The notes under the pieces are model-generated. The model was not told the origin of the DNA. It ran no database searches and worked only from the letters and a program-made list of their open reading frames with translations. A stretch of 64,000 nt of DNA, from assembly GCF_021028975.2 (NCBI RefSeq), contig NC_059426.1:66340001-66404000 (forward strand), read 5' to 3'. A program made the position numbers and the translations under genes. Positions 1 through 64,000 of this stretch are shown here, piece by piece (the stretch's first letter is position 1; every line of letters begins with the position of its first letter). The DNA comes from Sphaerodactylus townsendi. Taxonomy: Eukaryota.

Positions 1-118
1 ATTAGTGTCTCAAAAGCAAAAAGGCAGGAGGAGGGGGTAGAGAAGTAGGTTGGGGGGAAGAAGATGTGCCATGTTTCCAGGTTGCCATTGTTTTGGGGTT
101 TGTTTGTTTGTTTGGCAG

Positions 119-3100
119 GTGGTGGCATTAAAGTTTATCCCCAAAGTTGGTCGATCGCAGAAAGAGCTGAAGAATTTGCAGCGAGAGATTGAGATCATGA
201 GGGGGCTTCATCATCCCAATATCGTACAAATGCTTGACAGTTTTGAGACTGATAAAGAGGTGAGAGTTGGTAGCATTCAAATATGCAGGATAAGAAAAAG
301 TGTTTGTGTGAAAGGTCTATTAGTCAGGCTAAAAGGCCCGGGTGCTTTGGCATCTCATGTCACAAACTAGGTGGTGTTATATTCCCATAAGAATTCAGAA
401 AGTACTTTGGCAGTGCAGAATTGTACCCTTTTCAATTCACTGATTTAAATATAGCTTTGCTTAGGATTGCACAGCAGGTAGAGTGATTCAGGAGTCCGTG
501 GGGATGGTAACTACTTCTCTATTTTGTCTATGAAAGGCTGGTTTGCCAAGTCAGGCCATGAGACTATCGGCTAACTTACTGAAATCTGTCACAGAATGGC
601 CTTTTCTAAAAACTCTGCAGATCTCTTTCACACCCACTTCTGAGGACATTGAAAATATGGTCACTGTTTCCCCTTATGGTGAGTGGCCCTCTGGTTTTTC
701 CCCCCCAAACAGTGCATCTTTTTTAGTGATAGTATTGTGTCCCCCTCATACATTTGTGAAAATGCTCTGATCTTGCATTTCTCCTCCAGGTGGTGGTAGT
801 GACAGATTATGCTGAAGGGGAGCTTTTCCAGATCCTGGAAGATGATGGGAACCTGCCAGAGGAACAGGTAATTGTGACCTGGGGTGAGAGTGAAAAGTAG
901 CTATTTATGCAAGTGCCAGAATGATTGTAGTACGGAAACTCAGGATTTATAGACCCTGCTGTGCCATGAGCTTGAGTAAATGGAATGATCTCATGCTACT
1001 GCCTTTATGTGTAAATAGGAAAATGTTATCATGTAGCTGGAGAGGAGTTCTATGATAAGCAGGAGACCATTGCTAGGCCAGAATAGGTCAGTCCAGCTAG
1101 AATTATATGCTTATGTCTTGGAATGGGGCTGGTGTCTTTTATTGAGTGACACCAGCTGATGTAACAAGAGGAACAGAAGCTTTGTGCTGAAGGGCTTAAT
1201 CACAGCTAGTAACTGGCCATTGTTAGGTGCGAAGATTGTCATTTGTCTCTCAGGTTCAGGATATTGCATCTCAGCTAGTTTCGGCACTCTATTACCTGCA
1301 TTCCCATCGCATCCTGCACCGTGACATGAAACCTCAGAATATTCTGCTGGGGAAAGAGGGTGTGATCAAGCTCTGTGACTTTGGGTAAGTGCCTTAAGAC
1401 CTCTACCCCTTCACACCCAGTCTTTGAAACTTGCACTGAAAAATCTGCTGTGTTCCTTCTTTCCTGGGAAGGTTTGCCCGTGCAATGAGCATCCATACCA
1501 TGGTTCTGACATCTATTAAGGGAACTCCGCTGTACATGTCCCCTGAGCTGGTGGAGGAGAAGCCCTATGACCACACAGCTGACCTCTGGTCAGTCGGCTG
1601 CATCCTGTATGAGCTATATGTAGGAACACCACCTTTCTACACCAACAGCATCTTCCAGCTGGTCAGCTTGATTATCAAGGACCCCATCAAATGGCCTAAA
1701 AACATGAGCCCCAACTTCAAGGTAACTGACTTTAGATGTAGTCTAAGAGTCGCCTCATGGAGAGTGCAGTGATAATTTCTGGGTCTGCATCAATGAAAGA
1801 GCAGATAGTTTGAATGGTAGGTCTGCCTGACAGTATGGCAAAGCGGGCTTCCCTTCGGAGAGAGAGAAGAGAGTGCTCAATTGTTAGGTCTCTAGTAATG
1901 AGCAAACCCTTATACCGTTTAGTCTTACTCTTGAGAAAGGGCAGGCTGGTGCGAGCAGAATCTTGTGTGTATGATAGATTCGATTTAGTAGCTGGTCAGT
2001 AGAAGCCTGTTTGTACTTGAAAGCATTCAAGAAAATTTAGATCACACTCTGAAGCCATAACCAACTTACGCTTCGGTATCTCAGCCAGGTTTCTCCTCTA
2101 TCTGAAATAAATAAAACTTCTTTGTTATTTTTATACAACACCTGCCTCTGTGGCCTCCATGTTCTACTTGCTCATCATAAAACTTATCTCTATCACTGGT
2201 TGCTGCTCATTAATAAGAAATTCTTTTATGTACACTGACATCAGCTGCTGTGTGTCCAGTCTTCTTTTTTCCAATGTTCAGCTGATTTCCACCTGCCCTT
2301 GGCTTCCCACTGTATCTGTTCCTTTACCTGCAGTATTTCTCATAATCTTACATTAAACTGGCCCACTGTTGTCTCCTCATGAAATAACAAAGCCCTCTTT
2401 CATATCTTCCTGTAGGAATCACAGAGTGGCATACATGGGGATTTTCTCCAGCTTTATTGCAAACAGCAAACTAGTGAGGAAGGGCAGTTAGAGGGAGAGA
2501 GAGAGAGCAAGAGACTGGCTGAGTAGTAAATTTAACTCCACTGTTCCTAGTCCTAGTCTAAGAGCCTACTCTGCTTTCTCCCTTCCTATTGATCTGCTAA
2601 TATTGGAGGCGATTTTCCCTCTAGGTCCTTTTTCAGTTTCTTACATATCCAGTCACACCCAGACAACTCTTCTTATTTTCCTTTTACTCCCAAATTCTGC
2701 TTGCCCTAGCATTTTCAATTTCTGCTCAGGTTATACAACCACACCCATTGACATAATTTTGTAACATGCCAATTCATTGTGACTCCTTATCTATTTTCCC
2801 CATTTTTCCTGTGGGTTTTTATTTCTCAAATTCTCTCTGGTGCTTCCTTTGCTAATAACCCAGTCTTGGGGGGTGGGGGGAGGTGTGCAATCAGGAAACA
2901 ACGCGGCCCCTCGCCGATGAGTAGCACCTATGCCAGCAGAGTGGGCAAACAAGGTGGCAAGTGGGCACCACAGAACTGTGTGGTGCTCAATTTGGAAGAG
3001 GCTGCCTGCCCCATAATCATAGCAATGTAACTGTGGATGCCATCATGGTAGCAGGTAGACTCAGGATGTTCCTGGGGGTGGAACCAACCTTATTTGACTT

Positions 3101-6100
3101 CCACCAGGCCTTCAGGCCAGAATGCTCCAGTGTAGACCTCTTCCAAAAGAGTGGCATAAGTTTGTTTTCCCCAGTGGGGGTGTGTGTGTTCAGGTAGCTG
3201 GGGCTTCTCTGGGTTTTGCTGCCTTCCCGTGCCACATGGAAGCCCCCTTGAAGTGGCTTGGTTGGCATGGGAGCGGCACTGTCCCTGGCCGCCACAGCTT
3301 CTGGATTGGGCAATTAGTGCAACATGACCTTGATGTCACTGTATTACCCTTTCTCAGTGTAGCACCTTTTACCTTCTTCCAGTTTAGGAACTTCAAAGTA
3401 GATGCTATTTCAGCCAGTGGGAAGAGTGATTTGAGCCATTTTTGTTCTTGATATCCTCATGTTGAGTTCATGGTCTTTTTTTATACAGGATATGTCTGTC
3501 TAATTTTTATCCTGCCCTTCCTTTAAGGAGCCCAGGGTTCTCCCCTCCTCCATTTGATTATCAAAACATCCCTATGAGATAACTTAGACTGAGAGAGAGG
3601 CAGATTCCGCATGGGCCAAAAACAGCAGTGTGAAAATGGTATAAAAGGGCTTAAAATTATGTAAAAGGATTTACACCATTTTCATACCACGTCTACACCG
3701 CTGTTTTTGGCCCATGCGGAATCCGCCAGAGAGAGAGCTACTGGCCCAATATCACCCAGAGAACTTCAAGGTAGACTGTGGAGTTTAACCTCTTCACATT
3801 TTTAGCATTGAGCTCCAACTACTAACAACACTTTCTGTTCAGAACATGGGGAGGTTCTTCAATCAAGTTTCTTATCATGCAGAGAGAGCCCAATATATGG
3901 ACGGTTGTATGCACATCTGCTCTGTGCAGATGTTTGATTCAACACATGGATGCTGGAAGCAAGGAAAGCATGCATAATCCTCTCCCAACCCAAAATTATT
4001 GCCACTTCAGCAATTTCAGTTATATAAATGTCTTCCTTTCTGCCTCTTGTCTTGCCCCATTCTTTTGAGGATTAGACTTGGAAGAGTGTGCTTGTTGAAG
4101 GATGTGCTTTAACAAAACTTGCTCTAGTAGTATGATTGGAGTCATCATCAGATTTGTTAATGTGTGGTCTATAATCATGGATTCAAAACTCTCCTTGCAT
4201 GCCTAGTGCCATTGAGATAAACAAAAGTCGTTTTAATCGATACTAATGTATTACAATCTTTTTTCTTTTTCTCTCTTCTCCTTCCTTTCCTTCTCTTTTT
4301 CTTTCCTCCTTTCTTTTCTTCATAATTCTCACTTTTCTTTTTTTCTATTATACTTAAATTTGTAATATAAAAAATTTATTGTACAAAGTCTATATTGCAC
4401 TAAAGTATTTTTTAAAGAAAAAAAGAAAAACAAAATGCAAGATGCTAAAAATTTGATCAGTCCGTTTAATTGGCTGGCTCAAAGAGTCTCTTCTAATCGT
4501 GACTAGAAAATTTCACTGGATCTGAGGCTGTTCTGGTTAACCTACCAATTTGGATTGCAGGAAAGTCTGTGGGTGTGCATGTAACCATCTCCTATTTCTG
4601 TGTAGAGCTTCTTGCAAGGCCTGCTGATGAAGGATCCTCGTCAGCGCCTCTCCTGGCCGGAGCTACTCTACCATCCTTTCATTGCTGGGCGGGCCACTGG
4701 TGAGTACTGGCTTGCCCTGTTTCCTGCCATTTGCACTAGTCTGACTTTTGCATTTGCTTTTTCTTGCTGGCCTTAGTCCAAGCAAGCCTGTTCATTGATT
4801 GGAACCATCTTTTGCAGTGATTGATGACACAGAAGAGCAAGGCATTGTCAATCCCTTCACCAGCAAACTGTCTCCAGAACTGCAAGCCCTGAAAGAACAG
4901 CAGACCCACTCTTTGGCCCCTCACAGTGGCCAGTCAAAAATCTTGAGGAAGGCACGGCAGAAGATGGCCCAAGAGGCTCGGAAAAAAGTGAGGAGCGTTT
5001 CACTCCCTACTTTGCAGGGTTCCTCAGGGGATGCTAGGACTAAGTTGATGATGCATATCTGATCCCATGCTGCTTGACCTCTTTTAGGAACTGGTGAAAA
5101 ATAAAACTCCATCTAAGCAAAAAAGTGCCAAAGGAGACCAGTGCCACCTACGCAAAAGCCACTCTAGTGAAGTGTCTACCAAGGAAAGGAGAACAGCCAT
5201 CAGCACTGGAGAGCAGAGGCACCCTGCTCTCGATGGAAAGGGAACAGAGTGGGAACAAAGAGAACCTTCCCCTACACCTCGGTGAGCAGAAGGAGCTGAG
5301 CAGAGGATGAAGGCAGCATGCTGTGGTCTAGTCTCAGGAGGGGGTGTGGTTCAATGATGATTGCATTCAGAAGATTCCAGGTTCAATCCCTGGCATCTCC
5401 AGTTGAATAGATCAGTAAATGGTGTGAAAGATCTCCACCTAGACTCTGGATAGCTGGTGGTGGTCAGAGTAGACACTTTGGACCTTGACAGACATATAGT
5501 CTGGTGCAGTGTAAAGTGGTCCATGAGTATCAGCTTCTCATTCTTCTTCATGAACAGGGAGAACCGGATCACAGAGGATTATGAAAAAGAGTTTCCAGAT
5601 GTGAGACCAGAAAGTGGCAAAGTAGAGAAACGAGGCAGGCGTAGCATTGATACTGTGGATTTAGAGACTGAGGTGGGTGTGTGGCCACATGGCGCAGTCC
5701 AATGCTTAAGTAGGAAGAAGGTGCCTTCCTAGCTTCCTAATCATTGTGGTCTTCACTGGGTCACTTTTTTTTCTTAGGAACTGGATAGTGACGAGGAGTG
5801 GCAACACCTGATAGATGCCACAGATCCTGCTCATGTGCAGCTGAGTACCCCACTGAGTCTTCTGCGGGACACTGCCTTTGTGCAGCGTGTCCGTGTCCGG
5901 CTCAAGAATTCTGGTCAGCAAGTGAGTTGTGGTGCCTAAAGGGAACTTGGAGATAGTTCTGTAGGCTGGTCCTTCAGAATATGAATGAGATGATCTTGCA
6001 GGAAGGAGGAAAGAATTAGTGGAAATATCGATGGAATCCTTCAACGGCCAACTCCCCTCTTTCAGTTCTAGGCCATTCAGGTAGTATCTGTTGGAATAAG

Positions 6101-9100
6101 GTGATTTCGTAGACAAAAACATGACGGACAGGTTTGAAGAAATGGGAGAATTTATAGGTATGCGAAAACTGGAGGGGAAGCTGTAGCATGCCACTGACTG
6201 AGGTGTTTGCTTGCAAGAATAGGATGTGGAAGCCACAGGTGAAGAATATTTGCTCACTGGTAAAGTTCATACAGTGTATTAATAAGGCCCTAGATTCAAT
6301 TTTTAGCAATTAAAATTAAAAGATTCTGAGGTAGCAGGGCTGGAAAAAACCATTGCCTAAAACCTTCAGTTAGAATAGACGATAGTGAGCTAGATTGTCT
6401 CAGTACAAGATGGTTTCCTACGTTCATAGCAATATATACTTAGCGAATTTTAGATGGCCTGAATGTGCCAGGATGCTGTTAAGAAATAATCGTGAGGTTG
6501 TGTGTTACTTCTAGAGTACTTTTGTGGCTGAGATGGGGATATGTTGGGGATATTGTTGTCTATGACACAGCGTTTAACTTGTATTGACAAGCATTGTGTG
6601 TTTTTGTATATTGTTGATCCTTACTCCTTGCCCAGGTCCTGGAGGGAATGCTCAAGGGAGCAGCTCATCTTCGTCCTGCTCTCCGTCTCATTGGCAATTT
6701 GCTAGATACCCGCTGTGACTCGGAGCTGTTGCATACCTTCTGCAGTGACACAGGACTGTCTCACTTCCTCTCGCAGTTAGTGGGAAGCATCTTGGAGAGC
6801 TCCAACATTCCGCTGGTAGGGAAGTGAAGTTCTCTAGAGGGTTAGTTTGCATGAAAAACTTCAATGTAAATAGCAGGCAGCTTTTTTGTATGTACATTTT
6901 TAGCTTACTTTATGGAACTATAATAAATGCAAAATATTCAAGTCTTTGTATTGTCGAAGGCTTTCACGGCCGGAATCACTGGGGTGCTGTGTGGTTTCCG
7001 GGCTGTATGGCCATGTTCTGGCAGCATTCTCTCCTGAGGTTTCGCCTGCACCTGTGGCTGGCATCTTCAGAGGATCCTCTGTTTATCAGATCCTCTGAAG
7101 ATGCCAGCCACAAATACTGGCTGAAAATACTCAAGAAGGAAAGAATGCTGCTAAAACTAAACAGCCATGCAGCCCGAGAGAAACCACTTGCTAACCCATG
7201 TCAAAGTCTTATTAAGAGGAGAGTGTAGGTCATATTATGTATGTGTGTATGTAATCATACAGTGTACTTAATTTGCTTAATTTTAGTTACAATGTTAGGA
7301 TGTTTGCAGAGTTCAGGATATTTTGTCAAGAACTGAAATTAGATGGAGCTAGCAAAAGAAGAGGAGGGTTGCATAAAGAGCCTCATCTCCTGACCACTGG
7401 TGCCTGAGCTTTTCCCAGATGCTATTTGTGGCTCTGCTAAATTTTTTTGTTCAGTCAGAAGTACTAAAAATGTAAAACTGTAATTATTAGGAAACCAAAT
7501 TCTTAAATACTAAATTTAGTGCTGTACTGGTTGTTTGCTGTAGCAGGCTTTTATCGGTTTGTGCATCTTTACAGGATATGACACAAAATTCAGCCCATTA
7601 CATTCAGAACTAGTTTCTCTTCCTCCTCCTTCCAGGGCAAATGATACCAGCAGATATCACTCCTGCTTGAGTCTTGGTTATTTCTTATGCTGCAAGCCAG
7701 TTGAAGCCACCCCACCCAATACCACACACACAATTCTACCTCTCTGTCTGCCCCATAGGAGCCCTGGTATGACACACTGCTGTTAGAGTTGATCACAGTG
7801 ATGTCGGCCTACTTTGCCAGTGATTTCAACCGAGAACAGAGTGGGAAAAAGCAAAGGTAAGTTGCCAGGTGAATGTGGTATGGAGGGGAATTATGCTAGT
7901 ATCCTGCATTAGCTGCAAGAGAAATTAAGGCAGATTGACACAGGTGGTATAGTTCCACTCTCCTGGTTAATCCTTACGCTGTTTTTTAGTCTGAGGGTTA
8001 GGCATGGAAAATGCTGTCTCTAAAAACTGATTTACACATTATGAAGTCCATACAGCAGACATGTGGACTGCTGCCAGTCATGGATCTGGGAGTTCCTTGC
8101 TGGGGACTTAATTCTCAGGTATATATGGGCCTCATTTGGACTGGGACCATGACACATGGGGAGGGTGCTTAAGCCTTCCTCCTGCACTGTTTTGGAATCT
8201 GAAATGGCCCTGGGAAGTTCCTATTTGTAGCCGTCAATAAGTTTCCCGCAGTGGGGTGAATAGTGGTTTAGTGGGAACTTTACAAGTTATGAAAACGATG
8301 TTAGGGAGGAAGCAGAAGTTTACCTCCCCGTATGCTGCAGTTCTGACCTGAACTGAGCCTGGGCATGCCTGAGAGTTTGCAATGCATGTTTAGTTGACAG
8401 CCCATGGGTCTACCATATGTGAATCAGCCCTCAATGATTGTCTGCCATTATAGAGGGACTGAGCTGGTCAAAAGATGGGAGATTTGGGATTTCTGTATTA
8501 AGCCAGCTGACAGGTAAAAAAGCTTAATTTCCAGTGTTTTAGCACACGTTTCTGTAGTTTTCAGGCATTCCACAGTTCTGCTAGTCACTTTTTAGCCTTG
8601 CTGCCCATACTGCTGGCTCAGCCCACAGATCGAGAGTTCAGGCTTCGAGAGCAAAGTCTCAAGGTAAGAGGCCATTCTCTCCTTTTTTCTGATCTATCCA
8701 ACCTTGTTCTGCTTTAGGATGTCTTCCTTACCCCCTTACTTAAGCGCCACCCTTCATTTCTTTGCTCTATACCGGTATGTGTAAACAAGTGACACTGGAA
8801 AACTCTCTGTAGCCTGATGACAACTAAACCTGGGGTTTCTGTATTGCCTTCTCACAGTGATTTGTCCTGGGTCCTCAGTTTGTAGTAATGTAAGAGCCAA
8901 ACAAGACTTTAGGGACATTTGGAGAACAGTATAGAATAATGATATAGGCATTGGTTTAGAAATATTTGCTAAGGAGATAACCTTTAATAATTTACCAGGA
9001 CACTTGAAAGCTCTATGCATATATATATATGAAGAAGATAGAGGTCCTTTCAGTTTCTCACTGCAACGTTGGTTGTTCAGTCCCTAAATTTTTTAATTAC

Positions 9101-12100
9101 TCATTTCCTTTGTTTCTCTAGCACTCTTCAGAAGTGATCATCAGGGCTGCAAAGAGCAATTGAGCACAGGGGTAAAGGCCAGGTTCTTACTCCTCCTCTT
9201 TGCTTCTTTGTTAATCCAGCCAAAGATCTTATTATATTTAATCATATAATATAATTTAATCATATAATAATCATATAACACATATTTAATCATTGTACTT
9301 AAACAATGATATTATTGTTCCGAACAGTTGCTCACATATCTCTGTGCCCATTAAAATGACTCTGATTTCAGTAGCACATCTTCAGTGTTTGGATCTGGGT
9401 AGTATTTTCTCCACTTGTTCCCCATCCTACCCCATCTGCATTTTAACAGTGTATCTCCTACCCTCATAGTGCTTTACTTGCTTATGTGACAGCATGGATG
9501 CTGCCTGCCCCTCTGTCTCCATTCCCTTCTACATCAGCTTGTTTGAGGATCACCGGCTTCTATTGGACGTTCTCTGCCACGGTGCCAGCTGTGAACAACC
9601 AGCCCTAAAAGGTAGTTATAATGCTGTAGAGGAGCTGCTTATTTCAGGGTTGTGCAAAATACCCATGCCTTCAAGAATGTCAAACATTTATTTTTCCATG
9701 TTTCTTTGTGGCTGTTAGCAGCCACTGTGTCCTGACTCTCTGCTGCTTATTTCCTTTTTCAATTGTCCTTAATTATGTGGTCCCCATCCATAAGGGATCA
9801 CACAGAGAATGGGAGACTATCATGGCACCACAGTCATTTTATTTGTTTAAAAACATTGATAACGCACTGTTACCTTTGCTTGAAGAAAGTCTACCACTTA
9901 AAAATTACAACCAACTCCAGTGTGGTATAAGCCTTTCAAATTAGAGGATGTGATTTCTAGGAAGTGTGAGGTTCTTTGTGATTCCTTTCGAGCTGCAATC
10001 CCAATGGTGAATTTAAAAGCTGCTGACTTTGTACCGTTCTCACTGCCATGGTGTAAATTACTGTAGTAGATAATGTTTTTCCATATCTGCTTGATATGTT
10101 AAAATCTTCCTTTTTTTAAAAATGTCCTTTCCATCTACCTCCAACAGGGTCGCAGAAGGAGACAGTTCAGGAACGGAATGAATGCCTGGCAGCAGCATTT
10201 ACAACAGCTGTGGCTGCATCCTGTGGCATCCCAGGAAGGCATGACACGTGTCATAAGGCCAAAAAGCAGGTGGGAGTTTTCTCTGCGCTTACAGTCCTGC
10301 TCAACCAACGGCTCAGCACCCTCAAGTGGTGGTTGCTGGTAATGACCTCACCGGTCACAAGTGAGAACACATGTTCAGTCTTGATCGTAGCACTATCCGG
10401 GGGCTCTTGTAGCTATTGCTTGGTATTTTTCACCTTGGAGTTGATCAGAGGCAATTTTGCAGCATGTTTATTTAGGTAGCTATGTCCTTGATACACTTCA
10501 GATCTCAGGGGCCAAGGGATTTCATGCTCATAATTCAAAATTTAGTTGCTTTGTGCATGTCACTGCCAAGATTATGAAACTGTATTGTTGTAGCAGACCT
10601 CCAAGATCAGTTGACATTTTCAGACTACTGCTATAACAGAAGAGTCCTCTTCTCTCCCTTTGTAGATAGCTACAATTCTTTCAATTCTGACAGTATTAAA
10701 AATCTCTCTCCGTGTGTGGGGTTTCCTTGTAGATCTCCCAGCAAATAGCAGAGAGGCTCACTGAGGAAGGTAACCACTTGCTGCCCAAACTCTTTGCAAG
10801 ACTTGAGCATCCAGCCTTTTCTTTGTCTGGTATAAAGGTAACATATTTGTCTACATTTTTTTCCATTTTTGTGTGGGTTAGAAAAGAAATAGCCAGGTCT
10901 CCTTGTCTTTTCATGTAACAGGCCTTATGCAGTCCCTCTTTTCCTCCTGACTGAGGAAGAGAGAAATACTACTGTGGTGATTCCTTCTTCTTCTGTCCTT
11001 CCATTGCCCAGGTCCTGTACGCCTGTTGTCATGTCTGTCAGAGTCTGTGCTACCGTGTAGCAACTCAAGAAGTGCTGAGTTCCCTGATCGGTCATCTACA
11101 AGGCAAGGTGGGTGCTGTTTGGTGAGAGTGTTAGACTAGGACTGAAAAGACCTGGCTTCAAATCCTTGCTTCCTGTGAAGACTGCTGGATAACCTTGGTA
11201 AACTGGTCATTCTCTCACCCCAGCTTTCCTCACAGGATTGCTGTGAGGATAAAATGGGGGAGGGGAGAATCATGTACCCTGCTCCAAGCACCTTGCACAA
11301 AGAACAAGATAAACATTCCATGAAACAAATGTTCTTGTTACTTGGAGAGCATGGGTAGACCTCAGCCAGAATTCTTATTACTCAGTACGCACCAAGGGAG
11401 AGTGCGGGCCAAACTTGCGAGTCAGATATGGCATTGAGAAGAAGAAAGTTGGGGAGTGAGAGAGCCAGAGTACTGGCCTATTCATGATTTTGTAGAGGAG
11501 TGAAGCATTGTGGGAGACACATTGAGTAGCCTCCATTTGGACAGCATTTGCGAAGGAAAGGGGATGGCTCATGAGCACAATGTTTCTGTCTTATTGAAAG
11601 GTCCTACTGGCTAATCAAGTGCAGGCTGCCGAAGCCTCCCTGAGACTTCTCTCCCTGCTGATTCTGCAGTTACAGAATCTCCCACCACAGTAAGTGTTCT
11701 ATCTACCATTCAGATTCCTTCCAGTGGGCCAGCAGATATTTTCCTGTTAGTTCTGATTGGCAAGAAGGGAATGGTCTCCAGCAGGCACCATTCTTGCTAA
11801 GGGAGAATGATCCATGCATCTCTGGAGGTTCAGGAGGTTCCTACATATCTCTTATTGCGAGGTCTGACCTTATCACAAAACATGCCTGTTGTCTTGTGGA
11901 AACCATAGTATCCATTTGTATTGTAATATACTAGGTGACATAGTGTTGTGTTTAAGCTGTTGGACTAGGACCAATGGAAACCCAGGTTCAAATCCCCACT
12001 TGTGCCATGGAAGCTTGCTGAGCGACCTTGGGCCAGTCATACATTCTCAGCCTGGACCCCAGCTAGTATTTTGATTGGAGATGTCCAGTATTCCGGGTCG

Positions 12101-15100
12101 TGATGCGGAGGCAGGCAGTGGCAAACGCCTCTGTATGTGTCTTGCCTTGAAAACCCTACAGGGTCACCATAGGTCAGGTGTGACGATGGCAAATAAAATG
12201 TGCTAGGGAATTTAAAAAAAGGTCACATTACGTTGTATATTCCACTTGGACTATTGATCATTTTGTCCTTGTACTGTTCCTGGGTAGGGCTCATGCAGAA
12301 CTCCTCTCAGATTTCAGGACTGATCCTCTCAACAGATGTTAAATTTTTGTTTGAATGTGGTTTTTAAAATGCACACATAATGTAATGATTTATTTTTCAG
12401 AAAATAGATGGGTTTTGTCTAATTTTTGCCATAGATTTGGGAAGAATAGATGGGCATTTACCCCACTGAAGGTTTGGATGACACTGTATAATAACTTTTG
12501 ATGCACTGGTATAATAATAGACCAAACTGTGGATGACAGGACCTGAGACCATAAGAATGAATGAAGCTACCTTATAGTGAATCAGATTGTTGGTCTGTCA
12601 AGGGCAGTATTGCCCACCCAGACTGGTAGCAGTCTGTTCCCGTGGAGATTTTTCAAATCACCTGCTTCTAGATCCTAAGTGGTCCTCTGGATCACTACCC
12701 TCAGACAGTTCTGATCTATTGCTTCACTGTAACACCAGTCGGCAGTATGCCAAATATCTTTTTTGGAGGTCTTATTTGAACAATGCCTTACAGGTGGCCA
12801 GCCAAAAGCTGGGTTTCCTAGGATTTTCATGTGAATACCAGAGTCCATTTTTGTCTCTCTCTTGCCATTCTTACCGACTACAGAATCTTGCTTTCATATC
12901 AAGACAGCATTTGCAAGAGCTCCTTTTCTAGAAGTGGCAGATGGTTGGAACTGGAGGAGCCAGGAGTTACATAGTTCAAGAAGGCCTTTTTAAAATCTGT
13001 GTGTTTCCACTAATGCTATTGCTTCTTGTTATTTTAGGTCAGATACTGTGCTGAAAGAAACCATAGAGCTTTTCAGCCATGTAGCAGCTACCTCTGTTAT
13101 AGTAAGTCATTCTGCTACTTGACTCTTGGGAAATGTTTTGAAATTCCTGTATTAATGATACCCGCTCAGGGGCCACCTGTGGCTCTTCAGCTCACCCATC
13201 TTGTGTGTCAGGGAGTTGGGCATCATTACTGTGGATCCAATATAAAACAGAACTGAACCGTGATGACTATATTAGTGTTATACGGATGTATGGGGTTTTG
13301 TGTATGAGGCCAGATCAACGTACGCAGCTGAATGAGGTGATGGAATGGGTCATCCCACTGTCAAATGCTAATCCATAAAACAAAACTCCTTGCAAGTTAA
13401 AAAAAATGGCACAGTGAGTGGCTCTAACTACCTGTTACCCTGCCAAGCTAGAGTAAAATTTGAAAATAACTTTTAATAAAGAGAAGCATTTGGATCTAGC
13501 CTAAAATAATTCTGGAATGCTCAAAAGCTAGCACAATGTTCTTGTATCTGACTTGCAAGACCTTCCCCTCACTCCAGATACAGATGAGTTGGCTAAGGTT
13601 ACACAGTAGTTGGGACAGACAACTCTACATGTTCAGGGGAACTCTGATAATTTAAAGGGTAACATTATGATGATGCATTATTGTTTGTGTATGCTTGATG
13701 TGGTGCACAGGACACAGAGTAGTGATGTGACTCTTTTGGATGATGGGAATTGCCAATGTGGTTCTTTGCAATCCACATAGTGAGTACAATAGTCCTATAT
13801 AATGCATGACTCTAGGCCAGATGGACATGATCTGTTACCACCTAGCTATAGACATTGTACTTTGGAGCAACTTACCATACACCTGGTGGGAGCTTCCTCT
13901 CTGTGCTGCTGAAGCATTGCTTTTCCACAATTACATTTTACGAGGCACATGAGATATTTCTTTAGCTTCTTTAAAATATTTGTTATCCTGTTATCAGATA
14001 TTCCTGAGGCAGCTTAGTTACAGATAGCATGTCACACTTAATGCAGTGCTGTATTTGCCATAAAACAAGAAAAATCTGTTCTGATAGGCAAGAACCTACT
14101 GAATGTTTACTAAAAAAGTCCTGTTAATAAAAAATAAGTTGTGTTTCTGTATACAACTGTCCCTTTAATTTCCCCTTGCATTTTTTAAAAGTAGAATTCT
14201 ACTTTCCAGCTTATTTTTTTAACTCAGTGGGTTTTGGGGGGGATGGGGGAGTCAGAGTGTTTATAGCCAAGGCAACTACTCCTTAGAAAAAATAAGCAGC
14301 AATTGCCTTGGCTGCAAGATGTCAATTAAAGTCCCCATACACAGGAAGCAACTAATTAAGGGCCAATTCAGAAATGACACAGCTATGCCAAACTAACGGG
14401 AAGAAGATAATCCAAGAAACCTGAAGGGGGGAAACGTTTAAAGGGACAGAAGCCCTAGGTAATATTGGTGGCTGTTTGCCAATCCACGCAGAGAGGCTTG
14501 CACTATGATTGCATTTTAAGTCAGAACAGTTCTCATAAATCTGATCAAAAATGGGAAAAAAACTAAGAAAACTCTGAAATGCAAAAGGTTATCAATGTTT
14601 TTGTCTGGTTCCACTATAGAACTGTGAATAATGTCCATTCCAAATTAAATGGCTAATGTGAAAGAAGACTTCATTTTCTGTAACTACAAGAAAATGGGTG
14701 TCCTGCTCTATCTGAACCAGTTGGAGGGATCACAAATCAGGCTCCATGGGTTGTGAAGAACACAGATCCACTGTTCTCATTCAGCGTGGTAAAGACTTAC
14801 AGGTCATCTTGGGCTACAAGAAAGTGGAAGTGTGGCTGTTCCTGTACCTTATTGGAGGCATCACAGTTGGATTTCTCTAAACTCTGTGGGGGTAAAACAA
14901 TCTTGGGGTTCTCATGTTGAGTCTAAGAGTCAGATCCACATCCACTACCAAGAAAAGTGCCATTTGACTTGTACTCTAGGATGATACCAAGTCTCCCTTC
15001 TCGTGCAGAGTGCTGCAGGACTGCTACTGACCCACCTCATCCAGTATGGTGCTGCTGTGAAACTCAGGCGAGAAGAGGCCTTTGCAGCGATAACTGCTGC

Positions 15101-18100
15101 ACTCACAGAGCCTGCAGAGGTAAGGCACCAGCTCTAACAAGAAAGATATGCCAGGGCACAGAGCTGGGTATATTATGGCCATTGTCTAGTATTTTGGCTG
15201 CTTAACCTTGCCTTAAAATGTCTTCCAGCTGTGCTTGCCACCTCCCATGGAAGCTGGTTTCTATGATGGACTGATACTCTTGCTACTTCAGTTCTTAAGC
15301 CAGGTATGGGCTTTCTTTAATGTCACAAGGAGCGCTGCTTCACATTCTTTAGAAGATGTGCACAAGTGCTACAGGAAGTCTGTGTGGAATGCGTGGGAAT
15401 GCTTTTGTGGCTGGCTCTTCCTTGAGAAGTATGAGGCAAGACAAGGAATATATTCAGTACTGCAGCTTGTGATGATATCATCACTCAGGCTGTGCCTTCT
15501 TGCTCATGGATTTCCTCAGAAACTGCCCTGTCCACCACTGGAGAGACAAATGCATCAAAGGAGAAGATGGAGGCAATATGCGACCTACAATTAAAACCCC
15601 ACAGTTCGCTGCTGATTCAGTTCCTGGGTTTCTGGGCACACATGGTACTTCAGCTAAAAGTGCTTGGATACAAGCAGCAGTTTGGCCTGTTCCGAGTTCC
15701 TAGCTGAACTCCCTCATTCTTGCTTTTTAGTTGGAGGAGATCTAAACACCCAGCCTAAAAAGATGGCTTCTGATAGAGGGATGAGATGATGGGACTTGTC
15801 TGAGTGAAAAGGACGTACCTGTGGGGTAAAATTTCCACACTAGGTCAAATCACAAGCTGCCATGCAACGTGTCACTTTTCTGGCCTGTCTCTTTCTTTTG
15901 ACAGGAAGATGCAGCCGTGATACGGGAATTCACTGGGTCAGACCTTTGGAGCATTGTGTGGCATCGCTTTGCCATGGTGCTGCACTTGACCAGTGGGGCA
16001 CCGGTAATGGAAGGTGAGACCCCAAGAGTTGGCCAGCATGCACAAGAGCCAGAGTGGAACCTCATCTCACCACAAGGTACAAAGCTGGTCTTTTTCTTGG
16101 TGGGAAAACCCTGAATTACCTGTAACTTTGTTCTGTGCCTGGCCTCCAAGGTGTCTCTATCCTCTTGCTTTGTTGACGATGGAACCTGAGGGATTCCAAT
16201 CTTTACAGTGCTATATTAAGGAGGCCCACTAGCCCTCCAAACCTGGTTATGAAAGTCAGGCATGCGTGGGTGAGCGGGTGACGGGGGATATTGATCAAAC
16301 ACACTCTTCATTCTTTCCTGTAGGAACCTTGCTGTTCCTCAGCTTAGTTCTCCACATCTTTCAACGTGAACCTCATCAAAGTCTTCTCCAGCTGGCTCAG
16401 CCCAATGGAGTTATCATGGCAACCCTCAACAAACTGCTTAGTCTTGACTACCTGGAGACCCTGGCACAGACGTGAGTTCTGGACAGTCCAAAGTAGAGCT
16501 ATGGAAAGAACAGAATGAGCACAGTAGTGGAATGCTACAGGTTCAGATATTTGTGGAGCGGGAAAATAATGGCATAGCAAGAAAGGACCCTTCAAGAGTC
16601 CATATCTAACACAGCCATTGTCCCACCTCCCACCTTGGTCTACACTCTGGAGCTTCCCTGTGGCTGTTCTAGACACTGAAATTACAGCAGTGTGTTGTAC
16701 AGAGACCTATTTCCTGCACTGCAGTTTCTGTAGGTGCCTGGAAGTCATTACTGTTGTATGATCTTAGTTAACATGGACATCTGATCTTTACTCACTGTTG
16801 ATTCCCTCTCCCCCAGGCAAATGCGAGAAGATGGTGATCCAGATCTAGTATCTGCTGTTGTGCTCCAAGTCTGCCAACTCTTCTGTTTCCCATTTGCTCT
16901 TGATATACACCCTGAAACCTTAGAACTGATCATGACAGGTCTGAGAGATTTTGAGATCCCTGCTCAGTTGCTCCAGGTAAGCTTCCTTGCTTCATATCAG
17001 TTATTGGAACCACAGAAAAGGGATGCCAAGAAGGAGGATCTCATCTTTTGCCCTTATGGTGTCCCAGGGATGCAACCTCTGCATGGGCCAGTCTAGCTGC
17101 TTGGTTCAGAATAAAAGAGCATCTTTCACCATAATTCATGAAGGCTGCATTTATGGAAGATACACCCCCAAAAAACTGATTTTTATGACACAGTTTTTAT
17201 CCCTATGCCAGAAATTGTCCTGGATACTGGGGAAGGATAAAATGCTCTTCTTATAAAAGGGAACTGATATGGAATCTCATTGGGCATCCTCTACCATGAC
17301 ACCGCTTCCCACAGTTCATGCACTAATCTACTCTCTCCCCTTTTAGGTCTGCATTCACCATCTTCCCTTTGTGGACACTGAACTGCCATTGAGTCTTCTG
17401 TGCCACTTAGTGCTGACTGACGAGGGAGTCATTGAGCAAGTGATGAGAACGGCTGCCTCTGCGCATGCCATTGCCTTCATGTCAGCCGTTTTGCTATCTG
17501 ACCAGGTTGCCCTCATTGTAGACCTGCTCTCATTACTCACTCACGTAGCCCGTGCTAGTGCAATGCATTTGCCTTTCCTGCAGCAATTCCTGTGTGGCTC
17601 TGACAGGGCCCCTCCACTACTAAGCCGTCTTTTGTGTCACCAGGAGCACCTAGTCCGTGCCAGAGCCTGTAGCTTTGTGGGCAACCTGTTGCGACATGGA
17701 CAGGACTTTCCTCATCTTCTGCAGGTTGGGCTGTTGGAATATTTGCTGCAGTGTCTTAGAGATGAGGATGACCATGTGCGCCGGTCAGCCAGCTTTGCTG
17801 TTGGAAATGTAGCCTACCACACTGGACCCTTTCTGCAGCACCTTAGCAAAGCTGTTCCCTGGGTTGTCCGACTCCTGGGTGATCCTGTAGCCAAGATTCG
17901 TTGCAATGCAGCATCAACACTGGGGAACTTGGGCCGGCAGTCGACGGAACTGGGCAACTTGCTGATTCAGAGCAGAGCCCCTGATCTTCTGCTGGACATG
18001 GCCTGCCATGACTCCCAACCAGCTGTGCAAGAGGCAGCACTCATTGCCCTCCAATCCATTGGCCAGCAGCCCAAGATCCACCAGGTACTGGCTCCTTACC

Positions 18101-19520
18101 AGTTTCTCAACTGTAGAGGTGGGAGCAGTAAGAGCTGCCAGCCAGCTGGCAAATGGACCTGTCCAACCACCAGTCAAGTAATCAGTTAACCAGTTCCAAC
18201 AGACTAGCGCACAGGTGTCGAACTCGCGGCCCTCCAGATGTTATGGACTACAGTTCCCATCATCCCCTGCCAGCATGCTGGCAGGGGGTGATGGGAACTG
18301 TAGTCCATAACATCTGGAGGGCCGCGAGTTTGACACCTATGGTCTAGTGTATATTGTGGAACTCACTGCTATTAGACTACTAGAGCCTGTGAATCATGTG
18401 AGTGGAGAATTTTTTAAAAATCCTGGTTAAGTACTAGAACCAGCTCCGGGGATGGGACTGAAAGGAAAAATTACACTGACAGGATTGGATCTACCAGAGG
18501 AGTTTAGGAAAGGTGTGGATGTAATGGATTTGATTGTGCTGTTTGTCCTGAAACTCTTCTTTAGTGCATGGGAGAGCCAAACACACCACAGCATTCGAGG
18601 CCAGGGGAGGGGGGGGATCTGAAGCAAAAGAAGGTAGTACAGTTCAGTTGCCACTTTTCTCCTCTTCCACTGCTGTAAGCCACAAACAGAAGAGAGGAGG
18701 GGGGAAGAAATCTTTGACTCCACCTGGATGTTGCAGTTTTCCTGTCCCTGTGGTGTGCTTTGCTTGCCATGGTTTCTTAGTCCTCAGGGAGGAGTTCCTC
18801 AGGAAAAATGATAGGCAGGGAAAGTGTTCCAGTAACACCTTCCATAAACCTTTCTGGTTCTGGGTTCACCCACTGGTTTTTGATAAAAAGCTGAGGAACT
18901 TCTTCAGCCTTTGATTACTATTATATGATCTCACTGAAGGAAAGGACCCTAGACGACAACGAGAAGAGCTGTGTTTTTTTATGCTGCTGCCTGAAAAATG
19001 CCCTATGGGGGTGGGACCTTTCTTCCATCCTGCCTAACAGTTCTATGATGGGCTTCCAAGAAGCATGGAGTGCCACAGGGCAGATATCCCTTGCGTAAGA
19101 TGTAGCTAAGCTTGTTTTATGACAGCTAACCATTTCATTTTCTTTCCTGATCATAAGACTTTAATCATATTTTCCTATTTCAAGGAACCCCATTCCTTGG
19201 CACTCTTCTTTGTACCTAACAGCCAAGACACTACAAAGCTTTATTTGAAACATTCAACTTGTATTTCGTAGATACTGGCATAGTGGTCCTGAATAGTAAG
19301 CGGTTTTGGTGGGCAAACTGATTATGTGAAGGTGCAAAATTGATTTACTATGTTATGCACACAATCTGCTTTCTAGGTGCTGGTGTCACTCCGAGCGAGT
19401 GAGAAGCTGGAGGTGCTTTCCCATAATGAGTCTCAAGCTGCTGCCTGTAGCAGCCCTCCTTCATCAATGACACACTGCAAAAAATTGATCCGCCTCCTGC
19501 AGCCCACACAGAGTGCCTGA
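119..19520 (+). CDS. STK36: Serine/threonine kinase 36 (Fused homolog), 5'-partial, 25 coding exons in window
   Basis: Exons with AG/GT boundaries and matching phases: 119-259, 790-867, 1254-1384, 1472-1721, 4606-4699, 4818-4987, 5088-5281, 5558-5672, 5778-5921, 6636-6815, 7759-7856, 8558-8663, 9470-9611, 10148-10269, 10733-10837, 11012-11107, 11601-11689, 13038-13101, 15009-15119, 15229-15303, 15905-16076, 16324-16471, 16817-16976, 17347-18084, 19377-19520 (TGA). Total 3867 nt, 1288 aa. Kinase motifs [37 protein letters not shown]-terminal ARM/HEAT-like repeats ([15 protein letters not shown]). Confidence 0.96.
3505..3830 (-). mobile_element. Degenerate CORE-type SINE interrupted by the MITE
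   Basis: Reverse-complement similarity to the SINE copies at 11121 and 28785. Boundaries approximate. Confidence 0.5.
3599..3727. mobile_element. Palindromic MITE (PIF/Harbinger-like ends) inserted in a (GA)n tract
   Basis: 28-bp TIR GGCAGATTCCGCATGGGCCAAAAACAGC / GCTGTTTTTGGCCCATGCGGAATCCGCC, flanked by GA repeats. Confidence 0.75.
6949..7188. mobile_element. Penelope-like element terminal repeat remnant, fold-back
   Basis: TATTGTCGAAGGCTTTCACGGCCGG...GGCATCTTCAGAGGATC followed by its inverted, degraded copy. Same family as the copy at 51164. Confidence 0.75.
11121..11320 (+). mobile_element. tRNA-derived CORE-type SINE
   Basis: B-box-like GCTTCAAATCC and core CCTCACAGGATTGCTGTGAGGATAAAATGG; related copies elsewhere in the window. 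Confidence 0.65.
11935..12195 (+). mobile_element. SINE with RTE-like 3' tail
   Basis: GGTTCAAATCCC B-box; tail GGCAAAC...TCTTGCCTTGAAAACCCTACAGGGTCACCATA. A related minus-strand tail lies at about 23905-23996. Confidence 0.6.
18210..18341. mobile_element. Palindromic hAT MITE
   Basis: Almost fully self-complementary 132 bp. Flanks GACTAGCG / GTCTAGTG (6/8 match, CTAG core typical of Charlie/Buster targets). Confidence 0.85.
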
Positions 19521-20070
19521 GAACTGAATCTTTCATGTGCTTGAACTCAATGGAAGTATAGTCTCTTTAACTGGAGTTAGAAGAAGCCACCCAAGAAGTA
19601 TCTGCATGTTGTTCTATGGCATCTAAAAAGAAGTGTTCCAGTTTTTCCATTACAGTCAGGACCCCACCCTAGATGCCTTCTCAAATCAACAGGCCCTATA
19701 TGAATCCTACCTGGGTCTTCTCCCCATTGTGAACCAGCCTGTAGAATGGGACATTAGCTTCTTACCTGAACAGGCATAGCAATGTTTTCATTCATTTCTG
19801 TGATTTTCTTCTGATTTTGGTAAGTCTCCATCTTGTAATATGAGAATGCCAGTCTTCGCCTTGAATAAGGCAAGTGGGCATTTAGCAACTATCTTTTGCT
19901 CTGAAGTGGTGAAGTGAGGGCAGTATTCCTTTCTTTGCTTTGAATTTTGTAGATTTACTTGTGGGGCAAAAGCTAGCAGGCATTTTGTGTCTCAGCACTT
20001 CCTTCCTGCTGTATGCTACCACACTATCTCTGTCATTTGCGGACCAAAGTGTTTACTATTTCTCATTTGT

Positions 20071-20076
20071 ATTAAA
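20071..20076 (+). promoter_or_regulatory. Candidate STK36 polyadenylation signal (ATTAAA)
   Basis: ATTAAA about 550 nt after the STK36 stop, followed by GT-rich sequence. Confidence 0.45.
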
Positions 20077-20574
20077 AGCAGATTTTTCAGAAATGTGCCT
20101 GCTTGCATGTGTGCCCTAAAAGAAAGGTGTTTAATACGACAGCCAGAATCGTATTAATTCATGATGTTCTGCAATGATAAAATATTGTGTAGAAAGAAAC
20201 AATATATTGAATAGAAAGAAATTATCTACATAATCTGAACAGTTACTTCCAAAAATGAAAATGTTACAGTCAGGCAGAAGGGGTTAAGGCCCTTTTTGCA
20301 TAAACAGGAAGAATGGAGGTTGACACTGTTCCAAACAAGGAACGGAAATAGTGCTCTGTTCACAAGCTTGACAAATTCCCTTTCTGATTTCAAAGTGCTA
20401 AACACTGACTTCTCATACTCTTTCCTTTCCACCAATCATGGGGGAAGCCTTGCTTGTTGGAGCAAAAGCTGATACCTTCAGATTCTGTTTGATCTTCGGT
20501 ACTGCGCTGGTTTTAGGTTGCTTGGGCCACCCAACTCTGGTGGTGTCTGCTGATTCAGACAGATGATGCATAAT

Positions 20575-20636
20575 GCAGAGCCCTTAGGGGATGGGGCGGT
20601 CTACAAATACAATAATAAATAAATAAATAATAAAAA
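20575..20636 (+). repeat. Retroelement 3' end with (AAAT)n tail
   Basis: GAGCCCTTAGGGGATGGGGCGGTCTACAAA followed by AATAAATAAATAAATAATAA. Confidence 0.55.
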
Positions 20637-20882
20637 ATATTGCTTAATTCTGATTGCCAGACCATGTAAACTGGCTTCTGGGCAGAGCAGTATAAATGTA
20701 TCTGAACAGCAGCATTCAGATCTCATTGCCGATACAAGGTAGTGATATATAATTCCCAGGGTTGACTTTCTGGAGTAGTAGGTGTAACAGCCAAAAACTA
20801 AAGAGCAACGAAACTTGGCTGGCCCGTCTGAATAGGAAGCCACATTGGCCAAGGTTTTTGAGACGAACAAAACATTCTAGGG

Positions 20883-21294
20883 CAGTCATGGCGAACCTTT
20901 TCGAGACCGAGTGCCCAAATGGCAACCCAAGACCCACTTATTTATTGCAAAGTGCCAACACGGCAATTTAACCTGAATACTGAGGTTTTCATTTAGAAAA
21001 AACGGTTGGCTCCGAGGCGTGCATTACTCAGGAGTAAGCTTAGTGGTAGAAGGTGGCTTTGCTTTGAAGCAACCGTGCAACTCTTCCAACGGGTGAATCA
21101 CGACCCTAGGAGCTTAACAGGGTTACCTACACTGCTTCCTCAAAACTAGGTCTTAGGTTTAATGCTAATAATCGAGCCCGGCAGCCCAGGCCAGCCTAGA
21201 TGTGGGGGTGGGGGGGGACTCTGTTTGTGCGTGCCCACAGAGATGGCTCTTGAGTGCCACTTCTGGCACCCATGCCATAGGTTTGCCACCACTG
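20883..21294. mobile_element. Non-autonomous hAT element (hAT1-like TIRs)
   Basis: TIRs CAGTCATGGCGAACCT / AGGTTTGCCACCACTG; perfect 8-bp TSD TTCTAGGG (20875-20882, 21295-21302). Confidence 0.9.
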
Positions 21295-24149
21295 TTCTAG
21301 GGACAGAGAACAGAATCCACAGTATACTAATGTTGCTATCAGTACCACTGCTCTCCCCCACCCCCCATTTTGTTGGGGAAACAAAAGGTTGACATCTTTG
21401 GAGCTGCTTTGGATCGTCCATGCTACAGAACCAACTTCTGTTTTTTGTGGGTAATTTGTGTGGTAACTACTGAGGCATCAGTTGCTAATTTCTTACCTTC
21501 TGAAGCAAAAGCCAAATACAGATGTGTGGAAAAATGTATTTTTTAGAGGTTTGGACTGACCAGACTTTCACCTTGGTTTAAGAGGTTTTCTCCCTCTTGG
21601 CAGAGATGGAGTCAATTGCTCCCCACCCTCCCCTCAGCTGCGCTTTAGAAATGCTAATAGCTTAGTGGCAGGAGACAATGGCATGGTCAACTTACCCCCC
21701 CCCCCCCGCAAGAAAGGCAGAGACGGAGCAAAGGGAAACTGTGCCCAAGGCGCACACGCATTGTGCCCCTGCCGCAGCGTTGCCCACCCCTGCCCTGGAA
21801 TACCACGCTTCTTCAATGGCCCAGGCATGCCTCCGCTGCTGCTCTGCCTGGGGTGTTGCCCCCTGCCCCACCCCGCGGACGCTACACCACTGAGGAAAGG
21901 TGACATCTATCAGGGAACAAAGGTTTGGAGGTTGAAAATCCTGTAGAAGTCTTTTCCTGAAGACCTTAGGAAAAGCTCCTTTCATCTGCCCATGGTAAAC
22001 AGATGATAGAGCCCCCTAGCATAGGGTCTCTTTTGTGCTGATTCCATCTAGGAAGAAGGATGTCTTCTTCCTGAACTCCTGCTGAAGGCAACCATTATCA
22101 TAAGGGGGTTTCCAGGCCTGAACCTTCCAGAACCCCTGTAACTTTAAATTGGCAAACCTTACTCTCCCAGTAATGCACAAGTGTAATAAGCTGGCCAAAT
22201 AGTAACCAGATGCTGGGTAACGGGAGTCACAGGCACGAGGTGAGGCCTTAGAAATGAAGGGAAACTGGGAGCCTTGGCCCCCTCAGTGGGCAACTTCTAA
22301 AAAGCCTAGGTGGTAGTGGTAGGTGAACAGAGAGGGAGAGCAGAACCCTTCAGAGGGTAGGAAAGAACAATACCTGCAGGCCAATACCGTTCCATCACAA
22401 GGTGTAATGAGGACAGAAAGCCCCAACGAGGGCAATTTGTTAAAAGCTGTATAGTTTGTTTCAAAGATCCAGCAATAATTCTGGCATGTTGTGACTGAAT
22501 GACATACAAGTTCTGTAGAACATGACTATTTAGCCCTCCGCGTACTGCCTTAGTCGTCTCCCTTCCGCTCACCCAGCCGGCTTAGTACCCCATTGCTCAA
22601 CTCAAGGCAGTAACTGTGCTTTTGATAGTCCCACATTATGCTACTGTTGCTGTCAGTATACTGCTCCTCACTGTTGTGTAGGAAATCTGTCACAGCTTTG
22701 AATGAAAGCAGTTGGACAAATGTATGAAGCTGATATGCAAGAGAAATAGCACAAAATAGCTGTGGTGTGTTGCTTTTGTTTCATGTTAATCAAATAGCGT
22801 TCAAAGGCCAACTACACACGGGGAGGTTCCTGCAAGTTCAAAGATAACTGGCCAATGAGTCTTTGTTTTGGGGCATGTTCAGCATTACCGCCCACTGCCT
22901 TGTTTGCAGCAGAGCAGGCATTACCCACCAGATGGCTTTCTGATTGCATCCGGTATGTGTGTGTGTGTGTATGAGATGTTTTGCAGGGTTTTTTTTATCG
23001 TGCATGCTGCGTCCTTTAATTTTTAATAGTCTTTATTTTTTATCTTTAATCTTATCAATAGATTGATATATTAATCTATCGATAAATCAATATATTGACA
23101 ATAAAAAGGTAAACTATTAAAGAAAAGTCTTGAATGTGGCATCTGTACACTTTGAATGAACACTGATGGTCTTTTATGGTGGGAAGTGAGGGGGAAGTAA
23201 TGGCGGTGTGCAAGACTGCAAAAGGACAACGTGAAGTTTGCTAAGCTCCTCAGGTTCATGATTCTCTGTCTCCCACTGTGCTATAAACCCAAACATCAAT
23301 CACTGGATGCTTGTGTATGAAACAATGAGGCTGGAGATGCCCCAGTTTGTTGATCAAATGCAGGGGCAAATCAGGTGTTTGGACTGATCACTAGTCTTAT
23401 TATTTTTGCATTTTTTTAGTGTTAGTATCAATTTATAGATCTACTGATATGGTTATTTAATTTTTTCTAAAGATATGCAGGAGTGGGAGAGGCCATGAGC
23501 AATAGAAACAATTTGGCAGAACAAAAAGCAGTAGTCGGCAACAGGCAAGAGGGTGAAAAAGAAGCATACAAAGCAGTGCAAGGGAGAGTGTGTGGGGTTA
23601 AGACTAGGCGGGCTGGCTGCGGGCAGTGGGAAGAGGTCCGGGGCAAAGCTGTGCTCACTGGCAAATCTGTCTCACTCTGGCTGCGAAGCAAAATTGAAAT
23701 TGTGCTATAAGTGGATTTGCTAGCTGCAGAGAGAGTAGAAAGTAAAAGTGGGGCTAGAGGAAATACGTCCAAAGAAGAAATCTTGCCATGGCAGACATTC
23801 GCCTCTACCATGCAGTGAACACCTTGTGCATAATTTGCCAAAGTGTTATGAAAGGGATTTCTGCGTGTAATCATCTGAAGATCTACACCTTTTCCGCTGT
23901 TTGAAGTCAGGTGTGCGTGTGAACTGTCAAGTCCCAGTTGACTTATGGCAACCCTGTGAGGTTTCGAGGCAAGAGGCATTCAGATGTGGTTTGCCATATT
24001 TTAAATGGGGTACTATACATAAAATCTGGAATACAGCAAAATGAAAAATTAGCAACAGCACTGATGAGGAAGGACTAGAATGTCTCTCCTGTACAACCTT
24101 CTGCCATTCAATGGGGTTGGGGAAGAATTTAGCTTTTCAGGGTCTGAAG

Positions 24150-24275
24150 CAGGGGTCTGCAGCCTGTGGCTTTCCAGATATTTATGGACTACAAATCCCA
24201 TCAGCCCCTGTCAGCATGGCCAATTGGGATTTGTAGCCCACAAACATCTGGAGAGCCACAGGTTGCAGACCCCTG
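24150..24275. mobile_element. Short hAT MITE
   Basis: TIR CAGGGGTCTGCA / TGCAGACCCCTG; TSD GTCTGAAG / GTCTAAAG; core similar to the 18210 element. Confidence 0.85.
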
Positions 24276-27200
24276 GTCTAAAGCTTTAGGTCTGCAAAAA
24301 CAAAAACAAAAAAAGATTAAAGGCATGTGAACAACTCATGTAACAGCAGATGCCACAGCCAGGGCAACTGTGCCTTCTCACAACTATTTAGCGATGTATG
24401 CACAAATATGGAGAAGTGTTCTATTATATTTATGTCAGAATTCAATTTCTCTGTCCACAGAAAATCGATTACTGTACTGCAAGATTTTGTGAGCACAGAA
24501 TACATGCAGTTCTCAAAACATCCTTATTTTAAGGATGCAGGAAGGAAGAATCCTGTTAGCAATCAGGCTCTACTCCAAATTTCCTTTTAAAGATGTAAGC
24601 CAAAGAACTAGATAGCTCCACCTCCCGGACACACCCAGAAAGTTTACCACTGAGGCAGGCAGAGAAACTGAGGCAGGTAGAGGTCAAGCCAGCCTTTGCA
24701 GATGCTGTGATCTCCAGCAACAGAAACAGAGACTGCAGTAGACTGTAACCTTCAAGGTCAGGCTGGCTCTCTGCCCTTAGCAGTTCTTGCATGCACATGC
24801 TCACCAATCCAGAAACGAAGGGGCCTAAACTGTATGCTCCCAACTTAGTTGCAGCTGTCCAAGTAATCGAAGCCGTAAGACAAAAGTTGTTGAATTCAGC
24901 AATGGGTTATCCATGCCTCTGGGGCCCCTAACCAACACCTAACTGCTGAGCACTGTGGGCCAAACTAGAGCAGACAGAGGCAGAGGCACTGCTGCTAAAA
25001 GCATGGTGAGGAAGGAGCATAATTTCCCCAGGTCCCAGTTTATTAGTTCATCTAGTAATACTCCTTCATACAAAAAGTGGCAGATTTATAGAAAGCTGGT
25101 TGTCATGGACAATTGTAGCCTAGCCTCCTTACATGCTAGTTTGCTAGTTTTCTTTGGGTTGGAAAATTTTGTATGGAGGAGTAATTCTATCATAAAATCC
25201 CATTCCATCTCCAACCTTGTGGTATAAATTGCACACAGGTTCACTACTTCATCTGCTGTTTGTAAGAACTAGGTCCAAGAATGGGCAGAAGGTACAACCA
25301 GACACTCAACCGTCACTCCTGTCTTCTGCCAAAATCTGTTGCTCACCGCCGGCAATTATAGTCAGTAATATTCACCCACCCAAGAACAGCTCAGCTGCTG
25401 TCACATCTTTAAACTTTTTTATTATTAAAAAACAGACTACAGTTTGTGTTTAAATATATAGCCATCGAAGAAACACTGCTACACAGCTCCAAGCCCTTTC
25501 CTGGGTGACCCTTTCCTGGGTGACATCGGCAACTTCCCAGACTTTCAGCAAAAGGCTGCTTTAGTGGAGCAGCATGGCACCACCGCCAAGCAAAGGAAGC
25601 AGGCTTGGAGCTCAAGCAAGAAACACCAACATACAACATGCCTCCTGCACCAGAAAGGGAAAGCAAGGGCTCCCGGCTATTGGGAGGAGGGGGCAGTGTG
25701 TGAAATCTGTGCTTAGGACAAATCACAAAGGCAGGCAAGCGCCACACTCAGTGTCATGAGGCTGCCTGTTTCCAAAGTGCAGACTCTTAAGAGAAAAGCT
25801 GTTTTTAACAGCTATTCCCCTCCACCCTTTTGAAAAGGGAAGGGCAGGAGATGCAGCAGAGAAAGAAAACACTGGCCAACAGAACAGCCTTGCTAACAGG
25901 CTTCCAGAAAGGTATTCCCCATTGACTAAAAAAGCCCTATACTGTAGCCCTATATAGGCTATACAGGAAGCCATCTGATACAAAGCAGAAGGGCGCTGAA
26001 TGTCTCAGCAATCAATGCATCCTTCAAAGCCGATAAAAAACTGGAGCCTTCAGGAAAGGCTCCCAAATGTGTCTGGAATCATTTTAGCAGCCTTTATGCT
26101 GAGCGAGCAGCGCTTTCACCTTGGTGAATGAACTCCTGGAAGGGCAGACAACCATAAACCTCAGCTGTAGTCACTTTTGTGATAATGTATAGAACACCAG
26201 CAATCACACCTGTGATGCGACCCTTCAATGCTTTCTTTAAGCAGAAGAAGGCAAACAGGTTTCCAGTGCTGCCCCCCTCCACTATACTCTGCAGTCTCTG
26301 GAAAATAAATAAAAAGGTGACTGGTTTCAGAGAGCACAGCACCATTCTAGCCAGAGGGGAATGCCACTGTCACAGGCAGATCTTGGCTTTGCACTGCACC
26401 CATTAAGATGCACATTGAGGGGAGGAGGGGAAAAAATCTGCTTCTACGATAAAAATCAATACATTTGCAATTCAAAGCCAGTCTTTCAGAAGTATTTAAA
26501 ACTGCACACTTTTAAGCAGCAGCAACAGTCTTCCTCAACAAGCGTTACAAGAGGAAGTAAATAACAATGCTGGTGGGGCAGTGCACAATCCAGCTCTTTT
26601 CTCCCCGCCAGCATAATGGATATGCTATTCCAATTTGCTAAAGCAACCCTTGACCTTTGCCAGTTAAAAGACTGAAAGAAAGGAAGCCCCTTAGGGTTTC
26701 AAAAGGAAAAAAAGGGAAGCTAGCAGGACGGACCAACCTAAGGAATTTATTCTGGTTGCAGGGAGACAAGGCTTCTTCCCACTTCCACCCACATGCCATC
26801 TCTTCCCAAACCTCCCCTCCACAAGGCAAGTCTGATTGCTAGAGCAAGGCCTGAGGATACTGCTCCGGCCAGGATGCAACACAGGGCACGACTGGCTCAG
26901 CCAGGAGTGTAAAAAGTGAACACAAAGAAAAGGGCAGATAGTATAGAGCTATTTTGCAATTAAAGTGCAACAGCAAGGTAGGGGAAGGGGGCACTTCCAG
27001 ATCAAAATGAATTTGTAGTTTCCAGATTGCATAAAGAGACTTGGCCAGCCTCGCTCATGGTTCAGGACAGGCAAGAGCAGACCACACAGTCCAGCTCGTG
27101 TCACAATTAAAACTACTGTATGGAGGAAATGAAGTTGAGGGCATAAAATGATTAGGAAGGAAAGCTGGGGTTGGGGCTTTAGTCTGCAGAAGCTTTGCGT

Positions 27201-27749
27201 ATGACGGGTGGGGGGGGGGACCCGGTTGTGCCCCCTTCCACTCCAACAAAAGTGCTTTTTGAAGCATCAGCTTAAAAACCCTGCCTCTTCTGTTCCAAGT
27301 TTCCGACTTCCATTCCCAAACCTGTATCTCCATCCCAACTAGCCTCTCTCCCTGTTCAATAAAAACATTTTTTTTCAAAAGTTCTTCACATTTAAAAAAT
27401 TTCCCACTCCCACCTCTATCCAGTAAAACAGCTTTACCTTCCTACAGGGTGTGTAGGGATGAGCAGCGGGTACATTTAGCTGAGAATGCAGCGTGCAGGG
27501 GAAAAACAGAGGACCAAGAGACAAAGACAACTGCAGCAGCAGACCAAATGACTGCATCATCACTAGGAAGCTTGGGCCGGACACTGGCGCCCTGTTGGGA
27601 AGGCCGACATTAGGAGGTGGACACAATATTCCAAACATAACACTGTGAATGTGGATGGTTCCCCATCCCCCAGTCAGCACTGATCAAACTCTGCTGGGCA
27701 TCCATTCATCCATCCTTCCAGCTACAGAAAACCAGGAATGCAGCAGGAC

Positions 27750-30700
27750 CTAGGAGCTGGACGACATTTCCTCTTCAGGGGGGCTAGAGGACTGCACTGG
27801 AGCACCTGACTCTTCGGCAAGGCCTAGCTCTGTATCCATCTGTTCCAGCTCCCTCTGATCAAGCAGCTCGAAGTCGTCAGCTTCTTCCTCCTCTTCTGGC
27901 AGAGAGGCTGCCCCCACCTCCTCGCTTTCAGACAACTGGGCTTGGAAGCTCAGTCTCTCCTCGGGCTCAGAGGGCAGGAACTCAGACAGAGAAGGCCCCT
28001 CGCTCTCCTCGGAGGAGCGAAGCAGAGCTGACAAGGTGTTCTGTACCACTGTGCTGATGGCTGTGGTGACTATCTCTTGGCTGAGCGAATCAATGTGCAG
28101 CCCCAGGCCCTGCGCAGAGACAGTCTGGGGCTCTGCAATGCCTCCCACCATTGCCTGCCCATTTCCATTGAAGTGTGTATTTACAAAGTGCAGGGGCGAG
28201 GCCAGGCACAAGATAGATGTGTCCGAGCTCCCAACTGCTGCAGCTTCTTCCTCAGCAGAGTCCAGCTGATCGGCAGCTTGGGCAGGCACTGCAAAGCTGT
28301 CTTCCTCACTAGGTGGTTGCAAGTCTCTGGAATGGAATTCTTCCACAGAGGGGAACTCTGCCAGGTCCTTAGAGAAGGCCTCTTCTGGCTCACTGGGCAG
28401 GCTCTGCTGATCCAGATCTGGAAAGCACACCAGACATTAGCAAGGAAACAACCTCCAACATGCTGGAAGGTCCTCTTCTGGTCATTCCCCCTGCCCCCTC
28501 CATATGCATGCACGCACACACACCAACACACACACCATGATCCCATTCTAGTTTACCTCTGCCTTTCATTCTCCATTAACACAAAGAAAGTTGGCCTTAT
28601 TTTTTCTTACCCTCTTTTGAAGGCCCTGCAAGATAAAGCACTCCCCAAAACCAGTCAATCACTGTATGCTACAAAATACAAGCCCAGCTTGAAATTGCCA
28701 AACACCCTGATGACCCTCCTGCAGCCTGGCTTACTAACTCTGCCTCCCTTGGTAGGACACAGTTACCAGCTCTACTTCATATGTCATCATGTGGCACTGG
28801 ACAGTGATGAATTAGGAATGGAGAAGCCTGGGTTCAAATTTCCACTGCCATGAAGTTCACTGGATGACTTGGGAGAGTCAGCCTAACCTACCTCACAGGG
28901 TTGTTAGGAAGATAAAATGGGAAGGGAAGGGCTGCATACATGATTCTGAGCTCCTAGGAGGAAGGGAGGGATAAAAATGAGATAAATTATTCTCACCTAC
29001 ACCAACCTAGTATCAAAATGGCAAAGAGACTGGCCTACCAATCAAAACCCCTGATCTGAATCGCCCTTTCCAAGAATTCACTAGTTGGTCTTGGACATGC
29101 TATTTTCTCCCAGACTGAGCATCGACTACTCATTGCAGTATGGAAATACTATTTCCTTACAAAACATGTTAATGCTCTACATGCAGACATTACCTGTAGT
29201 CATTCAACCAGCTCCTCCAGTGAGGCTCTGCCAGTGAACACCTGGCAGTCGGTTGCTGCTGGTGTATAAGGCACCACATTACTACTACCTAATGCACCTC
29301 TATTTAGTACTGGTGTGCTAGCGGCTGTACAGAACACAGTCCGTTTCTTCTTCAAATGTTTACAGTTTGTTTCTATGTTGGGTTTCCAGGACAGAAGATG
29401 GAAGGAAGACATGGCAGCTTGAAATATTAACAGATGTACAATAAATCAGGTAGCAACAAGCTGGTATATAAAAATAAGGCTAAGATGATTTTTTTTGCTT
29501 TAAAAAGGGCCTTCTTGGCTCAAGAATATGCAAGCAGCTATATCACCTTCTGTCCTAAATTGTTGCAACACAGTAAGGATTACCTGAAGAACTGAAAATA
29601 GTCAGACAACTGTGGCAGCAACTGTCCTGAACTGAATTTCCATTCTCTCTTCCAGCCCAAGAGGTACTGGGTCTTTGACGCTAGAAGACTGCATCCTTCG
29701 TGCTCTAGTTCCAAACTTTCCAGTGCCCCACAAAAGAACCCAATTAAAACCCTATCACACAGGATGACTCTTGAGTTAAGAGACATTTACGTTTTTGGCA
29801 GTAAGAAAAAAAGCACCTTCAGACACATCAGTCAGCTGTGGTGTGGTTGCTCTGGAGACAGTGAAGCCTCCGCTCTCCAGGATGGAAGCTTCCTCATCTG
29901 AAAGTTCAGAGTCTGTAATTGCCAGGGCCAGTGCTGTCTTCTTCACATCTACCTGCATGCAGGGGAGACACAGGGAAAATATTCTTCCAAGTTCCCTGGG
30001 GGTTGTGGCAAAAAATGCCAAGGAAAAGCATTCTAACTTGAACCCACTCCTGAACAGCAACTTGCTAGAGCCACACAGTTCCCCGTTGCAAAGGCAGAAT
30101 ACACCAGGCCCTGCAAACAAGCCCTTCATCTCAGGATCATCTGGGGGAAGACATAGTTCATGGGACTGAAGCTCCAGCTCATCATGTGTCCCTGCTGTTG
30201 CCCTTACCACTGGAGAATAACCAGACAGTTCTGCTTCACTCTCACTTTCTGTCTCAGCCATTGGCTCACTGCCAGCTTCCGGTTCATTCTTTCCTTGACG
30301 TTCTGTGGGGGAGGGAAAAGAAGAAATGCTTTATGCGGCAGCAGTGGGGTTAGTCTTCTGGAGAGAGTGCCTGGAGAAGGGCTTATTAGAAGTACCATGA
30401 GGCTGGCACTCTCTGATGGCAACTGTCTCAGTGCAGCTCAATGTCCATCCAGCCCCCTACCACCACCATCCACCAGGCCTCTTTATGCCATTCTTACTTG
30501 CCGAGCTCCTCCCCACAACTTCCAAGAAGGAGAAAGCCACAGACTTACTTTTCTTTTCATGTTTGAGATGCAAAGTCTCCACCTTCATGCTGTAGTCCAG
30601 TTTCATCAGGATGGGCTCCAAACGTGTATACATTCTCTGAATAAGCTCGTGATACACCACCAGAGGCCACAACAAGATGCTGAGCACTGGAGAGATGAAA

Positions 30701-33700
30701 AAAGCCCAGAGAATGTTAGAAAGACATCAGCCTTGTGGCAAAAGATGATCAGCATGGTTTTTAACTTCAAGGCTGCTTCCACCCACACACACACACAGTG
30801 GTTCCCACTGCCCAGCCCCCCAGCTACTTGTTAGGCTGAGTAACTTGCCAAGCCACCCAAACTGTCAAACAGCATTCTGGAAACAACAGCAGTCAAAACA
30901 TAAAACAAAAAAGCACCCCCTGGCCTGGACAGTCTAAAGTTCAGTTCAGGTATCATGAACCAACTGGAGCTTTTTCGCAAAAAGCATGAACTTGTCAGGC
31001 TCGTGCCTGCCCATTCTCACTCTTCCCGTTGCACAGTATGCCAAGACTGAAGAAAAATTGTTTAAAAGTTTTTAGTTATCCATACAGGAGCCTTAGATTT
31101 GGGTTATATCATTCCCAGTAATACGGATTCTTAACCACAGTTTAGCAATGGTGTTAAAGCTTTAACCCCTTCATTACTACATCTTCAGAGCAGGGTTGTT
31201 GTTTTTTACATACGCTATCAACGTGTCGTTTCATGGAGAAACAGAAAGGGAATTGTGTTATATGCTTTTATTTCTTTCACGCAAATCTGATACAGAAAAT
31301 TTCTGGACACAATCCTAGCAGTGTATAAAAGAACTTTGTCAAATCAAATATTTAGTTAACAGAGACAAAGAAGGGTCCAGTGGTACTCACAGACAATGTA
31401 GGAGATCATGATTCCTGGAACATAGTGTCCTACCACAGCTAAGCTCAAGCATCCTGAGCAGACCCTGGCACAGAACTGTAAGAATAAGGCAACAGGGACA
31501 GAAGAGAAACAAATGCTCAGTAAGATGAGGCATTCTTAGGATACCCAGAACAGAAAACTCAGCAATGGTTTATATTGGAGATGCTTTCACATCTCCAGAA
31601 CTGAGTTTAAGCAACAACTGTACTTTATCCTTATTGTTATTTTATGTGCTTTATGGGTACATTGCACCCAATCTGTTGATTACCAGTCCGTTAAAATGCA
31701 ATGTTGCTGGGCAACATGTCCAACAAACCTCGAGGAAGGTAATTAAAATTAAGAAGTTGAACAAACACAGATGGGAGGGGAGAGAACAGCAAACCAACAA
31801 CCCAGAAGTAACCGCCAAATGGATAACTCCACAATCGAAATAGCCCAAATGGCAGTTTGATGGTACTCTCAGCACTTAGAAAGGCATCTTCTCCAAGATT
31901 CTTGCCAACAGAAGTGACGGAGATTTGCCTATAGGTAAAGAGTAGTAAAAAAAACCTGTGCATATCTTTCAAAAGTCTACCTGCACATTTGGCTTCTAAT
32001 ATATATTGGGTAAGGCAAAGTTCATTCCTCCAAGAACAGGCTGTGATCAGTCTGTAGAGAAGACTTTACAAGCCCTGTTCAAACATGCATCAGATTCTAT
32101 AGCAAAGAAACCCAAACCTCCAAATAAGGATGAAAGTACAAGTCACTGTAGAGCTGTGGATGGGCTAGTAGCCGTGGGTCTGCTGTATCTGTTCTGGATG
32201 CTTTCTTGAGAAATATACTGAGAACAGCTGAAGCAGTTTGTATCTTTTTCTAGGGTGAACTCTTTGGTCCAGCATCAGTCTCCATATTTTATTTCTACAG
32301 TGTTACAAGATCACAACTGTACATCAGGATCACTATTTGAGGCACTGTTGTTGCACTGTGTGTAAACACAGTTGCAGAATACATGTTTTTTATCCTTACA
32401 CAGAAGTAACAACTCTGCAGGAAAAATCGCCAAGGCAAAGAATCCTGAATGCTTACAGCAAGTACACATTATCTAACTTTCTCTTTTGTGCCACACCCCA
32501 AAAAGAGAACACGGGGAATATTTTCTCTGAAACAGCCACATTCTTTTCCTGAGGGAATCCCTATAGATTTCCAGCTTACCTTGGCAGGATTTTGCCTCTT
32601 GTACTGTAATAGCTCCTGCAAATATAGCCTGAATGTAATCCAGCTCTCAGCCAGGCAATGACAGAGCTCTGGGACACTCAGCAAGTGAGGCTGTGCTCCT
32701 GCCATCTCACTGTAACTACGGAAACAAAAAATAGTGTTAATGGAACATGTTCAGAAGGGGCCCTGCTGTACTATGGCTAGAAGCAAAGACACTCCATTTC
32801 CATAATATCCAATTAAGACTCACAGGGAGGGATCTCAGCAGCAATGTTATCTAATAGTTGCATTGCACTCTGCCTGCAAACTATTTTCTATGTTATGGTA
32901 CATCATGGCTTAGGTAGGGTTCTGTTTTATTTGTCTGCATTAATTCTGTGATCTTAATTCTACTGTGTTTATGGGCTATCTTAAGTTTGAAGCTCCACTC
33001 TGCCATAAAGCTTCTGCGTGGCCTTGGGTCGGTCACTCAACATAACCTACCTCACAGGATTGTTGTTAGGCTGATAAAATGGAGGAGGGGTACATGATGG
33101 TGTAAGCTCTTTTGGCCCTCACTGGAGAGAAAAGGACGGTCTAAATATCTTATTAAATAAAAAATAAATATGGAAGTACGGAGCCATTTTGAGTGAGCTG
33201 GGGGTACAAGGGCAGCAGGAGAAAGCTCCCTGAAAACTAAAGCAGAAACAAGCCTACCTGTCTCCTCCAGGCTCCTCCAAGGGCTGTGCTGTAGGAGAAA
33301 AACAAAGACCATCCTTCAGCCAACTGATAAAGGAAACGTGATAGTTGTAATGCTCAGAGTATATATTACTAGAAGTCTGGGCTGGCAACTGTTCTGTGTG
33401 TACACACCAGGAAGAGCAACAGAGTCTTGGCTTTGCAGCTGTAGACAGCACAAGGGCTGTGAGAAAAGGTAAGCCATTCTTTGAAAAGTGTCTGAAGCAT
33501 TACTTCAATGTCAAGAAAAGCCCACACACTTATGTACCATCAGCCACAGACAAACTGAATAAGTGTACACTAAATAAGAGTTTCAATATTTTGAGACAGA
33601 TTTCAAACACAGCAAAGGCCAGTTTGGCTGATGCTCAGCTATCTGCTAGCTGAGGGCCAGAGGATCACATGCTAAGTGTAAAAGCAAAATCTTCACTGGC

Positions 33701-36700
33701 TTTTCCATAAGCAACTACCAAGCAGCGAGGAGCTGGCAAATCTACAAGACACAACAGGGCTTTGGGCAGAGTTTGTTTTTGATACAATTGTTTTTTAATG
33801 GCATGTATCCAGCTCTTGTAGTTGACACAACATGAAAATATTACAGGGTATACGGAAAGCTCTAGTACACCGAAATGAGTTTCTATGACCTATACTTCTA
33901 CAATCTCAGGTCTCTCCTATCCAGATACTTCACCAGATGCGTCTCATTTTACCAAACCATTCAAAGAGGTGATGATTCTGTAAAAAAGACTTGAACTGAT
34001 TCAGATATATTCCAGAACTGGGAAAGTTCTGTTAAATAAATTTGTATATTTACCGTCAAATCCAAATCTAGGTGCAGGACTGCAAGAGTGTTCTAGCTGC
34101 ATAAACTGGATGGCTCAACCCAGATTATGAGTAAACCCTGGCTTTGCAAAATCAATCAGAGAAATACCATAAAGAGTGCTTTGCAGTTTGAATCTGCATT
34201 TTGCCAATTTTCAATATGACTAAATTGAGAATTCCGAGCCCTTCAGATTTTATTATCTGATGACATGGCAAACAACATTTCATTGGTTGCACACTGTACC
34301 TACAAACTACAGGGCAAACCAACTTAATGCTCCTCTCTTGGCCAAAGATACGGAGCTGACAGGCTGATAAATAGTGCACTGGAGCAGTGAAAAGAAATCT
34401 TGTTAAGTCCATGACCCAGATTCCAGGCAATCAGGTCTGACGCAGGCAGCCAACCACAGACTCTTTCTGCCAACATGAACTGTGGTGGGCATTCAGGAAT
34501 TGCAGCAACCACCACTTACACAAGACACCTTGAGTTCATTATGTCAATTTGAAGAGATACAACTTTTTATGTAGCAGTTTGGCTATCATGGCAGTTTGCT
34601 ACAGCTACTAACTCATTGGCTTATGATTCCCTGGTGTAGAGTGTTGCTTAATTTCTTTCACAGGCTATAAGAAGAAACCTAGCAGCATTAGCAAGGTCCA
34701 GCAAGTAAATGCACTTTTGGCCCCTTCATATACAAGGGGGTGACCTTTCATATTTGATAAAACTACTAGGTTAAGTCATGCAAGCCACATCACATAATAT
34801 GACTAGAATCTAACCTAGATGGTGAAGGCAAGAATGCAGTTTCTATTTTGAACTTAGTTTTGGAACAGCCCAACAGTCTGCCTCTCTGTTGATTTAAAAT
34901 TTAAAAAAGCTAGAGGGTATTTTCCTTTAGCAGGTCAGTTAATGGAGTTTGGAGAGGGACCTGTACTAAATTCTCAGAGAAATCCTGAAAAATTATCCAA
35001 GGCCACTGTGGCTGACCAATTGTTTTGTGTGTTGAAGCATCACTGCAACTCTGCTTGCAACTGACAACTGAATGGAGCATCCTCAGCTCAGGTAATTGTA
35101 AACATGAATTCAAGGCCTCCAGATCATATCAGGGACACAACTGCTCTAGAAGGCAGTTCTTTAATGCAGGCAGGCTAAAGCAAAGGTTCATGGTGAAGAA
35201 CAGAAGAGAACCATTGGTGCCTTTGCATTGTTGTGTAGCATGCGGTTGCCAAATGTGGTAACAGTGACACATGGAAAATAGAATCCCTCTGATAGCAGCC
35301 AGAAGCGTAGCTGGACAGTAGAGACTCATTGGCCAAGAGTAAACAAAGTGTACCCATAGTACTGCCAATAAAAGATCAGATTAGTAAGGCTACATTGTTT
35401 CCTAAGTACTGCTTGACCCAAGGCATCTGATGTCTCCCCTTTTAAGTCATTCTTAGACATAATAGTGTTCAGGGTATGACAGCCATGCTCACAAAGCCAA
35501 AAATTCACTCTCTAAAAGATCTTGTGCTTAGCTTCTTCTCTGCACAATCAATTTTCAGAAACACACTGCTGAGTGGCATCACATCCACTGTTTGGGGAAG
35601 GTTTCTCCTCACCCTGCAACCTCATAAGCTTCTTACAGTCAGGCCTCCGTCATGATTGTCTGGTTCTCAACAAATACCCAGAGGCTTCATTAAAGACTAT
35701 TCTACGACAGCTACAACAGCAGGCAAACATACAGCATCTGCATGGTGAGCTCACCAAGAGCATATTTTGAGGAGGGTATGAAAGAGAAGGGGTGATAGAC
35801 CTAGATTACATTGCTGTTCAGTTCTCAAACATTCATAATAGCAACCCAATTAATCCACCATCTGTTAAGATGCGGATGCAATCATTTTCATTGTCCTTAT
35901 AAACTGCTTCAAAAGTTATTATTCATACAGAAGTCATTACACTTCATCTTGCTTCAGTCACACAAGGTTTCCCACTCAGCTCTCTTCTGCTTGCATAAGC
36001 CAGCTCTAACATACAGATGCACCATTAGCCTAGTTCTATAAAATCGTCCTTCTTCAAGATACAAGACTATATCAAAGTTAAGATGACGTGGAATAGGCAT
36101 ACAAATTCTGCCTGGTTTCCAGTGCCTTTAGGATTGGATAGTGAAGGAGTGCACCACTTTGTATAGAACAGAGGTGTCAACTGGCCATGTTGGCAAGGAC
36201 TGATGGGAATTGTAGTCCATGAACACCTGGGGCACCAGAGTTGAACACCTCTGGTATAGAACAAAAGGGATGGGGGACCTGAACAATCTCCTAAAGCAGC
36301 AAAGATTAGCCAATTGCCTCTAGTAGGGAGTATTTTGGTTCTCAGCAGTTTCCCATACAAACTGGCTACAGCAGTGCAAACCAGCAAAAATTCACTGGTT
36401 CTCTATTTAAAAGAGGCAAATTTTGGCTATAAACCATCTTAAGGGGCCAACAGCTGTTTACCCAGTAGGCAGTTATCCACCAATCAATGTGGCAGTTCCA
36501 AGGTAGGAGGAAACAGTATCCCATTTTTGTAAATGGCTTGATTGGTTGAGTGATGTCTCTCCCGAGTGGGCAGACAGCTATGGACTGTACTAGTAACAGA
36601 ATGAGAATCAACAGCATGAGAAGCAACAAAAACTGTTCTTGCTCAGACGACATACAGTATTTCTCTTATTTGCGTAACTATCAGTACCCACACTTACCTG

Positions 36701-39700
36701 AGAAATCCAGCAGGAAACGAGGCTTCCATCTCTCCAATAACAGAAAACCAATGAGGGCAACACTCAGGAGGAACAGTGGACGCAGTGAAGTAGAAGAAAA
36801 CAACCTGGAATATCATAGGGACAGAAACCTGCATTAACTGGAGGCTACTGGCAAGGAATCATAACTCACCTTAATGATTAAGCTGCCTTTGATGATGGCT
36901 CAGAAACTTTAGCTGGTTTAGCAATATGACTGACAAACTGAGAACTGAGAATTGCTGTAGGGAACATGCTTCCACAACTGTGAAAGAATTTCACTGGCTT
37001 ATTTGTTTATTGGGGTTTTATCCCACTCCCCCTGACACAATAGGCTCAGAGCTGTTTCCAACATTGTTCAATAAAATCTGTGTGATCTACTGTGATGACT
37101 AAAAACCCAACCAAGGGTGGAACAATTTAAACTTAAAACATCCCATTCACCCGCAACCTCCATACTACACAACCAACCCAAGAACAGTAGTGAAGGGAGG
37201 CCAGCCAAGATAGATCCCCATTCCTGCCTCAACTATTGGCTTGGCGGAACAGCTCCATCTTATAAACCAATTGGAACTGAAATTAATCCCACAGGGCCCT
37301 GGTCTCATTAGGCGATATGGTCCACAAGGCTCTGGCTCTAGTCAAGGATATTTTCAGGCCGGGAATCACCAGCAGATTATTGTTGGCAGAGCATAACCCA
37401 CTTTGGGGGACATATTGAGAGAGGCAGTCCCACAGGTATGATAGTCCCAGACCTTTTAGGGCTTTACATATCAATACTAGGACCTTGAACCTGATTCAGT
37501 ATTTCACCTGGAGCCAATGCTACTGATAGAGTACTGGTTTCCATGGAGTACCAGAAAGGATTCATGCAGCTGCATTTTGTATCAGCTGGAGTTTCCAGAT
37601 TAGTTCCAAAGAGTAGTTCCTGCATAGAGTGAGTGATAGTAATCCATACTGGAGGTGATATTTATTCTGAATGGATCACCATGGCTAGGTCACAATGAGA
37701 TGGGTAGGGTGCCAACTGCCTGACCTGGCTACTTTTGTGACCTGGGCCTCCACAGAAAGGGAGGCATCTAGGCTTTTGACTGACGGCTTGTCAACTGCAC
37801 ACCTCCTACAGCTGCATCCCACCTCCAAATCTCCCTGATCCAGCCACAGGACCTCTGCTTTTCCTGGATTTAATTTGCTTCTAGTTTGTTTTTGAGCAAA
37901 CAGTGCAAAGTTAGCCTACAAAAGTCTAGGAAGGGGGGTACTGCTTGCTCCCAAATGCACCCAACTTCCAATTAAGCCTTTTGGCAGAAGCCATTTTTGA
38001 AGCACCTCTGCCTGTTGCGGCTAGGCTGGAAGTTACCGTTAGGCTATGGTGGCACTGCCATTAGGGAAGGAGTTCTACAGTAAGCTTGCCCAGTACCTAC
38101 ATGAACATTATGTAGGCATCTAGATGAAATCTGTCCTGCTTACCTGTGAGTAGCGCCATATACAGAGGCAAGCTCATCCACATTTTTGTAATTCCGTTTA
38201 TGAAATTATTTTACTCATAACTCTTTCTAAAGCAAGTGCCTAGCCTTAGTGGTTGCAAAGACAGGTTTTTAAATGTCTGGTGCAGTCTCAGAACCCAAAG
38301 GGGAGAGACTGCTAAAGCTTCAGAGTACTGAACAGCTTCTTGCATCTCCTCATCAAAAATAAACTTTGTGAAGCAGGCACCATGCCTAGTATATATGTTT
38401 TATAGGATCCAGTGTTTCTTACTGCAGCATTTTGATTTTATTTTTTGCAAGGCCATTCTACAGGCCTAACAGATGCATGCTAGACATATTGAGCATATTA
38501 AGAATGTGTCAAATAGGAAGTTAGCCTTTTTGTATACCAATACTTTGATTAACCTGTTATACCTTAGTACAATCCCAGTTGAATTCTAAACCCCATTACT
38601 ACTGGTTATAAAACATTCTGTATAATGTAACAAAACCTATTTATTTTAAATATACTGGGAAGGGTCCCAGGAGAGGCAGCATAGAAAGTTTCCAAATAAA
38701 TACATAAATAAATGTTACCATTATTCCTATCCTACGAGGAAAACTAAGCTAAAAAATAGCAATTTTATAAAGTCGCAAGCATGTCTAAATCATTGGAAAG
38801 GTTTCAACTCTGTTGTTAGAAGTCCTAGCTAAGCTAAATTAGTGCTACAGCAATCTCTTGTAACAAATCCTGAAGAATATTTTAAGCAGTTATCTTTATA
38901 TTTTCAAGGTCTAAGCTCAACATAATCCACAAGACCTCACTGTGAGCAAAATTTAAAGACTTTGTACAGTTATGGTTGAAAGATTTTCAGCCACCCAGTA
39001 ATCGCTAGAGCAGGGGTGTCCAACTCTAGCACCCCAGATGGACTATGATTCCCATCAGTCCCTGCCAGCATGGCCAATAGTCCATGAACATCTGGGGCGC
39101 CAGAGTTGGACACCCATGCACTAGAGCCTTGTCATGAGGGGCACCAAAACTGCAATGCTACCAGTTTTCCAAGCCTGGGTACATCAGGCCTGGAGAACAT
39201 ACTTTATTTTTAAAATATGGACAAATCTTTCTAGCAGCATCATATTGGCATCTATACTATTGGAGTCCTCTATTGTTAGCTATTAATAACCAACAACACA
39301 GACATTGCAGTAGCATGACTGGAGATGTCAGAACAACATTTGCCATATAAAAGTATGCTGAACTTTCCATCCTTATTATAGATTTGGGTTTCTAAAATCG
39401 TATCTCCTAGACATGTACTGCTAATCCATGTACGGCTCCAGCGTCTGAATCTGCTTTGCTGACAGTCAGTTCATTGTCTGTAAGAGTAAACAGGATGTTT
39501 TCTCTTTCCAATATGCTGCTGGACTCTGCTACTTAGATTTGTCAAATGTTGCTGTGCCCACAACAGCAGGGTAATAAGCAGAAAAGAAGGAATGTGCTAA
39601 CACCTCAATTTTCCACAACTACAGGCTTAACAGAGGCTCCACTGGCAAAGGGCAACAGGCAATTTGTATGGCTTACTCCTAGCTGGTACACTGCCAGTTA

Positions 39701-42700
39701 CTAAGCTACCAAATCCAAACTGGGAATGTGTGTGAACCATGTGGCTCCTATTCAGTGAGTACACAATATCTAACTAGAAACACTCCTGGGCAAACCTCCA
39801 GTTATCTGCAGCTGCTAGTAGTAGCTCTCGTTTATCACAGGCCAAGTCCTGGAAGCACTCTTGGCACTACCCAAGCATCAGGAAGAGGTCTGTTTATACT
39901 TTGAGAGTAAAGCAGGAAGGTTACTTAAGGCTATACCAAGACCACTTCACATTTTACATCCTACTACACTCATTTTTAAATCAAGCTCAATTACTGTAGG
40001 ACTTGTCTTCCCCAATGTAAAGACCTCTTTGGTCCACATGGGGCTGCTTACTCTGCACTTGCGATGGAGCAACAGACAATATCATTTATTGAGACAAATT
40101 TCAAGCAGGTGACACAGCTAACTTCCCAGGCAGCTTAATTTATGTCTTTCTGAAGGGGGCATATGCAGTGGTGGGATCCAAAAATTTTAGTAACAGGTTC
40201 CCATGGTGGTGGGATTCAAACTGTGGCGTAGCATCAATGGGGCTGGGCATGATGGGGGCGTGGCTGGGCATTCCTGGGCGGGGCATTCCTGGGTGGGGCT
40301 GTGGCAAGGGGCGCTTGGCAGCCGCTGTGCCGGTCCTTGGGCAGGAAACGAATGCACGCAGGCGCAGGCTGCCACGCACGCCGGTGCACCTCCTGCTAGA
40401 CTGCTTCAAGTTCTGCACGCTACTGCTGAGAGGAGGGGCGTAACTAAGGCAAAAATCACGTGGCAAAATCACCAATTAGTAACCCCCTCTTGGCACACAT
40501 AAATAATTAGTAACCTACTCTTGGGAACCTGGGAGAACCTGCTGGATCCCACCTCTGGGCATATGGCTCTGTTTTATAGCACGTACTTTTCATGCAGAAT
40601 ATCCCATGTTCAATCATTGGCATCTCTTTCCAACGTACTATTGGACTCCGCTACTTAAATTTGTTAAATGTTAGTGCCTACAACAGCAGCATAAGCAGAA
40701 AGGAAGGAGTGCGACCACAATTCACCACAACTTAAGAAGATTTCAGGGAGAAGGTCTTTGAAAAAGTTCTATTTACAACCTTGAAAAGCTGCTGCCAGTC
40801 ACAACAGATGGCACTGGGCTAGTGATGTGGATCTTCTGGGGAAATTTCTGGGATTTCTGGAAAATCTTCCATCTGAAATTTAAATACCACCTTGAGCTGG
40901 GCTCTGGTAGGGGAGGGGTGGGTATTACCTCCAATAAATAATAATAGTACATAATTTGCATGTTATCAAAAGAAGGCAACAATACCACGAATAAGACTAG
41001 ATCAGGTACAAGAACTGGGATTTGTCCATGCTTCATATCCCACATTTAGTCAATTTAACATGATTAATTTGCAACACAACAGCCCTGACAACTATAGATA
41101 AACAGAAACTATATTTATATATTCGGGTCAGAAAATTTTGCACAGAAATACAGCATTGGATAATTTCCTGGAAACTTTTCTGCCCCACTGTACGGGGCAG
41201 ATGGACTAGTCAGGCCCTTTGTGCACTTTCTGTTTGCGGCACAGCTGTGTGCTTTGCAGTGGGGTCTCTCTGCATCTCTTAATTTACACATGGCAAGGTG
41301 CCCCATGCTTTCCCAAAGCCCAGCAGCCATTTTGCCTGCTCCCTGCTTCCAGGTCAGGAGGTTGTTTGCCGCCTGATTTGTGTGTGTGTGTGTTTAAAGA
41401 TGCCATTTTCGCAATCTATTGTTCCTGAGATGGATCGAAAGTTTAAAGTTTTTTTTAAAAGAAGCCCTGTTGATCTCCCAGAAATGCTCGTGGATGAGAG
41501 GGTGAAACTGCTCCTGCGTGGGCAGGGGAAGGTTGGGAGGAGCAGAAAAGCTAAAGGAAGCAAAATGCATACTGGCCTGCTTCACTTTCCCTGCACAGGC
41601 AGGGAAAAATTGCACTTTGCCCGCTTTCACAAACTGTGAGCCTTCTCTGATCTGCAGTGCACTGAGTTCTAAAGAGAGGGACGTGCATAACTGAAAATCC
41701 AACCTGAAGGGAATGTACCCTCCATGAAAGGAGACCACAAGTGCGTAAATGGACTCAGTATAAGGAAGCTTTGTGTGACAAACAGATGTTCATATTAACA
41801 AGGGGGTGGTGATGAACATACATATTTTTCACATATTTTGGGTGAATTTCAACAATCACATACATAAGACTTTGCAAGCAGCTGATCCATTACTCCTGAC
41901 CTACAGTTTGCTCTTGAGCTATAATTAAACCTCTAGGCATTACCCTAAATCTGTTTACATGAGACACTGAAAACTGCTGAAGTGTAGTAGAAGTGCATGC
42001 AGGACTGCATCTGCCTGCAACCAAAATACTTGAAACACAACATGTGTTTTTAGACCTTTTCAATCATCTTGCAAGGGGTCAGTGCTCAACCAATTCCACC
42101 CCAACTATACAAAGAAGCAAACATGCTTCCAATGTATTCCACTGTTAAGTTCAGGTCTCATTTTTACAGACATTTCTGATTCCAAATTTAATAGACTTGT
42201 TGTGCCTCAGAATGGAACGTTTACAGTGACCTGCTCTCATTTGAAAGTCTATAAAATGTTTCACATCCCCTTTATACTTTTATCACTTCTACACAGGAGT
42301 TTCGGGTTTGTTTGGAGGACAGCAATATCAAGTATGTACTGGAATTGTTCACCTACAACCATCCATTGCCTAAAGTTGACACTGTCAGTAATGAATAGAA
42401 TTGTCAGAAAATCTAGCAGCTCTTTTCTGATGCTTGAGAAAGGCAAGAACACAAAACATAAATTACATGAAAGCCCATCTTGGTTATGTCTAAAGCTATG
42501 TGGCAAGTCATCCATACAATCCTACTCATACTCTACTCGCTAAGTTCGTAAAATCTAACCATAACAAACAGCAATTTATAATCAATGGGTAAGTCATCCA
42601 TCATAGTGTTTACAGCTGCAAGTGTTCACAGCTGCAACTTTTACTAGAGTAGGTTCCAAGCTGCAGTTTGGATCATGTCAGATGATTATACATACCTACT

Positions 42701-44528
42701 CAAAATGTTCTGACTGGTCTTTCCTGTTCCAGGTCACCAATGAAAGGATGTCTCTACACAAGACAGTCTAGTACAGCCTTTGACCATTCCAGAAAATCAT
42801 GCTAGCTTCATCATAATCAAGGAATCTCATCATTGATCTTTTTATATCAGATTGCCTAACTGCTTTATACACTCTAACCATGAACAAGACCTCTCCACAT
42901 TCTCAAATGCTCATTCATGTGCAACAATTTTCTGGTTTTATATACACTGCATAGTTTCACCTGCAGTAGTGTCTTACTTCCAGGGGCTTCCATCATTTCT
43001 CCATAAATTTATCTCTCACTTGCAGCTACTACTTTCAACTTCAAATACCACGGCACTCCACCAGGTGGGAAATTCCACCCCACCCCCACAATGGAATTGC
43101 TCCCACCATAATTTCTGCTGATGAAAAGGGATGGGGAAAGTCTTCTATTTAAAAAGGCTGAGCTGTTGATCATGAGATTCACATAGAAAAAAGCCTTGTG
43201 GGAGGGTGGTGGGTAGTAAGGAGAATTAAGCCCCACTGGATCTATTTCCATCGTTCCGCCACTTGCCCATTTTCTACAATACATTACAATTCAAAACATA
43301 TTTCCAAACATCTCAGGATGATGCATTTTTCCCACCCACTGAAATATGTGAACAATGTGCTGCACTACCCCATTCATTAGTTTCAACAGACTTAGGCTGG
43401 GGTAACTCTATCAGATTGTACTGCAAAACTCTCAGAGTGTCTGATTTGGAGGTCAGAGACATGAGTTCAAATCCTAGCTCTGGAATGAAGTCTGCTGGGC
43501 AGGATAGCAACTTATTACTTCTCACAGCTGACCTATCTCACTGCAATGGTGTGAAGACAATGGTAGGGAGCGGGACACACAACCCTCCTGGTATGCTACC
43601 CAGAGTACCCTGGTGAAGAAGCAAAGCTCATGTATGATAAATAAACTTTAATTACACAGGACTGTTTGTTCCAAAGTGAAGAATAGCCAATCCAGTACAC
43701 AAAGAACATATTTCTTGTTTCAGAGGTTAGCTAAGTTTTTGGTTCAGCAACCTTAGCTGTGATCCTCAGATGCACAGCCCCAAGCTCAATTTCACATCAC
43801 TTGTTGCCAGCTTTCCCTTCTGTTCCCTGAGATCTCCTCTCCATCGGAGGAAAAATATATTCAGCATGTTCATGGATATTTCCTCATAAGTCCCACCTAT
43901 CTCAATTAGACTCAAGGAAGCACACAGAACAACGTAGTTTTACATTCCTAGGTAAAGTACAAGTCCCAGCCGCAAATACGTAATACATCCGCAAATACAT
44001 AAATACATAATAAATACGTAATACGAGTCACTATTACGTTTGCAGTTGCTTGAATGCCAGAGATCCTTTGCAGCATGTTTCTTCTTATCACAGCAGAGTC
44101 TGCTAGCTAACAAAGCCCACATCAGCACCGCCAGGAGCACCACGACGGATTCCCTTGCCATCGGGACCAGCCCCTGCCTGCCCCCCACCCCCTTCCAGGA
44201 CTGAGGGCTCTCATAAGACCACCGAGGCCTGCTTGACAACCACCACCCACCGCAGATCTCCCCCTCCATCATCTGCCTGCTCTCACCACAGCGCAACTCC
44301 CAGCGCGACGGCCCCGGCCAGGCTCTGCGGCGGCCTCTCCCAGACCAGCAGTCGCTGCACGGCAGCCAACGACGCCTCCCAGCCCCTCAGGCGTCGCCTC
44401 AGGTGGCCGGCCAACGCCAAGACCTCCTGCTCCTCCTCCTCCTCCGCTTCTACTCCGCAGCCACCGGGCCCGGCCGCCGCCGCCTCCTCCCCTGTCACCG
44501 GGACACCCGAACTGCCGCCGCTCGCCAT
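27750..44528 (-). CDS. RETREG2: Reticulophagy regulator 2 (FAM134A), ER-phagy receptor, complete, 9 exons
   Basis: Exons (minus strand): 44528-44287, 36804-36698, 33288-33258, 32709(or 32715)-32580, 31475-31391, 30686-30549, 30302-30208, 29952-29817, 28417-27750 (TAG). About 543 aa. Reticulon-homology motifs [40 protein letters not shown]; [22 protein letters not shown]; acidic tail with LIR motif DDFELL at 27861-27878. Confidence 0.96.
28785..28985 (+). mobile_element. tRNA-derived CORE-type SINE
   Basis: GGGTTCAAATT B-box and CCTACCTCACAGGGTTGTT...GATAAAATGG core. Confidence 0.65.
32985..33170 (+). mobile_element. CORE-type SINE, 5'-truncated
   Basis: CCTACCTCACAGGATTGTTGTT...GATAAAATGG core and A-rich tail. 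Confidence 0.6.
36169..36253. mobile_element. Short, internally deleted hAT MITE
   Basis: TIR CAGAGGTGT / ACACCTCTG; perfect TSD GTATAGAA. Confidence 0.85.
37000..37880 (-). mobile_element. LINE (L2/CR1 group) ORF2 3' fragment, decayed
   Basis: Minus-strand translation [20 protein letters not shown]...LLVIPG resembles the L2 ORF2 C-terminus, with a (TAAA)-like tail near 37000. Confidence 0.65.
39011..39118. mobile_element. Short hAT MITE
   Basis: TIR CAGGGGTGTCCAACTCT / AGAGTTGGACACCCATG; TSD CGCTAGAG / CACTAGAG. Confidence 0.85.
40166..40557. mobile_element. Non-autonomous hAT element
   Basis: TIRs CAGTGGTGGGATCCA / TGGATCCCACCTCTG; perfect TSD GGCATATG (40158-40165, 40558-40565); CpGs retained internally. 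Confidence 0.9.
43430..43645 (+). mobile_element. Degenerate CORE-type SINE
   Basis: GAGTTCAAATCC B-box, degraded core and ATAAATAAA tail. Confidence 0.5.
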
Positions 44529-44800
44529 CGCCTCAGCCAGCGATCAGGGACGGGGGGAGGGGGAGGAGGAGAAAGGAGCCCTGACAGCCGCGACCGGAAG
44601 AAGCCGCGCACCAACCTGCGCGTTCAGCCGAATCACGTGCGCTCCCCCAGCACGTGAAAAATGACGTAAGGCTCACTACGTCACCTGGTGTCTCTGGGTG
44701 CCTGTCGCGAGCGCAGGGGGAGACTTCCGCTCTTCGCATATTGGACGGTAGCAGTTGATCGACTGCCCTTACAAAAGGGGTTTCAAATCACACCCGGCCG
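44100..44800 (-). promoter_or_regulatory. RETREG2 CpG island and core promoter
   Basis: CpG-rich region over exon 1. CCGGAAG 44594-44600, CACGTG at 44634 and 44651, TGACGTAA 44662-44669, TACGTCA 44677-44683, TCGCGA near 44705. Confidence 0.75.
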
Positions 44801-45139
44801 TATTCAGTATTTTAAAAGCCTTATTCCCAATCAAGCTTTCGTGAGAGTGAAGCCCTAACCTTTTTTGCCCTGAAAGGACGTCATATTGAAATAATTTAGA
44901 GTGCTGTAGCTTTACAGTCCACTCGTGTTTCTCCCCTCGTCAAACCCCATCCTCCCCAGACCCCATCTCAGTTCTCCAGGTATTTCCCAAGCGGGAGTCT
45001 GCAGGTTTTTCCCAAGCCAAAGTCCTCTGTTTATGGTTTGCACTGCGTGCAGTGGTATAATTGTAGAATACATGTTATATAATGAATATTGTTCACTGGG
45101 GTAGTTAATTTTTAGTGTAGAACTTTGGTTATAAGCATG

Positions 45140-45343
45140 GATACCAACTCCCACTTGGGAAGTGCCTGAAGATTTGGGAGTGGAACCTGAGGAATATGGG
45201 GTTTGGAGAGGGAAGAGACCTCATCAAGGTATAATGTCAGAGTCTACCCTCCAAAGTTATCCAAGAGAACTGTTCTCTGTCAACTGGAGATTGGTTGTAG
45301 TACCAGGAGATCTCCAACCCCCACCAGGAGGCTGGCAACCCTA
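45140..45343. mobile_element. Degenerate MITE with TAGGGTTGCCA-type end
   Basis: Ends TGGCAACCCTA. Related fragments at about 44920-45010 (inverted) and 50230-50420. Confidence 0.5.
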
Positions 45344-46712
45344 AAAAGGACATGTGTATTTTTAAAATCTAATGACACAAAGAAAGGGTGCTTTTGCAAT
45401 ACGCTGCCTACAATTATTTTGTTATGTGAGCACATGAATGTACCCATATGCATATTTGTGGTTCCAGTTATGCATTTGTGACACCTCAGAAGCCAAGAGT
45501 CTTACAGTGCCATCCAAAGCACAGTTGCATCCTTGTAAGTCTAATGGGCTTAAATGGATGTAACTCTGCTTAGGATGGCAGTTAGTGTGGCATAAACTTC
45601 TTGTGTCAGTTTAGATCTGTACAAGGCAATGTACAGTTTCAAATGGAGAGGGCCTTGGGTGGATCAAGTCATCCTCCAAGCAGCCTTCCTGCAGAAGGCC
45701 TTGCTTAGCAGGGCATAGGTGGAGAGTTGCAGATATGAATGTTCAAGGGATGAAGGGCTTCGTATGTACCTTGAACTGAGCTTGGGAATGGATGGGCAGC
45801 CAACGGAGTGACTGCAGAATATATATAATATGCAAACTCTGCTTAATTCCTGATAACTGAGCTGTGGCATTCTATACCAACTGGTGTCTCCAAGCTGATT
45901 TCAAGGGGAGATCTATGTAAAGTGCATAACAGTAACCTAATCTCAGTGTTACTGCAACACAGAACCAGGTGGTCTAGTCTGGTTAAGTTTATGCAGGATG
46001 CCATCTTCTAGATTAAACTGGAAAAAGATGTTCCTTCTCTTTCTTATTTAAATCCCATCAAAAATAGGAAGTGCAATGTTGTTTAAGGTCCCAGGCTTGT
46101 CAACCAGCACCACTTCCGTCTTGTCTAAGTTCACTTTCAACTAGTTTGCTTTCCACCATTTAACCACAGCCACTAATCACATTCAAAATGATTAAAAATG
46201 GCTAAAAGTTTCTTTCCAACTCGTTCAATCTATACATATATTTCAGGGGAGAGGACTGGTCTATTCCTACAGTGGAACTAGGAGTGGTAGTGACTCTAGG
46301 GGTCAGCAACCTTTAACACCCAAAGAGCCATTGGGACCCGTTTTCCACGGAAAAGAAAACACTTGGAGCCGCAAATACTTTTTGACATTTAAAATGAAGA
46401 TAACACTGTATATATTGTTTTTTTACCTTTATGCTTTGTATAAAACAATTATAGTGTGTTGCTTATGAAATCCATGAAGTGCTACAGAGAAAATTATATT
46501 TTATTTATGTAAAGGACACATTTTGAACTTTTAAAAAATAGCAAAAAACACGTTGAGTTGAAGGTCTCTTTCAAATCTTTATATCGCTTTTGGGTTTTCG
46601 AAGCGTGTAGCGGAGACTTGACCTGAAATTTAAAAATAAATTTTAAAAAAAACACTATACGCAATGAAAAAAATATTTGCAAAATATCTGCATAAATATT
46701 TATTTTACCTGG

Positions 46713-48693
46713 CTAATGGGACTTCTGCTCCTGAACCTCAGCACACAGCGTTTGCAAATCGGGGCTGTACGAAGTCACTTTCACCTTTAAGCAGGACTGT
46801 AAGCTGTCATCTGTGAGATGTGAGCGGTGCTTGTTTTTAACATAGTTCATGGTGGAGAATAGCTGCTCACATGCGTATGTGGTTCCGAAGATCGACAGGA
46901 CTCCAAATGCATATTTCTTCATGTTTATGTATGTGTCGGGAATGGCATTCCATGTTTCAAACACTAGTTTGTCTGGTCTTGGAAGGTTCTCAATATCACT
47001 CCATTTGTGATTCTGAACAAGAGTGGCCTTCTGATGGGCAACATCTTCAAGATCCTCTGTCAAGCGTTTGAATTTGGACACCCACATATCTTTGTCAGCT
47101 ATGTCAGCCAGCTCCAGCTCCAGCTCCGGGTGACTTACACCTGCAAATGCAGTCACATTTAACAGGGATGGATCGATGGTCAGGGGGGGGTGATAGGGGA
47201 AAGGCGACAACGTGGTTTTCCCTGTCTGAACTCACTGAATCGATTTCCCCAAACGATGAAACTTGCATTGTGGTGATTGCATGACTGCAACATCTCTGAA
47301 TTTATCACCTTGTAGCCAACGAGCTTGTTTGTACTCCCTTAAAGAGGGGAAGTGAGACAGTGTGCCCTCTCTGCTAAAATCTCTGAATAAAACTGGTCCA
47401 GTTTGCAAGCTCAAATGCTAACAACACCTCCTCCAGGCATGTTGTAGTGCCTGTGCCTCCTCTCCCCTGAAGAGTTGTATTCCAGCATGTTCAGGTTCGC
47501 TGTCATGTCCACCACTTGAAGTGCAGCTTTTCCAGCCACTCCTAGTTGGTTCCCAGCTCTCAGGAAGGTAAGCCCTTTGCTGCTGCAGGAAAATTTTCAC
47601 CTCTCCCAGAACCATGCTTTTAACAAAGTGCCGTTTCCAACACCTCTCCTTTCGGACAGCCAATCCACGGACTCTGTTTATGCAGCAGGAGATCCAAGAG
47701 TATGTGCTGTCACACCATCAATGCATCAGTAACGAACGGAACTTTGACAGTGATTTAAACCTTTTGCAATTATTTCATTGATTATCTGAATGACAACATT
47801 CATGACCTCTCTATTGTGCATTCTGGAGGGAAAAGTTTGCGCAAGCACAATGCCTCTTGGTGCAGGATGCAATGAAACGTCAGCAGCTTTCTATCCAGTG
47901 ACTTCTGCAGCAAGGCCACAAATCCCCTGTGCGCTCCAGACATACTCGGTGCCCCATCGGTAGCCACTGACACTAGGTGGGTTGTGTTTATTCCTTTGGC
48001 TTTTAAACAATCAAGCACAGCCTCACAGATGTCTTCCCCCTGTGTCTGGCCTTTTAGTGGTATCAGCTCAACCATTTCTTCCTGTGGTCCAGCAGAGTTC
48101 ACATATCGGCAGAACAAAGCTATTTGTTCAATGTCACTATTGTCTTTGGACTCATCACAGGCGATTGAGTATGCTGCAGCTGAATTGATGTCTTTAATTT
48201 GATGTTTTGTGATATTTTCTGCCATTTTTATGGTTCTTTCTTTTACAGTCTTCATAGAGAGAGGCATCTCTCTGATTTTCTGCACAATTTCTCTCTTGTT
48301 TTTAAAGTCCGCGAATAGGTGTTCTGATATCTTAATGAATGACTCTTTCATAAATTCTCCATCTGTGAACGGCTTCCCATGCCTGACTATCTCCTGAGTG
48401 GCCACAAAACTTGCATACGTAGTTGAATTTGCAGACTTCATCCTCAGATCAGCCTTCTGCATCAGTTCCGAAACAGCTTTTTTTCTCTCTTCTCCCTCCG
48501 GATATTTTCCAGCAAAGGCTGTGTGTTTACATTGGAAATGTCTTGCGACATTTGACCTTTTATTGTTAGCCAGTCTCTCTCCACAAATTAGGCATACTGG
48601 TAGGCCACTCTCATCAGAGGTAAATGCAAATGAATCTCTCCAGGCATCATTAAATGTTCTATTTTCTTCAGATATTTTTCTTTTCTTACATTT
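46713..48693 (-). pseudogene. hAT transposase (GTF2IRD2-like), frameshifted in its middle third as given
   Basis: ORF 48747-47800 has a KKRK basic motif, BED-type zinc finger (CLIC...RHFQCKH), first D (SIACDES), second D (VATDGAPSM) and CxxH (HCILH). ORF 47210-46713 has the hATC dimerization region with the catalytic E (GTTYACEQLFSTM). Many indels between about 47220 and 47850. Confidence 0.88.
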
Positions 48694-49125
48694 CTGCAAG
48701 AGGGAAGAGCAGGAGCAGTCAACAGGTTTGCCCAACTGTGCTGGCATCCAAACCCACCCCCCAGAATGGAGGTGCGGAAAGGCTGGGGAGAGGGGGATCC
48801 TGCTTTTATCTCACTCATCCTCCCCATCATTTTTCTGCACTCAGGAGCATGCAAAATGACATCTATTTTGTAAATAGGAACATACATGAGAATAGAGGTG
48901 GGGAAAGGCTGGGGGGGGGGGGAGCAATCCCAGTTTTATTTTCACACAGAGATCCACAGCAATCCTCCCCATGTTTTCATGCACTCAGGACTGCGTCCAA
49001 AATGAAATATATGTTGCAAAAATGGATATAATGAAAGAGCCGGGGTGGGGGGTTGAAAGGGAGAGACAAGCCAGGCGCTCCTCCTCCCTCGCTTGGCCAC
49101 AATGCCCCCCACCCCACCCCAATAC

Positions 49126-49299
49126 CTTCAGTGTGATGTAATCAGGCTTCCACTCAGGCCTCAGCCGGCTGAGCAGCTCCAAGGCCCCCCGTCGGGCCCC
49201 CGCCCCTCCGCCGCCGCCCGAAGGGTCCCTCTCGCTGACCACGATGTCCAGCTTGGGCACCTCAGGAGAGCCGGGCGGCACATGGATGTAGTTGGCCAT
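49126..49299 (-). CDS. ETNK1: Orphan copy of ethanolamine kinase 1 first coding exon (58 aa) inside the transposon
   Basis: MANYIHVPPGSPEVPKLDIVVSERDP...GALELLSRLRPEWKPDYITLK matches the vertebrate ETNK1 N-terminus as I recall it (MANYIHVPPGSPEVPKL...GALSLLQHLRPHW...VTLQ). Kozak context GTCGCCATGG; ends AAG|GTATTG. I found no downstream ETNK1 exons in the window. Confidence 0.85.
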
Positions 49300-49566
49300 G
49301 GCGACGCGGGGTGTATGTGTCTCTTTAACGGTCGGTGGCGCGAGGGGGGTGGGAGGGTACCGCCCCGCGAAAGGCGCAGCCAGCGAGTGAAGCGCGCGCC
49401 AGACGTTCAGCATAGCAGACCTTCCGGCACAGATAATAAGAGAAGCCGTGGAGGGAGGGGAGGAGCCGAGTAGGGAAACCTGATCAAAACAGCGGAGAGC
49501 CAAAGCCTCACGAGCCAACGGGAGCGCGCGAGGCCCCAGGAAGGGGCAGCCACGCCGGGGGCCGCG
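49300..49566 (-). promoter_or_regulatory. GC/CpG-rich promoter and 5'UTR-like segment captured with the ETNK1 exon
   Basis: Very CpG-dense, ETS core (CCGGAAG on minus strand near 49421-49427), directly upstream of the ETNK1 ATG and running up to the TIR. Confidence 0.6.
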
Positions 49567-50780
49567 GGTTGCCGACCCCTAGACTAACTAACAACTATAA
49601 TGGAATAAAAGAGTGAACTTCTGCATGTATGTTCTAGACAGGAAGGCCTATTTTCTTGCCATGATTACGACGACAGGCTGGCTCACATATGCATGATTGA
49701 TCATTCAATATATTGTAAATTGCATGTGTGCATGGGCTATCACAGATGGAACTTCTGTATTACACTTAAACACAACTGTTGTCAGATGGAATCAGTTAAC
49801 ATATTCAGACCTAGAAATCAAGTGCTGAGAAATCTGGTAAAGCACAGGTAAGCAAGACCAAAATTGCATTCCAGACAACTATTTTATTTAACTACGTTCT
49901 CTGATACAGGAATTTTTGTTAATAGTCGAGGCAAATTCTCTTACTAAAGTCCTGGTTTTATTCCCGTTCCCAAGAACTTGTGTGTCCATTCTGATCTCCC
50001 TCACCAGCCAGTGTGTGCAACTGTTGATTTCAGACAGAACTCACACCTATCTTCTTACTCCTCCCTTTCCCCCTTACACCGAGATTTATTCTAGAGAACT
50101 CATGATAAAACTCACAAGCCTTGAGTCCACCCTTGCCTCCCTATAAGATTTCCCAGGACGATTTTCTTCACATAATTATCTGAAGAAGCAAGCTCTGACT
50201 CACTAAAGCTCATATGGAAATAAAGTGCTACCAACTCCAGACTGGAAAATTCTAGGCGAGTTGGGGGTGCAGCCTAGGAAGGGACGTGTTTGGGGAGGGG
50301 AGGCGTCTCAGGTACAATGACATGGAGTTCATCGTTTAAAGAAGCCATTTTATCCAGGAACTGATCGAGAACAGGTGTGATTCCAGGGGATCTTCATGCT
50401 CTTCCCGGAGATTAGCCAGGTTAGCTCGCAGTCTTCAAGGTATCACTGGACTTTCCCGTTCATTTCTTCCAGTCCAGCGATACTTCCGCCTTGCGAATTT
50501 AAGTGCTGAACGTAATGACGCACTCCAAACAACTCATAAACAGCCGGTTTATCTCAGTCGGGTTAGGTGGAAGAGGCGGGAGCGGAAAGACCCGCCTCCT
50601 CGCCCGTCCCAGGAAGGGGAAGGCGAGAAGCCTCTTTGGGCCTTCCATTTTCTTTGGCGGCATCCGAACCCGTAAGGGGGGGTACTTTGATATCTGGGCG
50701 CCGCCTAACCCAAGGCAGAGGCAGCCGGAGCCGGGAAAGGCGCATTCCAAGCTCCGAACCCGCCTCGTGGAACCAGCAGG

Positions 50781-58473
<7,693 letters not shown>

Positions 58474-60294
58474 GGTTGGAGACAGCAGGTAGAGTTTAGG
58501 GTTTGGGGGAGCAGCATCTGGGGCACCTTGATCAGCAATGCTGTGAGTGTTTGGAGGGTATAAGGATGCAAGGCAGGAAAGGGTATGAAAGACTGGGGCC
58601 TGTCATTGTGTCTCCTTTCAGCTTGATACCAACTCTCGTAACCAGCTCTCAAAAACTCCATCATCATTTTTGCGTTTACTCCCTTCCAGCAATTTAGTAG
58701 CTATGCTCAAGAGTGTCCAAGAGTTTGCTGAAAGGATGCTTCCCATTTTGGAGGCATCTAGAACAGTTAGGATGAAGACTGGAACCATGAAGCCTGGATC
58801 ATTCATAACCTTACTTCTCCTGAGCTAATAAGTTGCCTTGGCAAACCTGACTTCCCTCAGTATGTAAAATATAGGGGTGGGTTTTACACATTTGAGAGTG
58901 CTAAAATCAGGCTTTCTAGCTTGTCCAGTAATTTGTGGGATGCAATGATTTATTATGACAAATGCCAGCAATTCTGCACCTCAGGCTACCAAACATGTAT
59001 GTACTACATAATTATGTATTACATAATTAAAAACATTGGGCATCATGCAATGCCTCCTGGCTTGTGTGGCAGCGTTCTTGAGGAACTAGGCAGAAATGAT
59101 CTGTGGTGACTCCCTTCCGCAGTGACAAATGCCAACAATTCTACATCATCAAGCTATCAAGCGATAGCTGTATTTACACTAAGCCATTATTAGAATAATA
59201 TGGAAACTCACTGTTAATGTTCTAATACTGATCTAGTGCTTCCTACTTGGGCAGCCATTTTTACAAGCCATGCAGGACTAGCTTGTGATTTCCTTCAGCC
59301 ACAGCACAGGGAAAGAAAGGGGAAGACAGTTACGTAAAAATAATTTTGGTGCTTTGGTACCCCTACCTGATGTGTTGTGAGTGCTTGACTGCCCAGTCTT
59401 TAAATCGTGGGGTGGGGGGTGTGGGAGGTGTGGCAGACATTATCTACCCATAAATTTTCTCAGCACTTTTTTGCTGTAGTTTTTTCACTTATTTCTTGTA
59501 GATGGGATCTCTTCTAATAAAAATAGTTCCTGATGATGTGTTACTGTCTGGCCTTTTAAAAACGATTGTTACACTAAATCCAGGTACCAAAGACTCCTCC
59601 TTGACTTCCTGCTTTGTGTTTGGTGGTGGGGGAGAGATCTGCAGTATCACACTGGTTCAATCTTTAATTACCCCAAAATACATTTTTACAGAACTGGAAC
59701 ATTTGGGCAAGGATTGGCATGGTTATATGGATGAATTGGGATTCTAGTAGTGGTTTGGCTTAAAAACTACTGGAAAAGATCACAGCAGGCCTGTCTTCCA
59801 TGCATTATAACCTTAGCTCAGGGCAATTTGGGGCCTCTGGCACCATGCATTTGAAACTTGTGCAGGTCGCCTTCAATTATTTTTAAGTGCATTCAAGTAA
59901 CGGAATTCTGCTCTGTTTTCATCCAGTCTATGCAATAGTTGTAACTTAGCAACCCGCCTCTGCAGAATCAAAAGTGAGTAATCACTGGTTCTTGCTACAG
60001 TGCAGCTACCTGTATTGTTTCTTTATATGTGAGAATTTCACAGTTAGCACCAAAATGTAAATATATCTTAACAGCTGCATTTTGGTGTAAATATATCTTA
60101 ACAGCTGCAATATTTGTAGTCAGCCTCTACCTGAATGTTTGGTAACAATACAAATCAGTAATAGATCCTATGTACTATAACTCTGTAAGAAAACACTTTC
60201 ACCCAAAACATTAAACATTCAGCACTTTCAAACAAATATAAACCAATTATGAAGCAGCAGCTCACAAAAGACAGTTGACCAAAACCTAAAAATA

Positions 60295-60571
60295 CAAGTA
60301 AAGTTTCCCCTTCAGTCGTTTCTGACCCTGGGGTACCACTGCAAGCAGTGATTTTATAGGCAAGCCTCTTTTGTGGGGTAGTTTGCCATTGCTTTCCCCA
60401 GCTATTCTTCACCCGCTAGCTACGAGCCAGGTACTCATTTACAGACCAAGAATGGATGGATGGCTGAGTTGACCATGGGCCAGCTGCCACGATATCTGAC
60501 CCACAGGGGGCTCAAACTCCTGATCGTGTGAGTGGCAGTGCAAGCACCTAACCACTACACCACATGGCTCC
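60295..60571. mobile_element. Sauria-type SINE
   Basis: Motifs GTTTGCCATTGCTTTCCCCAG and GGTACTCATTT...GGATGGATGGCTGAGTTGACC as in squamate SINEs, followed by (TA)n. Confidence 0.6.
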
Positions 60572-61502
60572 TAAAATATATATATATATATACAAGTACC
60601 CAGGAGCAAAAAAGAGACCCCCATTGCCTTTCCCCTGCATCATCATGTCTCTTACCAGGCCCGTATACTCTTTACTCAAATCACCTTTTTATCAACAAAC
60701 ATTGCTCGTTCATTGCTCATCCCGCCTGCTGGAGAAGAAATGAAGATGAGTTCTGACTGAGTTTTGATATAAGCTTTGGAGACATACTATTAGTAAAGAG
60801 TTCATGGCACTTCATGACTCATTGCTGTCTGTGACAACAAATGGTTTCTCCCTTAAAACAACACACATAAGGCACAACTTCTGCGCCTAATACTGATGGA
60901 TAGGTGACCTTCCCAGAGCCTGATGGCCCTCACTTCATAGGTGGTGCCACCTAAAACTCCCTGGGTTGGTATTGACTGCAGGTGTTGACTAAGCCTTATT
61001 TCCCATCCTAGTTCGAAGCTAAACCAATAATGCTAGCAGTATTATACAAGAAACAAAAGTTTGCTTGTTTTCTATGGCTAAGGGGGATGCCACTTCCGTT
61101 CACTTGCTACAAAAGCTGCACAGTCAGGCCAAAACCACCCAAGGTGAAAGGATACTTATCCTGACCATGTATGGTTGGATAGCGTAATTGCTTAACCCAT
61201 CAAGTCTGATCTAGAGAAGCTCTGTATATATAACTAGTCCAACTCTGGTTCCAGTTTTGCTTAGTCATGCTTTCTACCTCTCTGCACAGTGGGATTGCTT
61301 ACTGACCAAGCTGAGTTAATGGCTAACTGGCCTAGCAAATGTTTCCTGGAAGGGCCAAAGGTGGAAGTTCAGATCCAAATGGTCAATGAGGGGAGAAGGC
61401 TACAGGAGGGGAGGAGCTTTAGAAATTCTTCATTGCTAGGCTACGTTCCAGACAGTAAGTAGCACTGAACAACGAAAAAAACCCAGCACGCATGAGGCCA
61501 AC

Positions 61503-63850
61503 ATGACTTCCCAAAGCATCCTCCCCTGCACTTACACCGGACCCAACTCTCCTCCCTGGCCCCTGACTTTCCTGTTGGCCTTACAGGTAAGCTACCTTCT
61601 TGGGGGATGGCACAATAGCTGAGACAAATTCTTCCCTTCTGAGAGACCTAAAGGGCAGTAATGTAAAGATAAACAGTTCTGGTGGTGTGGCACATGTGAT
61701 TCAGGGACATTGTTCCTGAGTCTTGTCTGATAAGCAGTCTTGATCTGCTGGTAACAAGCCAAGGTTATAGATTATCAGTGGAGCGAGGATAGTTGCATGT
61801 TGAAACTGAGGAACTGTACTTTAATGTGTTTTGCTGGGGATGGGAAAAGAGTGAAGCTGTGGGTCTGCCTGAGAGGCAAGAGAGTTGAGGCTTCTTGTGG
61901 ACAGAAGCCCCAACACAGCATGGGTGTTGGGACTTCTGTTCCTATATCAGGCTGTTGTTCAGGAAGAGGGCTAAGTATCATCAAGCCTGGTGTGTAGGGC
62001 CATCTTCTAATCTAGGCAGAGATCTAGGCATATCTAGGGAGTGCATGCTTTTAAGACTAGAGCTCATTCCACCTTATTGCTCCTTCCCAGCATCTCCTGG
62101 TCCAGGCGTCCTTTCTCTGCATCTTTCACTTGTTCTTCCTCGCCACACTCCCTCCCAATAAGCTGGATGGCTTTCAGTGTTGGAATGAACTTCTGGCACG
62201 CAACTTCTTTGCCTGTGGCATCTCTACAGTTTTACAATGTGGACTTGGTACTGGGTAAGATGACTTTGGCCATCCTGGATCCATCAAAATCCCACAATCC
62301 TTGTCTGGAGGTTCTTATTAATTGGCAAGGGAGATCATTCAAATAACTTCATATTCTTATGAGCTGAGCAGAGTGAGGATGGGATGTTTTGGGTTCTGGG
62401 AAATGCCTATATTTGTTTGGCTTCTGGCTAATAATTCTCAAGATTTCTTAATATTTCCCCAAGAATCCTCTAGTGGCATGGTCTCTCTGTTGTCATCCGT
62501 GCAGGTTGCCATTGGTTCAAGCCCCATCTTTTGAGTTCCTTATACCAGCCATGGTACTGACCCAACATACATCTCCCATTCGTCAGTCAAAAGGAAACAG
62601 TAAGTTAACGGTAACAACAAGTTAAGAATTGTTAAAGTTGTTGATGCCTGTTTGAGTTTTGGATTTAGCAGTGATTTATATCACACGGAAGAAACAGTGT
62701 GATCACTGTTTACTTCCAAGACGAATTAACTTCTAACTTTTTGCCTTTTATGTTGCCCCAAAATAAGTGCAACTACTTCAAGGATCAGGTTAAGGTGCAC
62801 AACAATTGCTTTACTGGTTCAATACAATGTTATGTGTAGTTCAGCATACTAATTTCCACAGCAGCCAACCATGGGCCTCTGGAGAACTGAAAGCAATAGA
62901 TATCTGTTATTTTCTACTCCCAATATATGAGAAAAAAACACTTCTTTTTATTCTCCTTTCCTGATCTTTCCATACTTCTCTGCCTCCCTTAGTTTTTTTA
63001 AACACAAGTAATCTATAGGATGAAACTAGCATGTGCCACATGTGATTGGTTTTAACTCTTCCCTGGCAGCTCATGTGCAGGCTTGGATCCTCTGCTTTTA
63101 TTTTCTCCTCCATATCTTTTTTGGGAACCCTGACAGCTTCATATGGCTGCATCCCATCCTACTGTTCTATAGATCCTTTTCTCAACATTTGTGATCTCAA
63201 GGTTAGCCTGATGCTTAGGTTCCTCCTCCATTCTTTATTGCTCCCTTTATTTCCATTTTTCTCCAATTCATATATGTCTGTTCTTCTCTCTCTCCCAGGT
63301 ACTGAGGCCCCTAATGAATATTCCAGCCCAAATTCTGAAAATGCAAGAAACTGGGATTGGTTACTCCGTGAGGTTTGTAGCTATGATGGAGACACTTTAG
63401 GAAGAAGGAAAACACCAGGGAGACATAAAGCCTTGGGGTCCTTTTGAGAATGAGGCAACAACTTATACTGCTGCCACCATACAGTAGGGATGTGGAAATT
63501 GCTGGTCTCTTACCTTACTTACTAAGGCCTACTTAGTATGTTCCAGTTTATCACTGCTTCCCCTCCATTTGTCTTGCTAACTTAAAAGCAAAGGCGGCAG
63601 AGCTAGCAGCCCTTGGAAGCAAATAATAGGGTTTATAATTTCATCCTTGTCCATTTCTTTTCCCCTAGGTCTCTGGTGCAGTGTTGGTCTCAGCTGTGGT
63701 GCAAATAGCATTTGGAGCATCAGGTGCCTGCGGCTGGATTGCCAAGCATTGCAGGCCAATGGTCCTGGCTCCAAGCCTCTCTGTCATTGGACTTTCAGCA
63801 TACAGGCCTGCTGCTCTTCTCTGCTCTGAAAACTGGGGGGTAGCCATGCT
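61503..63850 (+). CDS. SLC23A3: Solute carrier family 23 member 3 (nucleobase-ascorbate transporter family), 3'-partial, first 5 coding exons
   Basis: Exons 61503-61586 (PPWPLTFLLALQ), 62091-62254 (FFACGISTVLQ), 62505-62599 (LPLVQAPSFEFLIPA), 63299-63372, 63669-63850 (VSGAVLVS...CRPMVLAPSLSVIGLSAY). Phases are consistent. SLC23A3 also neighbours CNPPD1 in human. The start codon is less certain than the internal exons. Confidence 0.9.
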
Positions 63851-64000
63851 GTATGTTCCTCAAAGCTCTCACTACTAGCTCTCTTTAAAACATCCTCCAA
63901 GAGAACAGTCATTTCCTAGCATCTCCTTGCAAGGGCACTGCAGGGAGTGGAATGTGAGCACAGATAGAGTGAAGGACTCCAGCTTTTCTATTCCCTGATT

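Follow-up and report, generated by a model that had tools for sequence, protein, structure and literature searches.

A gecko hAT transposon carrying a very probably captured ETNK1 promoter and first exon in frame with its transposase

The 64,000-nt window analyzed here (Sphaerodactylus townsendi contig NC_059426.1, positions 66,340,001 to 66,404,000) contains, at 46297-49581 on its minus strand, a hAT transposon in which sequence of the host gene ETNK1 lies ahead of the transposase. This raises the question of whether a host promoter, start codon and splice donor have become part of a mobile unit, and whether they serve to express the transposase. Our analysis identifies it as a hAT transposon that has transduplicated host sequence and that belongs to the GTF2IRD2/FAM200/ZBED5-like clade. 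Capture of the ETNK1 sequence and ectopic insertion of the unit are very probable, and on balance we lean towards the whole explanation, comprising capture, ectopic insertion and expression of a fusion. Unless stated otherwise, all positions are those of the window and all features are on the minus strand.

The element is bounded by a pair of 15-bp terminal inverted repeats (TIRs), identified by direct reading and by a repeat search, at 46297-46311 (3' TIR) and 49567-49581 (5' TIR, TAGGGGTCGGCAACC). The pair is complementary at 14 of 15 positions, in agreement with the preliminary description, and a scan allowing 2 mismatches returned 3 matches where 0.24 were expected. Alignment to two related elements (L003 and L004) showed that the ends agree with theirs. 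The 3' TIR is crossed by contigs (X3 record 9 and X8 record 25), and contigs from three organisms run from the flank into the 5' TIR. The inverted-repeat similarity extends 12 bp past the TIRs (27 nt, 85%). This extension was rejected as element sequence, since the 12 bp outside the 5' TIR are present in the empty site of Gekko kuhli and are therefore flank. Inside the 5' TIR, canonical hAT subterminal sequence that aligns with the 5' ends of the relatives is retained at 49500-49566 (the inner limit is approximate); contig depth there is about 100x, and the joint 46406->49527 is contributed by short derivatives. The 3' subterminal region (46312-46580) aligns to the 3' ends of the relatives and is common to a very abundant MITE family, with a depth 10^3-10^4 times that of single-copy sequence in each of the four runs.

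The space from the retained 5' terminus (the TIR and roughly 50-80 bp) to codon 3 of the transposase is filled by a piece of the ETNK1 5' end of about 0.75-0.8 kb, consisting of a CpG-island promoter, 5' UTR, coding exon 1, its natural donor and the beginning of intron 1. This piece replaces the AT-rich 5' UTR of the relatives, which is roughly 215-260 bp long, and its left breakpoint lies somewhere in 49400-49500. The promoter and 5' UTR (49300-49499) were recognized by a block at 49398-49361, which is conserved with sequence upstream of ETNK1 in Gekko kuhli and a snake, and by the CpG observed/expected ratio (o/e). Over 49300-49526, the GC content is 0.63 and the CpG o/e is 1.07, compared with a window mean of 0.23, and the CpG-rich leader reported previously was confirmed. 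A ratio of this size points to long-term germline hypomethylation of the captured promoter, and the preserved CpG density is the sole basis on which expression of the transposase may be resistant to silencing.

A copy of ETNK1 coding exon 1, located by homology searches and alignment, follows at 49126-49299. Its 174 nt form 58 open codons, starting from an ATG at 49299 in a Kozak context (GCCATGG) and ending at 49126 with the donor AAG/GTATTG, exactly as had been read before. The exon is 79-86% identical to squamate ETNK1 and every named match is ethanolamine kinase 1 (human and other primate ETNK1 entries among the matches were left out of the comparison), so the earlier assignment to the ETNK1 N-terminus holds. 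In predicted ETNK1 products of other species, a different sequence begins directly after TLK or TLQ. The aligned exon-1 donors read AAG/GTAACG in Gekko and AAG/GTAAAG in the snake; judged by this alignment, the splice donor of the element is the natural ETNK1 exon-1 donor, non-consensus at +4 to +6, a feature that counts against use of a fusion. Since the kinase domain begins at residue 60 of an ETNK1 protein (P0124), just past the end of exon 1, the ETNK1 cargo amounts to a leader peptide only.

Between the exon and the transposase lies the 432-nt gap of the preliminary description (48694-49125), a putative intron according to direct reading, the ETNK1 alignment and repeat analysis. Its first 80 nt or so, to about 49043, correspond to the start of ETNK1 intron 1, its middle consists of three imperfect tandem units of about 126-146 bp, and its 3' end is a pyrimidine tract with a CAG acceptor. 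The acceptor stands where it had been placed, before 48693, and opens in phase 0 onto KCKKRKISEENRTF, so that by direct reading the frame of the ETNK1 exon continues into the transposase across a good candidate acceptor. The acceptor-bearing stretch 48699-48760 had no match in the fragment of the G. kuhli ETNK1 intron with which it was compared.

The acceptor occupies the place of the lost native start. Related elements start with ATG GAG AAA TGT and their transposase proteins begin with MEKCKKRK, whereas the window copy reads TTG CAG AAA TGT. TTGCAG (48694-48699), where the alignment to L003 and L004 begins, is what is left of the ATG GAG once native to the element and now reads as an AG acceptor. 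Since the ATG of the relatives reads TTG here, host DNA has replaced the 5' UTR of the element, with loss of the native start. L003 and L004 are intronless, and apart from the 5' terminal sequence their homology to the window element runs only from 48698 to the 3' TIR. Within the putative intron there is an in-frame ATG at 48745-48747, 18 codons upstream of KCKKRK (ORF 47800-48747), which could be an alternative start without splicing; this ATG, which counts against use of a fusion, was missing from the preliminary description.

The distribution of the chimeric sequence was analyzed in contigs from four runs, which were DNA-like and whose depths are summed over contigs and are not copy numbers. 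Measured in this way, the summed depth of the exon and putative intron is about 3-10 times that of the flanks, and for the exon taken by itself the factor is 5-10. A joint from 46540/46541 to 48720, found in three runs at about single-copy depth, keeps the non-canonical 5' region, and the joints 47800->48926 and 46704->48911 also tie this region to internal deletions. It is therefore likely that the chimeric 5' region occurs at more than one locus, and the chimeric family is small. Of the several copies and the separate ETNK1 locus that had been named as support for a mobile chimera, the former are probably represented by these deletion-derivative joints, and a parental ETNK1 was seen in G. 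kuhli only. Among the differences listed between the window copy and other contigs, 19 are synonymous and 11 non-synonymous; those listed for the ETNK1 exon, at only 4 sites, are all synonymous (4 of 4). We found no ETNK1-transposase fusion protein among the annotated and predicted proteins, which were searched with each exon separately, a weak negative given the length windows and cluster representatives, and a literature search for ETNK1 with transposase returned nothing relevant.

The unit was inserted between the promoters of a CNPPD1-like gene and RETREG2 in a dwarf-gecko lineage. We propose that the swap arose by a template switch to the ETNK1 locus while the gap left by an excision was being repaired. 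Without the native ATG, a chimera that codes for the transposase requires another start. The captured housekeeping promoter would then drive transcription of the transposase, with the ETNK1 donor at 49126 spliced to the acceptor before 48693, and the product would be a 58-residue non-catalytic ETNK1 leader joined in frame to the transposase. We propose only tentatively that the element at some point produced and employed such a spliced fusion. A rather unlikely reading is that of a self-sufficient hAT, existing now or until recently, that drives its transposase from the captured CpG-island promoter and starts it with a host exon spliced in frame; the window copy may then be intact, with frame breaks that are an assembly artifact.

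Passive carriage of the ETNK1 fragment is a possible alternative, though one that we would not expect to hold. The fragment would then be gap-repair filler that is useless to the element, the frame match and acceptor would be due to chance, and the copies would have been mobilized in trans by canonical elements or merely duplicated, which fits the small size of the family. Sense orientation and matching phase would arise by chance in about 1 in 6 cases, and the pyrimidine tract is unsurprising on a strand that is mostly rich in C and T upstream of 48694; the donor is also weaker than those of the orthologues. Against passive carriage stand the natural donor, the short intron and the acceptor placed precisely at codon 3, in an element that has lost its ATG and needs a new start, together with the preserved CpG island and the excess of synonymous changes, seen at every exon difference listed.

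The N-terminal part of the transposase (47803-48693) has 297 open codons with a BED-like zinc finger and a DUF4371/RNase-H-like region, as shown by translation, domain search and homologues, and ends at a stop at 47802-47800. The frame reopens for 165 codons (47210-46716) in the C-terminal part (46713-47210), which carries the hAT dimerization domain (hATC), and the final stop codon (46715-46713) is followed by the polyadenylation-type hexamer AATAAA at 46699-46704 noted in the preliminary description. In the domain search, zf-C2H2_12 scored 28.1 bits (cut-off 27.3) and Dimer_Tnp_hAT scored 27.7 bits (cut-off 21.4), while the DUF4371 and zf-BED matches were under cut-off. The homologues (n=171) carry precomputed Pfam FAM200/ZBED5 RNase-like families, and the relatives, with identity up to 83%, are named GTF2IRD2-like or SCAN domain-containing 3-like. 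The zf-BED-like, DUF4371 and hATC matches uphold the hAT identity of the element. The continuous BED-DDE-hATC ORF that had been described is not present in the window, where many frame changes break the frame between 47844 and 47189, and this break counts against use of a fusion. In addition, a 7-residue deletion at 48443/48444 takes out a conserved segment.

The frame-breaking zone (47189-47844), defined by alignment and short-read contigs, contains 36 small insertions found only in the window, 74 nt in total and all within 656 bp, and substitution identity is unchanged across it. Short-read contigs are without the extra letters at 47843, 47828, 47810 and 47189-47205, which makes 7 of 7 insertion places among those listed. 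Because the insertions are clustered, confined to the window, accompanied by unchanged identity and absent from the contigs, this garbled zone is probably an artifact of assembly or consensus; real decay of the transposase frame in the window copy is possible. The view of the copy as a dead fossil was withdrawn on the insertion pattern within the 656 bp and the contigs lacking the extra letters.

The element sits between the CNPPD1-like gene and RETREG2, both of which have CpG-island promoters. The orthologous region of Gekko kuhli has the same order of flanks without 46297-49581 (empty site at L005 2531-2756 in the alignment), and in three related organisms (A, B, and C) contigs cross both insertion ends, so that presence of the insertion differs by lineage. 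These flanking genes and the empty site bear out the earlier claim of a host piece within TIRs at a site other than ETNK1. No clean 8-bp target-site duplication was found around the TIRs, the minus-strand flanks AGTTAGTC and GAGTCACT having no direct repeat. The sole sequence abutting both element ends is (T/G)AGTC, the target is a near-palindrome centered on CTAG, and the 3' junction has 12 extra bp relative to G. kuhli.

A young domesticated fusion gene, fixed at this site and kept by the host with a broken middle that is an assembly artifact, is very unlikely. Such a gene could account for an insertion common to three organisms with both junctions seen, for its location between two CpG-island promoters with its own island intact, and for the 297 and 165 open codons on either side of an artifact-like zone, but the TIRs are intact, related copies and deletion derivatives occur elsewhere as in an ordinary transposon family, no gene model appeared among the protein matches searched, and the 7-residue deletion falls in a conserved segment. 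Most improbable of all, and largely refuted, is that nothing was captured and the window holds the ETNK1 locus proper, with bits of transposon by exon 1, or an ETNK1-transposon misassembly: exon 1 alone is visible, ETNK1 intron 1 might be longer than the window and the element is garbled in part, but tblastn with five queries, including titi-monkey ETNK1 (P0136), found no further ETNK1 exons in the 64-kb window, exon 1 of RETREG2, with its promoter, follows 1.8 kb downstream on the same strand, the G. kuhli site is empty and its ETNK1 exon is on a different chromosome from this region, and independent contigs from three organisms linked the flank, 5' TIR and CpG piece, with one exact-match contig spanning 49222-49553.

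Vertebrate DNA transposons that have captured host 5' modules are known chiefly among bat Helitrons, and the known host-transposase fusions are genes that became fixed at host loci. The gecko chimera combines host 5'-module capture with the layout of a host-transposase fusion, and it belongs to known transduplication as a new variation on it. If the splice is true, the chimera would offer a route to broad, CpG-island-type transposon expression, perhaps hard to silence, and a ready intermediate toward new fusion genes. If the self-sufficient reading is true, a host-transposase fusion would lie inside a mobile unit and not be fixed at a host locus. The small family and the garbled middle of the window copy limit its value at present.

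Bat Helitrons, including HelibatN3, carry 5' modules taken from the host (Pritham & Feschotte 2007; Thomas et al. 2014, PMC4224331). These are non-autonomous rolling-circle elements with hundreds to thousands of copies and a cargo not joined to coding sequence of their own, whereas the gecko family is small, its carrier, a cut-and-paste hAT, has a transposase gene, and its cargo replaces leader and start in frame. Pseudocercospora fijiensis and fungi related to it have a complete hAT with histone H3 (PMC6710886). In both this and the gecko element, a housekeeping gene was transduplicated into a complete transposase-encoding hAT. The fungal coding sequence is reportedly carried as a separate passenger, whereas the gecko cargo has a promoter, first exon and donor placed to drive and start the transposase.

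Exon trapping yields host-transposase fusion genes such as KRABINER, SETMAR, and GTF2IRD2, and an acceptor lies right upstream of the ORF for the transposase in 8 of the 9 fusions that were examined (Cosby et al., bioRxiv 10.1101/2020.05.07.082677). The gecko chimera resembles these in that a host 5' exon would splice to an acceptor just before the transposase ORF, and its transposase belongs to the clade behind the GTF2IRD2-like names. Exon-trap fusions are fixed host genes at the host gene's own locus, where a transposon landed in an intron; in contrast, the gecko host exon, promoter and donor are enclosed by TIRs at an ectopic site, which has the CNPPD1-like gene and RETREG2 on its two sides and is not at ETNK1, and its acceptor is absent from the ancestral element, as the intronless relatives indicate. 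Pack-MULE and Pack-TYPE elements of plants hold host fragments between transposon ends and amplify them with the element (PMC8903248, PMC5861414). The gecko element shares with Pack-TYPE elements the gene fragments inside its ends and a probably DNA-level acquisition. Non-autonomy and the lack of a transposase define Pack-TYPE elements, and the gecko element is not strictly of this type because it has kept its transposase gene (46713-48693).

On the minus strand of the window, almost all the landmarks of the preliminary description were found by direct reading. The TIRs, TAGGGGTC[G/A]GCAACC, are located at 49581-49567 and 46297-46311, and the 5' TIR is followed by the GC-rich, CpG-rich leader sequence that had been proposed. 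The claimed Kozak start (GCCATGG, with the ATG at 49299) opens an exon of 58 codons ending AAG/GTATTG at 49126, and the 432-nt interval between this exon and the transposase frame closes on the expected acceptor, a pyrimidine tract and CAG that directly precede the opening of the frame on KCKKRKISEENRTF at 48693. The stop codon lies at 46715-46713 and is followed by AATAAA at 46704-46699. The claim of a continuous transposase frame did not hold, as the frame in the window stops at 47802-47800 after 297 codons.

The 58 residues of the exon are 81-86% identical to squamate ETNK1 N-termini, in agreement with the proposed identity, and when a lizard ETNK1 N-terminus was used for a region search, every protein returned was named ethanolamine kinase 1. 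Gene predictions of several species diverge or enter an intron right after TLK/TLQ, and the exon-1 donors align at the nucleotide level (AAG/GTAACG in Gekko kuhli, AAG/GTAAAG in a snake, AAG/GTATTG in the window). Together these indicate that the captured exon ends at the natural exon-1 donor of ETNK1. The block at 49398-49361 is conserved with the ETNK1 upstream sequence of both Gekko and snake, and downstream of the exon the homology runs ~80 nt into intron 1. The capture of the ETNK1 piece is real and well supported. In the ETNK1 protein P0124, the kinase domain starts at residue 60, and therefore the captured exon codes only for the leader ahead of this domain; the exon alone gave no Pfam match. 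A true ETNK1 locus was ruled out, with no second ETNK1 exon in the 64-kb window.

Within the putative intron, 49125-48760 includes a set of three imperfect tandem units (126-146 bp each, at 48763-49053), the first of which overlaps the part aligning to Gekko ETNK1 intron 1. The last ~60 bp before the transposase, which contain the acceptor, had no match in the Gekko kuhli ETNK1 intron sequence compared. In organism C, one of three sharing the insertion, joints step back 102 and 65 nt within 48763-49053, which suggests that the number of units differs there.

We compared the element with two relatives from an ENA assembly (L003 and L004; 83-85% nucleotide identity to the window), whose alignment to the window spans only 48698 to the 3' TIR. 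Their 5' ends have no intron and are arranged as the TIR, ~60-80 bp of GC-rich subterminal sequence, an AT-rich leader of ~200 bp, and ATG GAG AAA TGT AAG AAA; proteins of relatives start MEKCKKRK or MDKxKKRK. The six bases matching this native start read TTG CAG in the window. As judged by this alignment, the native start of the transposase has been lost and the acceptor AG occupies the place of its second codon. The canonical 5' terminus is kept in the window for roughly 50-80 bp. This kept terminus and the onset of homology only at 48698 indicate that ~0.75-0.8 kb of host DNA stands in place of the AT-rich leader. Abortive gap repair with template switching usually leaves both ends of an element in place and swaps its interior. 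This mechanism has been established in both Ac/Ds-type and Pack-type elements, and it would have produced the swap in the window element. The putative intron also contains an in-frame ATG, at 48747, which gives MPAQLGKPVDCSCSSLLQ ahead of KCKKRK. In the unspliced RNA the ETNK1 ATG and other ATGs precede it, which makes it a poorer start, yet it is a real alternative.

The preliminary description had named misassembly as a test, and contigs were found to cross both element/flank junctions. These came from four runs, all behaving as genomic DNA, with a single-copy depth of ~85 (X1), 45 (X3), 5 (X5) and 38 (X8). The flank, the 5' TIR and the CpG piece were joined in one contig in X3 (record 16, 49524-50000), X5 (record 24) and X8 (record 32, at ~97% identity), and the flank and the 3' TIR in X3 (record 9) and X8 (record 25). 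Contigs also matched 49222-49553, 48818-49040 and 48283-48488 exactly. This establishes both junctions as real and the insertion as common to three organisms, one of them ~3% diverged. Other loci contributed a joint of 46540/46541 to 48720, whose depth in X1, X3 and X8 is close to that of a single copy, and joints of 47800 to 48926, 46704 to 48911 and 46406 to 49527, all of which pair the non-canonical 5' region with a deleted interior. The derivative with the 46540 to 48720 joint would be ~1.1 kb long. The summed depth was ~3-10 times that of the flank over the intron and exon and ~10-17 times at 49267/49282, these sums not being copy numbers. Because of these joints and the raised depth, a small family carrying the chimeric 5' region is likely, on moderate evidence.

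The element is located in the intergenic region between two divergently oriented genes, probably CNPPD1 and RETREG2. The CpG island at 44200-44750 belongs to a RETREG2/FAM134A-like gene for a reticulophagy receptor, which has the same orientation as the element and lies 1.8 kb downstream of it. The island comprises the promoter of this gene and its first exon (81 codons, minus strand, 44528-44286), which shares 85% identity with a Gekko kuhli protein that has a RETREG reticulon-homology domain. In the orthologous Gekko kuhli region upstream of RETREG2 (L005), which is collinear with the window from 50855 down to 33660, a cyclin-domain gene that is probably CNPPD1-like lies on the far side. Only about 225 bp separate the Gekko kuhli positions matching window 49597 and 46018, and in the junction alignment the flank reaches right up to the TIRs, so Gekko kuhli represents the empty site. 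Its ETNK1 exon 1 is on another chromosome record.

Several further features of the site were observed. A clean 8-bp TSD was not found at the element flanks in the window. The 12 bp outside each TIR (46285-46296 and 49582-49593) are inverted copies of each other (9/12); those on the 5' side are ancestral flank present in Gekko kuhli, and those on the 3' side are extra sequence absent from it. The ETNK1 donor is in phase 0 and would be out of frame with RETREG2 exon 2, because RETREG2 exon 1 seems to end in phase 2. A CpG-rich segment at 50508-50855 (o/e 0.74) aligns with the start of the cyclin-domain gene in L005. One repeat has a single copy on either side of the element (45155-45343 and 50231-50366); in Gekko kuhli it forms a tandem array directly upstream of RETREG2 (L005 8600-9700), with units of ~290 bp. 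A fold-back repeat is present in two copies, 85-92% identical, at 6947-7128 and 51161-51387; at 51190-51387 it contains a 93-nt inverted repeat with 97% complementarity and a 12-nt spacer.

The transposase frame shifts repeatedly from 47802-47800 to about 47189, after which 165 codons are open and contain the hATC domain. Insertions and substitution identity were scored in an alignment of the coding region with L004 and L003. There were no window-only insertions in 47845-48699 (identity 0.89) and two in 46713-47188 (identity 0.90). The 656-bp stretch between them, 47189-47844, has 36 small one-sided insertions totalling 74 nt relative to the two related elements, against two reference-only events, at an identity of 0.88. 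At 47843, 47828, 47810, 47205, 47202, 47195 and 47189, the extra letters are missing from most of the listed short-read contigs (7/7 among the places listed), and at 47843 from all depth of all four runs. The best run contains only 60% of the words sampled from the stretch searched for in the runs, although the flanks are 99.7% identical. Insertions that are one-sided and tightly clustered are not a product of decay, but they can arise when a consensus is made from long reads that are few or mixed. The ~single-copy depth of organism A in the bin 47544-47680, with none in B and C, speaks against an artefact, and real decay could also have broken the frame. We therefore consider it probable that the frame breaks in 47189-47844 are an assembly artefact and not biology. 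Such probable garbling should be borne in mind wherever genes are called in the repeats of this genome. Outside this zone, an in-frame gap of 21 nt relative to both L003 and L004, at 48443/48444, takes a conserved 7-residue segment out of the window copy.

The CpG o/e is 1.07 in the captured promoter and 0.62 in the exon, against a window mean of 0.23 and 0.33-0.44 in the transposase body. By composition the captured promoter looks like a germline-unmethylated island, and the kept CpG density may owe something to its location between two other CpG-island promoters. The window copy differs from the other contigs at no fewer than 30 coding positions, 19 synonymous and 11 not among the best-supported differences, where the synonymous share expected by chance is ~25-28% (P about 2e-4). 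In the ETNK1 exon, all of the differences listed are synonymous (4/4), at four sites only. That the element uses the captured promoter and splice, as first proposed, would be plausible, if on balance rather doubtful.

Captures with the same make-up of cargo are found in bat Helitrons, such as that of NUBPL in HelibatN3, which comprises the promoter, 5' UTR, exon 1 and part of intron 1 (PMC4224331). In fungi, a complete hAT is known that has a housekeeping gene as cargo (PMC6710886), and host-transposase fusion genes generally arise when host exons are spliced to an acceptor just upstream of the transposase ORF (bioRxiv 10.1101/2020.05.07.082677). The window element is not Pack-type in the strict sense because it keeps its transposase, and its ectopic position within TIRs sets it apart from host-transposase fusion genes as published. 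In the literature we found neither a transposase-encoding element whose own start had been replaced in frame by a host promoter/exon/donor module nor a capture of ETNK1 by a transposase-encoding element.

The transposase matched the Pfam domains Spin-doc/BED-like zinc finger, DUF4371 and Dimer_Tnp_hAT on the minus strand. Its N-terminal part has 171 homologues, with names including GTF2IRD2-like, SCAN domain-containing 3-like, FAM200B and ZBED5/8-like, and the best of these, in a stingray, frogs and teleosts, are 80-83% identical. Across P0001-P0026, protein identity was 70-83% to copies in a stingray, discoglossid and pelobatid frogs, teleosts and a turtle. As transposase identity is far above what host divergence would allow, this suggests horizontal spread of the family.

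The 3' subterminal region of the element (46311-46580) is shared with a MITE family, whose depth in each of the four runs is ~10^3-10^4 times that of a single copy. A palindromic hAT MITE of 126 bp at 24150-24275 in the window has ends, CAGGGGTCTGCA[G/A]CC, similar to the TIRs of the element. The flank consensus of the copies of the abundant family is GTCTAGAC, then CAGGGGTC, giving a palindromic target nTCTAGAn that is typical of this hAT group.
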